This document shows positions 1 through 64,000 of a stretch of DNA of 64,000 bases, in pieces (within the stretch, counting starts at the first letter, position 1; each line of letters opens with the position of its first letter). The stretch is taken from contig CAPERS010000007.1 of assembly GCA_948607205.1 (NCBI GenBank), forward strand, positions 833 to 64,832. The letters run 5' to 3'. Both the position numbers and the translations under genes were made by a program. The notes below the pieces were generated by a model that saw only the letters and a program-made list of their open reading frames with translations, did no database searches and had not been told where the DNA came from. The stretch is from an uncultured Eubacteriales bacterium (GTDB taxonomy: Bacteria; Bacillota; Clostridia; Christensenellales; UBA1242).

Positions 1-213
1 TTTGCAAAAGAGGCTTCACCGCTTAAAAAAATTTCACCACATAAACTGCGTAGCACCTTTGGCACAAATCTCTATCGCGAAACCAAAGACATTTACATCG
101 TTGCTGATGTTCTCGGCCACAAAGATGTCAATACAACAAAAAGACACTACGCTGCTATCAGCGAAGATATGCGAAAAAGCGTTGCTGACAAAATCACTTT
201 AAGAAAGGATTAA
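1..213 (+). CDS. tyrosine recombinase/integrase, C-terminal fragment (5' part off-window)
   Basis: Frame +1 (not the frame +2 ORF 2..202 in the track) reads ...SPHKLRSTFGTNLYRETKDIYIVADVLGHKDVNTTKRHYAAIS...RKD*. The HxLR...GH...Y pattern is the C-terminal catalytic box of tyrosine recombinases. Stop TAA at 211-213. Confidence 0.8.
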   Translation, partial: FAKEASPLKKISPHKLRSTFGTNLYRETKDIYIVADVLGHKDVNTTKRHYAAISEDMRKSVADKITLRKD

Positions 214-374
214 CTCGCCATAATCTTATAAAAAACTTAGAAACCAGATTTAAAGTTATACAACTTCTTAAATATTTGAGAGAAAAAATTTTGAATTTTA
301 TTTATTTTTAATGAATAATATCTCCCTGCCTGCACACAATAATAGCGTGAAGGAGATATGCTTCACATGAAAAG

Positions 375-412
375 AAAGAAGTCATCTGTTATTAAAGACG
401 ACTTCTTTTTTT
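375..412 (+). terminator. intrinsic terminator-like hairpin with T-run
   Basis: AAAGAAGTC (375-383) pairs with GACTTCTTT (400-408) around a 16-nt loop, and the sequence runs into a T-tract ending at 412. Confidence 0.55.
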
Positions 413-560
413 ATGCATTAGGAATCTTTACGCATGATACACACTTCTAAATAAAATTTAAAAAATTATTCAAACTCGCACCTTTGAAAAAAATAAAAGT
501 TTTTAAAAGAGTTGTTATAAAAAAATTAAGACACCACAAAGAAGAAAATAAAAAAAGGTA

Positions 561-598
561 TTCCAATTTTTGCAAGAATATGCTATAATTTTTACATG
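561..598 (+). promoter_or_regulatory. promoter with extended -10 placed for a leaderless radical-SAM mRNA
   Basis: TGCTATAAT at 581-589 (-10 hexamer at 584-589) and a weak -35 TTCCAA at 561-566 with a 17-nt spacer. Only 6 nt separate the -10 from the ATG at 596, and there is no Shine-Dalgarno sequence. Confidence 0.45.
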
Positions 599-1564
599 AT
601 AAAAGATTTGTGTTTTGAAATTATACAGAAGTGCCCTAATAATTGTATATTTTGTTCTTCTAACAGCAATTATCAAAAAGATAACATAATTGATTTTGCC
701 ACCATTAAGAGAACAATAGACTTTTTTGTTAAAAATGGAGGGATAAAAGAAATTTCATTGTCTGGTGGAGAGCCTTTACTTCATCCAAACATATTTGAAA
801 TAATTGAGTATTGCCACAACTATGGAATTTTTACAACAGTCTATACCAGTGGAATAGTCAGGAATACATCTAATGCTTTATCAGCAAATCCACACTTTGA
901 AAAAATTTTAAACCAATATAACAAAAGGATTTTTTCTGAAATTTCAATTGAAACATTTTCAAAATTAAATCAAGCAGGACTAAATAAAGTTGTTTTTGAT
1001 ATGCAAGCGTCAGAAGTTGATGAATACAACGCCCTTATGGGAACTAAAAACAATTTTACAAGTTTACTCAAATCTATGCTTAACGCTTCAAAATTTAATT
1101 TTGCAACTTCTATTCATTTTATACCAAACAAAGTAAATTGCCATCAATTTAAAGATGTTTTTGAGTTGGCAGAAATTGCGGGAATAGACGAAGTCAGAGT
1201 CTTGAAATTTGTGCCACAAGGAAGAGGAAAAGAGAATAAAGAAGACCTACAATTAACAAACGATGAATTGTCAGAATTTTTGAAAAGTTGCTCTGCAATT
1301 AAATCTGATACCACAAAACTCAAAATAGGCATTCCCCTTCAAAATCAAAACAATCATAAATGCACAGCAGGTTTTGATAAAATTGATATTAGATATGATG
1401 GACAAATACTCCCTTGTCCTGCATTTAAGGATACCGATATAAATTTATTAAAAAGAAAAGGTTTCAATGATATCAATATATACAGAAATCTCGACGAATT
1501 CAAATTCATTGAAAACGCATCAAGAGTAACACCTTTATGTGAGCAAATATATAAAGAACTATAA
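596..1564 (+). CDS. radical SAM protein with a C-terminal Cys-containing (twitch/SPASM-like) region; subfamily unknown
   Basis: CPNNCIFC (CxxxCxxC) at residues 13-20, GGEPLL SAM-binding motif, and C-terminal CTAGF...DGQILPCPAF. Visibly more AT-rich than the neighbouring core genes. Confidence 0.8.
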   Translation: MIKDLCFEIIQKCPNNCIFCSSNSNYQKDNIIDFATIKRTIDFFVKNGGIKEISLSGGEPLLHPNIFEIIEYCHNYGIFTTVYTSGIVRNTSNALSANPHFEKILNQYNKRIFSEISIETFSKLNQAGLNKVVFDMQASEVDEYNALMGTKNNFTSLLKSMLNASKFNFATSIHFIPNKVNCHQFKDVFELAEIAGIDEVRVLKFVPQGRGKENKEDLQLTNDELSEFLKSCSAIKSDTTKLKIGIPLQNQNNHKCTAGFDKIDIRYDGQILPCPAFKDTDINLLKRKGFNDINIYRNLDEFKFIENASRVTPLCEQIYKEL

Positions 1565-1626
1565 AATTGCAAGGAAGCGTGTTTTAATAAAACACAACCC
1601 AACCGCAAAACATTGCGTGTTGGGTT

Positions 1627-1680
1627 AAAAAAGCCACCACACTTGACCAATTTTTTTTGGTCAGTTGTGGTGGCTTTTTG
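1627..1680. terminator. bidirectional terminator between the radical-SAM gene and spoIVB
   Basis: AGCCACCACAcTTGACC / GGTCAgTTGTGGTGGCT long inverted repeat flanked by an A-run (1627-1632) and a T-run (1676-1679). A second hairpin, AACCCAAC/GTTGGGTT, lies at about 1595-1627. Confidence 0.7.
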
Positions 1681-1782
1681 CTTCCTTGCCCAGACGAACA
1701 TTTCCAAATATCATACCTTTTTATTATTTAAAATAAGGACTGCAATCTCAGCCCTTATCTTAATTCATCTTTTAAAATATTT

Positions 1783-3003
1783 TCATACACCTTCCTCAAG
1801 CATCCAGTCGCTATAAACGCCATAACCTTTGGTTGCATCTGACAAGAACACATGTGTCACTGCACCAATAATCTTTCCGTCTTGAATAATTGGCGAACCG
1901 CTCATGCCTTGAACAATACCGCCAGTGAGTTCAATGAGTCTTTTATCTTTCACCCTAAACACCATGCTCTTGTCAGCTTGTTTGGCTTGATATGAGGCTT
2001 TTATAATCTCAATTTCATATTCCTCACGAATTCCGCTCACACTTGACACAATCTTTGCCTTACCTGGTCTGACAGAAAGTCTTCCGCCCACCTTTGCTGT
2101 TAAGTTACTGTCAACAAGTCCGTCAAGCTCATCAAGTTTTCCACTTATTCCAAACTTACAATTTTTATCTATCGTGCCCTTCGCGTCATTTTGCATAAAA
2201 AGACCTTTAAGTTCACCAGGCGCATTCTTCTTGCCTTTATTTATTCCTATCAGCGAACAATCGAAAACCTTACCTTTGCTAACAGGAATAATATTCTCAC
2301 TATGCCCATCAGTTATTGCATGACCAAGCGCGCAGTAATGGTGCGTGTTTTTGTTAACAAATGTGAGCGTTCCAATTCCAGACATATCATCTCTCGCCCA
2401 AAGCCCAAGTTTATATTTCCCTTCCTTATTTTTCACCAACTTAACTTCGACAGATTTGAGATTGTTGTTTCTTAAATACTCAATTTTCACAACCCCATTT
2501 TCGCTTCCAGACAATATATCTTCAACTTGATCAACGTTGCTTATTTCTTGGCCATTTATGCGTTTAAGAATATCACCTGCTTTAAAATAATCATTCTTAA
2601 CCATTTCAACTTTACCATTTTCAGACTCATATGAAGTGTCACTTATAACAATCGCACCTTCCGATTGAACTGTAAGCCCTATCGGAACACCGCCAATGTA
2701 AACTTCCTCTTCTGGAAGCATAGTCACACTAACTTTTCGAATAGGAATAAAACCAAAAAGTTTAAAAACAATCCTTCCTGATTTATCCTTATTTGTTCCC
2801 ACATTTGTTTCATCCTCTTCAAGACAAGTTTTGATAAATCCACCAAAAGAGGCATTCTCGTTCACCTTATCAACATCACCAAAACTAGCCATAAATCCGT
2901 CAGGCAAAGAGTAAATCTGCTTAAAATCCACATTAGAAATAAAGGTCATTGAAAAAATCACAAAAACCATAACAAACAATGCTAATCTATCACGCTTCGT
3001 CAT
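1783..3003 (-). CDS. spoIVB: SpoIVB sporulation signalling serine peptidase (S55)
   Basis: N-terminal TM segment, PDZ-like middle region and C-terminal GIVQGMSGSPIIQDGKIIGAVTHVF catalytic block. Conserved position after recN. Confidence 0.9.
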   Translation of the reverse strand: MTKRDRLALFVMVFVIFSMTFISNVDFKQIYSLPDGFMASFGDVDKVNENASFGGFIKTCLEEDETNVGTNKDKSGRIVFKLFGFIPIRKVSVTMLPEEEVYIGGVPIGLTVQSEGAIVISDTSYESENGKVEMVKNDYFKAGDILKRINGQEISNVDQVEDILSGSENGVVKIEYLRNNNLKSVEVKLVKNKEGKYKLGLWARDDMSGIGTLTFVNKNTHHYCALGHAITDGHSENIIPVSKGKVFDCSLIGINKGKKNAPGELKGLFMQNDAKGTIDKNCKFGISGKLDELDGLVDSNLTAKVGGRLSVRPGKAKIVSSVSGIREEYEIEIIKASYQAKQADKSMVFRVKDKRLIELTGGIVQGMSGSPIIQDGKIIGAVTHVFLSDATKGYGVYSDWMLEEGV

Positions 3004-3013
3004 TTATTCCTCC

Positions 3014-3048
3014 TAAAAAAAAGACTAACCCATCTAATGAGTTAGTCT
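3014..3048 (-). terminator. recN terminator
   Basis: AGACTAAC (3022-3029) / GTTAGTCT (3041-3048) stem. On the minus strand it is followed by T8 (complement of the A-run at 3015-3022). Confidence 0.6.
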
Positions 3049-3096
3049 ACTCTGTTTTTTAAATTTTATGAGTGAAATTGTCAACCTAACTTGGTT

Positions 3097-4761
3097 TTAT
3101 TTCCCAATCTTCGCCCTCATTTCACGTGCATGCGACAAAGCAAGCTCTGAAACCTCATCACCACCAGTCATTCGAGCTATCTGATAAACTATCTCGCTCT
3201 CGTCCAAAGTTTTAACCTGTGTGTAAGTGCTTTTTTCGTCCTCCTTCTTTGAAACAAAGTGGAAGCAATCGCCATAGCACGCCACTTGTGGCAAGTGAGT
3301 TATGCAGATAACCTGAGCAAAACTTGTGAGCGCATTGATTTTCGCCCCAACTATATTTCCGGTTTCGCCACTTATTCCACTGTCAATTTCATCAAATATA
3401 AGCGTTCTTGCACTGCCGATTTCGGCAAAGATATTCTTCATCGCCAACATAAACCTGCTCATCTCACCGCCTGACGCCGTTTTTGAGAGGGCTTTGACTT
3501 CTTGACCTTTGTTTGCAGAGAAAACAAATTCAACATCATCCATTCCGTTCGAAGAAATTTCTTTATCCGCAAAGTTGACCTTGAATATTGTCGACTTCAT
3601 GCCAAGTTGCCTCAGTTCACAGACTATCTTTTCTTCAATCTTGCCAGCAATATTCTTACGCAATTGGCTAAGTTTTTGAGCATAATTTTCAAGCATCGCG
3701 CCAACACTTTTGATTTCGCTTTCATATTTTTCAATAAGTCCGTCAGCGTCGCAAAGATTGTCAAACTTGGCTTTAGCGTCATTGTAAAACTCTAAGCACT
3801 TCTCAACCGAGCCACCATACTTTTTGGTCAATAGTTTTATAAGGTCATATCGTCTGTCAAGCCTGTCAAATTCACGTTCGTCAAAGGAAAGGTTTTCTTG
3901 AACGCCTTTAAGCGTGTCAACAATGTCATCAAGTTCATACCTTGCGCTTGTCAATCTATCTTTGCAAGACTCAATCTCGTTTGAAAAAGAGATTAATCCG
4001 CCAAGCACCGACTCGCTCTCCTGAAGAGAACTGAGCGTTGATGACGAACTATCTTTTAATAGTTGCAAAACTGAGGTTAAGCCTTCATATATCTTTTCAG
4101 CGTTAGAAATCAGATGAATTCTTTCTTTTATCTCTTCGTCTTCTCCCACTTGAAGTTCAGCATTTTCAATCTCTTCAATTTGATACTCGAGAAGTGCCTT
4201 TGTGCGTTCACGTTCGAACTTATCACCGCCAAGTTCGTTAAGTTTTCTTTTTAAGTCGTTAAGTTTTGAAAATTCGGCACTGACTAAGTTTTTAAGTTCA
4301 TCGACTTCATCTCCACCAAATTTATCAAGCATATATAAATGATTTTTGCTATTAAGGAGCGCAGTGCCCTCATGCTGAGAGTAACTGTCCACAAGCAAAG
4401 CGCCAAGCCTCTTGACAAGAGCAACAGTCATAGGCATTCCATTCACACGCAATGAACCTTTGCCGTCAACGCTGAGTTGACGAGAAATCAAAATCTCTTC
4501 ACATTCATCAACGCCAATTTCTTGCAAAAACTCATTCACCGCAGAACTAGTATTTGAGAAAAGCGCATCAACTCGCATAGCACTTTCTCCACTTCTTAAA
4601 AGACTTTTGTCAGCCTTGCCACCAAGAACAAAATCAAGCGAGTCAAAAATAATACTTTTGCCCGCACCGGTTTCACCAATCAGAACATTAAAGCCCTCAG
4701 AAAAGTCAATAGAAAGGTCTTTTATAAGGGCTACATTTTTTATAGTTAAAGTTTTAAGCAT
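3097..4761 (-). CDS. recN: DNA repair protein RecN
   Basis: N-terminal Walker A GETGAGKS, long coiled-coil middle region, and C-terminal SGGE signature with a Walker B-like LIFDEIDSGISG. Confidence 0.95.
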   Translation of the reverse strand: MLKTLTIKNVALIKDLSIDFSEGFNVLIGETGAGKSIIFDSLDFVLGGKADKSLLRSGESAMRVDALFSNTSSAVNEFLQEIGVDECEEILISRQLSVDGKGSLRVNGMPMTVALVKRLGALLVDSYSQHEGTALLNSKNHLYMLDKFGGDEVDELKNLVSAEFSKLNDLKRKLNELGGDKFERERTKALLEYQIEEIENAELQVGEDEEIKERIHLISNAEKIYEGLTSVLQLLKDSSSSTLSSLQESESVLGGLISFSNEIESCKDRLTSARYELDDIVDTLKGVQENLSFDEREFDRLDRRYDLIKLLTKKYGGSVEKCLEFYNDAKAKFDNLCDADGLIEKYESEIKSVGAMLENYAQKLSQLRKNIAGKIEEKIVCELRQLGMKSTIFKVNFADKEISSNGMDDVEFVFSANKGQEVKALSKTASGGEMSRFMLAMKNIFAEIGSARTLIFDEIDSGISGETGNIVGAKINALTSFAQVICITHLPQVACYGDCFHFVSKKEDEKSTYTQVKTLDESEIVYQIARMTGGDEVSELALSHAREMRAKIGK

Positions 4762-4776
4762 AACATTTCCACTCCC

Positions 4777-5229
4777 TTATTTTAACAAATCAGAAAGCGT
4801 CAAAACGCTTGAAGAAGCAACAGTCGTTGTTGGGAAGATAAGCATAACAGTGTCATCACCACAAACTGCACCCATAAGGTCAGTAAGGTTGAGTTTATCA
4901 ACAAAACTGCAAACGCCAGCACCCATACCTTTGACAGTTCTAAGCACGACAAGGTTGAGGGCAGACTTAACTGAAATGACCGCCTCTCTGAAAATGACTA
5001 TGTATTTATTGGAAATCGCTTGCTCCTCAGAGCCAACAAAAGTGTATTTATATTTGCCTGAACTTGACAAAATTTTGGTCAAGCCAAGCTCTTTGATATC
5101 CCTTGAAATAGTTGCTTGGGTGATATCAAAATCTGCATTTTTTAACTCTCTTGCCAGTTCGTCTTGGGTTTCAATCTCTTTGGTTGAGATAATTTCCAAG
5201 ATTTTGGACTGTCTTGCACTCCTTGCCAT
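4777..5229 (-). CDS. argR: arginine repressor ArgR/AhrC
   Basis: 150 aa with a winged-helix N-terminus (RQSKILEII...TQATISRDIKELGL) and a C-terminal oligomerisation domain (GDDTVMLI). argR-recN synteny is conserved. Confidence 0.9.
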   Translation of the reverse strand: MARSARQSKILEIISTKEIETQDELARELKNADFDITQATISRDIKELGLTKILSSSGKYKYTFVGSEEQAISNKYIVIFREAVISVKSALNLVVLRTVKGMGAGVCSFVDKLNLTDLMGAVCGDDTVMLIFPTTTVASSSVLTLSDLLK

Positions 5230-5360
5230 TTATCCTCTCCTTAACGGCTATTCTCCTTTATTTTAAAGGGTTGTAGCGATTTTGCATAATTATAAATTTA
5301 TGTTTATTCACGCCGTTTTGATTATTATACAACATTTTTTATATTTATGCAAGCACTTTT

Positions 5361-5388
5361 TGTATATTTATTCATGAATTTTTTATAT
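5361..5388. promoter_or_regulatory. possible tandem ARG-box-like operator upstream of argR
   Basis: TGTATATTTATTCA followed by TGAATTTTTTATAT resembles two abutting TGAAT-N4-ATTCA half-palindromes. The match is degenerate. Confidence 0.2.
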
Positions 5389-5548
5389 AAATTTAACTTT
5401 ATGCATTTTTACAAATTTCATTTTTATAATTATAACCTTTTATACATTTTATTCAAAATATAATTTCTCTCATTTTGACTTGACAAAATCCTCCCATCCA
5501 AATATAATAAAATCATTAAGATTTCTTAAAAAAGTAAATGAGGAAAAA

Positions 5549-6289
5549 ATGACAATAATTTTAACAAGTTTATTAAAGTCGCGCATCAAAGATGAAGAAG
5601 GCAATCACATCCCCATTCCAATCGAGGACACAAACGGAATGTTAACCAACATTAAGAATAGCCTTAAAAAGACCACCCGCTTTGTTTCAGTTGCAAACAA
5701 CCCTATCTCTTTCGAAGAGAACGATGAACGCGCAAGACAACTTTTTGAGAGCATAACTTTAACTTTTGGCAAAGATAAATTTCAAGAGAAAATTTTGCTT
5801 GATAACAGAAATATGGATAAAGCTGAATCAATTTTAAAAGACGCTGATTTTATATTTTTGCAAGGCGGAAAATGTTTACAGCAAATGGAGTTTTTCAGAT
5901 CTATAAATCTTAAAGCTATTCTTTCAAACTTCGATGGAGTTGTTGTTGGCGGTTCGGCAGGCGCAATGAATTTGTGTGATACCATAGCAAACTTTCCAGA
6001 AGAACTCGTTGACCTTGATGAGCCACGCTGGTTTCAAGGCTTAGGATTTTATGACCAAATAATCATCCCTCATTTTGACGGCGAAACACTCACCTATCAA
6101 ATTCCATGTGACGAAGTTGATGTAATAAATGATTATATCCTTCCAATGTCTGACGGCAAAAAATTCTTAGGCTTAACCAATGAAAGTTATATCATGATAG
6201 ACAACCATAACAACGTGAAATTTTATGGAGATATCTATATTATTTCAGACGGCAAAGTTGACAAATACCAACCAGAAATTTCAAGATAA
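5549..6289 (+). CDS. peptidase S51 (dipeptidase E-like) family protein
   Basis: GGSAGAM nucleophile-elbow motif and a downstream IIPHFD. Start placed at ATG 5549, behind GAGGAAAAA, rather than at the TTG 5480 used by the track. Confidence 0.7.
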   Translation: MTIILTSLLKSRIKDEEGNHIPIPIEDTNGMLTNIKNSLKKTTRFVSVANNPISFEENDERARQLFESITLTFGKDKFQEKILLDNRNMDKAESILKDADFIFLQGGKCLQQMEFFRSINLKAILSNFDGVVVGGSAGAMNLCDTIANFPEELVDLDEPRWFQGLGFYDQIIIPHFDGETLTYQIPCDEVDVINDYILPMSDGKKFLGLTNESYIMIDNHNNVKFYGDIYIISDGKVDKYQPEISR

Positions 6290-6358
6290 AAAATTTCATC
6301 TCATAGCTTTAACCTACAAAAAAAACATACCTAACTTTTGGTATGCTTTTTTAATATT

Positions 6359-7513
6359 TTACTTTATATATATTATTTCTTCTGTTGCTAACGCTTCCTT
6401 GACAAGCGCATCAATATCAAGACCGCGTTCTTCTTTCTCTGCCTTTTCAATTGTTGGCTTAATAACAGGATTTTTTGGCAAGAACACAGTGCAACAGTCT
6501 TCGTATGGCAAAATGGAAGTTTCATAAGTATCAATCTTGTTGGCGATTGCCATAATTTCTTCCTTATCCATGGCAATGCAAGGTCTAAAAACAGGAAGAG
6601 AGTTTATAACACTGCCCGTCACAGTCATGCTTTGCATAGTCTGGCTAGCAACTTGACCTAAACTTTCGCCCGTCACGATTGCGCCAAGCCCATTTTGCTC
6701 ACAAAGTTTTTCAGCAATTCGCATCATAATTCGTCTCATGATTGTTATCATAAACTCAGGCTTGCAGTGAACATGAATTGACTCCTGAATTTTAGTGAAA
6801 GACACCACATGCAACTTTATCTGTCCAACATAACCAGACAGAATTTTGGCAAGCGAAAGCACTTTCTCTTTCGCTCTTTCTGAGGTGTATGGATAACTAT
6901 GAAAATGCACAGCCTCCATTGTCATGCCTCTTTTTGCCATTAAATAACATGCAACAGGGCTGTCAATCCCGCCCGACAAAAGAAGCAAGCCTTTCCCTGC
7001 TGTTTTAAGTGGCAACCCGCCTTGACCTTTTATAGAAGAAGTATAAACATAAGCTTTGCCGTTCACTCTTATATCAACATTGATTTCAACATCATAATCA
7101 TAAAGGTCAACGCGCGAAGAAGGATATTTTTTCAGCATAACACCACCCAAAGAGGCTGCAAAATCCATTGATTTAATTGGAAAATTTTTGTCAGCGCGTT
7201 TAACAATCACTTTGAAGGATTTGCCGTCAAGGTCAATTTTCTCAACTTCGCTTTGTATAATTTCTGGCGTCGCATCAACTTCTTCAGCCCTTGAAAAACT
7301 ATGCAGTCCAAAAACCCTGCCAAGTTTTGCGACAATATCATCTTCGCGTTCAACTTTATAATTGGAAATCACATATCTGCCAAAGGTTTTTGAAAATTTA
7401 TATTCTTCGCCTGCCAGCATTTCTTTTATATTGTTTATAAGTTGCGCCTCAAAAAGATTTCGATTGTTGCCTTTTAAATATAATTCACCAAACCTTAGTA
7501 ACAAAACTTTCAT
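6359..7513 (-). CDS. thiI: tRNA 4-thiouridine synthase ThiI
   Basis: N-terminal ferredoxin-like/THUMP region (LRFGELYLKG) and PP-loop SGGIDSPVA. Overlaps the stop of the upstream desulfurase gene. Confidence 0.9.
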   Translation of the reverse strand: MKVLLLRFGELYLKGNNRNLFEAQLINNIKEMLAGEEYKFSKTFGRYVISNYKVEREDDIVAKLGRVFGLHSFSRAEEVDATPEIIQSEVEKIDLDGKSFKVIVKRADKNFPIKSMDFAASLGGVMLKKYPSSRVDLYDYDVEINVDIRVNGKAYVYTSSIKGQGGLPLKTAGKGLLLLSGGIDSPVACYLMAKRGMTMEAVHFHSYPYTSERAKEKVLSLAKILSGYVGQIKLHVVSFTKIQESIHVHCKPEFMITIMRRIMMRIAEKLCEQNGLGAIVTGESLGQVASQTMQSMTVTGSVINSLPVFRPCIAMDKEEIMAIANKIDTYETSILPYEDCCTVFLPKNPVIKPTIEKAEKEERGLDIDALVKEALATEEIIYIK

Positions 7514-8661
7514 TTAACTTTCTCCCAAACTTCTTTGTATCTCTTCGCAATTATGTCTGCAGATTCTTCAACCTCAGTTTCACTCAAATAAGCATTAAAC
7601 GAAACCCTGAGCGCAGACTTTATTTTTGCTTTATCGTAACCCATATTTTCAAGCACGCGATTTCCTGACTTTTTCGCCGAGCAAGCACTACCCATACCGA
7701 CAACGACGTCATTTTCAAGAGCGCGCATAAGCGTTTCACCATTAACACCTTCAAACGACAGCGAAACAATATATGGGCTATAATTTTCAACAGTTTCGCT
7801 TTCATTTTCAGATTTATTTTCATTTAAAATTGTGACACCTTCAATCTTGTTCATTCTTTCAACAAAAATTTTATTAAGTTTGGTCACTTTTTGATAATTT
7901 GCATTCACATCTATCATATTAAACGCGCAAGCCATAGCCATAATTCCAGCCACATTTTCTGTGCCTGAGCGCAGTCCAAACTCTTGACCACCGCCAAATA
8001 CTATATTTTTAAGCGATTGTTTATTTCGAACATACAAAGCACCCACGCCTTTTGGCCCATGGAATTTATGCGCAGAAATTGTGTATAAATCAACGCCAAT
8101 TTCATCAAGCGAAAAATTTATTTTGCAAAATGCCTGCACACCATCAACATGCAAAAGCGCTTTCGGACAAATTTTATCTCGCAATTTACCGACCTTTTTT
8201 ATGTCATTTATCGCACCAGTTTCATTGCTGACATGCATAAGAGAAATAAGTCTTGTTTTTGGCGTCAAAAGTTTTTCAAGTTCAAGATAATCCACCTGTC
8301 CGTTTTTAGATAAAGGCGCAAATTTGACAACGCAATCTGAATTTGCCTCAATATCTTTTGCGACGTTATATACACTTGGATGTTCACCAACAGAAAAAAT
8401 ATGTTCCCAACCTTTGCGCAAACTGCCACGAACAGCAAGATTGTTGCTTTCAGTTGCACCGCCTGTGAAAATTATATCACCTTTCTTAGCGCCTAGTTTA
8501 GACAACAGCCCCAACCTCACTTCTTCAAGTTTTTTAGATATGTTAACGCCATGAATATAGTTTGTTGAAGGATTGAAAAAAGAATCACAAGCATATTTTT
8601 TATATTCGCTTATGCATTCTTCAAACATTTTTGTTGTCGCACCATTATCCAAATAAATCAT
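7510..8661 (-). CDS. cysteine desulfurase (NifS/IscS class V aminotransferase), ThiI partner
   Basis: MIYLDNGATT N-terminus, PLP-lysine motif SAHKFHGPKG and active-site loop GSACSA. Translationally coupled to thiI. Confidence 0.9.
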   Translation of the reverse strand: MIYLDNGATTKMFEECISEYKKYACDSFFNPSTNYIHGVNISKKLEEVRLGLLSKLGAKKGDIIFTGGATESNNLAVRGSLRKGWEHIFSVGEHPSVYNVAKDIEANSDCVVKFAPLSKNGQVDYLELEKLLTPKTRLISLMHVSNETGAINDIKKVGKLRDKICPKALLHVDGVQAFCKINFSLDEIGVDLYTISAHKFHGPKGVGALYVRNKQSLKNIVFGGGQEFGLRSGTENVAGIMAMACAFNMIDVNANYQKVTKLNKIFVERMNKIEGVTILNENKSENESETVENYSPYIVSLSFEGVNGETLMRALENDVVVGMGSACSAKKSGNRVLENMGYDKAKIKSALRVSFNAYLSETEVEESADIIAKRYKEVWEKVK

Positions 8662-8728
8662 CTTTTACCTTCATTATTTTGCATACAACCACAACATATT
8701 GTGCGTAGTCTATGCATTATAGCCACAA

Positions 8729-11128
8729 TTATCTCAAATTTGCACCAAATCTAAACGCAAGTGATTTTAAGGCTTTGTTAATAACCTTGGAAACTTCCTC
8801 ATCTGTTAAAGTTTTGCTTTCATCAGAAAGTTTGATATTGAAAGCCATACTCTTTTTGCCCTCACCCAAGTTTGAACTTCTGTATATATCAAAGAGTTTC
8901 ACACCAAACAAGAGTTTACCGCAAGCAGATTTTATCGCTTCAATAAGTTCTTCAGTTGAAACCTTTTCATCAACCACAACTGCAAGGTCACGTTCAACAA
9001 CTGGATATTTTGGAACAGCCTTAACAACAAATCTTTTTTCTGGCATCGTTGCAAGGAAATCGCTGTTAATTTCTCCATAGATTGTTTTTGAACTTATATC
9101 AAAATTCTTCGCAACCGTTGGATGAACTTGACCGAAATGTCCAACAACCTTTTCGCCACAAACAATATCAGCCGAAATTCCAGGATGGAGATATGACTGA
9201 GTTGATGGCACAAGTTTAAAGTCAACTGACGCAAGCGCCAATAAGTTTTCAACCACTCCTTTCATATGGAAGAAATCAAAACCATTCTCACTTACAACAA
9301 AGGCTATAAAATTCTCTTCAATAGGAAGTTCTTTGATAGGAAGTTCTTTTGGAATATATGTTCTTCCGCATTCAAACAGTCTTGCCTCTTTATTTCCAAC
9401 ACTGTTGTTATATGACAAACAATTGAAAAGCGAATACGCCATTGCTGTGCGAAGGCAAGAAATCTCTTCACTGATAGGATTTATTATCTTGACCATCTTT
9501 GTTCTTTCATCTTTTATAAGAAGTTTTTCACAGATATTTGATGGACAAAGCGAATAATTGACAGTTTCAAAAAATCCATAGTCGACAAGCATATTTCTAA
9601 GTTTTCTTTCGATAGCCATTCTTTTGTTGACCTGACCTTCTGTCACTGATGCACTTTCAAAAAGCGCTTTTTCAATATTATCATAGCAATCATAGCCATA
9701 AATTCTTATAACCTCTTCTGCAAGGTCATTATTATTTGCAATATCTTCTCTGTAAGGCGGAACTTCACACTCAATTCGGTCGCCATTGATGACCGTTTTA
9801 ATTCCAAGATTGTTCAGAATATTTTTGATAGTTTCGCTCTTGATTTCAATTCCAAGAATTTTGTTTATTGCACTAACCGAACCGCGAACAAGCCTAGCCT
9901 CATTTTTCTCGCTGGCGATATCAATGATACCACGCGCAACCTTGCCACAACCAAGTTTATCAACAAGATGAAGTGCGCGCAAAAGTCCAATTTCAGCATT
10001 TGCAACATTGACGCCTTTTGAATAACGTTGAGCCGAATCAGTCATAACACCAAAGCGTCTGCTTGTGAGCCTGATACATTTAAGGTCAAAGTTTGCACCT
10101 TCGAAAATGACTGTTTTTGTTTCATCGTTAATACAAGAATTTGTTCCACCAATTACACCAGCAATAACCATAGGTTTTTCTTGGTCGGCAATAACCATTG
10201 TTTCTTTATCAAGTTCATAAGTGTTATGATTGAGCGCCTCGATTTTTTCACCTGCTTTCGCTTGGCGAACAACAATTTTGTTGCCACCAATAAGTGTTTG
10301 ATCAAATGCATGAAGTGGCTGACCGATTTCGACAAGAACATAGTTTGTTATGTCAACAATAGTGTTTATTGGTTTAATCCCAACGGCGTTAAGCCTTGCC
10401 CTCATCCAAAGTGGAGAGCGTGAAAGTTTAACATCAGTGACTGCACCTGCCATATAGCGCTTACAGTTTTTTGTTTCCACCTCAACATTAACATAATTGC
10501 GAACAGTGTCCTTTGAATAGATATCAATAGGATAACTGAGGTTGATTTTGCGCATAGGAATGCCAAAAATCGCGCTCACTTCGCGAGCGATTCCCACAAT
10601 ACTGAGGCAATCGGCACGATTTGGAGTCACTCCAATATCAAAAATCACATCATCAAGTTCAAGCGCCTTTTCAATCGGAGTCCCCGCTTTCATTTCATCA
10701 GGAAGAATGAGAATTCCGTTTATTCCTGCGCCTTCAAAATAGTTTTCATCAATTCCAATTTCTTCACCAGAGCAAAACATACCGAAAGAATCAACTCCAC
10801 GGAATTTTGATGGCTGAATTTTAACGCCGTTGACAAGGTCCGCACCCGGCAAAGACACAGGAACAGTCGCGCCTTCAAACACATTGGTTGCAGATGTGAC
10901 GATTTGAGTTAATTTTTCACCAATATCAACTTGGCAAACCACAAGTTTATCAGCCTGAGGATGTTTTTCAATTTTAACAATCTTGCCAACAACCACATCA
11001 TGCAAATGTTCATTTTGATAGATTATTTCCTCAACTTCCATACCTGCACTTGTCAGGCGTTTAGCCACTTCTTCTGGCTTTTCATGAATGTCGACAAAAT
11101 CTTTAATCCATTTATAAGTTACCTTCAT
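8729..11128 (-). CDS. pheT: phenylalanine--tRNA ligase beta subunit
   Basis: 799 aa with an N-terminal tRNA-binding domain (HPQADKL), B3/4 and B5 domains, and a C-terminal FDX-ACB domain. Immediately follows pheS. Confidence 0.95.
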   Translation of the reverse strand: MKVTYKWIKDFVDIHEKPEEVAKRLTSAGMEVEEIIYQNEHLHDVVVGKIVKIEKHPQADKLVVCQVDIGEKLTQIVTSATNVFEGATVPVSLPGADLVNGVKIQPSKFRGVDSFGMFCSGEEIGIDENYFEGAGINGILILPDEMKAGTPIEKALELDDVIFDIGVTPNRADCLSIVGIAREVSAIFGIPMRKINLSYPIDIYSKDTVRNYVNVEVETKNCKRYMAGAVTDVKLSRSPLWMRARLNAVGIKPINTIVDITNYVLVEIGQPLHAFDQTLIGGNKIVVRQAKAGEKIEALNHNTYELDKETMVIADQEKPMVIAGVIGGTNSCINDETKTVIFEGANFDLKCIRLTSRRFGVMTDSAQRYSKGVNVANAEIGLLRALHLVDKLGCGKVARGIIDIASEKNEARLVRGSVSAINKILGIEIKSETIKNILNNLGIKTVINGDRIECEVPPYREDIANNNDLAEEVIRIYGYDCYDNIEKALFESASVTEGQVNKRMAIERKLRNMLVDYGFFETVNYSLCPSNICEKLLIKDERTKMVKIINPISEEISCLRTAMAYSLFNCLSYNNSVGNKEARLFECGRTYIPKELPIKELPIEENFIAFVVSENGFDFFHMKGVVENLLALASVDFKLVPSTQSYLHPGISADIVCGEKVVGHFGQVHPTVAKNFDISSKTIYGEINSDFLATMPEKRFVVKAVPKYPVVERDLAVVVDEKVSTEELIEAIKSACGKLLFGVKLFDIYRSSNLGEGKKSMAFNIKLSDESKTLTDEEVSKVINKALKSLAFRFGANLR

Positions 11129-11153
11129 TTTTCATCTCCAAAATTTATTTTTT

Positions 11154-12173
11154 TTATTTTAATTGACTTAAAAATCTTATATCGTTTTTATACATTGTTC
11201 TAAGGTCAGGAATTGTGTTAAGCACCATTGACGTTCTTTCAATTCCCATACCGAAAGCAAAGCCTGTAAACTTTTTGCTGTCAATTCCTGCAATGTCAAG
11301 CACTTTTGGATTAACCACGCCAGCACCAAGAATTTCCAAAAAGCCAGTTCCCTTACATGTTTTACAACCATCGCCCTTGCAGTTAGGGCAAGAAACATCA
11401 ACTTCAATACTTGGCTCTGTGAATGGGAAGAAAGAAGGTCTGAAACGAACCTTTGTCCCCTCGCCATAAAGCCTTTTCATCATTTCAGATAGCATAATTT
11501 TAAGGTCCGCCATAGACACGTTTTCGTCAATCACAAGACCTTCGCACTGATGGAAAACTGGTGAGTGAGTTGAGTCGCTGTCATTTCTGTAAGTTTTTCC
11601 CGGTGAAATAATTTTGAAAGGCGGTTTTCTTGTTTCCAGTTCACGAGATTGAACTGCTGAGGTTTGAGTTCTAAGCAATATGTTATCTGTTATATAGAAC
11701 GAATCTTGCATATCTCTTGAAGGATGGTTTTTTGGAATATTCATCGCTTCAAAGTTATAATAATCAGTTTCAACCTCAGGGCCGTCAACAACAGTGAATC
11801 CCATGTCAACGCAAATGTCAATAAGTTTGTCGGTTATCATTGGAACGGCGTGAATTGCACCTTTTGAGATAAACTTGCTTGGCTCTGTGATGTCAATTTT
11901 CTCACTCGCAAGTGATTTCGCAAGTTCTTCTTCATCAAATCTATTTTCTTTCTCTTCAATTCGGCTTTCGATTTCACTTCTCACTTCGTTGACAAGCGCT
12001 CCAACCTTTGGTCTATCTTCTGGCGAAACGTCACGCATACCACGCAAAATTGCAGTAAGCTCACCTTGCTTACCGAGATACTTAACTTTGATTTCGTTGA
12101 GCGATTTCTTATCTGAAATGTTCTGAATTTCAACAAGTGCCTTTTCTTTGATTTCTTTTAATTTTTCAATCAT
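11154..12173 (-). CDS. pheS: phenylalanine--tRNA ligase alpha subunit
   Basis: 339 aa with class II motifs (HPSRDMQDSFY, FRPSFFPFTEPS, GFAFGMGIER). Confidence 0.95.
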   Translation of the reverse strand: MIEKLKEIKEKALVEIQNISDKKSLNEIKVKYLGKQGELTAILRGMRDVSPEDRPKVGALVNEVRSEIESRIEEKENRFDEEELAKSLASEKIDITEPSKFISKGAIHAVPMITDKLIDICVDMGFTVVDGPEVETDYYNFEAMNIPKNHPSRDMQDSFYITDNILLRTQTSAVQSRELETRKPPFKIISPGKTYRNDSDSTHSPVFHQCEGLVIDENVSMADLKIMLSEMMKRLYGEGTKVRFRPSFFPFTEPSIEVDVSCPNCKGDGCKTCKGTGFLEILGAGVVNPKVLDIAGIDSKKFTGFAFGMGIERTSMVLNTIPDLRTMYKNDIRFLSQLK

Positions 12174-12182
12174 ATCTCTCTC

Positions 12183-12529
12183 CTATAAAAAACAAAAACT
12201 CTCCCTCACCGCTTAGGGCGAAAGAGAGTTCTTCGCGTTACCACCTAATTTCACCTAAATTTCATTTAGAAAATTGCAATTTTTAAGTTTTTTAAACTTT
12301 CTTTAAAAACTTCTGTTTTTAAATGTGCAAAACAAACAAAAATTTAAGCCTTCATTTCCTTTCACGCAGGTTCACGGCGCAAACTATTAAAGCGTTTTTA
12401 TTTTCGCTCGTTCGCAAGCACAGCTAGAAAGTGAATTCAAATATAACCAATTTATCTTTTTCTCAGCAGTTAAAGACTCTCTGTGAAATTAAATTATATC
12501 CTACTTATCTTTCATTATCGCTTTTTAAT
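12183..12529 (-). promoter_or_regulatory. T-box riboswitch leader (Phe) of pheST
   Basis: The minus strand carries the T-box sequence AATTAGGTGGTAACGCG (complement of 12234-12250), followed by a terminator stem and T-run just before the pheS RBS. Stem I-like AGAGAG is present, and a candidate UUC specifier (12433-12435) is followed by A. Confidence 0.8.
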
Positions 12530-12535
12530 GTCTAA

Positions 12536-12564
12536 ATTATATATTAATAATAAATTATTGTCAA
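12536..12564 (-). promoter_or_regulatory. sigma-A consensus promoter of the pheST leader
   Basis: Minus strand reads TTGACA (12564-12559), a 17-nt spacer, then TATAAT (12541-12536). Confidence 0.6.
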
Positions 12565-12648
12565 CTAAATTTCCAGCCTTACATTAAATTTTGTTTGAAT
12601 TTCAATTTTTTGTTTGCGCTATAAAGTTAAACATGATAAAATGTCTTT

Positions 12649-13500
12649 ATGAAATTCTACACTTTTATCATTGAAAGGTCATACAACTCAATCTATTATT
12701 TCCTCAAAGACAAAGGCTTTTCAGAAAATTATATTTCAAACCTCAGGAAAACTTGGGGAAATTTTGTTGTGAATGGCGAAGTTGTCAACATAAGAAAACC
12801 ACTTAACACAAACGACAAACTTGAAATAAACTCAAGCCCAAACACAAAAACAACTATTATGCATTGCATACTACCACTAGATATTGTATATGAAGACGAA
12901 TACTACCTACTAATTAATAAACCAAGCGGAATTTCAACCATGCCAAATAGGTCACACTACTCAAACAATCTTGCAGGCGCAATTTGCAGTTATATGAAAG
13001 AAAAAGATGAAAATTTTGTGCTTCGAATTGCCAACCGTCTCGACAAAGAAACCTCTGGGATTGTCATTGTGGCAAAGGATAGCATTGCACTTAAATCTCT
13101 TAATGCGCAAAAAACATACTATGCCCTTTGCGAAGGTGTGATTGAAAGTGAGATTATTATTGACGAAAAAATTTTAACAATAAATGAGAATGGAATCAAT
13201 CAAATAAAGCGCATAATTTCACCTCTTGGAAAAGATGCAAAAACTTTTATTAAGCCAATTAAAAATGATGGGATTCACACACTGCTTGAAATCAAACTTG
13301 AACATGGAAGGACGCATCAAATTCGAGTGCATTTGGCACACATAGGTCATGCACTAGTTGGCGATAGACTTTATGGACAGAAAAGTGACCTGATTTCGCG
13401 CACAGCCCTTCACTGCGGAAAAGTTAGATTTTATCATGAGTTTAAAAAAGAGTTGATTTCAGTTTCAACGCCTTTGCCTGACGACTTTTTTGTAAATTAA
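12649..13500 (+). CDS. RluA-family pseudouridine synthase
   Basis: Catalytic Asp block RLDKETSGIVIVAK and the HGRTHQIRVHL motif. Confidence 0.9.
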   Translation: MKFYTFIIERSYNSIYYFLKDKGFSENYISNLRKTWGNFVVNGEVVNIRKPLNTNDKLEINSSPNTKTTIMHCILPLDIVYEDEYYLLINKPSGISTMPNRSHYSNNLAGAICSYMKEKDENFVLRIANRLDKETSGIVIVAKDSIALKSLNAQKTYYALCEGVIESEIIIDEKILTINENGINQIKRIISPLGKDAKTFIKPIKNDGIHTLLEIKLEHGRTHQIRVHLAHIGHALVGDRLYGQKSDLISRTALHCGKVRFYHEFKKELISVSTPLPDDFFVN

Positions 13501-13510
13501 ATATAACATT

Positions 13511-13545
13511 AAAAAAAGTTATATCTTTCTAGATATAACTTTTTC
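13511..13545. terminator. bidirectional terminator
   Basis: AGTTATATC (13517-13525) / GATATAACT (13532-13540) perfect 9-bp stem flanked by an A-run and a T-run. Confidence 0.7.
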
Positions 13546-13546
13546 A

Positions 13547-14023
13547 TTAGTTCAAACTATTCAAAACCTCTTCTGCATCACCTTCAATCAGAAATAAATC
13601 ATCAACTCTTTTAAATTTTATTCTCTCATACCACGCATATGGCATATTATTTTCACCTAAATAAGTTGCACCACTCAATTTTGTCACGTCATATTTTTCT
13701 TTTGCAAGCAAAATTAAATTTTGCAAAAGTGATTTTGCAATTCCTTTCTTTCGATACTTTTTATCAACTGATATTTCCTCAATCATAAGCCAATTTCCGT
13801 CTGCCCAAGGCTTAATGAAGGAGTAAGTGAACCCGATCCCCCCCGTTTCATTTTTAGCAACTAAAAATAGGTCAGGATTTAAATTAAAGAAAAACTCACA
13901 AGTTTTTATGGCGCTTTCTTACGTCCAGCCTTCATTAAGCTCATTATTGTTATAAATATCCATTAAAAGTTTAGCGCAAAATTGCAAATCACTTCTTTCG
14001 GCTTGTGATATAACACAATTCAT
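13547..14023 (-). pseudogene. GNAT N-acetyltransferase interrupted by one in-frame TAA (codon 35)
   Basis: ATG at 14023 behind GGAGG. The frame is continuous for 159 codons down to the stop at 13547, except for a TAA at 13921-13919. The downstream part carries the GNAT motif KKYRKKGIAKSLL. The track reports only the last 79 codons. Confidence 0.75.
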
Positions 14024-14033
14024 AGGTCCTCCA

Positions 14034-14444
14034 TTAACTCAAAATATATTCTTCCGTTTTGAAGTTTTGTATGCCCTCTAATTGATTCCTATTATGTTTT
14101 ACAGGTCTTATATCGCATCCCCTGTCAATATCTTTCTGAGAAAAAATTTTCTTAACCTGAGCAACTGATAATTCAGCTCCAAAAGTTGTAACAAAAATTT
14201 CATGACCGTTAAACTCTTGAATATCATTATTTAAAATTTCATTTTGTGCATGAATCAAAACTGAATAAGTTTCATTTTCCTGTTCTGACAATGACTGTTT
14301 TAGTTGCAAACTAGCAATTTTGGTATTAATTAAAATTCTTGATACCAAAACTTTTTCATCATCATTCATTTGTTGCAATTCTTCCCAGTTGTAATAATTT
14401 ATTATATGTTTTTTTGCCTTATAACTAATCGCTTTGCTTGTCAC
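14034..14444 (-). CDS. hypothetical protein (136 aa), paralog of the 14576..14926 product
   Basis: GTG start behind AAGGAG. YYNWEELQQMNDDEKVLVSRILINTKIASL aligns with YIGYEELKMLKDDAELRISERLIYARISAL of the upstream gene. No family recognised. Confidence 0.6.
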   Translation of the reverse strand: MTSKAISYKAKKHIINYYNWEELQQMNDDEKVLVSRILINTKIASLQLKQSLSEQENETYSVLIHAQNEILNNDIQEFNGHEIFVTTFGAELSVAQVKKIFSQKDIDRGCDIRPVKHNRNQLEGIQNFKTEEYILS

Positions 14445-14507
14445 ATTTTCTCCTTTTCATATTCATTTACAGTTATATTCTTTAAATGGAACCGCATTTA
14501 TCTTTAC

Positions 14508-14561
14508 TCAGCAACCTCTAAGGTCATTTTTCCCAGCACAATCAATTTTGAAATCCATCAT
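14508..14561 (-). CDS. candidate micro-ORF (17 aa, MMDFKIDCAGKNDLRGC)
   Basis: AGGAGGG Shine-Dalgarno sequence directly upstream of a tandem ATG ATG, 14 nt after the stop of the 116-aa gene. Not in the track because it is under 60 aa. The SD-to-ATG spacing is short. Confidence 0.25.
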   Translation of the reverse strand: MMDFKIDCAGKNDLRGC

Positions 14562-14575
14562 CCCTCCTAAAAGCC

Positions 14576-14926
14576 TTATTCAGCAACTTGTCCTTCTTTT
14601 TCGTCTTCATCGTCATTTGGGTTCATATAAAATATTCCGTTCTGAACATTTTCAATTTCTTCCTTAGTGAAATAACGACGAGCTTCTTTTGCCAACATTC
14701 CATAGCCAAACACAGTCTTTCCACTTGCTTTCTTCTCGTTAATTTTTGCAAGAGCTGTTGTAAGACAGTTACTGCTTTCCTCTTCACTGTCAGTAAGTTT
14801 GCGCCAAGAACAAGCAATCGTATTTAACGCTGAAATTCTTGCATAGATAAGTCTTTCACTTATACGCAATTCCGCATCGTCTTTTAACATCTTCAATTCT
14901 TCATAGCCAATATATGCTGCTTTCAT
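14576..14926 (-). CDS. hypothetical protein (116 aa), acidic C-terminus
   Basis: AAGGAG RBS. First gene behind a consensus promoter. Paralogous to the 14034..14444 product. Confidence 0.6.
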   Translation of the reverse strand: MKAAYIGYEELKMLKDDAELRISERLIYARISALNTIACSWRKLTDSEEESSNCLTTALAKINEKKASGKTVFGYGMLAKEARRYFTKEEIENVQNGIFYMNPNDDEDEKEGQVAE

Positions 14927-14953
14927 AATTTCTCCTTTTTTTACAACAGGGAA

Positions 14954-14982
14954 ATTATATCATTTAGCAAACTTTTTGTCAA
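14954..14982 (-). promoter_or_regulatory. sigma-A consensus promoter of the small-protein/GNAT operon
   Basis: Minus strand reads TTGACA (14982-14977), a 17-nt spacer, then TATAAT (14959-14954). Confidence 0.55.
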
Positions 14983-14990
14983 TTCAATTT

Positions 14991-15569
14991 TTAAACATTT
15001 TTATCAATTTTTCGTGTTTTTTCATCATTTTCAGATGAGAACTTTTTAGGCTTAGTCCAAGCATTAATAAGCCAGCCAGATGAAAAAGCGCATATCATGC
15101 CTAAGATTGCATAAAGCACAATCACGCCAAGCATAATTCCAGCATTTGCCCAAGTGTTTGGCGAAAGACCTACACCAAGTCCTGAGAAGACCAGCCCAAC
15201 TCCCATAAAAATTCCGCTTATTGAGTTAAGCCACACCTTCTTGAAGTTGTCAAAATACATAATAATAAAATTGAAAACAATCACTCCGAGAAGGCTTGCA
15301 ATGCTGATACCTATCACACTTGCACTGAATAACTGACCGAAATAGAACATCCCCACAGCAAAAAGGAAGCCTATTACAACACCGATAAGCGCTTTTGCCT
15401 TTTCCTTTAATGTGAATGGAGTTGTTATTGTCCACGAAATAAAAGCAACCCAAAGAAAACTGCTACCTGCAACAATATTTGGCGCAATCAGTGCGTCTAC
15501 GCAAAATAAAATTCCAGCCAAGAAAGCAGTTATCAATGGCATTTTTGAAATTTCAAAAAACTTTTTCAT
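14991..15569 (-). CDS. integral membrane protein (about 6 TM), function unknown
   Basis: 192 aa, hydrophobic throughout, with a short charged C-terminal tail. Confidence 0.7.
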   Translation of the reverse strand: MKKFFEISKMPLITAFLAGILFCVDALIAPNIVAGSSFLWVAFISWTITTPFTLKEKAKALIGVVIGFLFAVGMFYFGQLFSASVIGISIASLLGVIVFNFIIMYFDNFKKVWLNSISGIFMGVGLVFSGLGVGLSPNTWANAGIMLGVIVLYAILGMICAFSSGWLINAWTKPKKFSSENDEKTRKIDKNV

Positions 15570-15617
15570 CTTTTTCCTCCTATAATTTAATATGAGTTTT
15601 ATATGACTTTTGCGAAA

Positions 15618-16343
15618 CTAAAATTCTCTGTAACTTATTAACTGAACTCCCTCATAAACACCTAACGCAAACGCCTCTTTAAGAACGGCCAGTTCCTTAT
15701 CTCTGTCAAGATAACTTGTCACTGTTTTTGTGTAGTCATCTATGTAGCCGGGATGCGTCACAATCTCAAAAATTTTATCGGTTGACTTATAGGCTTCAAC
15801 AAAACTTTTCAGCGTTTCAATGTTCACATTCTCAATGGTGAAATTATGAAAGAGATAGTCAGGCGATTTTAAATCACTATCATTTTTATCTTTTCGAATG
15901 GGCAAATCAAACTTCTTACAAATATCATTAATTGCGCGCCTAATTTCAGAATTTTCTCGCAAATGGTGGTGAGTGTCAATGTGATCAACTTTGATTTGAC
16001 CTCCGCTTTCTCTTGTAACAAATTCAAACTGCGCCATGATTTCATTGTAAGCATCTTGATAAGTCAGTTTTTCATTGTTTATTTGAGATTTGTTATAATA
16101 AAACACGCCATTCTCATCTGTTAGATTTTCATTCTTTAAAATTGGTTTGCCAACAGTCAAATTCACATGCAAGCCAATGCAGTTGATATTATTTTTGACC
16201 GCCTCTTCAAGCGCATATTTCGCGTATGGCATATTTGCCATTATCGAGGTGCTTGTTATCCCCCCCCCGATTATTCCGCTTATTATGCCGTCAGTGATAC
16301 TTTTGCTTAGACCAAAATCGTCAGCGTTTATGATGAGTTTCAA
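15618..16343 (-). CDS. ChbG/HpnK (YdjC) family carbohydrate deacetylase
   Basis: MKLIINADDFGLS N-terminus and the DHIDTHHHL metal-binding motif. The coding sequence contains a G9 run (complement of 16260-16268) encoding GGG. Confidence 0.85.
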   Translation of the reverse strand: MKLIINADDFGLSKSITDGIISGIIGGGITSTSIMANMPYAKYALEEAVKNNINCIGLHVNLTVGKPILKNENLTDENGVFYYNKSQINNEKLTYQDAYNEIMAQFEFVTRESGGQIKVDHIDTHHHLRENSEIRRAINDICKKFDLPIRKDKNDSDLKSPDYLFHNFTIENVNIETLKSFVEAYKSTDKIFEIVTHPGYIDDYTKTVTSYLDRDKELAVLKEAFALGVYEGVQLISYREF

Positions 16344-16415
16344 AAGTTCCTCCTATTTATAGATTATATCATAAAATAATTTAATTTCAAAATAAAGTTT
16401 TTATATTTTAAAAAC

Positions 16416-16444
16416 TTGACTATATGTTTTTTAAGAGTTATAAT
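16416..16444 (+). promoter_or_regulatory. sigma-A promoter positioned for a leaderless GNAT mRNA
   Basis: TTGACT (16416-16421), a 17-nt spacer and TATAAT (16439-16444), then 6 nt before the ATG at 16451 with no Shine-Dalgarno sequence. Confidence 0.5.
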
Positions 16445-16450
16445 TTAAAT

Positions 16451-16951
16451 ATGAGAGTTATAATAAGAAAAGCGAAAATTGGTGATGAAGCACAAATTGT
16501 TGATATAAACATTAATGTATATGAAAGCACATACAAAAACTTTTTCGACCAATCCACTTTTGAAAAGAAACGCCTAAATCGTGACAAAAATATAGCATGG
16601 TGGAGAGAACACATTAACGAAAAAGATTGTTGCGCTTTTGTCGCAGAAGTCAACGGGAAATTGGTTGGATATATTGACATTTTCCAAGTGTCTAGAAACG
16701 AACAATTTAAAGACTATGGCGAAGTTGGTTCTATATACATTTTAGATGAATATCACAAACAAGGCATTGGAAGAAAACTTTTTGAAAAAGCATTTGAAAA
16801 TATCAAAAACAAAAGATTTATGCTCAATGTTTTAAAAGGAAACCCTGCTATAAACTTTTATGAAAAAATGGGAGGAAAGATTATAGACGAAATAGATTTT
16901 GTGAAGAATGAAAAAGTTTTTAAGTTATATGTTGTGATATTTGAAAAATAA
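16451..16951 (+). CDS. GNAT family N-acetyltransferase
   Basis: MRVIIRKAKIGDE N-terminus and acetyl-CoA motif HKQGIGRKLFEKA. Start moved to the second in-frame ATG because the first ATG (16424) lies inside the promoter spacer. Confidence 0.85.
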   Translation: MRVIIRKAKIGDEAQIVDININVYESTYKNFFDQSTFEKKRLNRDKNIAWWREHINEKDCCAFVAEVNGKLVGYIDIFQVSRNEQFKDYGEVGSIYILDEYHKQGIGRKLFEKAFENIKNKRFMLNVLKGNPAINFYEKMGGKIIDEIDFVKNEKVFKLYVVIFEK

Positions 16952-17090
16952 CAATGTGGGTTCGTTTGCTATTGCAAACATGCAAAGAGTAAACTTTGCA
17001 TAAAGTCTCACTTCTTACCTTAAAAACTTAGAATTTCCGCTTCGCACGAGAGTCCGACAAAATCGTTAGATTTTCGTCTGGTCGGAAACG

Positions 17091-17157
17091 AAAAAAACTG
17101 GCGCTTAGGTTGCAAACTTTTGTTTACAAAAGTTGAAAACAATTAGCCAGTTTTTTT
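17091..17157. terminator. bidirectional terminator (compound hairpin) between the GNAT gene and tRNA-Leu
   Basis: A7, then ACTGGC (17097-17102) ... GCCAGT (17146-17151), then T7. An inner AACTTTTG/CAAAAGTT stem lies within. Confidence 0.6.
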
Positions 17158-17160
17158 GAG

Positions 17161-17242
17161 TGGTGCGGGCGGTGGGACTTGAACCCACACTCTTTCGAAC
17201 ACGCCCCTTAAACGTGCGCGTCTGCCATTCCGCCACGCCCGC
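17161..17242 (-). tRNA. tRNA-Leu (type II, encoded CCA); anticodon loop reads UUAAGGG, giving anticodon AAG
   Basis: Minus strand: GCGGGCG-UG-GCGGAAUGGCAGACGC-G-CACGU-UUAAGGG-GCGUG-UUCGAAAGAGU-GUGGG-UUCAAGU-CCCAC-CGCCCGC-ACCA. The acceptor, anticodon and T stems all pair, and the variable arm is 11 nt. Confidence 0.85.
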
Positions 17243-17325
17243 ATGTGATTTTTGTTAACCATAAAGTCAAAGCAAGGGATAAATTTTTATATCATTTTTA
17301 ACATACTTTTATATGCTACTCGACT

Positions 17326-17354
17326 ATTATATTAAATCTATACATATTTGTCAA
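17326..17354 (-). promoter_or_regulatory. sigma-A consensus promoter upstream of tRNA-Leu
   Basis: Minus strand reads TTGACA (17354-17349), a 17-nt spacer, then TATAAT (17331-17326), about 80 nt upstream of the mature tRNA 5' end. Confidence 0.6.
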
Positions 17355-17453
17355 GCAAAATTGACAATAAAATTGCAAAATTTTAATAATTTTCTATAAA
17401 TTTTCAGACAATTAACTTTTGTTTAATTATTTTAAATAATTTTAAAATTCATA

Positions 17454-17483
17454 TTGACAAATTCCCCCCCCGATATGTATAAT
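17454..17483 (+). promoter_or_regulatory. sigma-A promoter with a C8 homopolymer in the spacer
   Basis: TTGACA (17454-17459), an 18-nt spacer AATTCCCCCCCCGATATG (C8 at 17464-17471), then TATAAT (17478-17483). AAAGGAG RBS and the ATG at 17502 follow. Confidence 0.55.
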
Positions 17484-17501
17484 TAACTTAAAGGAGAAAA
17501 C

Positions 17502-18578
17502 ATGCAATCAATTTTAAAAGAAAAAGAATTATTAAAAAATAAACAAGTAAAGTTGCCAAAGCAAAGTTTCTTAAGAAATATTCTTGACAACGGAACAAAA
17601 AAGCTTTTTGACCTTTATGGGAATTGGGATTCAGCTTGCTTTGATAGACCCAAAAGACACACAGTAAGTAATATGCCATGTCATCTTCGCAATAATGCAT
17701 GGATGGCTCGCCTTATGCAGTTTGAACTTTTGAAGAATAAGAAATTCGTGCCATATTTGGCAGTTCTTAACTATGTTAAAAATTCAGACTATTTTGAAAA
17801 GCAACGCCATGAATATGAACTTCGAATTGTTAAAAAGCAAATTGAGTTTATGAACGAATGCAAAGACATTTATGGAAGGGCTTTCTATTTTCCAGACAAA
17901 GATATTTTTGGCAAGAAGAAAAAAGGCATAATAACACAAAGTTGGAAAGAATGGGACACAGTAAAGGAAATTTCAGAAGAACAATGGATAAAAGAAATTA
18001 ATGACCCTAAAATAAGTGATGTAGATAAATTTAATAATTATAAATGTCGTCATTTTTTCGGCATAACGTATTTTTATAAAATAACACATCACACAACCAA
18101 AAAATCAGACCCCGTTCGCAACTGGAATTGGGAAGCACAAGAATGCTATCACCTGCATGGAATTAACATCAAAGACGCTGACCTCAACTTCAGAAATGTT
18201 GTTGTGAACATGCTCACAATGATAGGCATGGACGAAGAAGTTGTTAATGAAGGTCTTGAAAAATATTCAGACCTGTGGCGAGATAAATATATGGAAATCG
18301 CTTTTGATAAGGAAACAACTTTTAAAGTAAACGAAAATGAAGATATGATTTCTTTGGGCAAACTTCACAAAATGTGGAAAGATGTTAGACTTTTTGAATA
18401 TTATCAAAATCATAAAGAATGGGTCGACAAATATGGAAAAGTAAGCGACGAAATGGTTATGCCAAAAGAAGAATATTTAACTATGAAAAAAATAGTGAAT
18501 GAGCAAGCACAGTTGCGCAAAGATAACGAAAAAATCGAGAAAAAAAGTGATTTCTTTTCAGAACTTTTAACTGACTAA
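17502..18578 (+). CDS. hypothetical protein (358 aa), no recognisable family
   Basis: Strong promoter and RBS and an uninterrupted ORF. Lys/Glu/Trp/Tyr-rich soluble protein. Plus-strand singleton between tRNA-Leu and clpX. Confidence 0.7.
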   Translation: MQSILKEKELLKNKQVKLPKQSFLRNILDNGTKKLFDLYGNWDSACFDRPKRHTVSNMPCHLRNNAWMARLMQFELLKNKKFVPYLAVLNYVKNSDYFEKQRHEYELRIVKKQIEFMNECKDIYGRAFYFPDKDIFGKKKKGIITQSWKEWDTVKEISEEQWIKEINDPKISDVDKFNNYKCRHFFGITYFYKITHHTTKKSDPVRNWNWEAQECYHLHGINIKDADLNFRNVVVNMLTMIGMDEEVVNEGLEKYSDLWRDKYMEIAFDKETTFKVNENEDMISLGKLHKMWKDVRLFEYYQNHKEWVDKYGKVSDEMVMPKEEYLTMKKIVNEQAQLRKDNEKIEKKSDFFSELLTD

Positions 18579-18581
18579 AAT

Positions 18582-18616
18582 CAAAAAAAAGAGGTTAACA
18601 TACCTCTTCTTTTTTA
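18582..18616. terminator. bidirectional terminator overlapping the clpX stop codon
   Basis: AGAGGT-TAACAT-ACCTCT hairpin (about 18590-18607) flanked by A8 and a T-run. It serves both the 358-aa gene (+) and clpX (-). Confidence 0.7.
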
Positions 18617-19854
18617 TTTTGGACTATTTTTATTATTTCAGGTTCGCCATTTTCCAGTTCAATAAACTTGTCTGTGACTATGATTTTTTGAATATCTTTA
18701 TTGCCCGGCATATCGAACATAAGTTTATTCATTTTGCTTTCAAGGATTGTTCGAAGTCCTCTTGCTCCAGTTTTGAGTTCCATTGATTTCTTTGCAATAG
18801 CCTTGACTGCGTCTTCAGAAAATTCAATTTCAATTCCATCCATTTTGAACATCAGTTTATATTGTTTCACAATTGAATTTTTTGGCTCGGTCAAAATGTG
18901 AACAAGCGCTTGTTCGTCGAGGTTATCAAGCCCTACCATGACTGGAAGACGTCCGACAAACTCTGGAATAAGACCGAATTTGATAAGGTCATCAGGCTGA
19001 ATTTCTTTGAAAAATCCGCTTGTTTCCTTTTCTTCTTCACTTTTGATTTGAGCGTTAAAGCCAAGAGTTGTGTTTTCCTTTCTGCTTTCAACGATTTTAT
19101 CAAGCCCAACAAATGCACCACCGCAAATGAAAAGAATGTTTGTTGTGTCAATTTGGAGCATTTCTTGATGAGGATGTTTTCTTCCGCCTTGTGGTGGAAC
19201 GGAAGCAACTGTGCTTTCAATGATTTTGAGGAGTGCTTGTTGAACACCCTCGCCAGCCACATCCCTTGTGATTGAAACATTTTGAGTTTTTTTGGCAATC
19301 TTATCGATTTCGTCGATATAGATAATTCCGCGTTGTGCTTTTGCGATGTCATAGTCAGCATTTTGGATAAGTTTCAAAAGAATATTTTCAACGTCGTCTC
19401 CGACATAGCCAGCCTCTGTCAAAGTTGTCGCATCAGCAGTTGCGAAAGGAACTTTCAAAATTCTTGCTAGCGTTTTTGCAAGCAAAGTTTTTCCTGTTCC
19501 AGTTGGTCCAATCATGAGAATATTGCTTTTTTCAAGTTCAACATCGTCGTCATTTTTGGCAGTTCCAAAGTTATAGTTAAGACGTTTATAGTGATTATAC
19601 ACCGCAACGGCAAGAATTTTTTTTGCGTCATCTTGACCAATGATATATTCATCAAGTTTTGCCTTTATCTCTTGTGGAGTTGGAAGTTCAATATTTTCAA
19701 AACTTGAACTTTTGTCAACTTCGCTCATGATATCCTTGCAGATTGCCACACATTCGTCGCAAATATAACTATCACCGCTTGGACTGGCAATAAGTTTTTT
19801 TGCATCTTTCTGAGCCTTTCCGCAAAATGAGCATTTACATTCAATTCCGTCCAC
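18595..19854 (-). CDS. clpX: ATP-dependent Clp protease ATP-binding subunit ClpX
   Basis: N-terminal C4 zinc ribbon (CSFCGK...CDEC), Walker A GPTGTGKT and Walker [13 protein letters not shown] start behind AAGGAGG. Confidence 0.97.
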
Positions 19855-19915
19855 TTAAAAAGCCTCCTTAAATATTTATACTTTTATCTCTAAGAATTTT
19901 CCTTTGTGAAATAGA

Positions 19916-20500
19916 TTATTTTTTCCTAGAAACGAATATATCGTCAATAACGCCGTATTCTTTTGCTTCTTGTGCGCTCATATAGTTGTCACGGTCAGTG
20001 TCTTTTTCGATTATTTCAATGCTTTTGCCAGTGTTTTCGCTGAGCATTCTGTTCAAATCCTTCTTGATTTTTTGGATATGATTTGCTTGGATTGCGATAT
20101 CGCTTGCCTGACCTTGCGCACCGCCTAGTGGCTGATGAATCATGATTTCACTGTTTGGAAGAGCAAATCTTTTGCCCTTTGTTCCGCCTGCAAGAAGAAA
20201 AGCGCCCATTGACGCGGCACGACCAACGCAAATTGTTGAAACATCGCACTTGATATATTTCATTGTGTCATAAATTGCAAGGCCTGCTGAAACGCTTCCA
20301 CCCGGACTATTGATATAGAGTGAAATATCCTTGCCCGGATTTTTGCCTTCAAGATAGATGAGTTGCGCAACAATAATGTTTGCACTCTCATCAGTCACCT
20401 CACCGTTCAAAAAGACGATTCTGTCTTCAAGCAGTCTTGAATAGATGTCATAAGACCTTTCAGACGCACCGTTTTGGTCAACGACCATAGGAATTAACAT
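19916..20500 (-). CDS. clpP: ATP-dependent Clp protease proteolytic subunit ClpP
   Basis: 194 aa with the catalytic Ser context [11 protein letters not shown] and the IMIHQP His motif. Confidence 0.97.
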
Positions 20501-20526
20501 AATTATCCTCCCTAAAATAATTCTTT

Positions 20527-21807
20527 TTATGCTTTCTTGTTTTTATCTTTTATAAATGAAACAAGTTTATTCATAAGTGCTTGATTTTCAAAGTAGGCGA
20601 TGTCATCTTGAGAAAGAGATGCTTTAATGTCATCAAGGTTAACTTTAAACTGTTGAGCATAAGCCTCGATTTCTTTGTTAAGTTCATCTTCACTGACCTC
20701 AAGTTTGTTTTCTTCAATAATTTTTTGAAGAACAAGACGAGTTTTAACGTTCTTTTCAGCGTCAGGCATTCTTTCAGCCTCGAACTCTTCTTCAGTCTTT
20801 CCGATATATTCGAGATAACCTTTGAGTGTCATGCCTTGGTGAGCAAGTCTATGTTCAAAGTCATGCAAGATATGGTGAACTTCGTGGTGAGTCATGCTGT
20901 GAGGAATTTCAACCTTGCTGTTTTCAACCACTTCTTCAATGAGTGCCATTTCATAATCTTTTTCTGCTTTTTCGTTTGCCCTCTTTTCAAGTGTATCCTT
21001 AACGCTTGCCTTATATTCATCAACGGTCTCAAATTCTGTTGTATCTGAGATAAATTTATCGTCAATTTTTGGCAAAATTTTTCTTTCAACTTTTTTGACA
21101 GTGATAGCAAAAACTGCTGGCTTGCCTGCAAGTTCTTCTGCTTGATAAGATGTTGGGAAAGTGACATTAATATCCTTACTTTCACCTTTTTTGAGCCCAA
21201 CAATTTGCTCTTCAAAGCCTTCAATAAAAGTGTGAGAGCCAATTTCAAGGCGATAATCTTTTGCAGTGCCACCTTCAAATTTCACGCCATCAACTGAGCC
21301 TGAGAAGTCAATTGTTGCGAAGTCGCCATTTTTAACTTCCTCTTCGCTTTCTTCATAGCGAGCATGCGCTTCTTGGAATCTTTCCATTTCTGCTTTGATT
21401 GCTTTTTCGTCAACTTTTTCTGCTTTAACTTTTGCTTTAAGACCTGTCAAACTTCCAAGAGTCACTTCTGGCATAAGTGCAAAAGTGAGAGTTGCTTCAA
21501 TCCCCTTATCAACTGTGAAAGAGTTCATTTCAACTCTTGGAGATTCAGCAGGCTTAACCTCAGCGTTTTCAAGCAAAAAGCGTGAATATTCGCCTGAAAC
21601 AACTTCTTCAAAAGCGTCATCAAAGAAAACAGTGTCGCCATAAGTTTGTTCAATAACTCTTCTTGGCGCTTTTCCTTTGCGGAAACCTTGAACGTTATAT
21701 TTGCCTTTTGTGTTTTGATAAGCACTTTCGACTGCCTTTTCCCATTCCTCTTTGGAAATAGTTACTTTAAGTTGTCCTTCATTTTGTTTCTTTTCGTATG
21801 TATACAT
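20527..21807 (-). CDS. tig: trigger factor
   Basis: 426 aa with the N-terminal ribosome-binding motif [13 protein letters not shown] and a central FKBP-type PPIase region. tig-clpP-clpX synteny is conserved. Confidence 0.95.
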
Positions 21808-21907
21808 GTTTTTCTCCTTTTTTCGACTTTATCATAATAACATATTCTGGCTTTTTATGCAAGCAAAAATAAATAATGTGCCAAATAATATTGACACATT
21901 CCCTTTC

Positions 21908-22282
21908 TTATTGTCGAATTAAAATCACTATTGTTGATATAATAATTGCAAGCGAAAATAAAATCTTTCCTATTTCAACTATTTTTTCCTTTCTTAAAGA
22001 CTTTTTAAAGTTCTTTTTCAGGCTTTCCTGACCAAGTTCTGCATCTTCGCTTGTTAAATCTGAAGAGTTTATAAGAAGTATGATATGCTGTTGGTATCTG
22101 TCTTCAAATTTAATGTGATATTGAAGGACATATTCATAAATAAATTCGACTGACCAGTAAGCAGACAAACAAATAAGAAAAGAAAGTGAAATATAAACGC
22201 TTGCACTAAAAACATCTTTAAGTAGCGCAAAAAGCACAACTGCCAACACGAGTATTGTTGAGATAATCCACTTTCTTTTCAT
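21908..22282 (-). CDS. small membrane protein, unknown function
   Basis: 124 aa. Two N-terminal and one C-terminal hydrophobic segments around a charged middle region. Confidence 0.55.
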   Translation of the reverse strand: MKRKWIISTILVLAVVLFALLKDVFSASVYISLSFLICLSAYWSVEFIYEYVLQYHIKFEDRYQQHIILLINSSDLTSEDAELGQESLKKNFKKSLRKEKIVEIGKILFSLAIIISTIVILIRQ

Positions 22283-22345
22283 AATTTTATTTTCTTTTGT
22301 TTTATTTTTTATATTTAAATTTTTGAATTTGATTTAAACTTACAC

Positions 22346-22672
22346 TCAAATAACAACCAAAATATAAAGCACGGCAATTGTTACAACAAAGATTATATAA
22401 CAAACCAGCCAAGCGATATGTTTATGGCTTTTAACCCAATAAAAAGCAAGAATCATTGCAAGAATGTATGCAATCACTTCACCTATTGAGCGAAAAACTT
22501 TTTCAACATTAGTGTTACCTTTAAAACAAGCAGACAAAAGCAGTGCGATAGCGATGCAAGCGATTCCCACATATGCGCAGAAAGAAAGAATTTTGTTTGA
22601 CACCAACGCTTTGCCTTTGTTTTTCGCATTTTTTGAAGAATCTTCAATCTTTTGAAGGTCTTTTTCTTCCAT
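22346..22672 (-). CDS. small membrane protein, unknown function
   Basis: 108 aa. Charged N-terminus followed by three hydrophobic segments. Lies directly downstream of gap. Confidence 0.55.
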   Translation of the reverse strand: MEEKDLQKIEDSSKNAKNKGKALVSNKILSFCAYVGIACIAIALLLSACFKGNTNVEKVFRSIGEVIAYILAMILAFYWVKSHKHIAWLVCYIIFVVTIAVLYILVVI

Positions 22673-22681
22673 TTTCCCTCC

Positions 22682-24467
<1,786 letters not shown>

Positions 24468-24517
24468 ATTCCTCTTTCCTCCTATTCTCTATTTTAAAAA
24501 TTTATAAAATTCAGCAA

Positions 24518-24940
24518 TTAAAATTTTTTGATGCGTCTTGCGTGTCGTCCGCCTTCAAAGTCGGTGGTCAAGAAAGCCTTGATGATTTTGATTGCTTTGC
24601 GTGGTTTCATAAATCTGCCTGGCAAACACAGCACATTTGCATCGTTGTGCATACGTGAAAGTGTTGCATATTTGACTGATTCACAAACGCTGGCGCGAAT
24701 TTTTGGATTGCGATTGGCAGCCATGCACATTCCAATTCCTGAGCCACAAATATATATACCAACATTTCTTGGGTCTTCTGCAACCTTGGCATTTCCTGCT
24801 TTGGCAAAATCAGGATAATCATCAAGTTGTTCACGGCTGTATGACCCAACATCGATTGCGATAATGTTTTCTTTATTTAAAAATTTTTTAACTTCCTCTT
24901 TGAGAAGATATCCTGCATGGTCGCTTGCTAAAATTATCAT
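24518..24940 (-). CDS. rpiB: ribose-5-phosphate isomerase B
   Basis: MIILASDHAG N-terminus and ICGSGIGM motif. Overlaps the stop of the upstream phosphatase gene (ywlE-ywlF-like pair). Confidence 0.9.
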   Translation of the reverse strand: MIILASDHAGYLLKEEVKKFLNKENIIAIDVGSYSREQLDDYPDFAKAGNAKVAEDPRNVGIYICGSGIGMCMAANRNPKIRASVCESVKYATLSRMHNDANVLCLPGRFMKPRKAIKIIKAFLTTDFEGGRHARRIKKF

Positions 24941-25368
24941 AATTCATTTCTCCAATTTAAAATTTTGTTTAAAAGAATGTCAATTCCCCTTTCAATCTCT
25001 CTTGCCGTTTGCCTATAGACTTCAAGGCTCTGCCCATAAGGGTCAGAGATTTCTCTGCCAATGAGCGACGAAAAGGAGATAACTTTTCCGCCCTTCAAAT
25101 TTTCCTTCTGCGAATCGGTCATTGTGACATAGAGTGTGCCATTTTCCAGTTTTTTCACTGCCACACTTTTGCGATTTGAAGAAAGTGCACCCATTTCTTT
25201 GAGAACGATTTTTGCATTTTCTGTAATGTTATCGCCCTGCGCTCTCAACCCTTTTGAAGAAAAAGTGAATTGTTTTTCTTTTAATTGTTTTGCTTTTTTC
25301 TTGGCAATTCGCTCAGCCATGATTGACCGACAAGTGTTGCCAGTGCAAATGAAACAAATTTTAATCAT
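24937..25368 (-). CDS. low-molecular-weight protein phosphatase (YwlE-like Tyr/Arg phosphatase)
   Basis: CX5R P-loop CTGNTCRS at the N-terminus and DP(Y) near residue 118. Confidence 0.85.
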   Translation of the reverse strand: MIKICFICTGNTCRSIMAERIAKKKAKQLKEKQFTFSSKGLRAQGDNITENAKIVLKEMGALSSNRKSVAVKKLENGTLYVTMTDSQKENLKGGKVISFSSLIGREISDPYGQSLEVYRQTAREIERGIDILLNKILNWRNEL

Positions 25369-25424
25369 CTGTCACTCCATGATTTAATATTAGCATAATA
25401 TTAAAAAAAAACAAAGTAAAAACT

Positions 25425-25778
25425 TTATTTTTTAGATTTTTTACCTTGTTTTGCTTCATTTATATTCTTAATTTGATTTTTTTGCCATAATTTATCAAGA
25501 TTATATTTTTCTCGCGCAATTGGAATAAAACTGTGAACAACAATTTCGTTCAGGTCAAAAATAATCCATTCTCCTTTATTGAAGCCTTCTGGCTGACAAT
25601 CAATTCCTGCAAATTCAACAAAATCACTTGCAAGTTTTTTGTTTTCAAGAAAATTTGGGCTTGTTATAATTATCATTATCTTTGCCAATCGTTTTTCCTT
25701 AGATAAATCATAGACACGCACATCTTTGCATTTTTGTCCTTCAAAGAACTCGAGAATTGAATTTATTTTCTCTTCCAT
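25425..25778 (-). CDS. rsfS: ribosome silencing factor RsfS
   Basis: 117 aa. Pattern typical of the iojap/RsfS family (DVRVYDL...IMIIITS...WIIFDLNEIVVHSF...YNLDKLW). Confidence 0.85.
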   Translation of the reverse strand: MEEKINSILEFFEGQKCKDVRVYDLSKEKRLAKIMIIITSPNFLENKKLASDFVEFAGIDCQPEGFNKGEWIIFDLNEIVVHSFIPIAREKYNLDKLWQKNQIKNINEAKQGKKSKK

Positions 25779-25930
25779 TTTGCCTCACTTTATATTATAT
25801 ATTAAAATATAACAAAATAAATGTCAAGCGATATTGTTGTCAAAGAAAAAATAATTATTTTCAAAAAAAGAAAAATTGATTTTAAAATTAACATAAGTTT
25901 ATTTTTCAAAAATCTGGCAACAATTGTGAT

Positions 25931-26737
25931 ATGAAAAAATTCTTATTTGTTTTCCAAGTTGTCATAAAATTTTTGCTGATTTTTCTTGCTGTTTTTATTT
26001 GGGCAAGATATCTTATAAAAGAACTTTGGCTGTCAATTTTGGTCGCTCTTGCCATAACCTTTGTCATTGATTTTGCAACAAGGCTCATCTTCAAAAAAAT
26101 CAATAAACATAAGGAAATGAAAATACAAGAAAAAGAGGAAGCCGAAGACATTTTTCTGTCAATTGCGACACAAGAAAAACCACTTGATTTTTTTCTGAAG
26201 TTGACAAAGACCAGACATGAAAATGCAGTTAAGAAAAAAAGTTATATTCTCATCGACCATGGCGAAGATGGAAAGGTCATTTTGTATCCATTTCTTTCTT
26301 TCGCGCCAATAAATGCCAACGACATTGCTCAGATTGTTAACGCAATTCAAAAAGAGAAATGCCAAAAACTTGTTATTGTTTGTGGGGAAATTGACAAAAC
26401 TGCACCCTCTTTTGCCAAGAATTTTGATTTGAAAATAACACTGCTTGACAAGTTTTCCACTTACATGAATTTATATAAAGAATATCAAATGTTTCCTGAA
26501 AAAACACTGAAATACAAAAAAGAAAAATCGCTTGCCTTAAAGGAACTTATTGCCTTTTCTTTCAACAGAGCGCGCACGAAAGGATATCTTTTTTCAGCGC
26601 TCATTCTCCTATTTTCAAGTCTTATAATCAGGCCGAGCATATACTACTGCGTTGTCGCATCACTGCTTGTTGTGTTTGCAGTTATATCATACTCCAATCC
26701 GCGATACAACATAAAAACTTCAAGTGAAATTCTTTAA
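25931..26737 (+). CDS. hypothetical membrane protein (268 aa)
   Basis: Two N-terminal and two C-terminal TM segments flank a soluble domain of about 150 aa. No family recognised. Confidence 0.6.
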   Translation: MKKFLFVFQVVIKFLLIFLAVFIWARYLIKELWLSILVALAITFVIDFATRLIFKKINKHKEMKIQEKEEAEDIFLSIATQEKPLDFFLKLTKTRHENAVKKKSYILIDHGEDGKVILYPFLSFAPINANDIAQIVNAIQKEKCQKLVIVCGEIDKTAPSFAKNFDLKITLLDKFSTYMNLYKEYQMFPEKTLKYKKEKSLALKELIAFSFNRARTKGYLFSALILLFSSLIIRPSIYYCVVASLLVVFAVISYSNPRYNIKTSSEIL

Positions 26738-26866
26738 AGATATTTCCTATTGTTCACACAACAAAAAACAGCCTATTTTCAAGACTGTTTTTTTTGTTAT
26801 TTTTAAGAGTTTTGTTGTTGAAAAATTATTCTTCTTTAAAATATTTTTTTCTAATATTTTTTTAAA

Positions 26867-29425
26867 TTAAACAATCAACATATCGAAGTTTTTATTAATA
26901 AGAATTTGCAAAACATTCACCCTTTCTGAATGGATTCCTTCTCCAATAACTCCAGCAGGCGCTGGCAAATTGTCAATCTTATCAAAAGCGAAATAGTCTT
27001 TGAAAAGTTCTTCTTGATTTGTGTCTTCTTTAACGTAGATATACTTGATATCTTTGCCTATACGATTTCCTTTTTCATCAAGGAGAACAACATTTGCATA
27101 AGTTCCTTCAACAGTGCTTACATCTATTTCACCGCTATAAACAACGCCAACATTGATATCAATTTTGTTTGCGACCTGAATTTCAGCGATTATGACATTT
27201 TTTGTGAGTTTGGTGTTCTCGCTGACAGAGCCAACAAGACCTGCAACTTTGTTTTTTGAAGTTGTTTTAATTTTGCCTTTAACAACACTGCCTGTGATTT
27301 CACTTTCGCCAGTGATTTCTCCAGCAAAACCACCCAAATTTTCTTGACCAAAAATCTTCACACTTGCAAAAGATTTATCAATTGTGAAATTGTTTGCACT
27401 ACCAATCAATCCACCAATTTTGTTTCCATAAGAAGAGATTTCAGCATCACTTTCGCTTGACAAAACAGTTCCTGAACTTGCTTTTCCGATAAGTCCGCCA
27501 AGGCACTCACCTGAAACAGACAACAATTGAATTTTTGATTTTGATTTCTCAATTTCGCCTGCAATTTGATTGCCTATAAATCCGCCAGCAATATTGTTTG
27601 CCACAATTTTGCCGTCAACTTTGCAATTAACAATTTTTCCGCCATTATTATATCCGCTTATTCCGCCAACATTTTCTTGACCGATTATATTGACATTCTT
27701 CAGAGCCAAATTTTCAATTCTGGCACTAACATTTTCAAACTTGCCAATTTTAGCAAAAAGTCCAACATTTGAATATTTCGCAAAAACATTCAAATTTGTT
27801 ATCTCATTGTTTCTGCCGTTTAAGTAGCCAGCAAAGGCATTTTCTTGCGCTATTGGTGACCATTCGTGAGCAGACAAATCGATATTTCCAGTCAAAACAA
27901 AATATTTGCCAGCAAAGTTTTCGTTATTAACATTTGATATACCTGCAAGATATGCAAGGTTTTGTGCTGAAGCAATTTGATATGGATTTTTTTCACTTCC
28001 GTCACCGCTGAATTTCACAGCATAATATTGCCAGTTGTTTGGCACATTGTTGTTTGGAATTGGAAAATATGCCTCTGAAATTTTGAAATGTGCCCATGCG
28101 TTGCTCATTGACCAATTGGCATCTTCATTCAAAAATGTCTGACCAAGAACTTCTGACCTCAAGTTCAATTTTCTTATTGCTCCAGTTGTTACAAGGCTTG
28201 ATGCGTTAATGTCCGCATTGCCAAAATAGCAATTTTTGATGAGAGCATTTCCAGTTGTGCCTTCTGAACTTGAGATAGACAAAATCCCAAAAGAACTTTT
28301 GTCTGAAGCTTGCGAGCCTTGAACTTCACCAAAATTTAACACGTCAACAAGTTTGATTGAAGTTTCAGTTGTGTAGCGAACACCTGCAATTCCATTTGCC
28401 CTATTGCCGACGATTTTTCCGCCGTTATAACTTTGATTGATTGTCAAGTTATCCTCACAAACTCCAACCAAACCGCTTGAAACTGCAATTGAGTTTATGT
28501 TGCCAAGATTGAAGCAATCAACAATCAAAGTTGTTCCTGAAATTCTGTTTAATTTGTCAATTTGACCAATAAGTCCGCCAACATTAGAGTATGACTCCAA
28601 ATTTCCAAAATTATATGAAGACCTGACTTGATTGTCGCCTCTTGCAGCACCAATTAATCCGCCGACAGCATTGAAATCAAATTTTCCTGAACTATTTTTG
28701 ATATTGCCATAATTTGAGCAATTTATAACTGAACAAGATGAAATATCGCCGACAACACCACCCATTGCTATATCTTCTGGTGCTTTTTTGCTGATATTTA
28801 TGTAACTGTGAACATTTTTAAGTGTTCCCATCTCCATTTTGCCGACAACACCGCCACTTGCAATAACAGTCATGTCATTTTTTATCTCTCCTGTCATGAT
28901 TGATAAGTTTTCAATATTTGCACCAGTTGAAGTATAGCCTATCAGACCTGTATATTCGTGCGAACTTGATTGTTGACCGACAAACATCCCATAGATTTTA
29001 TGACCATTTCCGTTCAAACTGCCCATAAAAATTGATTGATTGTTTATATTTTTCGCAGAAATTGGCACCCAATAATGTGCAGACAAATCAATGTCGTTCA
29101 TAATTTCAATATAAGTGCTGCTTGAAATATAATTTCCTGCATTTGTTATGTATGAAAAATATGCGAGTCCTTCTGCCGTGTAAACTTTGTAAGGGTCTGA
29201 ATAAATTCCACGACCTGAAATATTTTTTCCGTCAATCTTTGTTGCAAAGTTTCCGTCTGATATCCAAGTGTCGTTATTTATTGGTGCTTTAACAAGCAAC
29301 TCAGTTCCATCTTTTTCACCTTCATTGTTATCACCTTTTGGCAATGAGAAAACAATTGCGCAAACAACGCCTGCAATAATTGCCAAAGAGCCCAAGATTA
29401 TCAACAAAACTTTTAACTTTTTCAC
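26867..29425 (-). CDS. large surface protein with GLUG-motif repeats
   Basis: More than 10 repeats of the type (V/L)GGLIG / GG(F/I)(A/S/I)G (VGGLIGAARG, NVGGLIGQID, LGGLIGKASSG, IGGLIGSANN, LGGFAGEITG...). N-terminal signal anchor. Start set at GTG 29425, behind GGAGGGG, rather than at TTG 29446. Confidence 0.75.
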   Translation of the reverse strand: MKKLKVLLIILGSLAIIAGVVCAIVFSLPKGDNNEGEKDGTELLVKAPINNDTWISDGNFATKIDGKNISGRGIYSDPYKVYTAEGLAYFSYITNAGNYISSSTYIEIMNDIDLSAHYWVPISAKNINNQSIFMGSLNGNGHKIYGMFVGQQSSSHEYTGLIGYTSTGANIENLSIMTGEIKNDMTVIASGGVVGKMEMGTLKNVHSYINISKKAPEDIAMGGVVGDISSCSVINCSNYGNIKNSSGKFDFNAVGGLIGAARGDNQVRSSYNFGNLESYSNVGGLIGQIDKLNRISGTTLIVDCFNLGNINSIAVSSGLVGVCEDNLTINQSYNGGKIVGNRANGIAGVRYTTETSIKLVDVLNFGEVQGSQASDKSSFGILSISSSEGTTGNALIKNCYFGNADINASSLVTTGAIRKLNLRSEVLGQTFLNEDANWSMSNAWAHFKISEAYFPIPNNNVPNNWQYYAVKFSGDGSEKNPYQIASAQNLAYLAGISNVNNENFAGKYFVLTGNIDLSAHEWSPIAQENAFAGYLNGRNNEITNLNVFAKYSNVGLFAKIGKFENVSARIENLALKNVNIIGQENVGGISGYNNGGKIVNCKVDGKIVANNIAGGFIGNQIAGEIEKSKSKIQLLSVSGECLGGLIGKASSGTVLSSESDAEISSYGNKIGGLIGSANNFTIDKSFASVKIFGQENLGGFAGEITGESEITGSVVKGKIKTTSKNKVAGLVGSVSENTKLTKNVIIAEIQVANKIDINVGVVYSGEIDVSTVEGTYANVVLLDEKGNRIGKDIKYIYVKEDTNQEELFKDYFAFDKIDNLPAPAGVIGEGIHSERVNVLQILINKNFDMLIV

Positions 29426-29553
29426 AACCCCTCCAATTTTTATCAAAAATCAACATTGACTTTTTAAACAAAATGTAAAATTTTCAAACTCATTTGAGAG
29501 AAAATCACCTTCAAATAAAAGTATAAAATATTCCTGACAAAAAGTCAAGAATT

Positions 29554-29850
29554 TTAAGGCAGTTCAATATGTTTAAAATCTTTTTTTGTTGATTTTTTAT
29601 AAAGAATAACCATTGAGCCAATCACCTGCACGGCATCAGCATCAAGTTCCTTGCAAATCATCTCACAAATCTCCTTTGCTGAGGTTGAAGAATTTTTTAA
29701 AACTTTGATTTTGATAAGTTCGCGCGCATCCAAAAGTTCACGAATGGCAATATATGAATTTTCGCCAAGTCCATCCTTTCCAACTTGCATAACTGGGTCA
29801 AGCGCATTGCCAAGTCCTCTCAAAAAAGCCCTTTGTTTTGTTGTTATCAT
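29554..29850 (-). CDS. yhbY: YhbY-family (CRM domain) RNA-binding protein
   Basis: 98 aa. KQRAFLRGLGNALDPVMQVGKDGL...LIKIKVL is typical of YhbY. Confidence 0.85.
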   Translation of the reverse strand: MITTKQRAFLRGLGNALDPVMQVGKDGLGENSYIAIRELLDARELIKIKVLKNSSTSAKEICEMICKELDADAVQVIGSMVILYKKSTKKDFKHIELP

Positions 29851-29941
29851 CTATTTAAATCCTTTTAAATTTTTATTTTTTCATTATTGATTTTTTATTT
29901 TCAAAAACTATTTTTATAAGTTTTCGATTTTATCAAATTTA

Positions 29942-31210
29942 TCAATCCATATACTCAAAAACAATATCTTTGATTTTGACACTGTCGCCACTTTTAAGAC
30001 CGCGCTGTTTAAGCATATCAATTATGCCCATATCTTGAAGACGGGTTTGAAAATATGCAAATGAAAGAGTGTCTGAAAGGATAACTCCACGAATGAAATT
30101 GTCAATTCTTCCACCGCTGACAACAAATGTTCCGTCGTCTTCACGAGTTATTTCCACTGAGTCGTTATCGCGCTTATCGAAGTTATGTTCTTCAACTTCA
30201 AGAGGTGGCTTGATTTCTATTTTTGAGAGTTTTTCAAGTGTCAAATTTTTGAGTTCTTCCACGCCTTTAAATGTTGCGCCAGAAAGTTCAAGTGCGTCAA
30301 TTCCAGTTTTCTTTTTGAAAGCGTTTTTGCGTTCTTTCAAAGTTTCCTCATCGATGAGGTCGACCTTTGAAAAAGCCACAATTTGAGGTGTTTTTGCAAG
30401 GCTAGCGCTATATTTTTCAAGTTCCGAATTGATTTTATAATAGTCATCAATAAAATTTCTTCCCTCACTCTCAGAAACATCAATAAGGTGAATTATAAGC
30501 CTGACACGCTCGACGTGTTTGAGGAAATAGTGACCAAGACCTTGACCTTCGCTTGCGCCTTCAATAAGCCCCGGAATGTCAGCAACCACAAAAGTTTGAC
30601 CCTTTGTTTCGCAGACGCCAAGATTTGGATAGAGGGTTGTGAAAGGATAGTTGGCTATCTTTGGATTGGCATTTGAAATGCATGAAAGAAGTGTTGATTT
30701 GCCAACATTTGGAAAACCCACAAGCCCAACATCTGCAATTGTTTTAAGTTCCAAAATAACCTCTCGCATCTTGGTTATTTCGCCAGTTTGAGAATAAGTT
30801 GGAGCTTGTTTAATTGATGATTTATAGTATGCGTTTCCATGTCCGCCAAGTCCGCCCTTTAAAGCAAGAAAAGTCATTCCGTCTTTGTGAAGGTCGGCAA
30901 TAATTTTGCCAGTTTCAGCATCAATCAAAACCGTTCCGCAAGGCACTTCGATTATCATATCATTGCCTGTTGCGCCAGTTTTAAGTTTTTTTGAGCCATT
31001 CTCGCCATCGCCAGCAACAAATTTCTTTTTGAAACGAAAGTTATATAGAGTGTTCAGCATACGAGTGGCTTTAAAAATGACATTTCCGCCATTGCCACCT
31101 TCTCCGCCGTCTGGTCCACCTTTCATTGTTTGAGCGTTACGCAAAAAAGAGGCAGAACCATTTCCGCCATTGCCAGCCTTGACCATAATTTTAACTCTAT
31201 CTAAAAACAT
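29942..31210 (-). CDS. obg: GTPase Obg
   Basis: Gly-rich Obg fold (AGNGGNGSASF, GGPDGGEGGNGG), G1 motif GFPNVGKST, G3 motif DIPGLIEGA, and a C-terminal OCT-like domain. Confidence 0.95.
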   Translation of the reverse strand: MFLDRVKIMVKAGNGGNGSASFLRNAQTMKGGPDGGEGGNGGNVIFKATRMLNTLYNFRFKKKFVAGDGENGSKKLKTGATGNDMIIEVPCGTVLIDAETGKIIADLHKDGMTFLALKGGLGGHGNAYYKSSIKQAPTYSQTGEITKMREVILELKTIADVGLVGFPNVGKSTLLSCISNANPKIANYPFTTLYPNLGVCETKGQTFVVADIPGLIEGASEGQGLGHYFLKHVERVRLIIHLIDVSESEGRNFIDDYYKINSELEKYSASLAKTPQIVAFSKVDLIDEETLKERKNAFKKKTGIDALELSGATFKGVEELKNLTLEKLSKIEIKPPLEVEEHNFDKRDNDSVEITREDDGTFVVSGGRIDNFIRGVILSDTLSFAYFQTRLQDMGIIDMLKQRGLKSGDSVKIKDIVFEYMD

Positions 31211-31348
31211 AGGTTCTCCTCATTTTTATAGAATTTATATTGCGTTTATTCTGATTTCTATTTTGTGTTAATCAGATTTCTATTTCTGTTATTTTGCATA
31301 CTAGCACAAGTTATTGTGTTATGTCTGACATAATAGGCACAAAATGTG

Positions 31349-31957
31349 CTATTTCTTACAGATTTCTGAAAATAGGCAATTTGCACATTCTGGTTTTTGC
31401 GATTTGCAGATATATCTTCCGAAATGCACAAGTTGAAGATGAAGTTTCCCCCAAGTTTCCTTTGGGAAGATTTTCATAAGTTCTTCTTCACATTTGTTAG
31501 GGTCGGAAGTTTGCGCAAAACCAAGTCTGTTTGAAACTCTCAAAACATGCGTATCAACAGCAATCGCATCACCCTTGAAGGCTTCAGAGATGACGACATT
31601 TGCAGTTTTTCTTCCAACGCCAGCAAGCGTTTGAAGTTTGTCAATGTCATTTGGCACAACACTGCCAAACTTATCGACCAAATCCTTGGTCATTGCCAAA
31701 ATATTTTTGGCTTTATTGTGATAAAATCCGCATGAACGAATTTTCTCTTCAAGTTCCTCTTGAGAAAGAGTCAACATTTTCTCAGGCGTGCCATAATTTT
31801 TGAACAGTTCCCCCGTGACCATGCAGACGCGCTTATCAGTGCATTGCGCTGACAAAATCACAGCAACAAGCAGTTGATATGGCGTTTGATAGTCAAGTTC
31901 GCACTTTGGGTCTGGAAAAAGCTTTTCAAGATTTTCCAAAACTTCATTTGCTTTCAT
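31349..31957 (-). CDS. nth: endonuclease III
   Basis: HhH-GPD motif LAGVGRKTANVV...DTHV and the C-terminal 4Fe-4S cluster CKSQKPECANCLFSEIC. Confidence 0.9.
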   Translation of the reverse strand: MKANEVLENLEKLFPDPKCELDYQTPYQLLVAVILSAQCTDKRVCMVTGELFKNYGTPEKMLTLSQEELEEKIRSCGFYHNKAKNILAMTKDLVDKFGSVVPNDIDKLQTLAGVGRKTANVVISEAFKGDAIAVDTHVLRVSNRLGFAQTSDPNKCEEELMKIFPKETWGKLHLQLVHFGRYICKSQKPECANCLFSEICKK

Positions 31958-31979
31958 TCTTATTCTCCCCTATTTTTCA

Positions 31980-33443
31980 CTATTTCATAAGTGGGAACAA
32001 AACTGCGTCACGAATGTTTGGAAGGTCAAAGATAAATTGAACAAATCTATCAATACCAAAGCCTAAGCCAGAGATTGGTGGCATGCCGTGTTCCATTGCA
32101 AGAAGGAAATCTTCATCCACGTCCATAGTTTCTTCGTCACCAGCAAGTTTTTCAGCGAGTTGTTTTTCAAGGTTTTCTCTTTGAATGATTGGGTCAACAA
32201 GTTCTGAATATGCTTTAACAAGTTCTGCGCCACCGGCAACAACTTGGAAAACATCAATAATCCTACTGTCATCATCATTTCTACGTGCAAGCGGAATGAG
32301 AACTTCTGGATAATTAAAGATAATTGTAGGATTTACAATACCTGCCCTAATCTTTCTCTTATAAATATAGTCAACGAGCGTTCTTATTGTTTTGCACTCT
32401 TCGAGTTCAGTATAGCCAAAAAGTCCGCTTTCAACAACTTTTTTCTTGAAAGCATCAACGTCAGTTTCGCCAAGGAAGTCAAAACCAAGGATTTCACGCA
32501 TTTTTTCAACATAATTTATCTTTGCCCACTCACCGTCGAACTCAATTTCTTGACCTTGATAGGTCACTTTGGTTGTTCCAAGCACATTTTTGAGGAGGTC
32601 AACGCAAAGAGTTTTAAAGAATTTCATGTTATCTTCAAAATCCCAGTATGACGCATACCACTCAATTTGAGTGAACTCTTGAAGGTGTGAAGGGTCCATT
32701 CCTTCATTACGGAAATCTTTACCAAGTTCGTAAACACGGTCAAAACCACCTGCAATACATTGTTTAAGCCAAGTTTCAGTTGCAATTCTGAGATTGCAGT
32801 CGAGGTCGAGCGCATTATGATGAGTGTAGAATGGCTTTGCTGACGCGCCAGAAACGCTTGTTTGAATGATTGGTGTTTCAACGTCGAGGAAGCCGTGGTC
32901 TTCGAGATAACGTCTGATGAAAGACACAATCTTGCTTCTTGTCAAGAAGACCTTTCTCGCGTCTTCATTGACAACGAGGTCAAGATAGCGTTGACGATAT
33001 TTTGTTTCGGTGTCAGTCAGGCCATGGAATTTTTCTGGAAGAGGTCTAAGTGTCTTTGACAAAAGTGTGACCTTTTCTGCCTTTACAGTCACTTCGCCTG
33101 TTTGAGTGAGATAAACCTCACCTTCAATGCCGACAAAGTCAGCGATATCAATCATCTTTTTATAGAAATCATACGCCTCTTCGTCAAGTTCATTTCTGCC
33201 AACCGAAACTTGAATTTTTGCGTTGATATCTCTGATTTGAATAAAACCGAACTTACCCATAACGCGTTTGAAAACAACACGTCCTGCAACTTTAACGCGT
33301 TTACCAACCATTTCGCGAGCCTCAGCAATTGTTGCCGTTCTTTCAAACTTTGCTTTATAAGGGATTTCGCCCATTTCTCTGAGAGTGTTAATTTTTGCAC
33401 GTCTAACATCAACTTCGCTAGCCAAATTTTGTATTTCTGCCAT
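31980..33443 (-). CDS. lysS: lysine--tRNA ligase (class II)
   Basis: 487 aa with an N-terminal OB fold and class II motifs (FRNEGMD, GGAELVKAYSEL, GFGIDR). Confidence 0.95.
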   Translation of the reverse strand: MAEIQNLASEVDVRRAKINTLREMGEIPYKAKFERTATIAEAREMVGKRVKVAGRVVFKRVMGKFGFIQIRDINAKIQVSVGRNELDEEAYDFYKKMIDIADFVGIEGEVYLTQTGEVTVKAEKVTLLSKTLRPLPEKFHGLTDTETKYRQRYLDLVVNEDARKVFLTRSKIVSFIRRYLEDHGFLDVETPIIQTSVSGASAKPFYTHHNALDLDCNLRIATETWLKQCIAGGFDRVYELGKDFRNEGMDPSHLQEFTQIEWYASYWDFEDNMKFFKTLCVDLLKNVLGTTKVTYQGQEIEFDGEWAKINYVEKMREILGFDFLGETDVDAFKKKVVESGLFGYTELEECKTIRTLVDYIYKRKIRAGIVNPTIIFNYPEVLIPLARRNDDDSRIIDVFQVVAGGAELVKAYSELVDPIIQRENLEKQLAEKLAGDEETMDVDEDFLLAMEHGMPPISGLGFGIDRFVQFIFDLPNIRDAVLFPLMK

Positions 33444-33493
33444 TTATTTCTCCTTTTTGAAATAACTTATCACAAAAGAGAAAATTTGTCAAA

Positions 33494-34033
33494 TTATTTA
33501 TATCGTTTTTCGTAATGACGCAGATTTTTTAGCACTTTATTAAGATATTTTTCTGTTTCAGGAAAAGGTATTTTATCAAGTTTGATTTTATCTTGAGAAT
33601 ACTCCTTGTTTGCAAGCCAAGATTTAACATTATTTTGGCCTGCATTATATGCGCATATAACCAAATCTCTGTCGTTAAACATATCAAAAAGATAGGATAG
33701 ATAATAACTGCCATATCTGATATTGCACTGTGGTTCTGACAATTTTTCAATTTCAAAATCTTCATTCAGTTTTTCAGCAATCCATTCAGCAGTCGAAGGC
33801 AGGATTTGCATAATTCCAACCGCGCCTTTTTGCGAAAGCGCGTTTGTGCGATATCCGCTTTCAGCGTTTGCAATTGAGGCTATCAGCGCACTATCAACAG
33901 AAAATTCATTTCCGCTTTCAATGATTATTTCTTTATATTTGATTGGATAAAAATAGCCATTGAAGCAATTGATAGTAAAAGCCAGCAAAATAGCCACTAT
34001 TGCAAGTGATAAGATTGAAAAAAAATACTTCAT
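33494..34033 (-). CDS. lytic transglycosylase (SLT domain) with N-terminal membrane anchor
   Basis: ESGYR...GAVGIMQILPSTAEW...AYNAG motifs. Confidence 0.8.
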   Translation of the reverse strand: MKYFFSILSLAIVAILLAFTINCFNGYFYPIKYKEIIIESGNEFSVDSALIASIANAESGYRTNALSQKGAVGIMQILPSTAEWIAEKLNEDFEIEKLSEPQCNIRYGSYYLSYLFDMFNDRDLVICAYNAGQNNVKSWLANKEYSQDKIKLDKIPFPETEKYLNKVLKNLRHYEKRYK

Positions 34034-34160
34034 AACATAATTGTATGGAGTATTTTCAAAAAGATACTTTGTTTTTTGTAAGTCGAAAATTTTTTAATTT
34101 TTTGACCTAACTTTTTTAAGTTTATTTAATTGTCAAGCCATATTTTCTCAACAGTCAACT

Positions 34161-34418
34161 TTAAAGTCTTTCACATGAGATTCTAAGACCCATGCTTGTT
34201 ATCTTATATATGCCAGCAAAGCTTGGGTATTTACGCAGGGCGAGCATACTTTTTACTATTGAAAGATTTGCAAGGTTGAACTTTACTGAAATTCCACATG
34301 CCTGACCTGCCTCTTTTGGCGTATTGACAATGGCAGTGGAAATTCCGTTATTTCTCAAAAAATTGGAAAATAATAGAGTTTCATTTCTTGAACGGAACAC
34401 GCATATTCCATATTGCAT
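34161..34418 (-). CDS. DUF3343-like small protein (85 aa)
   Basis: Start set at ATG 34418, behind GGAGGAG. The pattern VFRSRNETLLFSNFLRNNGI...PKEAGQACGISV matches the small DUF3343 family often found next to S/Se-transfer enzymes. The longer track ORF has no RBS. Confidence 0.6.
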   Translation of the reverse strand: MQYGICVFRSRNETLLFSNFLRNNGISTAIVNTPKEAGQACGISVKFNLANLSIVKSMLALRKYPSFAGIYKITSMGLRISCERL

Positions 34419-34491
34419 ACTCTCCTCCATTGATGCACACATTGCCCTCTTTAACACTATATTTAATAGTAAAAAGGAAAGTGTTAAAACA

Positions 34492-35643
34492 ATGATATAT
34501 TTAGATAACAGCGCGTCAACTTTTATTAAGCCAAGAGAGGTCATCAAAGCGGTTGAAGAATCTCTTCTTCACTTCTCAGCCAATCCCGGAAGAAGCGGAC
34601 ACAATGCGAGCATAAGGACTGCTATGCTTGTGGAAGAAACGCGCGAGAAAGTTGCAAAGCATTTTGGATGCAAAGACCCAAGTCATGTCATTTTCACCGT
34701 CAATTGCACTCAGGCGCTTAACACAGCAATTCTTGGACTTGCACGTTCTGGCGGTCATGTTATATGCACTGAGAACGAGCATAATTCAGTTTTAAGACCA
34801 CTTGAGCACTTAAAAACGCATGGCAAGATTGATTATTCAATTGCATTTCAAGGTGAAAAAAATTGCATTGATGAAAGTTCAATTAAAGCCTGTTTACAGC
34901 CTAACACATACATGGTTATTTGCAATCATATTTCAAATGTCAATGGTGACAAAGCAGACATCAAGTCAATCGGAGAATTTTGCAAACAGCATGGCTTGAT
35001 ATTTGTTTTAGACTGCGCACAAAGTGCTGGGCATGAGATAATCGACATGGAAGAAAATAATATTTCCATGCTTGCCATTGCTGGACACAAAGGTTTTTAT
35101 TCACCGCAAGGAATTGGTGCACTGGTTGTAAACTGTGAAAATATGCCTGAGCCATTATTATTTGGCGGAACTGGAACAAACTCACTTGAACTTTTTCAGC
35201 CTGACATTTATCCAGAGCGTCTTGAAAGTGGAACTTTGCCTACGCCTGCGATTGCCGGCCTTAATGCAGGAATAGACTTTGTTGAAAGTCATTTTGCTGA
35301 AATTCAAAATAAGATTGACGATTTGACGACCTTTGTCAACTATGAACTTCGAAAACTGGGTGTCGATGTTTACACTCAGCCTGAAAATTCTCATGGCGTA
35401 ATTGCATTCAATATTCCAAGCCTCTCATCAAACGAAGTTGCAACCATGCTCAATGAGCACTGGGAGATTTGTGTGCGTGGTGGATATCACTGCGCGCCAA
35501 TGAAGCACAAGGCGCTCGGAACGCTTGAAAGCGGTGCGGTGCGAGTTTCAATATCATATTTCAACACTTTCACAGATGTGCAGAGATTGATTGGTGCTGT
35601 TAAGACGATAATAAGGAAGAACAAAATTCAAGTGAACGAGTGA
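34492..35643 (+). CDS. class V aminotransferase (cysteine desulfurase / selenocysteine lyase-like)
   Basis: MIYLDNSAST N-terminus and PLP-lysine motif AGHKGF. Start at ATG 34492, behind AAAGGAAAG. The upstream part of track ORF 34324.. overlaps the divergent gene. Confidence 0.85.
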   Translation: MIYLDNSASTFIKPREVIKAVEESLLHFSANPGRSGHNASIRTAMLVEETREKVAKHFGCKDPSHVIFTVNCTQALNTAILGLARSGGHVICTENEHNSVLRPLEHLKTHGKIDYSIAFQGEKNCIDESSIKACLQPNTYMVICNHISNVNGDKADIKSIGEFCKQHGLIFVLDCAQSAGHEIIDMEENNISMLAIAGHKGFYSPQGIGALVVNCENMPEPLLFGGTGTNSLELFQPDIYPERLESGTLPTPAIAGLNAGIDFVESHFAEIQNKIDDLTTFVNYELRKLGVDVYTQPENSHGVIAFNIPSLSSNEVATMLNEHWEICVRGGYHCAPMKHKALGTLESGAVRVSISYFNTFTDVQRLIGAVKTIIRKNKIQVNE

Positions 35644-35657
35644 TATTCTTCTTTCAC

Positions 35658-35784
35658 GCGCTCGGGAAGCGTCATGCGCGCCAAGAAGGGCGCGCATGAC
35701 GAGTTGTTTGCGCCGGCAAAACGGCGAGCAAACAACCTTCGACCATTTTCAACTCGTGTTGAAACTGGTCGGTTTCCCGAGCGC
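35658..35784. other. GC-rich 127-nt element that folds as a four-way junction (three hairpins closed by an 11-bp stem)
   Basis: Outer stem GCGCTCGGGAA (35658-68) / TTCCCGAGCGC (35774-84). Hairpin 1 is 35671-35700 (12 bp perfect). Hairpin 2 is 35703-35736 (9 + 4 bp). Hairpin 3 is 35740-35771 (13 of 14 bp). Junction linkers are 2-3 nt. Confidence 0.5.
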
Positions 35785-35840
35785 AGTTATTTAACCAGCC
35801 TTTTATCTTTTAATAAAACTGATACCTATTTTAATTCAAT

Positions 35841-35873
35841 AAAAAAATCGGAATAATCAAATTCCGATTTTTA
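35841..35873. terminator. bidirectional terminator
   Basis: A7, then ATCGGAAT (35847-54) / ATTCCGAT (35861-68), then T5. Confidence 0.75.
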
Positions 35874-35876
35874 TTC

Positions 35877-36383
35877 TTAATCATCTATTCCCAAAATTTT
35901 CTTGCGCATCTTGTCATATTCATCAGAAGTGATAAGCCCTTCATCACGCAATTTATCAAGTTTCAAAAGTTCATTCTTTTGCTTATCAATGTCGCTTTTT
36001 GAGAAAGTGTTTTTGATTCCATCAACCGCGTTCGTTACACCACTTTCAACAGTTTCTGAAAAACTTTGTTGATTTTTTGCAAAGTTCCCCTGCTCAATAT
36101 TTTTAATATAATTATCAACCATCATTGTCATGCAAAGAAGAATAATAAGTCCAATAATTGTTGGCGAAAGAATAATTGCAGTGAATATTCCCCAGCCCAG
36201 AATTGAACCACGATTTCTGACAAGTTCTTCATCAGTCATGCTTGACGCTTCTTTAAATTTATTGCTTCCTATGATAAGTGGAATACCGATAATTGCCCCA
36301 ACAATTGTTATGCAAGCTAATATACCAATAATGAGAGAAATAATTCTTGCTACGACAAAATAAAGTTCAACTGTTCCTTTCAT
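35877..36383 (-). CDS. membrane protein with C-terminal SHOCT domain
   Basis: Start at ATG 36383, behind AAGGAG. Two TM segments. The C-terminal LLKLDKLRDEGLITSDEYDKMRKKILG matches the SHOCT motif. Confidence 0.7.
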   Translation of the reverse strand: MKGTVELYFVVARIISLIIGILACITIVGAIIGIPLIIGSNKFKEASSMTDEELVRNRGSILGWGIFTAIILSPTIIGLIILLCMTMMVDNYIKNIEQGNFAKNQQSFSETVESGVTNAVDGIKNTFSKSDIDKQKNELLKLDKLRDEGLITSDEYDKMRKKILGIDD

Positions 36384-36452
36384 AAATTTCTCCTTAGTTT
36401 TAAATATATTATATCTTTCAATAAAATTTGTCAAGAAAATAGCTTTAAAAAC

Positions 36453-36484
36453 AAAAAAAAGGCCTATTTGTTTATAGGACTTTT
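36453..36484 (-). terminator. pnp terminator
   Basis: GGCCTAT / ATAGGAC stem (one mismatch). On the minus strand it is followed by T8 (complement of 36453-36460). Confidence 0.6.
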
Positions 36485-36504
36485 CTTTTATTTACAAAAT
36501 ATAA

Positions 36505-38679
36505 TTATTTTGCTTTTTTCTTATCAGCTTTTTCTGCCTTTTTGTCTGATTTCTTAGATTTGTCTTCTTTCTTGTCTGCTTGTTTCTCTTCTTTTGGAAG
36601 GATACGTTTAAGGTCAATTCTGCCCTTTTCGTCAATTTTGATAACTTCAACTTCAACTTCGTCACCAATTTTGACAACATCTTCAACCTTTTCAACACGT
36701 TTGTTTGAAAGTTTTGAAATATGAATCATTCCTTCCTTGCCATTTGCAAGTTCAACGAAAGCGCCAAAGTTCATAATGCGAACAACCTTTCCGTCATAAA
36801 CATCGCCAACTTCCATCTCTTCAACGATTCCAAGAATGATTTTCTTTGCCTTATCAGCCATTTCGCTATCTTGAGATGCAATGAAAACTTTTCCGTCGTC
36901 TTCGATGTCAATTTTAACGCCTGTTTCGTCGATAATCTTGTTGATAGTTTTTCCGCCAGAGCCGATAACATCTTTGATTTTGTCAGGGTCAATATTGAAA
37001 GTAATGATTTTTGGAGCATATTTGCTTAGTTCTGCCCTAGGTGCTTTGATTTCTTCAAGCAACTTGCCCATAATGAACATTCTGCCCTCTTTTGCTTGTT
37101 TAAGAGCTGTTGTGAGGATTTTCTTGTCAATTCCCTTAATTTTGATATCCATTTGGATTGCAGTGATACCTTTTTCAGTTCCTGTCACTTTGAAGTCCAT
37201 ATCGCCAAGGAAGTCTTCAAGACCTTGAATGTCAGAAAGCACAGCAACTTTGCCAGATTTTTCGTCTTTGATAAGACCCATAGCAATTCCAGCAACTGGG
37301 CGCTTGATTGGAACGCCACCGTCCATAAGTGCAAGTGTTGAACCGCAAACAGACGCCATTGAAGAAGAGCCGTTTGATGAAAGAACTTCTGAAACTAAGC
37401 GGAGTGCATAAGGAAATTCCTCTTCAGAAGGAATAACCGCTTCAAGCGCTCTTTCAGCGAGTGCGCCGTGACCGATTTCACGTCTTCCTGGGCTTTTAAG
37501 GTTTCTTGCCTCACCTGTTGCATATGGTGGCATGTTATAATGATGAACATAGCGGTTAACTTCTTCGTCATCGAGGCCTTCAAGTTTTTGCATATCAGAA
37601 ACTGTGCCAAGGGTGAGAGAAGTGAGAACTTGAGTTTGCCCACGAGTGAAAATTCCACTGCCGTGAACTCTTGGCAAGATGCCAGTATCGCACCAGATAG
37701 GACGAATTTCTGTAAGTTTTCTTCCGTCAGGACGAACGCCTTTCTTAAGAATTTTTTCTCTAACTTTTTCTTTTGTCATTTTGTAAAGCACATCGCCAAT
37801 TTGCTTTTCTTTGTCTGGGAAAGTTTCAGCAAAGTATGCTTTAACGTTTGCGTCAACTTCTTCTTGACGTTTTTGTCTTTCTTCGCGGTCAAAAGTGTCG
37901 AGAGCATTATCAAGCATTTTGTCAGCATATTTTCTAACAGCGCTGTCGATTTCTTCTTCAACAACACTATATTCGATTTTGTCATTGACTGGCTTGCCAA
38001 TTTGTTGTTTGATTTTCTTTTGGAAAGCCACAATCTTTTTGATTTCTTCATGAGCGAGCATGATTGCGTCAAGCATAGTCGCCTCAGAAACTTCATTAGC
38101 GCCAGCCTCAACCATCAAAACTGCCTCATCTGTTCCTGAAACTGTGAGATGAAGGTCACTCTTCTCGCGTTCTTCTTGGTTTGGATTGATGATAAGTTTT
38201 TTGCCAACAAGTCCCACTTGAACTGAACCAGTTGGTCCAGCAAATGGTATGTCTGAAATTGAAAGCGCAAAACTTGAACCAAGCATTGCAAGCACTTCTG
38301 GCGCATTATCTGGGTCAACAGAAAGCGCAGTTGCAACCACGCAAACATCGTTATAGAATCCCTTTGGGAAAAGTGGACGAAGAGGTCTGTCGATAAGGCG
38401 AGAAGTGAGAATTGCCTTATCAGAAGGTCTGCCTTCGCGCTTTTTGAATCCGCCAGGAATTTTTCCTACTGAATACATTTTTTCTTCATAATCCACTGCG
38501 AGTGGGAAAAAGTCAATTCCCGGCCTTGGCGCTTTCGCCATTGTGACATTGACCATAACAACAGTTTCTCCCGCTTTAACAAGACAACTTCCATTTGCTT
38601 GTTCACAAAGTCTGCCTGTTTCGAATGTTACTTCCTTTCCACCAATTTCAATTTTATAAATTTTTGCATCTTCTTTCAT
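36505..38679 (-). CDS. pnp: polyribonucleotide nucleotidyltransferase (PNPase) with a Lys-rich C-terminal tail
   Basis: 724 aa with two RNase PH domains, a KH domain ([10 protein letters not shown]) and an S1 domain ([18 protein letters not shown]), followed by [29 protein letters not shown]. Confidence 0.97.
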
Positions 38680-38741
38680 TATTATCTCCTTTTATTTGTT
38701 AACAATAAGCCAGATTCTTAATCAATTCGGCTTATTTTTAC

Positions 38742-38778
38742 AAAAAGAGTGGTCGTAAAAAACGCCACCCCCTCTTAA
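38742..38778 (-). terminator. rpsO terminator / pnp leader hairpin
   Basis: Minus strand reads AGAGGGGGTGGCG-TTTTTTA-CGACCACTCT followed by TTTT. The stem is imperfect. Confidence 0.4.
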
Positions 38779-39039
38779 TTATTTAACATCACGAATGCCA
38801 AGTTCTTTGATTAGCTTTCTGTATGCTTCAATATCTCTTTCTTTAAGATAAAGCAAAAATCCCTTTCTCTTACCAACCATTTGAAGAAGACCACGACGAG
38901 AGTGGTTGTCCTTTTGGTGAGTTTTAAGGTGTTCATTCAAGTGATTGATTCTTGCAGTCAGAAGAGCAAGTTGAACTTGAACAGAACCTGTGTCATTTTC
39001 AGAAAGTTTAAACTTTTCAATGATTTCTTTCTTTTCCAT
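38779..39039 (-). CDS. rpsO: 30S ribosomal protein S15
   Basis: 86 aa. [36 protein letters not shown] is typical of S15. rpsO-pnp synteny is conserved. Confidence 0.95.
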
Positions 39040-39136
39040 GATTTATCCTCCCATTTTATTTTTTTAACACCTTTCACGAAGTTTTGCGTCAGAAGGTTTC
39101 GCTTTAAACTGCGTTGAAGGCTTCATCGACTTTTTT

Positions 39137-39165
39137 ATTATAGCACAACATTTTTTAAATGTAAA
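39137..39165 (-). promoter_or_regulatory. rpsO promoter (extended -10)
   Basis: Minus strand reads TTTACA (39165-39160), a 17-nt spacer whose last bases are TGC, then TATAAT (39142-39137). Confidence 0.5.
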
Positions 39166-39200
39166 CTATTTTTTAAAAATATTTAAATATTTCTTAATAA

Positions 39201-39385
39201 GTGCCTAAGGCACAACTGTTTTTAATAAATAAATATATTTTTTTTAGTAAGTGCTTAAAGCACAAAAGGTGCATAATGCACCCTAAGACGAAAAATAAGG
39301 CGCTTAAAGCACACCTTATTTTAAAAACAATCAATAGTGTTAGTAAACAAATAATTTGCACAAAAGGTGCATAATGCACCCTAAA
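39201..39385. repeat. cluster of palindromic terminator-like hairpins, including a 27-bp perfect direct repeat
   Basis: GTGCCTAAGGCAC (39201-13), GTGCTTAAAGCAC (39251-63), GGTGCATAATGCACC (39268-82 and 39366-80) and GCGCTTAAAGCAC (39300-12). GCACAAAAGGTGCATAATGCACCCTAA occurs at 39260-86 and again at 39358-84. Confidence 0.7.
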
Positions 39386-39851
39386 CGCCAAAGTCTTCCA
39401 TTTCGCCCATTGCGTCAGAATATTTTTCAGGATGTTCTTCATAATCCTTCAAAAACTTTGCAATGTCTTCTGCTTGCTTTTCTTTTTGTCTATTCATCTC
39501 TGACACAATCTTGTCTTCAAGAGATTGAACCTGCTCAGCAGAATAATCACTCATTCCGTAAATTGACACAGAGCCATTTTTCTTTAAATATTCAAGACTT
39601 GTGACGCCACAACTTATATTAAAAACAATTTCCTTCACAATTTCAACTTCAGTCATTTTTTCTTTAATCATATTTTCCCTCCTATTAATCTCTTCCTGAA
39701 TTTCCTTTTCATACTTTTGAATCTGCTCAGCAGTCACCCAACAATAGCCTGTATTTTTCAAAAGTTCAAGGTTTTGACCAAAAAAGCACCTTGCTGCAAT
39801 GTAGTTGATAATTTTATCCTTAATCAATTCATCATAACTCATTTCTTGCAT
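39381..39851 (-). CDS. hypothetical protein (156 aa) co-transcribed with the XRE regulator
   Basis: AGGAGGGAAATT RBS 10 nt after the XRE stop. Acidic and helical, with an internal two-fold repeat pattern (..NTGYCWVTAEQIQKY.. and ..NGSVSIYGMSDYSAEQVQSL..). The stop TAG abuts a terminator hairpin. Confidence 0.6.
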   Translation of the reverse strand: MQEMSYDELIKDKIINYIAARCFFGQNLELLKNTGYCWVTAEQIQKYEKEIQEEINRRENMIKEKMTEVEIVKEIVFNISCGVTSLEYLKKNGSVSIYGMSDYSAEQVQSLEDKIVSEMNRQKEKQAEDIAKFLKDYEEHPEKYSDAMGEMEDFGV

Positions 39852-39861
39852 AATTTCCCTC

Positions 39862-40194
39862 CTATTCCATTTCTTCTTGATGAACAGTTATTCCATCAAT
39901 ATAGCCTTTAACTCTTTCACACTGATTATCATTAAGCCCTTTTATTTGATTTATCAAATCTCGTTGTGTTTGACTTAATTTTTTTATTTTTGAATTTAAA
40001 TCAACTTTCTTTCCAAGCAATTCGTCAACAGTAACATCAAAATATTCGGCCAGTTTAACGACCATTTCAATATTTGGCATTCTTCTTCCTTGTTCATAGC
40101 CGTTATAGCCAGTTTGAGTCAAACCCATTGCACTTGCCACTTGATTTTGAGTTTTTCCTGCCAGCAATCTTAGTTCTTTGAGTTTAAGGTTCAC
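39862..40194 (-). CDS. XRE-family helix-turn-helix transcriptional regulator
   Basis: LKELRLLAGKTQNQVASAMGLTQTGYNGYEQGRRMPNIEMVVKLAEYFDVTVDELL is a canonical Cro/C1 HTH. GTG start behind GGGAGG. Confidence 0.85.
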   Translation of the reverse strand: MNLKLKELRLLAGKTQNQVASAMGLTQTGYNGYEQGRRMPNIEMVVKLAEYFDVTVDELLGKKVDLNSKIKKLSQTQRDLINQIKGLNDNQCERVKGYIDGITVHQEEME

Positions 40195-40254
40195 TTCTTG
40201 CCTCCCAGATTAACAAACAGAGCATGTTAAACTTGAAATTTGTTCTATATATAA

Positions 40255-40283
40255 ATTATATTATATAATATTCTATTTGTCAA
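40255..40283 (-). promoter_or_regulatory. sigma-A consensus promoter of the XRE operon
   Basis: Minus strand reads TTGACA (40283-40278), a 17-nt spacer, then TATAAT (40260-40255). Confidence 0.6.
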
Positions 40284-40293
40284 TAGTGATTTT

Positions 40294-40557
40294 TTACAAA
40301 TCTATAATATCTTCATTTTTCAAATCAGCACTTTCTTTAACTAAATCAGAAGATTTTTCTTTTTCTGGCTGATTTTTTTGAAGATTTCTTTTTTCTTCTT
40401 GCAGTTTGTCGATTTTTGCCTTAATTTCATTATATTTTGCATTGAGTTTTGGGTCATTGACGCCATGAAGTTTCACAGGCTCTGTTGTCTTGACAATACC
40501 TTCAAATTCAATTTCTCCACTATTAAGTTTCTTTAAAAATTCTTTTAACTTTCCCAT
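40294..40557 (-). CDS. hypothetical small protein (87 aa, coiled-coil/charged)
   Basis: Has its own near-consensus promoter and an AAGGTAAG RBS. No family recognised. Confidence 0.55.
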   Translation of the reverse strand: MGKLKEFLKKLNSGEIEFEGIVKTTEPVKLHGVNDPKLNAKYNEIKAKIDKLQEEKRNLQKNQPEKEKSSDLVKESADLKNEDIIDL

Positions 40558-40575
40558 ATTTTCTTACCTTATTTT

Positions 40576-40605
40576 ATTATAATGCAAACTGCAAAGATTT
40601 GTCAA
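40576..40605 (-). promoter_or_regulatory. sigma-A promoter of the 87-aa gene
   Basis: Minus strand reads TTGACA (40605-40600), an 18-nt spacer, then TATAAT (40581-40576). Confidence 0.5.
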
Positions 40606-40625
40606 TAGGCAAATAAAAAAAGAGT

Positions 40626-42023
40626 TTAATAGAAAAACTCTTTTTTCTTTTCAATAATTTCATCTATGCGCGAAATATAGTCCTCAATAAACTTTGCATT
40701 TGACTGACGCTCAATTCGCTTTTCGGTGTTGAAAATCCTCTTACTCATTGCGCCTGCACCGCACGCAAGAATTGAATTTGTTTCTTCCATGCTGTCAATG
40801 TTGAATATGCACACTTTATCATCTTTGAAATACCCCACATTTTCAAGTCCACCAAGTTGATTTTTTTGGCGATAGAGATAATATGGCTTATATCCATTTT
40901 CAAGAAGCGCCTCTCTTGCAAAATCGATCATTGCGCCTACACCATTATCGGAAGCGCCAACATTTTTCAATACCGAGCCATTTTTGACAGAAAGCGTGTG
41001 AACTGTTATATTGTCTGGGCTTAGTTCCAAAAGTGTTTTGATTGTTCTTTTGAACACCCCAAGTTTTTCTCCCATAAGACCTGCGATGATGTCCATATTC
41101 ACAACAAAGCCACGTTCTAATGCAAGCGAATAACTTTCAAGCACTTGTGCATTTTTGGTTTGTCTGCCAATGCGCTTGAGCGTTGCCTCGCAAAATGTTT
41201 GCGGATTGATTGAAATTCGAGTGACGCCATGCTTTTTGAGAACATCAAGTTTGCCGGCTGTTATCGTGTCAGGTCGACCGCACTCGACTGTGAATTCTGT
41301 GACTGGAAAGTTGAGTTCAGAAAGGAGTCTATCAAGTTGTTCTTCGTTCAAAATTGAAGGCGTTCCGCCACCAATATAGATAGTGCGAACGATATATGCT
41401 TTTTTTGCTATTATCTCACGCACTGCTGTGATTTCTTTTATAAGACATTCAAGATATGGTTCAAGTTTATCTTTCACGCGTGAGATTTCATGTGAAATGA
41501 ATGAGCAATAATAGCAACGCGTTGGACAGACTGGAATGTTGACATAAAGGTCGACAAGGTTATCGTTTCTTATTATGCACTTTTGATTTTTAAGAATCAT
41601 TGGCACAAGTTTTGCCTTGTTTCGACTAACTCTAAGTTCGCGCTCAAAGACCTCTGAAACAATGCTTTCTTTTATCTCACCGCTTTCAATCATGTCACGA
41701 GCAAGTTTGGTTGGTCTTATTCCAGTGAGCGAGCCCCAAGGCAAAGTCAAGCCAAGCAATTGGCTGAGCATATCATAAAGGAAAACTTTCAACTTTCTTT
41801 TCTTTATGCTTTTTTCTTTCAATTCGCTTAAGTTTTTTTGAAGTTCAAATGTAAATGTTTTTGATAAACTTTTATCATCAATTTCCAAAGAAAAATCTTC
41901 AACAAATTTTCCGTTCTCTTCTTTTTCGATATGATTAAGTTTAAACCCTTCATTGACGCCAAAGAGCATTGCAAGGCTTTCAAACTCTATTGCAAACTCT
42001 GGTTTATTTGTTTTTATATCCAT
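40626..42023 (-). CDS. hemZ: HemN/HemZ-family radical SAM protein (coproporphyrinogen dehydrogenase-like)
   Basis: 465 aa with the CPTRCYYCSF cluster motif after an N-terminal extension of about 160 aa, and GGGTPS. Overlaps the relA stop. Confidence 0.8.
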   Translation of the reverse strand: MDIKTNKPEFAIEFESLAMLFGVNEGFKLNHIEKEENGKFVEDFSLEIDDKSLSKTFTFELQKNLSELKEKSIKKRKLKVFLYDMLSQLLGLTLPWGSLTGIRPTKLARDMIESGEIKESIVSEVFERELRVSRNKAKLVPMILKNQKCIIRNDNLVDLYVNIPVCPTRCYYCSFISHEISRVKDKLEPYLECLIKEITAVREIIAKKAYIVRTIYIGGGTPSILNEEQLDRLLSELNFPVTEFTVECGRPDTITAGKLDVLKKHGVTRISINPQTFCEATLKRIGRQTKNAQVLESYSLALERGFVVNMDIIAGLMGEKLGVFKRTIKTLLELSPDNITVHTLSVKNGSVLKNVGASDNGVGAMIDFAREALLENGYKPYYLYRQKNQLGGLENVGYFKDDKVCIFNIDSMEETNSILACGAGAMSKRIFNTEKRIERQSNAKFIEDYISRIDEIIEKKKEFFY

Positions 42024-44119
42024 CTTTCACCTCGCTGAACGTTGATGACGCCATTGAGAGCGCGAAGAGAATTCATAATTTTTTCAAGTTCGTTTTTATT
42101 TTTCACTTCAATTGCGACATTGCAAACAGTGTTACCTTTGTTTTCCTTTGCTTCAAAGCCCTTTATTGCCACCTTTTGACTTGCGAGCGAATTTGTTATT
42201 TTGCCCACGCAGTTTTCAAGACTGTCTGCCTCAATGCAAATATTTGCAAGGAATGACGCCCCTTCCTTTTCCTGCCATGTTGCTTCGATAAGTCGTTCTG
42301 GTTCGAGATACTTTAAGTTCGGACAGTTATGTCTGTGAATTGTCACACCCTTGCCACGTGAAATATAACCTATTATTTGGTCACCTTCAATGGCATTGCA
42401 ACAGCCCGCAAAACGAACAAGCATTCCGCTGTCACCATCGACAAGCACGCCGTCTTTATTTTTTTTGAGATGCACAACGCTTGAATTTGGCTTTTTGACA
42501 ACATTATCCTTTTGATATTGGTTTATTATCCTTCCCAGAACTTGAGATGAAGTCAAACTGCCAGAGCCAATTGAAGCATAGAGTTCATCGGTGTCATTCA
42601 TATTGTATCTTGCAAGAATTTCGTTTAGATACTTATCTGACAATATATGATTTGAGTTCAAGCCTTTCTCTTGTATGAGAGCATTGAGGCTTGCTTTGCC
42701 AAACTTAATATTTTCTTCTTTAAGTTCACTTTTGAAGAATGCTTTAATCTTGCTTTTTGCACCTGAAGTTTTGACATAGTTAAGCCAATCGCGTGAAGGA
42801 CCTTTACTGTGTGAAGAGGTCAGAATTTCAACGATGTCACCATTTTTGAGTTCTTTTGTGATTGGTTGCATTTTGCCGTTTATCTTTGCGCCTACACAGG
42901 AATTTCCAACACCTGAGTGAACGGCATAAGCAAAGTCAATTGCTGTTGCGCCTTCTGGGAACTCAATAACCCTTCCTTTTGGTGTTTGAACGAAGATAAC
43001 GCCGTTATACAGATTGGATTTGAGCGACTCGATAAACTCTTCGTCTTTCATTTCTTTCGCGCTGTCAACAATCTCTCTGAACCACGTGAAACGCAGGTCA
43101 AGGTCATTTTTCTTGGTCTTCTTTTCCTTATACAGCCAGTGAGAATAAACGCCGAACTCGCTTTCGCGATGCATTTCTTGTGTTCTTATCTGCACTTCCA
43201 TTGGATGCTGATTTTCAACGATTATCGTTGTGTGAAGAGATTGATAGCCATTTGGTTTTGGGCTTGAGATATAGTCTTTCACACGTCCTGGCATAATTTT
43301 ATAAATTCCGTGAATTCTTCCAAGCACTGCATAGCACTCTTCAACCGTGCGAACAATAACTCGCATTGCAAGCAAGTCATAAATTTGAGTAAGCGTTGAG
43401 TTTTTTGAACGAATTTTTTTGAAAATTGATGAAATGTGCTTTTGCCTATATTGAATTTCGCCTTCTATCTTAAGGTCTTTAAGAATTTCTTCCACCCTCT
43501 TTTTTGAAAGGATAAGTTGATTTTCATTTTCCTCTTTATGCGCTTCCAAAGTGTTTTTGAGTTGAAGATATTCACTGTTATTAAAAAGCCTTATGACATT
43601 ATCTTCAAAAGAAAGTTTCAAAAAGTCAAATCCCAGACGTTCTGAAAGTGGCGCATGGATATCACGCACTTGGCAAACAAAATTCTTTTCCTTTTCAGAC
43701 AATGGCAAACTTAGACAAGAAATGTCATATAGAACGCCTGCAAGTTTGATTATCACAACGCGAATATCCTTGCTTAAAGCAATGAACATATTTTTGATAT
43801 CTTCGATGTTATCGCTTAATGTTATCTCATTTATATCCTTGATTGCCTTATATGTTTGAAACATTGTTATTTCTTCTGCATTAAGAAGTTTCAAAATTTC
43901 ATCCTCTTCCTCTGGCAAAACTTTATATTTTTGATAAGCGAGAAATGCAAATACCGAATGTTTGTCAAGGCGGACTTTGAAAATGATATCGAGAATAGCG
44001 TCGCATCTTGAAAGGTTCATTTTTAAAGACAAAAGAGAGGAAAGTTTTGTTTCTTCCTCTTTTGACAGGCTTAAATGATTTTTTATTTTGTTTTCAAGTT
44101 GAATTATTTGCTCTTCCAT
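42014..44119 (-). CDS. relA: long RelA/SpoT-homolog (p)ppGpp synthetase with a degenerate hydrolase (HD) domain
   Basis: Synthetase motifs RVKDYISSPKPNGYQSLHTTI and EVQIRTQEMH...HWLYKE. TGS domain (PKGRVIEFPEGATAIDFAYAVH) and a C-terminal ACT-like domain. The N-terminal 190 aa contain no His-Asp doublet. Confidence 0.9.
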   Translation of the reverse strand: MEEQIIQLENKIKNHLSLSKEEETKLSSLLSLKMNLSRCDAILDIIFKVRLDKHSVFAFLAYQKYKVLPEEEDEILKLLNAEEITMFQTYKAIKDINEITLSDNIEDIKNMFIALSKDIRVVIIKLAGVLYDISCLSLPLSEKEKNFVCQVRDIHAPLSERLGFDFLKLSFEDNVIRLFNNSEYLQLKNTLEAHKEENENQLILSKKRVEEILKDLKIEGEIQYRQKHISSIFKKIRSKNSTLTQIYDLLAMRVIVRTVEECYAVLGRIHGIYKIMPGRVKDYISSPKPNGYQSLHTTIIVENQHPMEVQIRTQEMHRESEFGVYSHWLYKEKKTKKNDLDLRFTWFREIVDSAKEMKDEEFIESLKSNLYNGVIFVQTPKGRVIEFPEGATAIDFAYAVHSGVGNSCVGAKINGKMQPITKELKNGDIVEILTSSHSKGPSRDWLNYVKTSGAKSKIKAFFKSELKEENIKFGKASLNALIQEKGLNSNHILSDKYLNEILARYNMNDTDELYASIGSGSLTSSQVLGRIINQYQKDNVVKKPNSSVVHLKKNKDGVLVDGDSGMLVRFAGCCNAIEGDQIIGYISRGKGVTIHRHNCPNLKYLEPERLIEATWQEKEGASFLANICIEADSLENCVGKITNSLASQKVAIKGFEAKENKGNTVCNVAIEVKNKNELEKIMNSLRALNGVINVQRGERWI

Positions 44120-46507
44120 TTATTCCCTCCCAAGAGCAGACTTTATCCTTTCCAGTTTGCAGTATAGTTCTGAATTTGTTAATTGATTTTTCTTGTTTTT
44201 GTTGATATATATTGTCAGTTGTTCGTTTTCAGGAATGGTGATAAGACCAAGTTCATCAAAAACTTGCAGTGCTGAATAAAAACTCATAAAACTTACTTTT
44301 TCTTCAATTTGAAGTTTATCATAAAGGTCAAATTCGTTATACAGCGTTTTTCCATTAAACTTTTCAAGTGCTTTGAAAATATGTGCATATGTTTCTCTGT
44401 CAAGGTCGACGCCTGCATATTTTTTCACATCGTTTTTCTTATCGATTGGCACAAAGATTTCAGCCGAGGTGGCTTTTGACAAGACTGAAAGATAACTTTC
44501 ATCAATGACAGGTGATAGAAAGACAATCTTGGTGAAATTTTTTGCCCAGTTAAGACCTTTTGGAGAGATGAGAAGAGAATTGTAGCCAATTTCACTTTCG
44601 TCATTTATTCCAAAATGATAAATGCCCTGAACGTTATAGTTTTTTGCAAAATCGACATAGTCAAAGCAAGAAAAAGTGACAAAGCAAGTGCCAAAAACAG
44701 ATGTCAGTGTTCCACCGACAAATGAAAGAAGTTCACTTTTTGGATAGAGTTTAAATCTAGCGCTTTGGTCTGAATATTTGAGTTGGTCAATTTCGATTGG
44801 GTTAAGTTTTTTATAAGCGTCTTCAGCGATAAAACTTCCCCCATCAAATTCGTCAACAACACCTTTCAAAGCAGAAGTTTTTTCACCCTTTGTTTGTTTT
44901 TGAGAAGATTGCTGGAATTCAAAGATGAAACTTTTTTGCCTTGAAAATGTTATCTTTTTTATATTTTTCAAAATGTTGAAATAGACAAGGTTGAGATTGC
45001 CAATCTTGATTGTTGCATGTTGAGGAAATCTTTTCATAGGAAGGATTTCAACATTGTTCACCGTTATTTTAAACTTTGGAGTTGGATTATCGCAACCGCA
45101 AGGCTCAAGAACTTTAAGTTCTTCAAGAAATTCAGAAGTGATTTCTTCCTCTGAAATTTCTTGGTCATAATAACTTATTGGCATAAACACACTGTCATTG
45201 ATTTTTTCAAGAGCAAACGCATTGACTTTCGAAACAAATTCTTCATATCTATTTCGTTTCAAACTTAATCCTGCTGCCATTGAGTGACCGCCATAAGTTT
45301 CAAGCATATCTTTAAGCGACGAAAGAAGTGCGTGAATGTTTATGTCTTGAATGCTTCTGCCCGAGCCAGATAGGACATCGCCCTCCTGACTGAACAGAAA
45401 AACAGGCTTGTGATATTTGTCAACAAGTCTTGAACAAACAATTCCAAGAACGCCTTTATCCCATTTTTTTGACGCAAGACAGATGACACGCTGAAAACGC
45501 AAGTCTTGCTTTGAAAGCGCACGTTCGCAATCGTCAAGAATGCGATTGCAAATATCCTGCCTTTTAGTGTTGTGGTTTTTGATTTTTTCAATACATTTTT
45601 TTATTTTAACAGGGTCGGTTTCAAAATATAACTTCAAAGAATCTTCGGCGTCGCCCATTCTGCCGGAAGCGTTAAGTTTTGGCCCAATTTTAAAAGAAAT
45701 ATCAGTTGAATTGGGATTTTTCAAATCAATATCATAATCTTTGCAGATTGCTTTCAGTCCGACAGGAAGATATTTTTCCATAAGACCCAGCCCACGAGTG
45801 ACAATTGTTCTGTTTTCGCTTAGAAGTGGCACAATGTCAACAATGGTTGCAATGGCTGCGATTGGAAGATACTTCTCCGCTTTTTCGCGCCCCAAGAGTG
45901 CCTCTGCAACTTTATATGCAACGCCAGTTCCACAAATTTCCTTGAAAGGAAACTCCTGTCCTTCAAGTTTTGCATTGACGACGATTGTTTCAGGAATAAT
46001 TTCTGGTATGTCGTGGTGGTCGGTCACGATAACCTCAACCCCTTTTGAAAGTGCATACTCAACTTCGTCGTGGCATGAAATTCCGCAGTCGACAGTGATG
46101 ATAAGGTTTGGGTCAAACTTATCGATAATCTTATCAATCACAGCGTTCGTCAAGCCATAGCCGTCAACATATCTGTTTGGAAGATAGTGGCTTGCCTTGA
46201 TTCCAAACTCAGAAAGTGCTTTAAGCATGATTGCTGTTGCGCTCACTCCGTCAACATCATAGTCGCCAAAGATAAGCACCCTGTCACCAAGTTCTTTTGC
46301 AATCACAAGTCTGTCGCAAAGTTCTTTCATGCCTTTAAGAAGAAAAGGGTCAGCAAGAACAGTTGGGTTGAGATATTCTGAAATTTCCTCTTCAGTGGAA
46401 ATTCCGCGTGACAAAATAAGCTCCATTATTCTTGGAGATAAATTGAATTTTTGGGCAAAATAAAGGGTTTTATCAGCATCCTTATTAAAAAACTTTCTAA
46501 AAATCAT
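44120..46507 (-). CDS. recJ: single-stranded-DNA-specific exonuclease RecJ
   Basis: DHH motifs (IFGDYDVDGVSA, TVDCGIS, VTDHH) and DHHA1 (GGHSMAAG). Start set at ATG 46507 (MIFRKFF...). The stop abuts the relA ATG (TAAATG). Confidence 0.9.
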   Translation of the reverse strand: MIFRKFFNKDADKTLYFAQKFNLSPRIMELILSRGISTEEEISEYLNPTVLADPFLLKGMKELCDRLVIAKELGDRVLIFGDYDVDGVSATAIMLKALSEFGIKASHYLPNRYVDGYGLTNAVIDKIIDKFDPNLIITVDCGISCHDEVEYALSKGVEVIVTDHHDIPEIIPETIVVNAKLEGQEFPFKEICGTGVAYKVAEALLGREKAEKYLPIAAIATIVDIVPLLSENRTIVTRGLGLMEKYLPVGLKAICKDYDIDLKNPNSTDISFKIGPKLNASGRMGDAEDSLKLYFETDPVKIKKCIEKIKNHNTKRQDICNRILDDCERALSKQDLRFQRVICLASKKWDKGVLGIVCSRLVDKYHKPVFLFSQEGDVLSGSGRSIQDINIHALLSSLKDMLETYGGHSMAAGLSLKRNRYEEFVSKVNAFALEKINDSVFMPISYYDQEISEEEITSEFLEELKVLEPCGCDNPTPKFKITVNNVEILPMKRFPQHATIKIGNLNLVYFNILKNIKKITFSRQKSFIFEFQQSSQKQTKGEKTSALKGVVDEFDGGSFIAEDAYKKLNPIEIDQLKYSDQSARFKLYPKSELLSFVGGTLTSVFGTCFVTFSCFDYVDFAKNYNVQGIYHFGINDESEIGYNSLLISPKGLNWAKNFTKIVFLSPVIDESYLSVLSKATSAEIFVPIDKKNDVKKYAGVDLDRETYAHIFKALEKFNGKTLYNEFDLYDKLQIEEKVSFMSFYSALQVFDELGLITIPENEQLTIYINKNKKNQLTNSELYCKLERIKSALGRE

Positions 46508-46662
46508 ATAAACTTCTCTTAGTTTAATTATATAAATAATAAATAAAATAGGCAAGCGAAAAACAAAAAAAATATGGCTAAATGCCATACTTTTTTTAAT
46601 TTTAATATTTTTTCTCTTTAAAATTTTAAAAATATCATTTTATAAAAAACAACTTTTAGTCA

Positions 46663-47361
46663 TTATTTATTATAAATTATTCGTCTGCAATGCTCGCAAG
46701 TTATATGACCTTCGTCTTTAATTTTTGAAATATTAACGGCAGGAAGTTCCATGTGGCAATATCCACAAAGGTTACTGCTGAGCGGAACAAAAACAGGAAA
46801 GATATTGTCATTTCTGCGTTTTTTATACTGCTCAACAACTTTCGCGTCTAGGCTTTTTTCAAGGCTTTCAAGTTTTTTTCTTAGTTCTGTCATTTGTGGC
46901 TCAATTGCCTTTGCCTCATTGTCATAGGCGTCTTTTGCTTTTGAATAGTTTTCTTTTGCGCTTGCAAAAATCTTTCTTGTTTTGTTAAAATCGGCAAGCA
47001 CGGCATTAACATTTTCGGCAAGTTTGGTCATATTTTTATCCAAGATGACGAGGTTTTGAGCAAGTTTATCTTTCAGTGAAATCAATTGTTCAACTTCGTC
47101 TTTGCTTAATTTGTCAACATCTTTTGCAAAAATTTCTTTCATTTTTGCCGATTGGATTTCATATTGCTTTTGAACTGTTTCAATCTCTTTGACAAGGCTT
47201 TCTGCACGATTTTCAAGTTGGCTTGAACGTTCTTGTGCTTTCTTTGCTGAATCTTGAAGTGAAAAAGCAAGTTTTTTGTTTTGATTTTCTTTAAGCGATT
47301 TTTCAAGTTTGAAAAGTTCGCTGTCAAGTTTCTGATAGTCTAAAATCTTTGTTATATCCAT
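46663..47361 (-). CDS. COG1579-type coiled-coil protein with C-terminal zinc ribbon
   Basis: Long coiled coil followed by CGYCHMELP...CEHCRRIIY. Start at ATG 47361, behind AAGGAG. Confidence 0.7.
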   Translation of the reverse strand: MDITKILDYQKLDSELFKLEKSLKENQNKKLAFSLQDSAKKAQERSSQLENRAESLVKEIETVQKQYEIQSAKMKEIFAKDVDKLSKDEVEQLISLKDKLAQNLVILDKNMTKLAENVNAVLADFNKTRKIFASAKENYSKAKDAYDNEAKAIEPQMTELRKKLESLEKSLDAKVVEQYKKRRNDNIFPVFVPLSSNLCGYCHMELPAVNISKIKDEGHITCEHCRRIIYNK

Positions 47362-47416
47362 TTTTATCTCCTTAGGTATGCGCACCTATGCATACATTAT
47401 CACATTTTTAAAAAAT

Positions 47417-48472
47417 TTAGTCAATGAAATCCAAAAGTTTTTTGCTTCTGTTTGGATGTTTAAGTTTTCTTAAAGCTTTTGCTTCGATTTGGCGAATTCT
47501 TTCTCTTGTCACGCTGAATTCCTTGCCAACTTCTTCAAGTGTTTTTGCTTTGCCGTCCATAAGACCATAGCGTTCACGAATGACTTGTTGCTCGCGTGGA
47601 GTGAGCGTGTCAATAACTGCAAGAAGTTGTTCACGAAGAAGATTTTGCGATGCAACTTCCATTGGGCTTTTTGCTGACTCGTCTTCAATGAAGTCAGACA
47701 TTTTGCTGTCATCCTCTTCACCCACAGGTGTTTCAAGCGAAACTGGGTCAAGCGCGCTTTTTTGAATTTCAACAACCTTGCTTTCGCTTATACCCATCGC
47801 CTCAGCAATTTCTTCAAGGCTTGGCTCATGAGAAAGTTTTTGTGTGAGTTGGCGCACTGTTCTTCCATAGCGGTTGATTGTTTCCACCATGTGAACAGGC
47901 AAACGAATTGTTCTTGACTGGTCTGCGATTGCGCGAGTTATTGCCTGCTTAATCCACCAAGTTGCATAAGTTGAGAAACGGAAACCTTTTGTGTAGTCAA
48001 ATTTTTCAACTGCTTTGAGAAGACCCATGTTCCCCTCTTGAATAAGGTCAAGAAAAGAAAGTGAGTTTGTTGTTGCCCAACGTTTTGCGATGGAAACAAC
48101 AAGTCTGAGATTGGCTTTGCAGAGCCTTGCCTTTGCCTCTTCGTCACCTTCAAGAATCTTTTTTGCAAGTTCAATTTCTTCATCTGGTGAAAGAAGTGGA
48201 ACTTTTCCGATATCTTTCAAATACATTTTGACAGGGTCGTCAACGCTTGCAAATGGCAAAGATATGTCATCTTTAAGTTCGTCATCTCCATCGCCTGTTG
48301 GCTTGATAATTTTCACGCCATGCTTTTCAAGTTTTTTCAAAAATTTCTGAATGTCCTGTGCAGAAACTTCATACTTGAGAAGTCTGAAATATACATCCTC
48401 TTCGTTTACCGCACCTTTTTTAACAGCGATATCGAAGATTTTTTTCATCTCCTGTTCAATTTTATTTTCCAT
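47417..48472 (-). CDS. rpoD: RNA polymerase primary sigma factor
   Basis: Region 2 ([16 protein letters not shown]) and region 4.2 ([27 protein letters not shown]). dnaG-rpoD operon. Confidence 0.95.
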
Positions 48473-50255
48473 AGAATTCCTCCAAACTTTTTTCTCTTAA
48501 CTCTTTTGCAACTTGTGTCAGTTGACCGATAATCTCCCTTCTTTTTTCAATACTTTCACAAGTTTTAAATTCATCGTTCAGCCTCGACTGCTTGTCCTTC
48601 AAAATATTGTCAGCAAGAAGCCAAACGCACTCATCAAAATATATTTTTGCGATATTTTCAAATTCAGAAAAATCAAAAACAAGACAATCTTTCAAAATTT
48701 GATTATTATCAACATCAAATGCGTCAAAATAACTTGATATACTTAAGCCCTCTTCCGCTTTTTCAATTATGCTTGAAAAATTTGGCAAAAGTTTTTTATA
48801 GTCTATTCTTCCATCCACATAACTTTTTCTGTGAATAAGCGAAGAAAGCACAAACTTCACAGCCCTAATATTCCCATTTTGCCTTGATGTTAAAACATTA
48901 TCCTTCTCCTTTTCTTGAGAAGTTTGCGCAAGTTTATCCTCTTTTGCAACCCTTCCAAAAAGCACGCCAAGGTCACGTCTTAAAACATCGATTGGCACAC
49001 CTGTCATGTCGCGAAGTTTTGCCAGATAGCCTTCAGCCTCGGCCAGTGAGTCCAGTTTTCTCAGCACTGAAAGTGCTTCTTTGATGAAACTACCCTTTTG
49101 GTCAGGCTTTGACAAATCATATTTTTCCTTGGTTACTTCCAAGAGATAGTCAGTCACTGGCAAAGCGTTATCAATCAGCGACTGCATAAAGTCCTTGCCT
49201 TTTGCCTTCAAGATTTCGTCAGGGTCTTTCTTTTCAGGCAGACGAACAATTGATGTTGAAAAGCCTTCCTCTTTCAAAATTTCAATGCTCCGAACTGTCG
49301 CCTTAATTCCCGCCTCATCGCCGTCGAAGCATAGAACAATGTTGTTTGAAAGTTTTTTGAGTTCATGCGCGTTCTCTTTGGTCAGTGCCGTGCCCATGCA
49401 AGCGACAGTGCTTTTGAAGCCCGCCCTATGCATCGCGATAACATCAATTTGACCTTCAACAATGATAATCTTTTCAAGTCCGCCCTGCTTTTTGAGACGC
49501 TTTAGAAGATTGATTCCAAACACAACTCTTCCTTTTTGAAAAACAATTGTTTCTGCTGTGTTTTTGTATTTTGCGAAATCGGTTTTTCCCAGAACTCGAG
49601 CGCTGAAACCAATGCACTCGTCAAAGGAATTGAAAATTGGAAAGACCAGTCTTTCAGCCATTGCATCAAAATACCTTCCATTCTTGCTTTGGCACACGCC
49701 TGCGTCAGTCATTTCTTTGTAAGTGAATCCTTGTTTTCTGAGATAGTCAACGATATCTGTCCAATTGAGTGAATAGCCAAGTTGGAAGTCTTCAAGTTCA
49801 CGTCTTGTGAATCCTCTGAGTTTTATGTATTCTTGTGCAGGCTTTGCATCAGGCAAATACAAGTTTTCACGATAGTGCTTGTATGTCGCATCCAAAAGTT
49901 TTAGAATTCTATCCTTTGCTTTTTTCTTTTCAACAACGTCTTTATCACCAGAAAATTCAGGAACTTCCATATGTGCAAGATTGGCAAGAATTTTTATTGC
50001 ATCTGAAAAATCACATGACTCCATTTTTTGAACAAAAGAGATGACGTCGCCACTTTCCTTGCAACCAAAGCAATAGAAAAGCCCCTCCTCTTCACTTACC
50101 GAAAAAGAAGGTGTCTTTTCATTGTGAAAAGGACAACACCCCCAAAACTTTCTGCCTTTTTTGTCTAAGCGAATATAACGACTTATAACTGAAACAATGT
50201 CATTTTTCTGTTTAAGTTCATAAAGCCACTCGCTTGGATAACCACGACTATTCAA
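48462..50255 (-). CDS. dnaG: DNA primase
   Basis: CHC2 zinc finger ([14 protein letters not shown]...CFGC) and TOPRIM ([15 protein letters not shown]). TTG start behind AGAGAGG. Confidence 0.95.
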
Positions 50256-50487
50256 ATATTACCTCTCTCGTAAAAATAGCACTTTATGATTTTATTATAC
50301 AATAAATATTTTAAATTTCCTCTTTTTTTTGTAAAAAAAATTAACTTTGATTATTTTTTTATAATTTTCCTTGCAAACGTTAACATTTTTCGCATTCGAC
50401 AGATAGAAAAGGTGCATTCAAGCACAACATTACGCCGATTTTTAATTGAATTTATTTTATTTCAATTTTATAGATAATTTTAAACTT

Positions 50488-50634
50488 ACTCTTTATCCGT
50501 TAAAAAGTGCTTAAAGCACACAGCATTATGCTGATTTTTTAATAAAATATGTTATGTTAATTTTTCTATCTCAAAGTTATACTCTTTATCCGTTAAAAAG
50601 TGCTTAAAGCACAAAAAGGTGCCGATTAAGCACC
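50488..50634. repeat. direct repeat copy A (downstream flank of the two-gene cassette), containing two 33-bp units
   Basis: 50499-50617 is identical to 51303-51421 by manual alignment. The 33-bp unit ACTCTTTATCCGTTAAAAAGTGCTTAAAGCACA occurs at 50488-50520 and 50581-50613. Hairpins GTGCTTAAAGCAC, CAGCATTATGCTG and GGTGCCGATTAAGCACC are present. Confidence 0.85.
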
Positions 50635-50711
50635 TAAGTTAATTCAAAACAACAAAAATTTAAGTCAAATAATTTTTATCTTTCAATTTTTTCAATGGTA
50701 TTTTAAGATTA

Positions 50712-50906
50712 TTAGTTATCGCATCCGCACATATCGTGACAGCCACACACCTCTACCATATTACCATTTTCATTGTAATAGAAATATCCATTAACACTCA
50801 AAGACATATTTTCTGCTGGTCGAACTATTTCAACCCCTTTTTCTTTTGTTTCTTGGTTTTCTTCTTTATTTGCGCCTTTCAAAATTGACAAATCTTTTTC
50901 TGTCAT
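50712..50906 (-). CDS. small Cys-rich protein (64 aa) ending in VCGCHDMCGCDN
   Basis: AGGAGG RBS 6 nt upstream of the ATG. Followed by a GGTGC...GCACC hairpin and a T-run. No family recognised. Confidence 0.6.
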   Translation of the reverse strand: MTEKDLSILKGANKEENQETKEKGVEIVRPAENMSLSVNGYFYYNENGNMVEVCGCHDMCGCDN

Positions 50907-50927
50907 ACGTTACCTCCTAAAAATATA

Positions 50928-51239
50928 TTAGCCTAAATTTATCTCTTCATCTTTACTGTTGTTATTGCCGTGATTGATATGGTTTACAAGTTTTTCCGCT
51001 TCATCAAATTCTCTACTGCTTTTAAGCAACTTTTCAGAATATTTTTCCACCTTTTTGCTTGCTCTTTTAAGCATTTTTTTAGCCTTTTTTACTTCGTCAT
51101 CACAGTAGTAATCGGAATAATCGTCATAACCAAAATTGTCGAGTTTCGCTGACTCAGGAAAATTGTCAGAAGAATTATCAAACCCCTCCTGATATTCTTT
51201 ATATACTTGTAACATTTTTTCTTCGATTTCTTGACTCAT
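50928..51239 (-). CDS. hypothetical protein (103 aa; acidic Tyr/Asp-rich N-terminal half, basic helical C-terminal half)
   Basis: Start at ATG 51239, behind AGGAGGG. The track's TTG 51284 is actually the TTGACA -35 box. Confidence 0.6.
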   Translation of the reverse strand: MSQEIEEKMLQVYKEYQEGFDNSSDNFPESAKLDNFGYDDYSDYYCDDEVKKAKKMLKRASKKVEKYSEKLLKSSREFDEAEKLVNHINHGNNNSKDEEINLG

Positions 51240-51258
51240 AACTTCCCTCCTAATTTTC

Positions 51259-51284
51259 ATTATACACGGGGGGGATTTTGTCAA
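51259..51284 (-). promoter_or_regulatory. promoter-like TTGACA/TATAAT pair with a C7 tract and only a 14-nt spacer
   Basis: Minus strand reads TTGACA (51284-51279), AAATCCCCCCCGTG (C7 is the complement of 51268-51274), then TATAAT (51264-51259), 19 nt before the ATG. Confidence 0.4.
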
Positions 51285-51302
51285 GAGTTTTTTTCAAAAA
51301 AA

Positions 51303-51438
51303 GTTAAAAAGTGCTTAAAGCACACAGCATTATGCTGATTTTTTAATAAAATATGTTATGTTAATTTTTCTATCTCAAAGTTATACTCTTTATCCGTTAA
51401 AAAGTGCTTAAAGCACAAAAAAGGTGCTTATTAAGCAC
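51303..51438. repeat. direct repeat copy B (upstream flank of the cassette); also carries the yunB terminator hairpins
   Basis: 51303-51421 is identical to 50499-50617. There is then a 1-nt A-run difference, followed by the related hairpin GGTGCTTATTAAGCAC. The first 33-bp unit is truncated (only its last 22 nt, starting at GTTAAAAAG, remain). Confidence 0.85.
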
Positions 51439-51488
51439 TCATTTTTAATATTTTCAAAATATGGCAAAAAGTCTAATTAGTTCGGTTC

Positions 51489-52169
51489 TTATCCGTTTGA
51501 AGTGATAAGTCCACCATTTAGATAAATCTCTGGCACTTTGCCGACAATCACGCTTTCGGCAAGCACAACATCAAGGTTTGTCACAAAATTTGAACTTAGC
51601 GCTGGAAGAACCATGCCAATATTGGCAGTGATGTCAAAATATATCTTATGCACTGTCTGATTTATCCCTGCTGACATAAATTCTGAGGTTATCTTTGTGT
51701 TAATCGTTCCGATTGGCACGAGCTGAATTGGCACAAGTGGTCCAATTCCGAAAAGAAATGGAATACCAGTGAATGTTCCAAGTGCAACATCAATCCCCTC
51801 AACAATAAGACCGTCAAGTCGCGACTGCACCATTTCGGTTATCTTTCGAATAATGATGTTTATCTTAACCGAGTTTGTTTCAATGGCTTTAATTTCATTT
51901 GCATCATCATAGGAAATCTTGACAATCTCATCATAAGTGACATTATCATTGACCAAAACCTCAGCCACTGAATCACTCATAACTCGTGTTGAAAGTGAGC
52001 GAATTCGCTCTTCACTTAAAGTTACAATGATTGGACAAATGACTTTGATATAATAAAAAACAAAAAGCGCAAAAAGAGCCAAAATCACACACAATGCAAT
52101 CTTGAACTTGGTTTTACTTTTCATTCCCTTCTTTTTTATTTTATATTTTCGGCAACAATCATTTTGCAT
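51489..52169 (-). CDS. yunB: sporulation protein YunB-like
   Basis: N-terminal TM segment followed by a soluble domain resembling YunB (…VTYDEIVKISYDDANEIKAIETNSVKINII…VLAESVIVGKVPEIY). Sporulation gene neighbourhood. The start is uncertain (ATG 52169 or ATG 52124). Confidence 0.6.
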   Translation of the reverse strand: MQNDCCRKYKIKKKGMKSKTKFKIALCVILALFALFVFYYIKVICPIIVTLSEERIRSLSTRVMSDSVAEVLVNDNVTYDEIVKISYDDANEIKAIETNSVKINIIIRKITEMVQSRLDGLIVEGIDVALGTFTGIPFLFGIGPLVPIQLVPIGTINTKITSEFMSAGINQTVHKIYFDITANIGMVLPALSSNFVTNLDVVLAESVIVGKVPEIYLNGGLITSNG

Positions 52170-52284
52170 ATTTATATATATGTCGAAGATGAAAGAATTT
52201 TGATAGTTTTTGCAATAATCAACATATTGTATGAATTATGTATTGCATAACACAACTATTTGTATTATGCGACGCATACTAGCG

Positions 52285-52641
52285 TTATTTTTTCGTTTTC
52301 GATTTAAAGATAAGACCAAATATGAAAGCAAAGACAACGGCTGCTGCAATGCCACCTGCCGTGGCTTCAAGTCCGCCTGTGAAGGCGCCGATAAGACCTT
52401 TTGCCTTTACTGCCCCAATTGCACCTTTGGCAAGTGACGCACCAAAACCAACGATTGGAACATTTATTCCTGCACGCGCAAACTCTGAAATATAATCAAA
52501 AAGACCAAATGCTTCAAGCGCAACTCCAACCAAAACAAAAGTCACAAGTATGCGCGCTGAGGTGATATTAGTTTTAATAATCAGCACCTGACCTAACATA
52601 CAGACAAAACCGCCAATCAAGAAAACCCAAAGATAATACAT
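52285..52641 (-). CDS. spoVAE: stage V sporulation protein AE (SpoVAEb-type)
   Basis: 118-aa polytopic membrane protein (GINVPIVGFGASLAKG). Follows spoVAD. Confidence 0.85.
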   Translation of the reverse strand: MYYLWVFLIGGFVCMLGQVLIIKTNITSARILVTFVLVGVALEAFGLFDYISEFARAGINVPIVGFGASLAKGAIGAVKAKGLIGAFTGGLEATAGGIAAAVVFAFIFGLIFKSKTKK

Positions 52642-52643
52642 GC

Positions 52644-53648
52644 TTAATCCTCCCCTCGTTCAATCACAACGGCATGACAAATTCCAGGTATAGTTTCGCC
52701 TTGCTGTGCTGCCGTTGTTGACATTAATGCACCAGTTGGCATAAAGAGCACCTTTTTATATTTGCCGTCTTGAAGTTTTTTCATAATGAAAGAATTTAGA
52801 ACGGTTGCACAACATCCGCAACCACTTCCACCTGAAAGTGCAGATTGCTCGCGAGTGAAATACATTTGACCGCAATCATTATAGTTCAGCCCAAGTTTAA
52901 TGCCTTGGTCTTCCATAAGGTCAATAAGAATTTCACTGCCAAGTTTACCAAGGTCACCAGTGACAATAAGGTCATAGTCATCCGGCGTGGTCTTTGTGTC
53001 ACGGAAGTGTGTAAGCATGGTGTCCATGGCAGCAGGAGCCATAACAGCGCCCATATCATTCACATCATTTATTCCCCAGTCAATAACCTTGCCAAATGTT
53101 GCACTGGTCACAACAGGACCTTTGCCACTTTGAGCAAGCACACATGAGCCAGCACCCGTCACCGTCCACTGAGATGTTGGAGGCCTTTGATTGCCAAGTT
53201 CCAATGGAAAACGAAATTGGCGTTCAGCAGTTGAGAAATGAGATGCGGTTGAGCAAACCACATTGTTAAAAAGTCCACCATTGACAAGCGAAGCACCAAC
53301 AGCAATACTTTCAGCCATGGTGGAACAAGCGCCAAAAAGGCCAAGATAGGCGCAACTGAAATCACGCGCAGCGTAGGACGAAGAAATGATTTGATTCAAA
53401 AGGTCACCAGCAAGCAAAAGGTCAACATCACTGGTTTTCAAATGCGCTTTTTCAATCGCACCAATGATTGCATGCTGAATCATCTTCTTTTCGGCCTGCT
53501 CATAGGTTTTTTCGCCAAAGCGGTCGTCTTGCATGATGTAATCAAAATAGTTTTTAAAGTTCCCCTGTCCTTCTTTTGGTCCAACGATAGAATAACTGCC
53601 AATAATGACAGGTCTGTTTTTAAACTTAACAGTTTGAATTTTCGCCAT
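52644..53648 (-). CDS. spoVAD: stage V sporulation protein AD
   Basis: Thiolase-like fold. N-terminus FKNRPVIIGSYSIVGPKEGQG..FD is typical of SpoVAD. Start set at ATG 53648, behind AGGAGA. Confidence 0.9.
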   Translation of the reverse strand: MAKIQTVKFKNRPVIIGSYSIVGPKEGQGNFKNYFDYIMQDDRFGEKTYEQAEKKMIQHAIIGAIEKAHLKTSDVDLLLAGDLLNQIISSSYAARDFSCAYLGLFGACSTMAESIAVGASLVNGGLFNNVVCSTASHFSTAERQFRFPLELGNQRPPTSQWTVTGAGSCVLAQSGKGPVVTSATFGKVIDWGINDVNDMGAVMAPAAMDTMLTHFRDTKTTPDDYDLIVTGDLGKLGSEILIDLMEDQGIKLGLNYNDCGQMYFTREQSALSGGSGCGCCATVLNSFIMKKLQDGKYKKVLFMPTGALMSTTAAQQGETIPGICHAVVIERGED

Positions 53649-53738
53649 ACATTCTCCTATTTTTGATAAAGGATTATTGACAAGTTTTTCACAATTAAAC
53701 ATTGATAAAAGAAAAAATGTGAGTCTTTCTCACACCTT

Positions 53739-54185
53739 TTATATAAATAAATAGATTATTCCCACCAAGACGCTGGCAACAACGCCACTGACAATAACAG
53801 GCCCTGCGATTGTGAACATTTTGACGCAAAGTCCATAGATAATACCCTCATGCTTAAATTCAAGCGCTGGACTTGTGATGGAGTTTGAAAAGCCAGTGAT
53901 TGGCACGATTGAGCCACCGCCTGCAAACTTTCCAATTTTGTCATAGACGCCTATTCCGGTGAGGAATGATGCCAAAAAGATGAGGATTATAAGCGTATAT
54001 CCCCAAGCGGTTTGCTGAGCCATGTTTGGAAACCACAAAAGAATAAGGTCATTTATCCCCTGACCCAAGCAACAGATAATCCCGCCAACCAAAAATGAAT
54101 TGAAAAGCGTTGGCCAAGGTCTTGTTTTGGGTATTTTTGCCTTGACATATTGATTGTAAGCTTCGTTTCTTTGTTTAGCGTCCAT
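53739..54185 (-). CDS. spoVAC: stage V sporulation protein AC
   Basis: 148-aa membrane protein. The YV....P...........FLVGG.IC..GQ pattern and GGGSIVPITGF motif are present. Confidence 0.9.
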   Translation of the reverse strand: MDAKQRNEAYNQYVKAKIPKTRPWPTLFNSFLVGGIICCLGQGINDLILLWFPNMAQQTAWGYTLIILIFLASFLTGIGVYDKIGKFAGGGSIVPITGFSNSITSPALEFKHEGIIYGLCVKMFTIAGPVIVSGVVASVLVGIIYLFI

Positions 54186-54303
54186 AATTATCTCCTAAAT
54201 TTCCTTTTAGCAAATGCTTGCCATTTTTTACAAATTTTAAACAAGAGTTTGCATAATCACAGATTTTTAAGCCAAACTAAAAGAAATTTCAGGAGGTTTT
54301 TTA

Positions 54304-55518
54304 ATGAAAAAATTGGTTTTATCTTCAATTTGCGGTGTTTTAGCGCTTGTCATGGTTGGTTGCGGTTCAAACGGCTCAGCACAAACAACAAAGGACTTAT
54401 CAAATCAAGTCAATCGTTTGCAAAACACAGTGACAAACATTTCAACTTCGGCAATTTACGATGTGACACCAACGAATTATCTCTACAATCAACCACTATC
54501 AAATGATGACACTTCATCTTCAAGATTGAGAGTGCTTATGACTGACAGCCAGTCTGCATTTGCCGAACATGAAGCGTTGAGGCAAGAAATTATGAATAGA
54601 AGCGCAACTCTTAAAAGCGCACTCGGTCAAAAATATAAGTTTTCAAATAACAAAATCAAAGCGTTAAAGACAATAACAAGCACACTCAGCGGATATAACA
54701 CTGACATAACCGGAACAACACACAAAGTGAGCAATGCAACAAATCTGATTAAGCGTTCAAAAAACCTTAACTCATTTGACAGCGACACCCTCAATGTTGG
54801 ATACACAAAACTCAACAACGAACTTGAAAACAGAATAACATTTTTCAAAAATGTTCTCTCTGCTTTTGACCAAGTGGAAGCAATTTTAAGAGAAGGAAGT
54901 GTTATTGAAAACAATTCTGAGCAAAACAATGCCCAAACTGACAACAACACAAATCAAGAAGGCACCACTCAAAGTCGTCGCAAAAATATTGATACTTTCG
55001 GAAACAATCGATATTTCAACGGAACAAACAATCAGCCAAATTGCACAAACGATTGCAACAACATTGCAAACAACGGCATGAATGGCAATTTCAATTATGC
55101 AAACGGATATAACTATAACGGCGTAAATGGCTATGGTTACAACAACGGAATTGGTTATAACGGAATGTATAACAATGCAGGTTTTTATGGTTATGGATTC
55201 AATAGACCATTCTCACCTTTCAATTTTGGACGCAACACAGACACTTATCTTCCAGTTCGCAGAAATATTGACACCTATAGACCAATTGCACCCGTTGAAA
55301 ACAATATTGTTGAAGCAAGTGCAGATATGAGCATATCTGAAAATATTGATGAAATTGAAGATGAAGTTGGCGACGAGGTTAAAGAAAATACTGACAGCAT
55401 TATAAACAAAGCCACAACGAAAATGAGTGAAGAAGGACACAACAAAATTGAAAAGAACATCATTTCAAACAACAGAAAGCGACCTGGTCACGTGATTTCA
55501 AAAAGGCATATCGGCTAG
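54304..55518 (+). CDS. lipoprotein with an Asn/Tyr/Gly-rich low-complexity region
   Basis: Signal peptide with lipobox LVMVGC. The central region reads NGMNGNFNYANGYNYNGVNGYGYNNGIGYNGMYNNAGFYGYGFN. The NIDT(F/Y) motif is repeated, and the tail is acidic. Confidence 0.7.
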   Translation: MKKLVLSSICGVLALVMVGCGSNGSAQTTKDLSNQVNRLQNTVTNISTSAIYDVTPTNYLYNQPLSNDDTSSSRLRVLMTDSQSAFAEHEALRQEIMNRSATLKSALGQKYKFSNNKIKALKTITSTLSGYNTDITGTTHKVSNATNLIKRSKNLNSFDSDTLNVGYTKLNNELENRITFFKNVLSAFDQVEAILREGSVIENNSEQNNAQTDNNTNQEGTTQSRRKNIDTFGNNRYFNGTNNQPNCTNDCNNIANNGMNGNFNYANGYNYNGVNGYGYNNGIGYNGMYNNAGFYGYGFNRPFSPFNFGRNTDTYLPVRRNIDTYRPIAPVENNIVEASADMSISENIDEIEDEVGDEVKENTDSIINKATTKMSEEGHNKIEKNIISNNRKRPGHVISKRHIG

Positions 55519-55550
55519 ATAAACATTTTAAATTGTTTATGTTTTTCAAT

Positions 55551-55587
55551 AAAAAAGACTTCTACTATATCAAGTAGAAGTTTTTTG
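55551..55587. terminator. bidirectional terminator (lipoprotein gene / sigF)
   Basis: A6, then ACTTCTACT (55558-66) / AGTAGAAGT (55573-81), then T6. Confidence 0.7.
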
Positions 55588-55644
55588 ACTGCAAAAAATT
55601 TTCATAATAGAATTTAAATAAAGTTATTTAAAGAGTGAAATTTA

Positions 55645-56367
55645 TCAAGACAATTTCGCTCTTAAGTTTTCCAAGATTTTATTTTCAAGACGAGAAACCT
55701 GAACTTGTGAGATTTTGAGTTCTTCGGCAATTTCCGACTGAGTTTTGTCAAAATAATATCTCAGCATAATTATTTTTCTGTCGCGCTCGTCTAGGTGTTT
55801 TATCATTTCTTTAAGTGCCAGATTTTCGAGTATATTTGAGTTTGGTGCTTCTTGCGTGTCCACCCTGTCAATCACACTCAGCGTTCCACCCTCCTCTTCA
55901 AGAGGTGCATAAAGCGACACCGGCATTTTTGCCGAATCCATTGCCAAGATAACTTCTTGCTCATCCACGCAAAAATGTTTGGCAATTTCTTCAATAGTCG
56001 GTTTGACTTGATGAATTCCTGAAAACTCATCAATAAATTTATTTATCTGCAAGTTGAGCGATTTTAAAGCACGCGAAACTTTCATTGCTCCGTCATCACG
56101 CATGAAACGTTTAACTTCACCTATCACCATTGGCACAACATAGGTGGAAAATTTGACATTGAACTTGCTGTCGAAATTGTTGATGGCTTTCAAAAAGCCG
56201 ATGCAACCAATTTGATATAAGTCGTCATATTCAATGCCCTTGTCTTTGAAACGTTTGATAACGCTTTTTATGAGCGGAGAATTTTCCTCAACCAGCAGAG
56301 ATTTCGCTTTTTGGTCACCGCTTTGGGCTTTGGCAACCAGTTCAAGCGTCAATTCTGCATTCAGCAT
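55645..56367 (-). CDS. sigF: sporulation sigma factor SigF
   Basis: 240-aa sigma-70 family protein (regions 2-4). Directly follows spoIIAA-spoIIAB. Confidence 0.9.
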   Translation of the reverse strand: MLNAELTLELVAKAQSGDQKAKSLLVEENSPLIKSVIKRFKDKGIEYDDLYQIGCIGFLKAINNFDSKFNVKFSTYVVPMVIGEVKRFMRDDGAMKVSRALKSLNLQINKFIDEFSGIHQVKPTIEEIAKHFCVDEQEVILAMDSAKMPVSLYAPLEEEGGTLSVIDRVDTQEAPNSNILENLALKEMIKHLDERDRKIIMLRYYFDKTQSEIAEELKISQVQVSRLENKILENLRAKLS

Positions 56368-56816
56368 TATTCACCTGCCAACATTTTTTGGCAAGCTTGA
56401 ATTGATTTTGTCATAACAACTTTCAAACCGCCTTGCTCATTGTTTTCAACAGTCAAACTGTCCATAAACCCTTCCATAACAGCAAAGCCCATTCCACTGC
56501 GCTCTTCGCTTGGCTTTGTTGTGTAAAAAGGTTCGCGTGCCTTTTCGATATTCTTGATTCCCACACCGCTGTCGCTGACTTCAATCACAACAAGGTTGCC
56601 CTTGATTTCACAGCGAAGTTTTATCAGTCCATCTCGATTTGGATATGCATGCACGACACAGTTTGTGACCGCTTCTGACACAGCTGTTTTGATGTCGTTT
56701 ATCTCATCAAGTGAAGGATTGAGTTGCACGCAAAAAGCAGAAACGCAAACTCTTGCAAAGCCTTCATTGATTGACTTTGCTTGAAAGGTTATTTCAAAAA
56801 CATTAGATTCTTTCAT
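56367..56816 (-). CDS. spoIIAB: anti-sigma F factor (serine kinase) SpoIIAB
   Basis: HATPase N-box EAVTNCVVHAY and G-box DSGVGI...SGMGF. 149 aa. Confidence 0.9.
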   Translation of the reverse strand: MKESNVFEITFQAKSINEGFARVCVSAFCVQLNPSLDEINDIKTAVSEAVTNCVVHAYPNRDGLIKLRCEIKGNLVVIEVSDSGVGIKNIEKAREPFYTTKPSEERSGMGFAVMEGFMDSLTVENNEQGGLKVVMTKSIQACQKMLAGE

Positions 56817-57135
56817 AGTTACTCCTTGTCATAATTTTAGGCATGATTGAATACAGCCCAGACATATTAAAAATTTTATCTATCTGATTGGAAGGATTGG
56901 CAACATAAATTGGCACTCCCCGATTTTTAAGATTCTTATATCTTCCCAAAAACACGCCAATTCCCGTGCTGTCCATAAAGGTCATTTCAGACAAGTCAAC
57001 AACAACTTCTTTGAAATTTGCAACCGCAAACAATTTGTCAAAGGTATTTCTGGCGTAAAGCGAACTATTTTCGTCAAGTTCGCCTTTCATGACACAATAA
57101 AGCGTGTCTCTTTTCATAGTGCTTAAAATTTGCAT
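56803..57135 (-). CDS. spoIIAA: anti-sigma F factor antagonist SpoIIAA (STAS)
   Basis: 110-aa STAS domain with the phosphorylatable Ser context FMDSTGIGV. Confidence 0.85.
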   Translation of the reverse strand: MQILSTMKRDTLYCVMKGELDENSSLYARNTFDKLFAVANFKEVVVDLSEMTFMDSTGIGVFLGRYKNLKNRGVPIYVANPSNQIDKIFNMSGLYSIMPKIMTRSNYERI

Positions 57136-57210
57136 TTTTCCTCCTTACAGATAAATGATAACATAAAAAGAAATGCAAAGTTTGTCCTCTTTACTCGAAA
57201 AATTGACAAT

Positions 57211-57245
57211 AAAAAAGAAAGGCAATTTTTGCCTTTCTTTTTTTA
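57211..57245. terminator. bidirectional terminator
   Basis: A6, then GAAAGGC (57217-23) / GCCTTTC (57231-37), then a T-run. Confidence 0.7.
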
Positions 57246-57282
57246 TGTAAGCAACAAGGAATAAGTTCGTCAGAACCTTGTT

Positions 57283-58572
57283 TTATCTTCTTTTTAGTTT
57301 TCTTTTGTCATTGACAAAACTTAAATGTCTACCTTTAAGTGTAAATTTTTTATGATTTGGGACAACTTGAAGTTTATTTGTTTCAGCATCGTTTTTAGCC
57401 TTTTCTTCATTTTCTTTATAATAATATTTTGCCATAAATAAGCCTATTATAATATACAACAAGTTAAAAATTGCTCCTGCAAGAAAAATTGCCCATAAAC
57501 CATGTGCATACAAAACGCCAGAAAGAAATATGCCAATTGCTTGACCAATTTTGTGTATACAACTGTTTATGTTTGAAAAAGCAAACATATTATTCTTAGA
57601 AATCCTGTTTACAAACACTCCGTTAGTCTTATTTTCAAAGGAGCGCGAAAAAAACAATGCCACAAAAATTGTTATCCCCGCAATTATCGCATTATTCGTG
57701 CATGCAACCAAAATCATAAGAATCGCTCTTGACCCAAATTTAACAAAATATGCCGTCTCCTGTTTTTTTGGATTAAACTTTTTGGTTATCATCAGCATTC
57801 CCATGCCGTCGCCGATTATGCTGACTACAAGAAGAAACACGCTAGTATAGAACATTCCGATTCCGACAAGTTCACTTAAAACGAAGACTTGAAGACCCAA
57901 AACGACGTTATATGCGACCCCTACTATAAATTGATTTATCAAAAACAAAACTGTTATTTTATCTTTAAAAATTCCTTTAAAATCAATCTCTTTTTCTTCT
58001 TTTTCTGTCTTGTTTAAAAATAGCACAACAGCAAAACTTATTGCTGTCAAAATAACTGCAATTATGAGGATTATATTATATTCAATAAAGTTATGAGCAA
58101 AAAAACCAATGACAATCATGGCAACAGCCAAACCAATGTCACGAGCAGTATATTCAATAAGTTTTCGAACTGAATAAATTTTGTCACTTTTTGCATAATG
58201 CGTGACCAGCGGATAAATAGAATTGATGATAAGAAGGCTTAATATAGTGTCGGTTATAAATAAGATAAAAATGACCGCAAAAGATATGTTTTTTTGAAAC
58301 AAAATTGCCATTATTGTCATAACTGCAAATTTTAAAAAAGTTGCAACCATGATTACAGGTTTTGCATTTAGTTTTTTAAAAATCAAGTTAAACGCCACAA
58401 TGATTAAGCATGCACCAATTAAACAACCGCTTAAAATTAAAGAAATATTCTGAATGGAAAAGCCATTCCCCTTAAGCCAGTTTGCGTTATAGTTTTCCCA
58501 TAGTCCGAGTGAAAAGCAGAATATGGCAATATATAAATAAACCAATAAAAGTTGTCTTTTGTTTTCGTTCAT
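57283..58572 (-). CDS. polytopic membrane transporter (MFS-like) with a basic C-terminal tail
   Basis: 429 aa with about 12 hydrophobic segments. The MFS assignment rests on topology and size only. Confidence 0.6.
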   Translation of the reverse strand: MNENKRQLLLVYLYIAIFCFSLGLWENYNANWLKGNGFSIQNISLILSGCLIGACLIIVAFNLIFKKLNAKPVIMVATFLKFAVMTIMAILFQKNISFAVIFILFITDTILSLLIINSIYPLVTHYAKSDKIYSVRKLIEYTARDIGLAVAMIVIGFFAHNFIEYNIILIIAVILTAISFAVVLFLNKTEKEEKEIDFKGIFKDKITVLFLINQFIVGVAYNVVLGLQVFVLSELVGIGMFYTSVFLLVVSIIGDGMGMLMITKKFNPKKQETAYFVKFGSRAILMILVACTNNAIIAGITIFVALFFSRSFENKTNGVFVNRISKNNMFAFSNINSCIHKIGQAIGIFLSGVLYAHGLWAIFLAGAIFNLLYIIIGLFMAKYYYKENEEKAKNDAETNKLQVVPNHKKFTLKGRHLSFVNDKRKLKRR

Positions 58573-58630
58573 AAGTCTATTTATACCATATTAACTATTT
58601 ATTTGCAAACAAATGTGCCATCGGCACACA

Positions 58631-58660
58631 AAAAAATCGGCTTTATAAAGCCGAAATTTT
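58631..58660 (-). terminator. terminator of the small membrane protein gene
   Basis: TCGGCTTT (58637-44) / AAAGCCGA (58647-54). On the minus strand it is followed by T7. Confidence 0.6.
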
Positions 58661-58885
58661 TTAGATGTTGAGAAGTCGCATAATTCTGCCCTTGACAATC
58701 ATGAAGATAAGGTCAAGAATCCAAACAATAGTGAAGCCGAAAACCAAGCGGATAAGACCAGCAACAAGTTTTCCTTCTGAAAATCTTGTTACAGCGCCAA
58801 GAATCCAAGCTGTGAATGGAATGATAGCAAGAATAATGCTTACAATTCTGCCAAGACCAAAATAATCTCTTCCTTTTTTAGCCAT
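58661..58885 (-). CDS. small membrane protein (74 aa, 2 TM)
   Basis: Start at ATG 58885, behind AAGGAGGAAAG. Two hydrophobic helices. Confidence 0.55.
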   Translation of the reverse strand: MAKKGRDYFGLGRIVSIILAIIPFTAWILGAVTRFSEGKLVAGLIRLVFGFTIVWILDLIFMIVKGRIMRLLNI

Positions 58886-58974
58886 TTCTCTTTCCTCCTT
58901 ATTTTTATAATAGCACAAATTAATAAATTTACAAAATAAAATTTAAAGTTTTTTGTTGCGAAAATAGCATTTTT

Positions 58975-59850
58975 TTATTTATTTTCTGCTTTGTCAAATT
59001 CTTCGATTTTTTTGTTGCACTTTGCAAAATATTTCACGTAGGATTTTTTGCAATAGTGCTTATGTCTGTTTTCTTCAGTAACATTAGGCTTTTCGAAGTG
59101 ATATGCGCCCCAAACCTTCCATTTTTCAAAAAGACCAATTTTGATTGCGTTGGTTGGGCAATGGAAAGAACAACGCATGCACATTATGCACTTGTTTCCA
59201 AAATGAAAGTTGCCGTTCTCGTCGATTTTAATGTTACCTACTGGACACATTCTCGCGCACTTGCCACAATGAATGCACTTTTCGTTGACTTTATACTTTT
59301 TGCCGTTAAACCTGCCACCCCAAAACTCTATTCTGAAAATCCAAGCAATAAAATGCCCCATAAAAATATATTTAAGTTTGGAAACTTTGCCTTCGATTAT
59401 TTCTTTATAAATAATTGGTATCATTTTTTGGGCAGTCTGCCACATGTTGTATGCCATTTCGTCGGTGTGGCGAAAAATCATATTGTATGGCATCACGATA
59501 TGATACTCATTGGTCAAAACAAAGTTTTTCTTTTTAAGTATTCCACGAATTTTATATGATGAAATGTTGTTGAGTGCCAAAGGTTCGCCTGATGTTTTGA
59601 TGATAAAAAGTTTTTTCTTTGATTTTTGCTTTTCAATCTTCTTAACAAAATCCACGACAATTGATGGTGCATTAAAGGCATGGATAGGATATGCAATTCC
59701 AAGTGCATCATAGCCTTCCAAACTTAAATCAAGTTCATTGTTTTCGATTTTAACAACATCAATTTCGCCTTCTGGAAATTGTTCGGCGAATTTATCAACA
59801 ACCTTCTTTGTGTTACCTGTGCCTGAAAAATAGCAAAGTAGCGTTTTCAT
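58975..59850 (-). CDS. EFR1-family ferredoxin (flavodoxin-like domain plus 2x[4Fe-4S])
   Basis: CYFSGTGNTKKV flavodoxin-like N-terminus. CIHCGKCARMCP and CIMCMRCSFHCP cluster motifs. Start at ATG 59850, behind GAGGAAAA. Confidence 0.75.
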   Translation of the reverse strand: MKTLLCYFSGTGNTKKVVDKFAEQFPEGEIDVVKIENNELDLSLEGYDALGIAYPIHAFNAPSIVVDFVKKIEKQKSKKKLFIIKTSGEPLALNNISSYKIRGILKKKNFVLTNEYHIVMPYNMIFRHTDEMAYNMWQTAQKMIPIIYKEIIEGKVSKLKYIFMGHFIAWIFRIEFWGGRFNGKKYKVNEKCIHCGKCARMCPVGNIKIDENGNFHFGNKCIMCMRCSFHCPTNAIKIGLFEKWKVWGAYHFEKPNVTEENRHKHYCKKSYVKYFAKCNKKIEEFDKAENK

Positions 59851-59896
59851 ATAGTTTTCCTCTATCATTAGTTAATATATTTTAATTTAAAATAAT

Positions 59897-61411
59897 TTAT
59901 TTCAATTTCTCGCATTTAGCAACAAAATTTTTGTCAAGCCAGTAGCGATAATCCTCATCATTATCATGAGAGTCATACCAAATTTGAGCAAAAATTTTAT
60001 CTTTCTTTGAAAGCCTATCAAAGTCCCAGACGTTCTCTTTATAAATCGGATTCATCCAATGTCCTGCTTTGAGAACAGTGAATGGCTTAGCGAAAAATTT
60101 TTCGCCGTCTTGAGTTTCCCATTCAAGTTTTTGATATTCGCCAGCGTATTTTTTGGAAATAAGTTTGCCTCCATGCATTTTTGCAACATTTTGGCAATCT
60201 TTAAGAGTTATTTCACCATCGATATCAAAGCCATAATCAAGTTTTGGCGCTTTCTTAGGATTTTTGAGATTTTCAAAATCTTCACTCTCGCAAAGGAGTT
60301 TGAAGTTCTTCCAATCGGTTGGGAGTTCTTTAAATTTATCCTTTCCGAAATAAGCGATTTCCTTTGCTTCATCGCCATTTTTTATCCAAGATTTTGGTGA
60401 ATTATAATTTTTAAACAATCTTTCAATTGCGCATTTGCGAATAAGGGATTTTGGAAAAATTTTTGCGAGTGAAAAATATCTATGATTTTTTGCATATTCC
60501 TTCCAAAAATCTTTGCAAGTTTGTGAGCGATATCCCACAAGTTTATCGAGTTTATCACTATCAAGAAACCACACGCCATGGAAGTTTCTTATTGCGTTAT
60601 TGTTTGGTCTAAAAAAGTCCTTTCCGCCTCCACCGATAAGTTCAAAGCCTGCGTTCAGAGTGTCATAACCTGTCACACAATTTTCAATTCCACCGCCGAT
60701 ATTGAAAACATTTCCCCAAAACTTTTCGCCAAGTCCTTTCTTTATATCAGATTTCAAAATGTTCGCAATCAGCACTCCGCTATCATGAGCAGTCAGCCAT
60801 TCAAGAGGTGCATCAAAGCAGGTATGAAACATAAGTCCGTCGCTCATATTGTCGGTCAGCATATTGCCATGAAGCATTGCGGTTTGCCTGATAACCGCCC
60901 AATTTTTGATTTCACTTTCAAGAACTCTGAACTCGCCTCTAAGTTTTGTTGCAGAATAAATGTCAAAAGGGCTGACAAGAAGAGGGTCACCAACCCTGCC
61001 CCAAATATGTTTGTGGTTGCGATTGCCATAAAGTGCAACAGTGGAAATATGCACATATTTTGGTTGAACCTTGCACTCTTCAATCGCTGAAACAAGATTG
61101 TCAGCACCCAGTTCATTGCAATCAATCGCCGATTGTGGATTTTGGTCAGACTTTGGTGGAATAACAGCACCCAAACCAATCACATAATCTGCACCTTCAA
61201 CAAGTTTTTTGCAAGCAGACTTATCTTTGACGTCCCCTTCCACAATTTCAAATTTATCTTTATATTTCTTAAACTTTTTTACAAGTTTTTCAAATCTTTT
61301 ATTATTTGGCCTAACCAAAAAGCGTAGTTTGTCTATTTCATCAATTTTGACAAGTTCTTCCAAAGTTGCTTGCCCCATATTGCCTGTTATGCCTGTCAGT
61401 GCAACAATCAT
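59897..61411 (-). CDS. NAD(P)-binding Rossmann (extended SDR/NmrA-like) protein with a C-terminal extension of about 130 aa
   Basis: N-terminal ALTGITGNMGQ glycine-rich loop. The C-terminal region GGKLISKKYAGEYQKLEWETQDGEKFFAKPFTVLKAGHWMNP does not belong to the SDR fold. Confidence 0.7.
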   Translation of the reverse strand: MIVALTGITGNMGQATLEELVKIDEIDKLRFLVRPNNKRFEKLVKKFKKYKDKFEIVEGDVKDKSACKKLVEGADYVIGLGAVIPPKSDQNPQSAIDCNELGADNLVSAIEECKVQPKYVHISTVALYGNRNHKHIWGRVGDPLLVSPFDIYSATKLRGEFRVLESEIKNWAVIRQTAMLHGNMLTDNMSDGLMFHTCFDAPLEWLTAHDSGVLIANILKSDIKKGLGEKFWGNVFNIGGGIENCVTGYDTLNAGFELIGGGGKDFFRPNNNAIRNFHGVWFLDSDKLDKLVGYRSQTCKDFWKEYAKNHRYFSLAKIFPKSLIRKCAIERLFKNYNSPKSWIKNGDEAKEIAYFGKDKFKELPTDWKNFKLLCESEDFENLKNPKKAPKLDYGFDIDGEITLKDCQNVAKMHGGKLISKKYAGEYQKLEWETQDGEKFFAKPFTVLKAGHWMNPIYKENVWDFDRLSKKDKIFAQIWYDSHDNDEDYRYWLDKNFVAKCEKLK

Positions 61412-61568
61412 ATTGTCCTCCTTAACGCAAGTATTTTATCACATTTTGACTGACTCATGCAAATAAATGACAAAATTTTTCAAATTTTTCAATTGATTTT
61501 CTCGCAATTTTATTTGAAATTAAGTTAATAAATTGAATAATTTTTTATATATTTTTCAAATTTATATC

Positions 61569-61600
61569 AAAAAAAAAGACAAACAAAGTTGTCTTTTTTA
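61569..61600. terminator. terminator at the end of the phage-like module
   Basis: A-run, then AGACAA (61577-82) / TTGTCT (61589-94), then T6. Confidence 0.55.
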
Positions 61601-61609
61601 TCTATTTTT

Positions 61610-61972
61610 TTATTTGTTTATAATTTTTTCAAGTTCTTGAATACGAGCGCGCTTGACTTCGGCTTCACTGTAAAGAGTGCCAAGTTTGATGTTTGCATTC
61701 ACGCCATCGTCGTCTGGCTTATCGAGCACAGAAAGACGTCTAAGCTTTTGCTCGTGACGAGAATAATCCTCATCAAACCAAGTTTGCAATTTTGAAACTT
61801 CAAGTCTTGCCAACTCCACTTCGCTAAGAGGAGGAATTTCTTGAATTTGGAATCTCCCTTTGCCTTGTTCATCTTCTTCAATTTCGACGATTTTCAGATT
61901 ATTTTCATTGCAGAACGCTGCCCTTTTTGAATATTCTTCGTCATTATAAAAAATATCACCTACGTTATACAT
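61610..61972 (-). CDS. phage-associated small protein (120 aa) following the tail fibre gene; possible fibre-assembly/XkdW-like role
   Basis: Start at ATG 61972, behind AAAGGAGGAAAAAA. Its position immediately 3' of the tail-fibre gene is the only functional hint. Confidence 0.45.
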   Translation of the reverse strand: MYNVGDIFYNDEEYSKRAAFCNENNLKIVEIEEDEQGKGRFQIQEIPPLSEVELARLEVSKLQTWFDEDYSRHEQKLRRLSVLDKPDDDGVNANIKLGTLYSEAEVKRARIQELEKIINK

Positions 61973-61985
61973 TTTTTTCCTCCTT

Positions 61986-63428
61986 TTATATTTTTGCCTG
62001 ACCAATTGCAATCCAAGCAACTTCACTTCGTGCACTTGAATCCGTTAAAGTAAAGTTCGAGGTTGTAATTTCAGAAATTTGAGATTTATCCCAATCTACT
62101 TGACCGTTCTGACCCGGTCCACGCTTACAAACAACACTCATGGTTTCTCTTGAATTAAAAGCCCTATCAAAATTGATAACTTTTGTGCTTTCTTTCAATG
62201 GAGTGATTCCCCAACATATTTGCAAACCGCTTGAATAAACTATACAACCGCCCTTAGAAAAAGTTCTATCATCGTTTTGAATAGTTTTTTGGTTAACTAG
62301 ATTTTCTTTAACCGTTTCAACCTCGTTATCGTTAAGATACATTTTGCCAGTTTCAAAATAATATTTAAGTCTTTCCTTATTATCATAACCATCAATATGC
62401 CAATAGTCAGTTGGTTCACTTCTTAAATGAAGAAAGTTACCAAATTCATTCATTCTGTAACCATGAGGTGAATTTGTTTGCAAACCATCAGCACTAAGAT
62501 TTAATTTTCCATAGAGATTAACAGGTCCTCTTTCAAAATCATATTCACGTGCAACAAACCTGAAACTTGCAGAGCCAGAACCTGTTGTTGAGGTTGCGTT
62601 TCTCGCCTGAATCATTGCGTCATAATCAACAAAAGCGCCACTTGAAGCCGGCTGAGCATGGAACTCAATCCCCGAATCTCCAAACTTTCCAAATTCCAAA
62701 TATGTTGCCCTGTTTCCGTTCCAAATGTTTGCTCCGCCAGAAAGTTCAACAAGTCCAGTTGTCTTTCCACCCTTTGAAGTCAAAACTTTTTCCCATTCGC
62801 TCCAATTGTTTTCAACAAAAGCCCTTGTGAACCTTTCGTTGTTAACATTTGAAATTTCTTGAATTATGTTCAAAGCACCTTCATTCACTCCATCTGCTGA
62901 ATATACTTTCATAACAAACCCTGATGATAAACCATTTGGCTTATTCAAAATTGTTGCAACACTGTCTTTTGCAGAATAATTTCCGATTTGTTTATATGTA
63001 TTTAAATCTGCACCTTCTGGAATAACAGTTGCATCCAACAATTTCCACGTATTGTCAATTTGGGTTTGTGGGTCGGATGAGAAATTGACATCTGATTGCT
63101 TCTCGTTGCCTATTAAAACAACTGTTCCTTTTGCCTGCGCAATATTTTCGTCAAGATAATCAACTCTCTCTTGCGCATATTTTGCAGTTTCATTCGCATT
63201 ATTTGCAATTGTTTCTGCTGAATTTGATGCTTGGATTGCGTCGTTAATATCTTTATAAAACTCGTCAAAAAGTTTTGCGTCAATTGCAGTTCCCTCTTGA
63301 GTTACGTTTCCTTCCACATCTTCAATTTCGGCAGTAAGTTCATTTGCATCTTGTTTTAAAATCTTTATCTTCTTTCGATTTGGATAGTCACAAATTCGAT
63401 TTTTAAATTCAAAATTTTTTACTTCCAT
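61986..63428 (-). CDS. phage tail fibre / receptor-binding protein (pyocin-knob-like domain)
   Basis: N-terminal F.NR..DYPNRKKI and a helical Asn/Ala-rich shaft (SNSAETIANNANETAKYAQE). A knob-like segment reads ADLNTYKQIGNYSAKDSVATILNKPNGLSSGFVMKVYS. Confidence 0.7.
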   Translation of the reverse strand: MEVKNFEFKNRICDYPNRKKIKILKQDANELTAEIEDVEGNVTQEGTAIDAKLFDEFYKDINDAIQASNSAETIANNANETAKYAQERVDYLDENIAQAKGTVVLIGNEKQSDVNFSSDPQTQIDNTWKLLDATVIPEGADLNTYKQIGNYSAKDSVATILNKPNGLSSGFVMKVYSADGVNEGALNIIQEISNVNNERFTRAFVENNWSEWEKVLTSKGGKTTGLVELSGGANIWNGNRATYLEFGKFGDSGIEFHAQPASSGAFVDYDAMIQARNATSTTGSGSASFRFVAREYDFERGPVNLYGKLNLSADGLQTNSPHGYRMNEFGNFLHLRSEPTDYWHIDGYDNKERLKYYFETGKMYLNDNEVETVKENLVNQKTIQNDDRTFSKGGCIVYSSGLQICWGITPLKESTKVINFDRAFNSRETMSVVCKRGPGQNGQVDWDKSQISEITTSNFTLTDSSARSEVAWIAIGQAKI

Positions 63429-63443
63429 ATTTATTCTCCTTTT

Positions 63444-64000
63444 TTATTTTTTGTTTTCAATTGATTTTTTCTTCTCTTCCAGTTCAAAAATCTTGCAATC
63501 AATTTCTTCAAGCGAAACCAAACTGTTTGACGTGTTACTCTCTTCAATTGATTGTTTCAAAATTTTCAATTCCTGAATTTTTTTTATTATGCTGTCCACA
63601 TCAACCTGCAAAACAGCATCTTTCACATTTTTTATTTCTTCTTTGATAGCATCTATATTGCCTTTCACTTCTTCACTTTTGACTTTGCCATTTTTAAGCC
63701 CTTTAACAATAACAACAAATCTCGCTATTATCGCATAAATGCTTAAAGACAAAAAATAACTGCTCAAAAATATATCTATTGTTATTTTGCAAAACCACAT
63801 CTTCAAAAAACAACCTGTATAAATAACCGAAATGGTAAGTGCCAAAAGCGCCGGAATGAAAAGAATTACACTGTTAACCGCTCGCCTTCTTTCTTCATCA
63901 AGTTTTGATGTCATTTTCTTTATTGGCAATTTGATAATCATCGTCAACGCGAAAACAATAAAAGCAATAACCAGAGTTTCAATTGAAATGCTCTTCAATG
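63444..64000 (-). CDS. membrane protein with C-terminal coiled coil (phage module; may continue off-window)
   Basis: 3-4 TM segments followed by a Lys/Glu-rich coiled coil. The first in-window codon is TTG at 63998, so the true start may lie beyond the window. Confidence 0.5.
   Translation of the reverse strand, partial: LKSISIETLVIAFIVFALTMIIKLPIKKMTSKLDEERRRAVNSVILFIPALLALTISVIYTGCFLKMWFCKITIDIFLSSYFLSLSIYAIIARFVVIVKGLKNGKVKSEEVKGNIDAIKEEIKNVKDAVLQVDVDSIIKKIQELKILKQSIEESNTSNSLVSLEEIDCKIFELEEKKKSIENKK

Follow-up and report, generated by a model that had tools for sequence, protein, structure and literature searches.

A length-variable poly-C tract in a promoter spacer suggests slippage-controlled expression of a 358-residue protein gene in an uncultured gut Clostridia bacterium

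The window analysed here is a 64,000-nucleotide stretch of DNA from an uncultured Eubacteriales bacterium whose genome assembly comprises 1.09 Mb in 28 contigs at 35.7% GC. Upstream of a gene for a 358-residue protein it carries a promoter whose spacer contains a run of eight C nucleotides (site 1, Table 1). This promoter had been described as combining perfect −35 and −10 hexamers with an 18-nt spacer and a C8 run, a description that the sequence confirms and for which a promoter consensus scan returned a 12/12 match. The spacer AATTCCCCCCCCGATATG can be written AATT-CCCCCCCC-GATATG. TATAAT is separated by 18 nt from the ATG of the 358-residue protein gene, with the Shine-Dalgarno sequence in between, and site 1 is probably the promoter used for this gene. 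A promoter-like site without a tract lies 93 nt 5′ of site 1 and could be a source of tract-independent transcription. An Rfam search of the region returned the tRNA only, with no other known RNA element.

Table 1 Features of the two tract-bearing promoters and of other G/C tracts in the window
Feature	Position	Strand	Remark
GNAT acetyltransferase gene	13547–14023	−	
G7 tract in GNAT gene	13838–13844	−	in frame (..ETGGIGF..)
ydjC-like gene	15618–16343	−	
G9 tract in ydjC-like gene	16260–16268	−	codons 26–28; C9 on + strand
tRNA-Leu(AAG)	17161–17242		
Perfect promoter TTGACA-17-TATAAT	17326–17354	−	divergent, facing tRNA-Leu(AAG)
Tract-less promoter-like site TTGACA-18-AATAAT	17361–17390	+	11/12 in promoter scan
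Site 1, −35 hexamer TTGACA	17454–17459	+	12/12 promoter scan
Site 1, 18-nt spacer	17460–17477	+	
Site 1, C8 homopolymer	17464–17471	+	C9 in two otherwise identical assemblies
Site 1, −10 hexamer TATAAT	17478–17483	+	12/12 promoter scan
Shine-Dalgarno AAGGAG	17491–17496	+	predicted leader only ~12 nt
358-residue protein gene	17502–18578	+	downstream of site 1 promoter
Direct repeat (~136 bp), first copy	50499–50633		
Two small genes behind site 2 promoter	50712–51239	−	103 aa (51239–50928), 64 aa (50906–50712)
Site 2 promoter TTGACA-AAAT-C7-GTG-TATAAT	51259–51284	−	14-nt spacer; same design as site 1
Site 2, −10 hexamer TATAAT	51264–51259	−	
Site 2, C7 tract	51268–51274	−	
Site 2, −35 hexamer TTGACA	51284–51279	−	
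Direct repeat (~136 bp), second copy	51303–51438		

The 358-residue product is predicted to be cytoplasmic, as inspection by eye revealed neither a signal peptide nor a membrane segment. Its sequence gave only a sub-threshold Med31 match in Pfam and no match among PHROGs, PADLOC or PDB sequences. The gene had been called an orphan, which proved too strong, because a profile search recovered roughly 70 uncharacterised relatives of about 300 residues from uncultured Clostridia. The protein is a diverged member of this family, in which W42, C46, C60, R102 and W292, among others, are invariant, and it carries an extra lineage-specific insert of about 100 residues relative to the other members. H61, R63 and H103 also count among the conserved positions. 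An AlphaFold2 model is mostly helical (pLDDT 76.5, pTM 0.67) and matched no PDB fold at E ≤ 0.001. The dN/dS values of 0.25–0.44 reveal purifying selection and indicate that the gene is functional but fast-evolving.

Searches of six further species of the genus did not recover the gene. In the five genus species whose tRNA-Leu–clpX interval was inspected, this slot contains either different genes or none. The gene neighbourhood of one homologue was uninformative on function. A tie between the tract and the gene family was considered and rejected, given that homologues in other genera lack any G/C run. The ordinary, tract-less promoters of these homologues are a point that we count against a switch, and they indicate that any switch at site 1 is a recent, lineage-specific addition. 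In a sister strain (ERZ14864678 NODE_48, positions 1–1770), similarity to the window breaks off precisely at the tRNA-Leu(AAG) 3′ end (window position ~17161), and a gene for a 537-residue large serine recombinase lies at this boundary; the break in similarity together with the recombinase suggests an element integrated at the tRNA.

Independent assemblies were found by exact-protein look-ups. As the proposal of a slipping tract had anticipated, strains that are otherwise identical differ in tract length at both promoters, a comparison drawn throughout from assembly consensus sequences, several with low coverage. Four independent assemblies represent the window lineage at site 1. The tract is C8 in the window genome and in GCA_948586605.1, and C9 in GCA_948664835.1 and in the Logan assembly of ERR4096669. 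These comparisons contain no substitutions over 7,077, 4,174 and 2,265 nt, and the tract is the sole indel. Furthermore, none of the 17 A/T runs of at least 7 nt in the 13 kb compared varies, and the three assemblies of the window lineage that cover the coding C9 tract of ydjC agree on its length.

Three assemblies of a sister lineage (97% nucleotide identity) carry AAT-C9 at site 1, in which a T has changed to C and the spacer is still 18 nt long. In two assemblies of a lineage at greater distance (82% protein identity, dS ~0.43), C9 lies within a 16-nt spacer, and the tract is thus unbroken in lineages whose copies of the gene have a dS of ~0.43. Site 1 alleles therefore have spacers of 18 and 19 nt, or 16 nt in the diverged lineage, and never 17 nt. 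The predicted-optimal C7 allele was not seen, the window lineage showing C8 and C9 only. A pattern scan of metagenomes for orthologous promoters yielded 21 matches, all of them to unrelated promoters.

A second promoter-like site had been put forward as having the same layout. A promoter with a poly-C tract does exist at this position (site 2), but it lies on the minus strand and its spacer is 14 nt rather than 18, with a tract of C7. It is followed by AGGAGGG and then by the ATG (51239) of the first of two small genes. Terminator-like hairpins lie 5′ of the promoter, and the gene pair is flanked by direct repeats rich in GTGCTTTAAGCAC terminator-like hairpins. The 64-residue product has a Cys-rich C-terminal motif, VCGCHDMCGCDN, and may be either a small peptide that binds metal or the precursor of a modified peptide; a search for a family match found none.

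Among 14 assemblies compared at site 2, C7 occurs in 3 (the window genome and two others), C8 in 4 and C9 in 7. Ten contigs of the sister lineage, each from a different sample, divide into four with C8 and six with C9, with 500-nt flanks that are identical in the nine having enough upstream sequence. An A8 run 10 nt upstream of site 2 is kept in all ten. Because the flanks and A runs are invariant while the tracts vary, the length polymorphism is confined to G/C tracts. The spacers of 14, 15 and 16 nt, along with hairpins that would shield the genes from upstream read-through, make site 2 look nearer to a true OFF/ON series.

The original prediction held that a C8 run is unexpected in an AT-rich genome, and genome-wide counts agree. 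G/C runs of four, five and six bases number 719, 74 and 6, respectively, a roughly ten-fold drop per extra base, after which the counts rise to a second peak at nine (4 runs of seven, 6 of eight, 17 of nine and 4 of ten). There are consequently 31 runs of at least 7 (mode 9) in the whole genome as against only 6 runs of six. A bimodal run-length distribution of this kind usually marks contingency tracts under selection, and the near absence of six-base runs beside plentiful nine-base ones points to selection on length.

These tracts are concentrated at promoters. Between hexamers that score at least 10/12 lie 19 of the 37 G/C runs of at least 6, a recurrence at ~19 promoter-like sites that upholds the earlier view of the tract as a design rather than a chance occurrence. 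Perfect TTGACA-N14–19-TATAAT sites number 62, and 8 of them have a G/C run of at least 6 in the spacer; two further perfect tract-bearing promoters with 20-nt spacers bring the perfect promoters with runs to 10 in all. A 17-nt spacer is present in 37 of the 54 tract-less perfect promoters but in only one of the 8 tract-bearing ones (Fisher p = 0.004), whose spacers, with those of the two further sites, are spread over 14–20 nt. The preference of tract-less promoters for 17 nt implies that the sigma factor has the usual optimum. Several other tracts fall within the first 30 codons of genes. About 30 such tracts, site 1 among them, are present in the genome, most of them in promoters and a few near coding 5′ ends, and the genome displays the excess of long repeats, concentrated in promoters and gene 5′ ends, by which a phasome is recognized.

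Two classes of tract-bearing promoter can be distinguished. Class 1, with the form cTTGACAAAT-Cn-G...TATAAT, precedes unrelated genes and includes both sites in the window. Class 2, with the form TTGACnn-Gn-ATTTTGAGGTATAAT and about 45 nt of conserved upstream sequence, precedes four or five paralogous 1,100-residue surface proteins. We rejected the idea that class 1 promoters are copies of a mobile cassette, as they share no similarity beyond cTTGACAAAT-Cn-G and the genes downstream are unrelated.

Tracts within or next to coding regions have features of their own. The G9 tract of the ydjC-like gene is in frame (GGG GGG GGG, reading ...IIGGGIT...) and is a candidate for intragenic frameshift phase variation. 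Other coding tracts that encode GGG-I are present in genes for an SDR protein, a Nudix protein and a 364-residue protein. An internal TAA stop interrupts the GNAT acetyltransferase gene 27 codons 5′ of its G7 tract. In two genomes of the same genus, some G8 runs directly precede a start codon (AAAAGGGGGGGGAACGATG, TTTTAGGGGGGGGACTATG), where the run acts as a ribosome-binding site, so that tract length there may tune translation rather than transcription.

Hexamer spacing governs promoter activity. We consider it likely that the C8 run at site 1 is a hypermutable simple-sequence repeat in the spacer of a sigma-A promoter, through which slippage controls expression of the 358-residue protein gene. 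Specifically, slipped-strand mispairing at replication would add or remove one C, and the hexamer spacing would shift to 17 nt with C7 (predicted to be strongest), 18 nt with C8 (reduced) or 19 nt with C9 (weak). A population would then carry heritable, reversible sub-lines that differ in the expression level of the gene. Spacing presumably alters transcription in this organism, and switching within one clone would probably occur at a high rate.

The original proposal of promoter-spacer phase variation is strengthened by the length polymorphism and by the excess of runs, but a strict ON/OFF form of it fits less well than graded modulation. The alleles at site 1, with spacers that are never 17 nt, make volume control likelier than a clean ON/OFF switch. 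Likewise, because both hexamers are perfect and a tract-less site lies upstream, graded modulation is expected at site 1. We count against any switch that the perfect −10 box and the upstream site could sustain transcription at any tract length, and that the target is a cytoplasmic protein, whereas contingency loci typically encode surface or modification functions. A further point against a switch is that MutS and MutL are both encoded, so that slippage gains nothing from a loss of mismatch repair, which was rejected as a cause of the instability; their presence places the organism closer to repair-proficient Neisseria and Haemophilus than to Campylobacter.

The most serious alternative, although an improbable one, is that the tract is a genuine hot spot of mutation that serves no regulatory purpose; its length would drift neutrally, and the perfect −10 box or the upstream promoter would suffice for transcription. 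A neutral run should become interrupted or lost, yet the site 1 tract is unbroken at a dS of ~0.43. Neutral drift would be compatible with the 11/12 score of the upstream site, with the presence of sub-optimal spacers only (16, 18 and 19 nt) and with a cytoplasmic product that has no known function, but it does not account for the same placement at 10 perfect promoters and ~19 promoter-like sites, nor for a run-length distribution in which six is almost absent and nine is common.

Errors of sequencing or assembly at a static G/C homopolymer are a very unlikely source of the length differences: homopolymers are error-prone and several contigs have only 1.3–6× coverage, but the same kind of difference is found in contigs at 13.6×, A/T runs of 7–8 nt in the same contigs do not vary, the coding ydjC C9 tract is the same in all window-lineage assemblies that cover it, and the alleles recur across MAGs from NCBI, ENA and Logan.

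The sequences that flank the tracts raise one further reading, to which we give very little credence, in which the C run and its conserved flanks (AAAT-Cn-GAT) form a protein-binding or DNA-structure element (an operator, or an i-motif or G4-like structure) that regulates independently of length. When oriented as G runs, 19 of the 31 long tracts are followed by ATTT, compared with 5 of the 74 five-base runs, and GGGGGGGGATTT occurs 18 times in this genome but 0–1 times in each of 120 relatives. These flanks are, however, largely explained by the classes cTTGACAAAT-Cn and paralogous TTGACnn-Gn-ATTTTGAGGTATAAT, no candidate binding protein was found, and a length-sensitive binding site would still be a switch. 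As a signal separate from these classes, the Gn-ATTT flank was likewise set aside, although the classes do not explain all of the coding and non-promoter cases. Species of the same genus have C-Gn-AAT(T) in place of this flank.

Slippage of a poly-G or poly-C tract in a promoter spacer has reportedly been described for porA by van der Ende in 1995 and for opc by Sarkari in 1994. The original reports on slippage at these two genes are in the reference list of PMC5084427. Like site 1, the opc (poly-C), porA (poly-G) and fetA (poly-C) promoters of Neisseria meningitidis have an uninterrupted G/C homopolymer between or overlapping the −35 and −10 elements. One-base slippage in these promoters alters spacing and grades expression, a behaviour that is proposed here for site 1. 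The site 1 tract is uninterrupted and falls within the length at which tracts of the porA and opc type can slip (7–8 or more G/C), and both sites in the window show the length polymorphism between near-identical genomes that marks this type. A mismatch-repair-proficient host with many such loci is also common to the two systems. In contrast, the host here is an uncultured, spore-forming, ~1-Mb gut Clostridia commensal whereas N. meningitidis is a Gram-negative pathogen, the hexamers at site 1 differ in matching the consensus perfectly, the tract is shorter (8–9 as against 9–17) and the target is a cytoplasmic rather than an outer-membrane protein.

Homopolymer length is also tied to transcription level at the poly-G promoters of tpr and tp0126 in Treponema pallidum and at the poly-A promoter spacers of vlp in Mycoplasma hyorhinis. 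These systems resemble the present genome in placing promoter homopolymers before several paralogous genes in a small genome. Their promoters control surface antigens, to which only class 2, with its 1,100-residue surface paralogues, corresponds here, and not the 358-residue protein gene.

Promoter slippage switches belong to the textbook biology of a few pathogens, and to our knowledge descriptions of them from commensal Firmicutes are scarce. A literature search found no description of them for this lineage. The mechanism itself is a textbook one, of which site 1 is a probable further case, in gut Clostridia. Comparable sequences are widespread: of 201 genomes in the family, 163 contain G8 or C8 runs, and many MAGs of uncultured Clostridia and of Christensenella-like bacteria carry the pattern TTGACAAA..C7+..TATAAT, as do Mucispirillum, Fretibacterium, Chloroflexi, Patescibacteria and Campylobacter.

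Site 1 adds one more well-supported case of a promoter slippage switch and indicates that such switches are not limited to surface antigens. When genomes are annotated or strains compared, one-base indels at such tracts should be taken as biology, not assembly error. A broader view can be offered only tentatively, and we regard it as possible but somewhat doubtful: gut Clostridia that form spores, have small genomes and are proficient in mismatch repair may operate a large homopolymer phasome of ~30 loci per Mb. Besides surface proteins it would include fast-evolving accessory genes for cytoplasmic proteins, located in variable slots next to tRNAs, of which the 358-residue protein gene is an example, and most promoters would be set at sub-optimal spacings, leaving each gene expressed in rare cells only. 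Were this true, the 358-residue protein family could have a conditionally costly function, for example in interactions with phages or competitors, that is kept under stochastic control.

Follow-up and report, generated by a model that had tools for sequence, protein, structure and literature searches.

A four-way-junction palindrome downstream of a cysteine desulfurase gene and a family of three-hairpin junctions in an uncultured Eubacteriales bacterium

The genome of an uncultured Eubacteriales bacterium (assembly GCA_948607205.1, here G000) contains a family of closed junctions in which a stem encloses three hairpins. One of them, a four-way junction of 127 nt with a closing stem and three near-perfect hairpins, lies at positions 35658-35784 of the window, that is, the whole 64,000-nucleotide stretch of contig CAPERS010000007.1 analysed in this study. 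On balance, this element is probably a DNA repeat resident at its site, one copy of a nested-palindrome family that is restricted to a lineage and keeps strictly to a four-way-junction shape. It is very likely that the element belongs to a palindromic repeat family rather than being an RNA gene.

Structure of the element and its locus

Terminal inverted repeats bound the element. The 5′ arm (GCGCTCGGGAAGC, 35658-35670), which follows a consensus common to other members, pairs with the 3′ arm (GTTTCCCGAGCGC, 35772-35784) into a closing stem of 13 bp, where 11 Watson-Crick pairs are followed by a G·U pair and then by a C-G pair. Hairpin H1 (35671-35700) has a perfect 12-bp stem and the loop AAGAAG, hairpin H2 (35703-35736) has 9 plus 4 bp with a 2-nt bulge (GA), and hairpin H3 (35740-35771) has 6 plus 7 bp with one T·C mismatch and the loop TCGT. 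The order of the parts is 5′ arm, H1, GA, H2, CTT, H3, and 3′ arm, with junction linkers of 0, 2, 3, and 0 nt. The non-Watson-Crick sites are the G·U pair at the inner end of the closing stem (T at 35773) and the mismatch in H3.

The sequence-only reading of this DNA had described a GC-rich, cloverleaf-like element of 127 nt, and both the sequence and the fold bear out that description. In RNAfold, the minimum free energy was −87.7 kcal/mol for the plus strand and −83.5 kcal/mol for the minus strand (z = −12.2 and −12.3, respectively), none of 200 dinucleotide shuffles matched the fold energy of the element, and the minimum-free-energy and centroid structures were both the four-way junction on each strand. 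With DNA parameters, the identical junction was obtained at −56.6 and −56.9 kcal/mol for the two strands (z = −10.6 and −12.2). Thus, folding of both strands, which had been proposed as a check, reproduced the junction as RNA and as DNA. The GC content of the element is 0.59 against 0.357 for the genome.

As for the locus, the upstream gene (34492-35643, plus strand) encodes a class V aminotransferase of the cysteine desulfurase family (Pfam PF00266, 3.2e-78). Its likely start is the ATG at 34492 after the ribosome-binding site AAAGGAAAG, and the gene is called as 383 amino acids in public assemblies; the gene calls used here are ORF-based. The element begins 14 nt downstream of the stop codon TGA (35641-35643). 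Another 58 nt separate its end from a bidirectional intrinsic terminator, which is common to the desulfurase gene and a convergent gene encoding a SHOCT/DUF5362 membrane protein (35877-36383, minus strand, called from Pfam matches and start-codon inspection). The element had been placed between the aminotransferase stop codon (35643) and the terminator, and this position is correct; the terminator scan gives 35843-35872 for the latter. The scan of the locus found no terminator between the desulfurase stop codon and the element, and no sigma-70-like promoter site was found upstream of the element on the plus strand. In the sister species described below, the terminator is kept, lying between the SHOCT stop codon and the element. 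The identical locus recurs in independently produced public assemblies; assemblies with this species come from runs ERR4096669 and ERR4096668.

Does the nearby pnp gene have anything to do with the element? It is only in this clade that the SHOCT gene and the element come between the desulfurase gene and pnp. Of 29 congeners inspected, with 54-68% amino-acid identity, most have directly convergent desulfurase and pnp genes with small AT-rich hairpins between them, and a GC-rich element between the two was found in none of the 29. The convergent pnp gene near the element is probably a coincidence of synteny.

The element does not belong to a recognised RNA family; the sequence-only reading, too, had not recognised it as a known riboswitch or sRNA. 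In Rfam 15, the matches of the element all fell well short of the gathering thresholds: Clostridiales-3 scored 20 bits where 103 are required, and BTnc060, which falls mainly on the terminator, scored 32 bits where 229 are required. No family reached one fifth of its gathering score. At a permissive E-value, the locus and 20 related loci gave only sub-threshold chance matches and true tRNAs, and no Rfam match was found among 16 other family members. The sequence-only reading had also held that the element is not a tRNA. In agreement, ARAGORN found only a tRNA-Leu (17161-17242) in the window, and the Rfam tRNA and tmRNA models had no match. In a tRNA, the acceptor stem has 7 bp, the T stem has 5 bp, and the loops are conserved; the element has stems of 12-13 bp. 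The element is absent from the RNA and repeat catalogues searched, and a literature description of four-way-junction repeats was not found. The cuckoo RNA family consists of hairpins with a CCUCCUCCC loop motif and is a different thing (PMC4615179).

A family defined by shape

The 1.09-Mb genome was folded in 140-nt windows and the folding outliers were ranked. It was revealed that most of the other top outliers share a closing stem around three near-perfect hairpins. I then used a seed-and-fold search, which accepted domains that spanned 40-260 nt, were bounded by an outer inverted repeat of 8 bp or more, had no fewer than 72% of their bases paired, and folded at −0.42 kcal/mol per nt or lower. 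This search found 21 closed domains with exactly three hairpins in the genome and none with two or four, and seven one-hairpin domains that are mostly inner hairpins of three-hairpin elements. In a Markov-1 simulated genome of equal size, there was no three-hairpin domain.

The 19 non-tRNA copies were examined in detail. They are 80-138 nt in length with a mean GC content of 0.51. Their closing stems measure 10-15 bp, the linkers at the junction 0-3 nt, and the loops 3-9 nt. The closing stems share a loose consensus, GCGC(TC)GG(G)AAGC ... GCTTCC(C)GAGCGC, seen by eye and in the covariance model, and each variant is mirrored on the opposite arm, for example GCACTCGGGAAGC with GCTTCCCGAGTGC. The most conserved sequence of the family is the GCGC clamp together with the GGAAG motif next to the junction. 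Conserved loop or junction nucleotides were not found between copies. The inner hairpins were matched elsewhere in the genome at nothing above chance, the longest match being 18 nt; the idea that the hairpins were borrowed from elsewhere in the genome was rejected since they have no other copies there. A 13-mer in the desulfurase coding sequence, 146 nt upstream, was also rejected as the source or partner of the closing stem, as such a match occurs at chance frequency (P = 0.26).

A second family member was found in the window at 1569-1689. It has the closing stem GCAAGGAAGC and three hairpins, starts 4 nt after the stop codon of its upstream gene, and folds as DNA at −49.7 kcal/mol (z = −11.9). 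The earlier statement that the window holds one copy thus stands for sequence, by BLAST, and falls for structure. BLASTN against the genome and its relatives, another check proposed earlier, found a single sequence copy in the 1.09-Mb genome; in this genome, 60 relatives, and phage and plasmid collections, only 14-32-nt chance or terminal-repeat matches appeared. BLAST sees one copy because the family members share only a shape and a loose terminal repeat. For the same reason, the proposal that many identical copies would unmask the element as an ordinary repeat turned out to be unworkable. The covariance model of the element at 35658-35784 scores C4:3166 and C2:66802 in its own genome at 60 bits. 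Outside single elements, the lone pair of plus and minus repeat motifs within 5 kb corresponds to the outer ends of two neighbouring copies on C2, about 4.8 kb apart.

The copies are mostly extragenic and lie after genes. Among the 19 examined, about nine are between co-directional genes, seven between convergent genes, and two between divergent genes. By the coordinates of the closing-stem core, five of the 19 overlap the upstream stop codon or begin no more than 5 nt away from it, and three further copies, including the one at 35658-35784, start 9-14 nt past it, which may be taken as a modest enrichment near stop codons. One copy is directly upstream of a ribosome-binding site, in a 5′ UTR, and C2:133014 overlaps the predicted 3′ end of a neighbouring gene by 16 nt. 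In a strict scan, a downstream terminator in the sense of the upstream gene was found only at the 35658-35784 locus, while one other copy has a terminator on the opposite strand. A T-run after the copy itself occurs at C3:84476 alone. On these grounds, the idea that the element is the terminator of its own gene was rejected. The neighbourhoods of the copies have nothing recurrent in common.

What could have moved these elements? Flanking direct repeats of at least 4 nt occur at one of the 19 copies against 13% at random positions, so that there are no target-site duplications; the element at 35658-35784 is flanked by TTTCAC and AGTTAT. A search for the Y1/RAYT transposase (PF01797) found no match in G000 or in the sister species, while the same search matched six of 14 control genomes and one congener, G074. 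Both G000 and the sister species have only two tyrosine recombinase genes, and such genes are present in all the relatives examined, including those without the repeats. RAYT and tyrosine recombinases were therefore rejected as mobilisers, the former being absent and the counts of the latter not tracking the repeat.

Orthologues, sister species, and strand symmetry

The terminal-repeat pattern was scanned over one genome per species, and one true relative of the desulfurase locus was found. Among 185,579 species genomes, the pattern had 25 matches, one of which is this orthologue in the sister species; the other 24 were dismissed as chance occurrences in GC-rich coding DNA without a junction fold. 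The sister species is represented by a MAG of an uncultured Clostridia bacterium (L093 at this locus, G105 or G107 as a genome) and has 83.5% DNA identity over 6.2 kb. Its locus is fully syntenic, with the SHOCT gene, the terminator, the element, and the desulfurase stop codon. Four more strain loci were reached through the 90% protein cluster of the desulfurase, giving five distinct versions of the element in all, three of them strain-level variants.

RNAalifold on these orthologues recovers the four-way junction. In the alignment, 97.3% of the cells are paired and nine of the 53 pairs are changed on both sides, although the pair-count alignment was fitted to the structure and these figures lean towards it. 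None of 500 shuffles reached either pairing value, and structures slid by 1-3 columns gave about 35% pairing and 0-1 double changes. In H1, the closing pair changes from C-G to T-A and the second pair from T-A to C-G. In the sister species, H2 is shorter and fully paired, with four compensated pair changes. In all four other orthologues, the G·U pair of the closing stem is G-C; strain L181 has, in that stem, a C·A opposition. For H3, the inner 20 nt (35746-35765) are present as their exact reverse complement in strain L174, a flip-flop inversion, and the H1 loop occurs in both orientations, as AAAATG in L175 and as CATTTT in L174 and L181. Thus, the copy is inherited at a fixed site, its arms co-evolve so that pairing is kept while the sequence drifts, and hairpin tips invert between strains. 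Covariation as opposed to exact copies had been suggested as a means to tell an RNA from a mobile repeat; compensated changes are present at the locus, and the paralogous copies are not exact.

Is the same seen at the other loci? G105 was searched with the flanks of the 18 other members, and the tallies below add the element at 35658-35784. A three-hairpin junction lies at the same place in both species at 13 loci, or 13 of the 16 assessable ones; three loci are outside this presence/absence tally, partly since G105 contigs end at the flank of the element. At the shared loci, the identity is 68-98% for the elements and 76-97% for the flanks. Stem lengths are often unequal between the species, yet the stems are fully paired, and at some loci, for example C4:26451 and C13:8390, all three hairpins differ between the species. 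In a plain sequence alignment, about 11% of the stem sites differ, compared with 34% of the loop or linker sites, the latter figure being inflated by loop flips and misalignment. G105 lacks a counterpart of C2:66805, where both flanks aligned, of C4:3168, and possibly of C7:2401, and a clean boundary was found at none of the loci absent from it.

Beyond the sister species, the family becomes sparse. Over 150 congeners, the covariance model of the element matched only the sister species (G107) and, weakly, G112, where the match is a GC-rich junction of −123 kcal/mol. The strict terminal-repeat pattern is present in two of 80 congeners. A fold scan of 400 kb of G074 found two to three junctions, and scans of about 200 kb each found none in G017 and none in G031 except one tRNA-linked case. 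In a copy of G074, the terminal repeat and H1 match those of C4:3168 of G000 over 49 nt at 84% identity, but the locus is non-orthologous. The family is concentrated in one small clade, with scattered relatives.

If the junctions were selected as transcripts, the tolerance of G-U pairs might be expected to show it. At the desulfurase locus itself, the imperfect pairs are sense G-U pairs, one in G000 and two in G105, with none antisense. Over 11 loci in the two species, counting only internal pairs within the junction domain, there were 15 sense and 12 antisense G-U pairs (p = 0.70), and the more stable strand was the sense strand in 12 of 22 cases and the antisense strand in 10. A sense-strand excess in a looser count (23 against 12) was discarded, as it vanished under this stricter two-species count. 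Constraint is equal on both strands. Together with the flips and the paired length changes, this symmetry points to processes acting on a DNA palindrome and not to selection on one transcript. The framing first preferred was that of a singular structured RNA of a 3′ UTR or an RNA gene. That view is not supported, given about 21 structurally identical elements, the lack of a G-U strand bias, the flipping tips, and the lack of a promoter-like site upstream on the plus strand, and the alternative named alongside it, a DNA-level palindromic repeat of the REP or MITE kind, now fits best.

Explanations and implications

How would such a repeat work? A terminal inverted repeat of 10-15 bp encloses exactly three short perfect palindromes, and for this reason either strand, as single-stranded DNA or as RNA, can snap into a fully paired junction. 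The pairing may be kept by arm-to-arm templated correction of the DNA, that is, hairpin-mediated template switching and inversion, and half-paired forms may be selected against, copies that lose pairing being removed. The family could have spread earlier by means of an enzyme now missing from the genome, or from outside. The element at 35658-35784 would be co-transcribed with the desulfurase mRNA as part of the 3′ UTR between the stop codon and the terminator, where a fold of −88 kcal/mol might hinder 3′-to-5′ exonucleases or readthrough, as REP elements do. I propose this RNA barrier at the desulfurase locus only tentatively; it would arise as a by-product or bring a secondary benefit, with no dedicated RNA gene involved.

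Several observations go against the reading of the element as a resident DNA repeat. No mobilising enzyme was found, there being no Y1/RAYT match and only two tyrosine recombinases, as in repeat-free relatives, and target-site duplications are lacking. The lower variability of stems than of loops and linkers (in the comparison whose loop figure is inflated) also counts against it. Paralogues without a common hairpin sequence are odd for a transposed repeat, and would imply either great age or core-free copying. Finally, that the rule of three hairpins is strict and that 13 of 16 assessable loci are kept in a reduced genome of 1.09 Mb argues for selection on the fold, for which DNA-level correction would be insufficient by itself.

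These last points bear on the possibility that the palindromes are selfish or neutral DNA and nothing more, without consequence for the host, stems being kept only by template switching during replication and copies persisting in harmless places. In its favour are strand-symmetric pairing, flip-flop inversions with paired length changes, presence or absence that differs between sister species at two or three loci, and a patchy density that ranges from 21 per 1.09 Mb here to two to three per 400 kb of G074 and to G017 and G031, whose scanned stretches are empty apart from the tRNA-linked case. However, no genome examined yielded a decayed one-, two-, or four-armed copy, and neutral arm-to-arm correction leaves the absence of whole-hairpin deletions unexplained. 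The slower change of the stems is likewise not in its favour, and a purely neutral view is further weakened by a three-arm rule that is never broken and by most loci (13 across the two species) being kept in a strongly reduced genome. I regard it as unlikely.

It is rather unlikely that the elements are cis-acting structured RNAs selected as RNA, in which case the DNA palindromy would be a mere consequence. Junctions in 3′ UTRs and between cistrons would then stabilise the upstream mRNA, prevent readthrough, or be sites at which RNA is processed or bound. The position between a stop codon and a terminator speaks for this, as do the at least five of 19 members that start within 5 nt of an upstream stop codon or overlap it, the compensated changes across orthologues, stems more conserved than loops, and the sense G-U pairs at the desulfurase locus. 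The 11 loci in two species nevertheless show no sense bias of G-U pairs or of stability, and, from strain to strain, loops and internal mismatches are exchanged for their complements, so that loop sequence and polarity are unconstrained. In addition, no loop or junction nucleotides are conserved between copies, Rfam has no match, most copies have no recognisable downstream terminator, and the positions are heterogeneous, including a 5′ UTR.

A bolder and improbable view is that four-way-junction palindromes form a distinct, structure-defined class, in which selection would act on the shape itself, three perfectly paired arms on a closing stem whatever their sequence, a junction-reading factor would use the folded strand, and copies would arise without a master sequence. 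If so, the folded single strand at a replication fork, or the folded RNA, could restart, pause, or organise replication or transcription, or process transcripts. Another reading makes the element the recognition site of a protein that reads four-way junctions, where single-stranded DNA at a fork, an extruded cruciform, or the RNA would mimic a Holliday junction in recombination, replication restart, chromosome organisation, or processing. Three arms with linkers of 0-3 nt in every copy and orthologue, whatever the sequence, would suit such a reader, as would the GCGC clamp and the junction-adjacent GGAAG motif being the most conserved sequence. This recognition-site reading is nonetheless very improbable, given that no candidate protein is linked to the elements, nothing recurs in their neighbourhoods, and junction-specific enzymes, RuvC or RecU among them, should cut sites of this kind rather than maintain them.

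An independent small RNA gene, a tRNA-like gene, or a recoding signal for a read-through (selenocysteine-type) extension of the desulfurase may be suggested by the cloverleaf-like fold, the 71 open codons past the TGA, and a neighbouring gene from a family that handles sulfur or selenium, but it is almost certainly wrong in view of the negative ARAGORN and Rfam tRNA/tmRNA results, the lack of a promoter-like site upstream on the plus strand, and twenty look-alike elements after unrelated genes, and there is no coding extension or recoding signal because the orthologues differ by net 8 nt within the element with no conserved reading frame and orthologous desulfurases in congeners terminate around the same residue.

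Which known repeats does the family resemble? REP units are imperfect palindromes of 20-40 bp, one end of which bears an unpaired GTAG or CGTC tag (PMC3733652), and REP, BIME, and REPIN elements are associated with a Y1 transposase gene (RAYT, TnpA-REP; PMC3333891). Like these, the present copies are GC-rich extragenic palindromes, occur in many copies, and are able to form larger folds (PMC3733652, PMC3333891). As with REP and BIME, they are mostly downstream of genes, between co-directional or convergent ORFs, where transcription is plausible; mRNA stabilisation, termination, and supercoiling have been proposed as roles of the latter (PMC3733652, PMC3333891). However, REP copies are similar in sequence and have one hairpin, whereas the present copies are closed, 80-138 nt in length, and have three unrelated inner hairpins. 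A GTAG or CGTC tag lies near an end of three of the 19 copies, in two cases derived from a TAG stop codon, the 35658-35784 element has no such tag, and a RAYT gene was found in neither G000 nor G105.

The bcr1 element, one of the group A bcr repeats of the Bacillus cereus group, is about 155 bp in length, has no transposase, is transcribed, and keeps a cruciform-like fold by compensatory changes, and its distribution is not conserved between related strains (PMC3184786). The present family is like bcr1 in being a foldable Firmicutes repeat without a transposase, with compensated changes and variable presence. By its description, bcr1 is set apart by sequence-similar copies, 5-bp direct repeats, and two independent stem-loops, whereas in the present family a stem closes three hairpins, and direct repeats and a shared core are lacking. 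Bacterial MITEs such as Correia/nemis, RUP, BOX, and SPRITE (PMC3184786) are likewise short and non-coding, with terminal inverted repeats, stable folds at the RNA level, and variable presence. Target-site duplications and a conserved core are features of MITEs, which usually also have a parent IS whose inverted repeats match their own; for the present family, all three were looked for and not found.

Outside the literature on bacterial repeats, the family brings to mind the GC clusters and double-hairpin elements of fungal mitochondria. These are GC-rich perfect mini-palindromes in the spacers of a compact AT-rich genome, and, like the present family, they encode no enzyme and are suspected of mobility. 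They differ in being organellar, in having one or two hairpins, and in forming sequence families; a four-way-junction rule is not known for them. In summary, the present family is best called one that behaves like REP/BIME/REPIN and MITE-like repeats, yet belongs to no described family, since it has three hairpins with a closing stem and has no GTAG/CGTC tag, RAYT, target-site duplication, or conserved core.

If the reading as a DNA repeat is right, the element is ordinary in kind and unusual in form, having a junction shape and a loose terminal repeat but no core. Sequence-based repeat finders and BLAST miss the family because there is no common core sequence. What is added here is a series of orthologues with formal pair counts, the strain-level flips, a strand-symmetry test in two species, and copies without a core. 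GC-rich islands of this type in gut Clostridia MAGs should not be annotated as novel sRNAs or riboswitches. Family elements coincide with contig ends in the sister MAG, which suggests that the elements hinder short-read assembly, and their flips from strain to strain affect both assembly and strain typing. The family also offers a natural system for asking whether perfect pairing is maintained by selection or by hairpin-templated repair, and why there are three arms.

Further junctions in the window and in a congener

Another member of the four-way-junction family, in which a closing stem (the terminal repeat) encloses exactly three hairpins, was found in the window at positions 1569-1689. Its closing stem is GCAAGGAAGC, and the element starts 4 nt 3′ of the upstream gene's stop codon. 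In the sister species, a right flank matching this element is present with no junction there. The congener G112 has a four-way junction (L185:1500-1665; about 165 nt, −123 kcal/mol) that is very rich in GC; its second hairpin starts with GTTTTGTTTGCGCCGG and resembles the second hairpin of the junction at window 35658-35784.

Surroundings of the desulfurase gene

In many congeners, small palindromes occur genus-wide in the spacer between the desulfurase gene and pnp, within the first 100 nt past the desulfurase stop codon (loci L012-L026). The recurrent ones, CTATTATG..CATAATAG and (C)ACTAGTATGCA..TGCATACTAGT(G), resemble either a bidirectional terminator that the congeners share or a small repeat family. 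A relative with 78% protein identity has its own four-way junction, which adjoins the stop codon of pnp and not that of the desulfurase gene. Immediately before this junction, CTTCGACAGCAC(C/T)C.. occurs three times in tandem and in direct orientation (L044:4620-4740). Two positions in the closing stem of the junction are unpaired, because one arm has GCGAGG in place of the expected GCTCGG. The desulfurase coding sequence itself (..KALGTLES..) contains GCGCTCGGAACGC at window 35512-35524, 146 nt upstream of the junction at 35658-35784. Of its 13 positions, 11 agree with the terminal repeat, a match ascribed to chance (P = 0.26 under a flank-matching null).

Flanks of family members and contig ends

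Past the family member C1:38731-38867 of the source genome, which lies outside the window, the spacer leading to the next gene contains 11 consecutive C residues (C1:38885-38895), 17 nt from the end of the element; this tract may vary in length. In the sister-species genome G105, contigs C117, C42, and C100 (loci L137, L138, and L134) end at the flank of a family member or shortly beyond it, the members concerned being orthologues of those at C2:71525 and C13:8390 in the source genome. Thus, the palindromes may fragment short-read assemblies.

Hairpin-rich inserts at tRNA genes

The source genome has a second element family, separate from the four-way junctions and lying outside the window: hairpin-rich inserts of 150-240 nt 3′ of four tRNA genes, those for tRNALys, tRNAIle, tRNAMet, and tRNAGly (C2:106448-106740, L073; C5:24300-24760, L074; C8:10700-11100, L075; C8:43600-44050, L076). 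No match to Rfam was found for these inserts. They have a conserved block, GGTCGGAGC..GCGAAGAAGWRTGCGTGCTCGGCCAT, in common, and the opposite strand of this block carries the start of a short ORF (MAEHAHFF..., 11-27 codons). The 3′ end of every insert is a direct repeat of the final 17-21 nt of its tRNA, and the sequence immediately 3′ of the tRNA is also duplicated at tRNALys and tRNAMet. As a family, the inserts resemble a miniature integrative element residing at tRNA 3′ ends.

Follow-up and report, generated by a model that had tools for sequence, protein, structure and literature searches.

Terminator repeats, a strain-variable gene islet and a poly-C promoter tract in the yunB-dnaG spacer of an uncultured gut Clostridia species

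Two small genes of an uncultured gut bacterium are bracketed by identical direct repeats in the spacer between yunB and the dnaG-rpoD operon, which raises the question of whether the repeats are the ends of a mobile element, as an earlier note on this DNA had proposed, or have a more ordinary origin. We analysed the locus within a stretch of 64 kb (the window, which hereafter means this whole stretch) and compared it with the same spacer in related genomes. What emerges is an accessory-gene islet that is real but largely ordinary; the length-variable poly-C tract in its promoter is the more notable feature, and a moderately interesting one. The best explanation combines local terminator repeats that are alike by gene conversion, an islet assembled stepwise and a promoter tuned by its poly-C tract, and we consider these three elements, taken jointly, to be reasonably probable.

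Repeat anatomy and predicted terminators

The spacer is flanked upstream by the gene for the sporulation protein YunB (yunB, 51489..52169, minus strand; Pfam PF09560 at 1.6e-26 and TIGR02832 at 3.3e-35) and downstream by the primase gene dnaG (48462..50255, minus strand), which rpoD (47417-48472) follows in the core operon. A repeat search of the window confirmed that the two copies, R1 (50499..50634, minus strand) and R2 (51303..51438, minus strand; delimited by sequence reading, repeat search, terminator scan and alignment), are 100% identical over 119 nt (50499-50617 and 51303-51421), the letter-for-letter identity that had been read by hand. Past a one-base offset in an A-run, a further 21 nt (50613-50633 and 51418-51438) match at 90%, in agreement with the claimed extension to ~50634/51438 with an A-run indel, and the likeness reaches ~136 bp in total. 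No other long direct repeat is present in the window. The two small minus-strand genes reported between the copies correspond to ORFs 50928-51239 (103 aa, p103) and 50712-50906 (64 aa, p64).

Read in the direction of the genes, R2 consists of a hairpin T1', a hairpin a, AACGGATAAAGAGT, a 60-nt AT-rich segment S, a CAGCATAATGCTG hairpin and a second hairpin a that is cut off after TTTTTAAC. A 33-bp unit recurs exactly three times (at 50488, 50581 and 51385; chance expectation 0), at this locus only within the window, and the upstream junction does cut it as claimed, the copy at 51303 beginning 11 nt into the unit. Tandem Repeats Finder places R1 within a tandem array of a 93-bp unit (50407..50614, minus strand; 2.2 copies, 78% matches), the third, dnaG-proximal copy of which is diverged and ends in a hairpin T0 (GTGCATTCAAGCAC on the plus strand, 50412-50425). 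An equivalent array with a period of 96 and 88% matches was obtained by the same program in strain L014, and the array of strain L011 has one unit fewer than that of the window. The 119/136-bp direct repeats are therefore two copies of a local tandem unit of 93-96 bp; this unit, of ~95 bp, is mostly AT-rich.

A duplication of this kind could also arise when a spacer with repeats is wrongly assembled. It is common for short-read contigs to end within the repeat, and one low-coverage contig (L116, 0.87x) is scrambled and was left out of the variants described below. The same architecture is found, however, in at least eight independent contigs (NCBI MAGs, ENA assemblies and a 407-kb JGI contig), and these carry strain-specific SNPs in both copies; an assembly artefact is extremely improbable.

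The palindrome GTGC-N5-GCAC occurs ten times in the window, against 0.25 expected, and is concentrated at the yunB-dnaG locus and at a second intergenic site at 39.2-39.4 kb, which carries the hairpin module with a local duplication of its own. What the two sites have in common is a 19-nt hairpin module only, not the whole unit. A metagenome scan with a 21-mer of the unit, over a collection without this species, returned one unrelated chance match.

The head of the unit together with the hairpin that precedes it is predicted to form a strong compound intrinsic terminator. RNA folding and a terminator scan place one such structure after yunB (51404..51438, minus strand), composed of T1' (GTGCTTAATAAGCAC), a T-run, hairpin a (GTGCTTTAAGCAC) and then T5, with a fold of -17.1 kcal/mol (z = -4.6), and another after p64 (50600..50635, minus strand), composed of T1 (AGGTGCTTAATCGGCACCT), T5, hairpin a and T5, with a fold of -17.0 kcal/mol (z = -4.9). 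One repeat copy would thus end the yunB transcript and the other the p103-p64 transcript, ahead of the dnaG-rpoD promoter. Judged from folding and position, the job of the repeats is most likely to insulate three successive transcription units. At the gathering threshold Rfam matched one tRNA elsewhere in the window and nothing more, and at E <= 1 over the locus it gave no RNA family.

Alleles of the spacer and the mobile cassette question

The earlier note supposed that the spacer had once consisted simply of a yunB terminator and a dnaG promoter, and a sister species (L015) bears this out: its spacer measures 228 bp and holds, after yunB, one terminator hairpin (GGTGCTAAAAAAGCACC then a T-run) and the dnaG promoter, with no small genes and none of the 95-bp unit. 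The T1' part of the post-yunB terminator is present in this genome, and the dnaG promoter region (~50256-50400) is conserved. By BLAST junction mapping, L015 aligns to window positions 51560-51415 and then to 50418-50201, and the whole segment 50419..51415 (minus strand, ~997 bp) is extra in the window. This segment contains both repeat copies and is edged on both sides by GTGC...GCAC terminator hairpins. The empty site was expected to carry a single repeat copy, but that of L015 has one terminator hairpin and no repeat copy.

Both genes are also absent from ~16 more distant relatives with yunB-dnaG synteny. Within the species, L011 has p64 alone, under its own promoter (TTGACA-17-TAAAAT) and with the upstream repeat missing, and L014 has p103, p64 and an extra 241-aa gene placed where T1 sits in the window. 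The known alleles are thus empty, p64 alone, p103 with p64, and p103 with p64 plus the 241-aa gene, every non-empty one retaining p64, and they do not fit the view of the two genes as an all-or-none cassette. Two-TM genes that L014, L016 and L021 carry in this spacer show no detectable homology to each other. With alleles that hold no, one, two or three genes, the locus is a compact natural series in which to study the gain of orphan genes.

The alleles also differ from their surroundings in divergence. Third-position divergence between strains is 1-6% in p103 and p64; of the flanking genes, dnaG has 4-9% and yunB, which is hypervariable among strains, 20-28%. p64 of the window and of L011 differ by one synonymous nucleotide, with 20% third-position divergence in yunB. 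Compared with the window, L004 has 99-100% nucleotide identity across the cassette and 83-95% across the flanking regions. Strains differ far less in the cassette than in the adjacent yunB, so the insert is either young or recently spread.

The two repeat copies were compared within and between genomes. R2 and R1 of the same genome are 100% identical in the window, 99.2% in L004 and 88.1% in L014, whereas the positional orthologs of the copies in the window and L014 are 77.7% and 81.6% identical. Among strains that are otherwise near-identical, one diagnostic position differs between the copies in L001 and L004-L006 (G/A, in the order R2/R1) but is the same in both copies in the window (G/G) and in L002 (A/A). 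Since copies within a genome are more alike than their positional orthologs, and since the L014 pair is at 88%, the identity of the repeats points to gene conversion and not to fresh integration. The population pattern shows, at the level of these strain comparisons, that gene conversion maintains the likeness of the copies; a recent integration event, whether site-specific or of Campbell type, is not supported as their origin. Gene conversion is a general mechanism by which short duplicated segments evolve in concert, and the present case, which concerns duplicated terminator modules 804 bp apart, does not differ from it in kind: copies within a genome are 88-100% alike, compared with 78-82% for positional orthologs between strains, and the diagnostic SNP has been homogenised in either direction in different strains.

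These data bear directly on the proposal that p103, p64 and one repeat, 804 bp together, move as a discrete element with the repeat as its site of integration and excision, using either a site-specific recombinase whose gene lies elsewhere or a circular intermediate that recombines in the Campbell manner. Exact 119-bp direct repeats do bracket the genes, which neither the sister species nor any of the more distant relatives has, and which are less diverged than their flanks; the insert, edged by palindromic hairpins, is located in a terminator T-run, and the junctions of the gene modules in L014 coincide with parts of the unit as well. However, because the extra ~997 bp contain both repeat copies, the repeats are not att-like junctions: the borders of the insert lie outside them, and the empty site is devoid of a copy. 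One-gene and three-gene alleles exist, and the copies that flank the L014 genes are just 88% identical. The remark that no recombinase lies nearby holds, no such family being listed in the precomputed Pfam annotation of every gene within ~7-9 kb to either side, or turned up by scans of further ORFs. All contigs found to encode p64 place it after yunB and/or before dnaG. Phage tblastn with p103 and p64, plasmid blastn with the insert and scans of viral contigs with the unit, p103 and p64 gave no match. No allele with a single repeat left by R1xR2 deletion was seen among the fetched contigs, in which lookups through RpoD, SpoVAE and YunB led only to contigs that simply stop inside the repeat. 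Of the claimed discrete mobile insertion, the ~1 kb that is extra relative to L015 stands, but borders outside the 119-bp repeats and a varying gene content speak against the rest, and we consider an element of this kind distinctly unlikely.

A second possibility is that the hairpin units act as attC-like or REP-like sites that take up small genes at terminators. Integrons comprise an IntI integrase with attI and Pc beside an array of cassettes, which are mostly promoterless, the arrays being varied; their attC sites are imperfect palindromes with an inverse core (RYYYAAC) and a core (GTTRRRY) at opposite ends, the single strand folding from end to end. REP/BIME elements are intergenic palindromic repeats of enterobacteria. 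As with attC cassettes (for example the Vibrio VCRs), repeats of high identity, ~120-130 bp long (120-136 bp by the span taken here), flank small orphan ORFs that all share one orientation. Unlike attC, the repeat has no paired core sites, GTTAAAA being present twice in direct orientation with no inverse partner, and its single-stranded fold consists of local hairpins and of pairing between the two a copies, with no end-to-end imperfect palindrome. Unlike integron arrays, the cassette has its own TTGACA/TATAAT promoter, comprises just two repeat copies and is always found in the yunB-dnaG context, a single fixed chromosomal site; neither the flanks nor the scanned ORFs encode a member of an integrase family. 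The resemblance to REP/BIME lies in short GC-containing, terminator-like palindromes (GTGC-N5-GCAC) in intergenic positions downstream of genes, in local arrays whose unit copy number varies among strains, and in a hairpin module that recurs, locally duplicated, in the intergenic region at 39.2-39.4 kb. The unit here is nevertheless ~95 bp long and mostly AT-rich, and is confined to one locus in the 64 kb covered, the second site sharing the hairpin module alone; no RAYT-type or IS200-like transposase is encoded among the scanned ORFs of the window. We regard either kind of capture as most improbable.

A broader version would make the ~95-bp unit a recombinogenic, non-autonomous element that targets terminators, depends on a recombinase elsewhere, and captures and shuffles orphan genes expressed from poly-C phase-variable promoters. 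If true, it would account for alleles of zero, one, two and three genes with junctions at parts of the unit, and would amount to an undescribed gene-capture and contingency system of gut Clostridia, analogous to attC or REP; we give it a very small chance.

The reading that we favour, in which duplicated terminator modules are homogenised by gene conversion, takes the yunB-dnaG spacer of this one uncultured gut Clostridia species as a small, strain-variable accessory-gene islet. The positions of the junctions suggest that genes were gained and lost stepwise, probably by recombination at or beside the palindromic terminator hairpins; a donor sequence was found neither for the insert nor for the unique 100 bp of L011. 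Homologous recombination within the core genes on either side then probably carried the genes from one strain to another. If this is right, duplicated terminator modules together with gene conversion can mimic the ends of mobile elements, which calls for caution in repeat-based searches for such elements.

The proteins p103 and p64

p103 (50928..51239, minus strand; 103 aa) is an acidic protein (pI 4.9) that starts at an ATG behind AGGAGGG, and p64 (50712..50906, minus strand; 64 aa), equally acidic (pI 4.5), lies behind AGGAGG and ends in CGCHDMCGCDN; the strong GGAGG ribosome-binding sites attributed to both genes are thus present. Neither protein has a predicted transmembrane or signal segment. 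Scans with Pfam, NCBIfam, PHROGs and PADLOC gave nothing above threshold for either, word-indexed homolog searches returned same-species sequences only, an exhaustive HMMER search of p103 among 1.84 billion representatives matched only itself and the same species, and a PDB sequence search with both proteins yielded noise. These searches agree with the statement that neither product resembles a known family, and by this measure p103 and p64 are species-restricted orphans. AlphaFold2 run without an alignment predicts for p103 two simple helices (residues 2-24 and 47-90; pLDDT 75.7, pTM 0.36) joined by a disordered acidic linker, and gives a poor model for p64 (pLDDT 51). Substitutions in the ORFs number 6-7 synonymous versus 6-7 non-synonymous in all, too few to demonstrate purifying selection.

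Three more specific assignments were set aside. A toxin-antitoxin pair finds no Pfam, NCBIfam or PADLOC match above threshold, and p64 stands alone in L011; an apparent likeness of p64 residues 39-53 to a cell-wall-binding repeat is not borne out by Pfam; and a double-glycine-type leader in p64 (N-terminus DLSILKGA) would be too short and is without transporter context.

Orphan status also raises the question of whether the genes were imported at all. The array may have expanded within the spacer, with p103, and perhaps p64, arising in situ from array-derived or other local non-coding DNA. Among 5.8 billion and 1.84 billion sequences, homologs of the two proteins are confined to the species, and at the DNA level the insert matches nothing in relatives, phages or plasmids. 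The genes are AT-rich, at 32-34% GC against 37-38.5% in their neighbours, and a p103 made of two simple helices and a disordered acidic linker would suit such an origin. In addition, the p103 coding sequence is more similar to the antisense strand of the terminator module than chance would give (p = 0.004-0.01 before correction for 4 tests). That likeness is limited to ~32 nt with indels, however, and becomes borderline once corrected; p64 has no such likeness, a non-coding precursor allele was not found, and import from an unsampled phage or plasmid would explain orphan status equally well. We consider an origin in situ unlikely.

The poly-C tract between the promoter hexamers

The TTGACA/TATAAT pair previously noted upstream of the first gene is indeed present, as a sigma-A-type promoter read from the sequence (51259..51284, minus strand) in which TTGACA (51279-51284) and TATAAT (51259-51264) are separated by a spacer of just 14 nt, AAAT-C7-GTG. 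It is absent from our promoter scan because the scan demands a spacer of 16-18 nt. The C7 tract inside the spacer had been missed in the earlier note. p103 and p64 are probably co-transcribed from this promoter.

The tract (51268..51274, minus strand; G7 on the plus strand) varies in length among strains: it is C7 in the window, L001 and L002, C8 in L004 and L005, and C9 in L006, L007, L008, L010 and L014, as counted in 10 independent assemblies whose homopolymer lengths, coming from short-read metagenome data, may partly reflect assembly noise. L004 and L005 differ from L006 over ~1265 bp in tract length and in nothing else. Under the sigma-70 rule a spacer of 17 nt between -35 and -10 is optimal. 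With C7, C8 and C9 the hexamers are 14, 15 and 16 nt apart, and a C10 tract would reach the optimum. As tract length sets the spacer, expression of p103-p64 is probably switched or tuned by slipped-strand changes, and standard sigma-70 spacing rules predict that the C7 allele of the window is weak or off.

A second promoter (17454-17483), upstream of a 358-aa ORF, has the same TTGACA-AATT-Cn layout, and its tract (17464-17471) also varies, being C9 in L095, against C8 in both the window and L096. In the p103 promoter (51259-51284), a homopolymer of 7 or more separates the hexamers, and its length (C7, C8, C9) is polymorphic among very close relatives. From such sequence features, both promoters are likely to be phase variable. 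Phase-variable promoters with a homopolymer between -35 and -10 are known from porA (poly-G) and opc (poly-C) of Neisseria meningitidis, and slipped-strand promoter phase variation is best known from Gram-negative pathogens. Homopolymeric tracts have been the subject of a general survey (PMC2831843). As in the porA/opc type, 7-9 C lie here exactly between consensus TTGACA and TATAAT, the tract differs among otherwise identical strains while the spacer moves through 14-16 nt, and the genome has a second promoter of the same build. In contrast to those systems, the host is an uncultured, sporulating member of the gut Clostridia and the genes that would be controlled are small cytoplasmic orphans and not surface antigens. 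The comparison suggests that slipped-strand promoter phase variation may also be at work in this poorly studied gut lineage. The two consensus promoters with poly-C tracts, both driving orphan genes and both length-variable among near-identical strains, are in our opinion a more useful lead than the repeats, and they flag p103, p64 and the 358-aa ORF as candidate contingency genes. C/G runs of at least 7 are rare in this DNA, with only four in 64 kb at 36% GC.

Layout and predicted terminator modules of the yunB-dnaG locus

All genes of the locus lie on the minus strand, in the order yunB (51489-52169), R2, p103 (50928-51239), p64 (50712-50906), R1, dnaG (48462-50255) and rpoD (47417-48472), where R1 and R2 are the two copies of a direct repeat. 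A repeat search recovered the identical copies described in the earlier note (50499-50617 and 51303-51421; 119 nt, 100%), with 21 nt more at 90% and an offset of one base; this pair is the sole long direct repeat within the 64-kb window. The 33-bp unit occurs exactly three times (50488, 50581 and 51385), versus zero expected, and is indeed cut at the upstream junction, the 51303 copy starting 11 nt inside it. The two small genes said to be bracketed by the copies correspond to ORFs of 103 aa (p103) and 64 aa (p64), each preceded by a strong AGGAGG-type ribosome-binding site at good spacing. We considered that the repeat might be an assembly artefact and ruled this out, because the same layout recurs in independent NCBI MAGs, ENA assemblies and one 407-kb JGI contig, and because short-read contigs usually break inside the repeat.

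The region contains 15 terminator-like small hairpins versus 1.1 expected, and each repeat copy is a string of them. The head of a copy consists of hairpin T1 or T1' (AGGTGC...GCACCT), a T-run and hairpin a (GTGCTTTAAGCAC with T5), followed by AACGGATAAAGAGT, ~60 nt of AT-rich DNA, a CAGCATAATGCTG hairpin and a second hairpin a. In the predicted fold, T1 and a pair as a single long stem. Since both compound structures, located directly after p64 and directly after yunB, have folding energies near -17 kcal/mol (z = -4.9 and -4.6, respectively) and carry a T5 tail, they are predicted to be strong intrinsic terminators. R1 lies within a tandem array at 50407-50614 (Tandem Repeats Finder: period 93 bp, 2.2 copies, 78% matches), as found also in the related locus L014 (period 96 bp, 88% matches), and all repeat pieces fall in register in alignment A1. 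Rfam returned no RNA family for the repeat or the locus. Over the ~64 kb of this genome covered by the unit counts, the hairpin module TTTTGTGCTTTAAGCACTT recurs, in the same two-hairpin context, at one other intergenic region (39.2-39.4 kb), from which the AT-rich body of the unit is absent. This second site (39200-39385), downstream of an ORF at 39381-39851 (-), displays five GTGC-N5-GCAC-type hairpins, including the same compound module, and its own local duplication of TTAGGGTGCATTATGCACCTTTTGTGC, with copies ~98 bp apart and no gene between them.

Alleles of the spacer and probable spread of the islet

The host, sampled in gut metagenomes, is uncultured; a DnaG-based scan with one genome per species placed it as Christensenellales-like within the Clostridia. 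We mapped yunB, p103, p64 and dnaG onto all fetched loci. In the sister species (L015), yunB and dnaG are separated by 228 bp without small genes; its alignment with the window reaches from yunB across the T1' hairpin as far as 51415 and resumes at 50418, where hairpin T0 lies immediately ahead of the dnaG promoter. The window thus has ~997 bp extra, both repeat copies included, which supports the earlier proposal of a discrete insertion between the yunB terminator and the dnaG promoter. Both genes are also missing from ~16 more distant relatives of the same synteny (spacers of 115-850 bp). L011 harbors p64 only, behind an unrelated 100-bp segment with TTGACA-17-TAAAAT; its upstream repeat is missing and its downstream units are one fewer. 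The window and L001-L010 carry both genes, and L014 has a third, encoding a 241-aa two-TM protein, where T1 sits in the window.

The earlier note had read the p103-p64 unit as a mobile cassette, for which the empty site was expected to hold a single repeat copy. Wherever it could be tested, this model failed: the L015 site contains one terminator hairpin and no repeat copy, alleles with one gene (L011) and three genes (L014) exist, R1 and R2 have diverged from each other in L014, no second genomic location was found and the repeats have no attC-like architecture. As had been remarked, no recombinase was found in the flanks or ORFs scanned. The locus is best supported as a strain-variable accessory islet. 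In other species (L016, L021), the same spacer contains unrelated small membrane-protein genes. It has thus gained genes repeatedly. Two-TM coiled-coil-type small genes are present just upstream of dnaG in L014 (6402-7127), L016 (40-519) and L021 (5332-5886), with no mutual homology detectable by BLASTP.

Third-position divergence in L004 and L014 is 1-6% for the cassette genes, 20-28% for yunB and 4-9% for dnaG, and p64 differs between the window and L011 at one third position over 65 codons, versus 20% in yunB (P about 8e-6). As the cassette is far less diverged than its surroundings, these data fit a recent gain followed by spread among strains, with homologous recombination acting through the flanking DNA. 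yunB itself (51489-52169) is unusually divergent between same-species strains compared to dnaG. Nucleotide identity between L015 and the window is about 80-88%, and identity along yunB and 52300-54400 is mosaic (L004, L011, L014 and L015), with patches of 95-99% shared with L015; these patterns suggest frequent between-strain and between-species recombination around this locus. Further along, a 404-aa ORF without Pfam family (54304-55518, +; 404 versus 408 aa among strains) lies between spoVAC and sigF in the opposite orientation. Its N-terminus resembles that of a lipoprotein, and it contains a long stretch of low complexity rich in N, G and Y.

Identity of the repeat copies

The identity of R2 to R1 within a genome ranges from 100% (window) through 99.2% (L004) to 88.1% (L014), and the positional orthologs of the window and L014 are only 77.7% (R2) and 81.6% (R1) identical. 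A variant AT-rich middle is found in both window-clade copies and in no unit of L014 or L011. In three near-identical strains, a diagnostic position (R2/R1) reads G/A (L001), G/G (window) and A/A (L002). This pattern is the signature of gene conversion between R1 and R2, so that the perfect 119-bp identity is derived and clade-specific rather than the scar of a fresh integration. In the best-supported reading, gene conversion homogenises the duplicated terminator modules, and these would insulate three transcription units.

Islet genes and poly-C promoters

The earlier note recognised neither product, and we found no Pfam, NCBIfam, PHROG or PADLOC family and no PDB sequence match for p103 or p64; only same-species clusters were retrieved from 5.8 billion proteins, and an exhaustive HMMER search with p103 against 1.84 billion representatives returned only itself. 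Phage, plasmid and viral searches with the islet gave no match, and no paralog or source DNA was found in the window or relatives. Both proteins are acidic and hydrophilic (pI 4.9 for p103, 4.5 for p64); p103 is predicted to form two helices linked by a segment that is acidic and disordered, and the p64 structure model is of poor quality. The strong ribosome-binding sites, the reading frames intact in all good assemblies and the retention of p64 in L011 with a new consensus promoter are circumstantial evidence that both are real genes. In L117 (ERZ14867592, ~2x coverage), the p64 allele (356-478) has a frame-shifting 31-bp internal deletion, which may be a natural disruption or a low-coverage assembly error. 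The p103 coding region (~51021-51089) contains two degenerate copies, 45 nt apart, resembling reverse-complemented hairpin a plus T-run. Local alignment of p103 to the antisense of the terminator array scores above chance (p = 0.004-0.01, uncorrected for 4 tests), which gives a weak hint that part of p103 might have originated in situ.

The TTGACA/TATAAT pair reported upstream of p103 is present, with a spacer of only 14 nt in the window (AAAT-C7-GTG). Three short-read assemblies have C7 at this tract, two have C8 and five have C9, hence spacers of 14, 15 and 16 nt, and the tract is the sole difference between L004/L005 and L006 over ~1265 bp. Note that a 17-nt spacer is optimal for sigma-70 promoters; by these rules, C10 would give the p103 promoter its optimal spacing. 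The tract probably tunes islet expression. A second poly-C promoter (17454-17483, +; TTGACA-AATT-C8-GATATG-TATAAT, 18-nt spacer) precedes a 358-aa orphan ORF (17502-18578, +) without Pfam family, beside a tRNA (17164-17242, -). In short-read assemblies, the window and L096 share C8 at this promoter and L095 has C9; L095 derives from the near-identical MAG contig that also contains L001. Promoters that are phase-variable through a homopolymeric tract form a well-known class (PMC2831843), of which both promoters are candidate members by their sequence.

Only four C/G runs of at least 7 occur in the 64 kb, at 36% GC. An apparently broken GNAT acetyltransferase gene (13547-14026, -) has a C7 run (13838-13844; G7/C7) between a 79-aa C-terminal ORF (13547-13786) and a short N-terminal ORF starting from ~14026 behind GGAGG, and could represent either a pseudogene or a contingency locus of the frameshift type. 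Close to the N-terminus of a YdjC-family ORF (15618-16343, -), a C9 run (16260-16268; coding-strand G9) specifies Gly-Gly-Gly, and a one-base slip there would change the reading frame.
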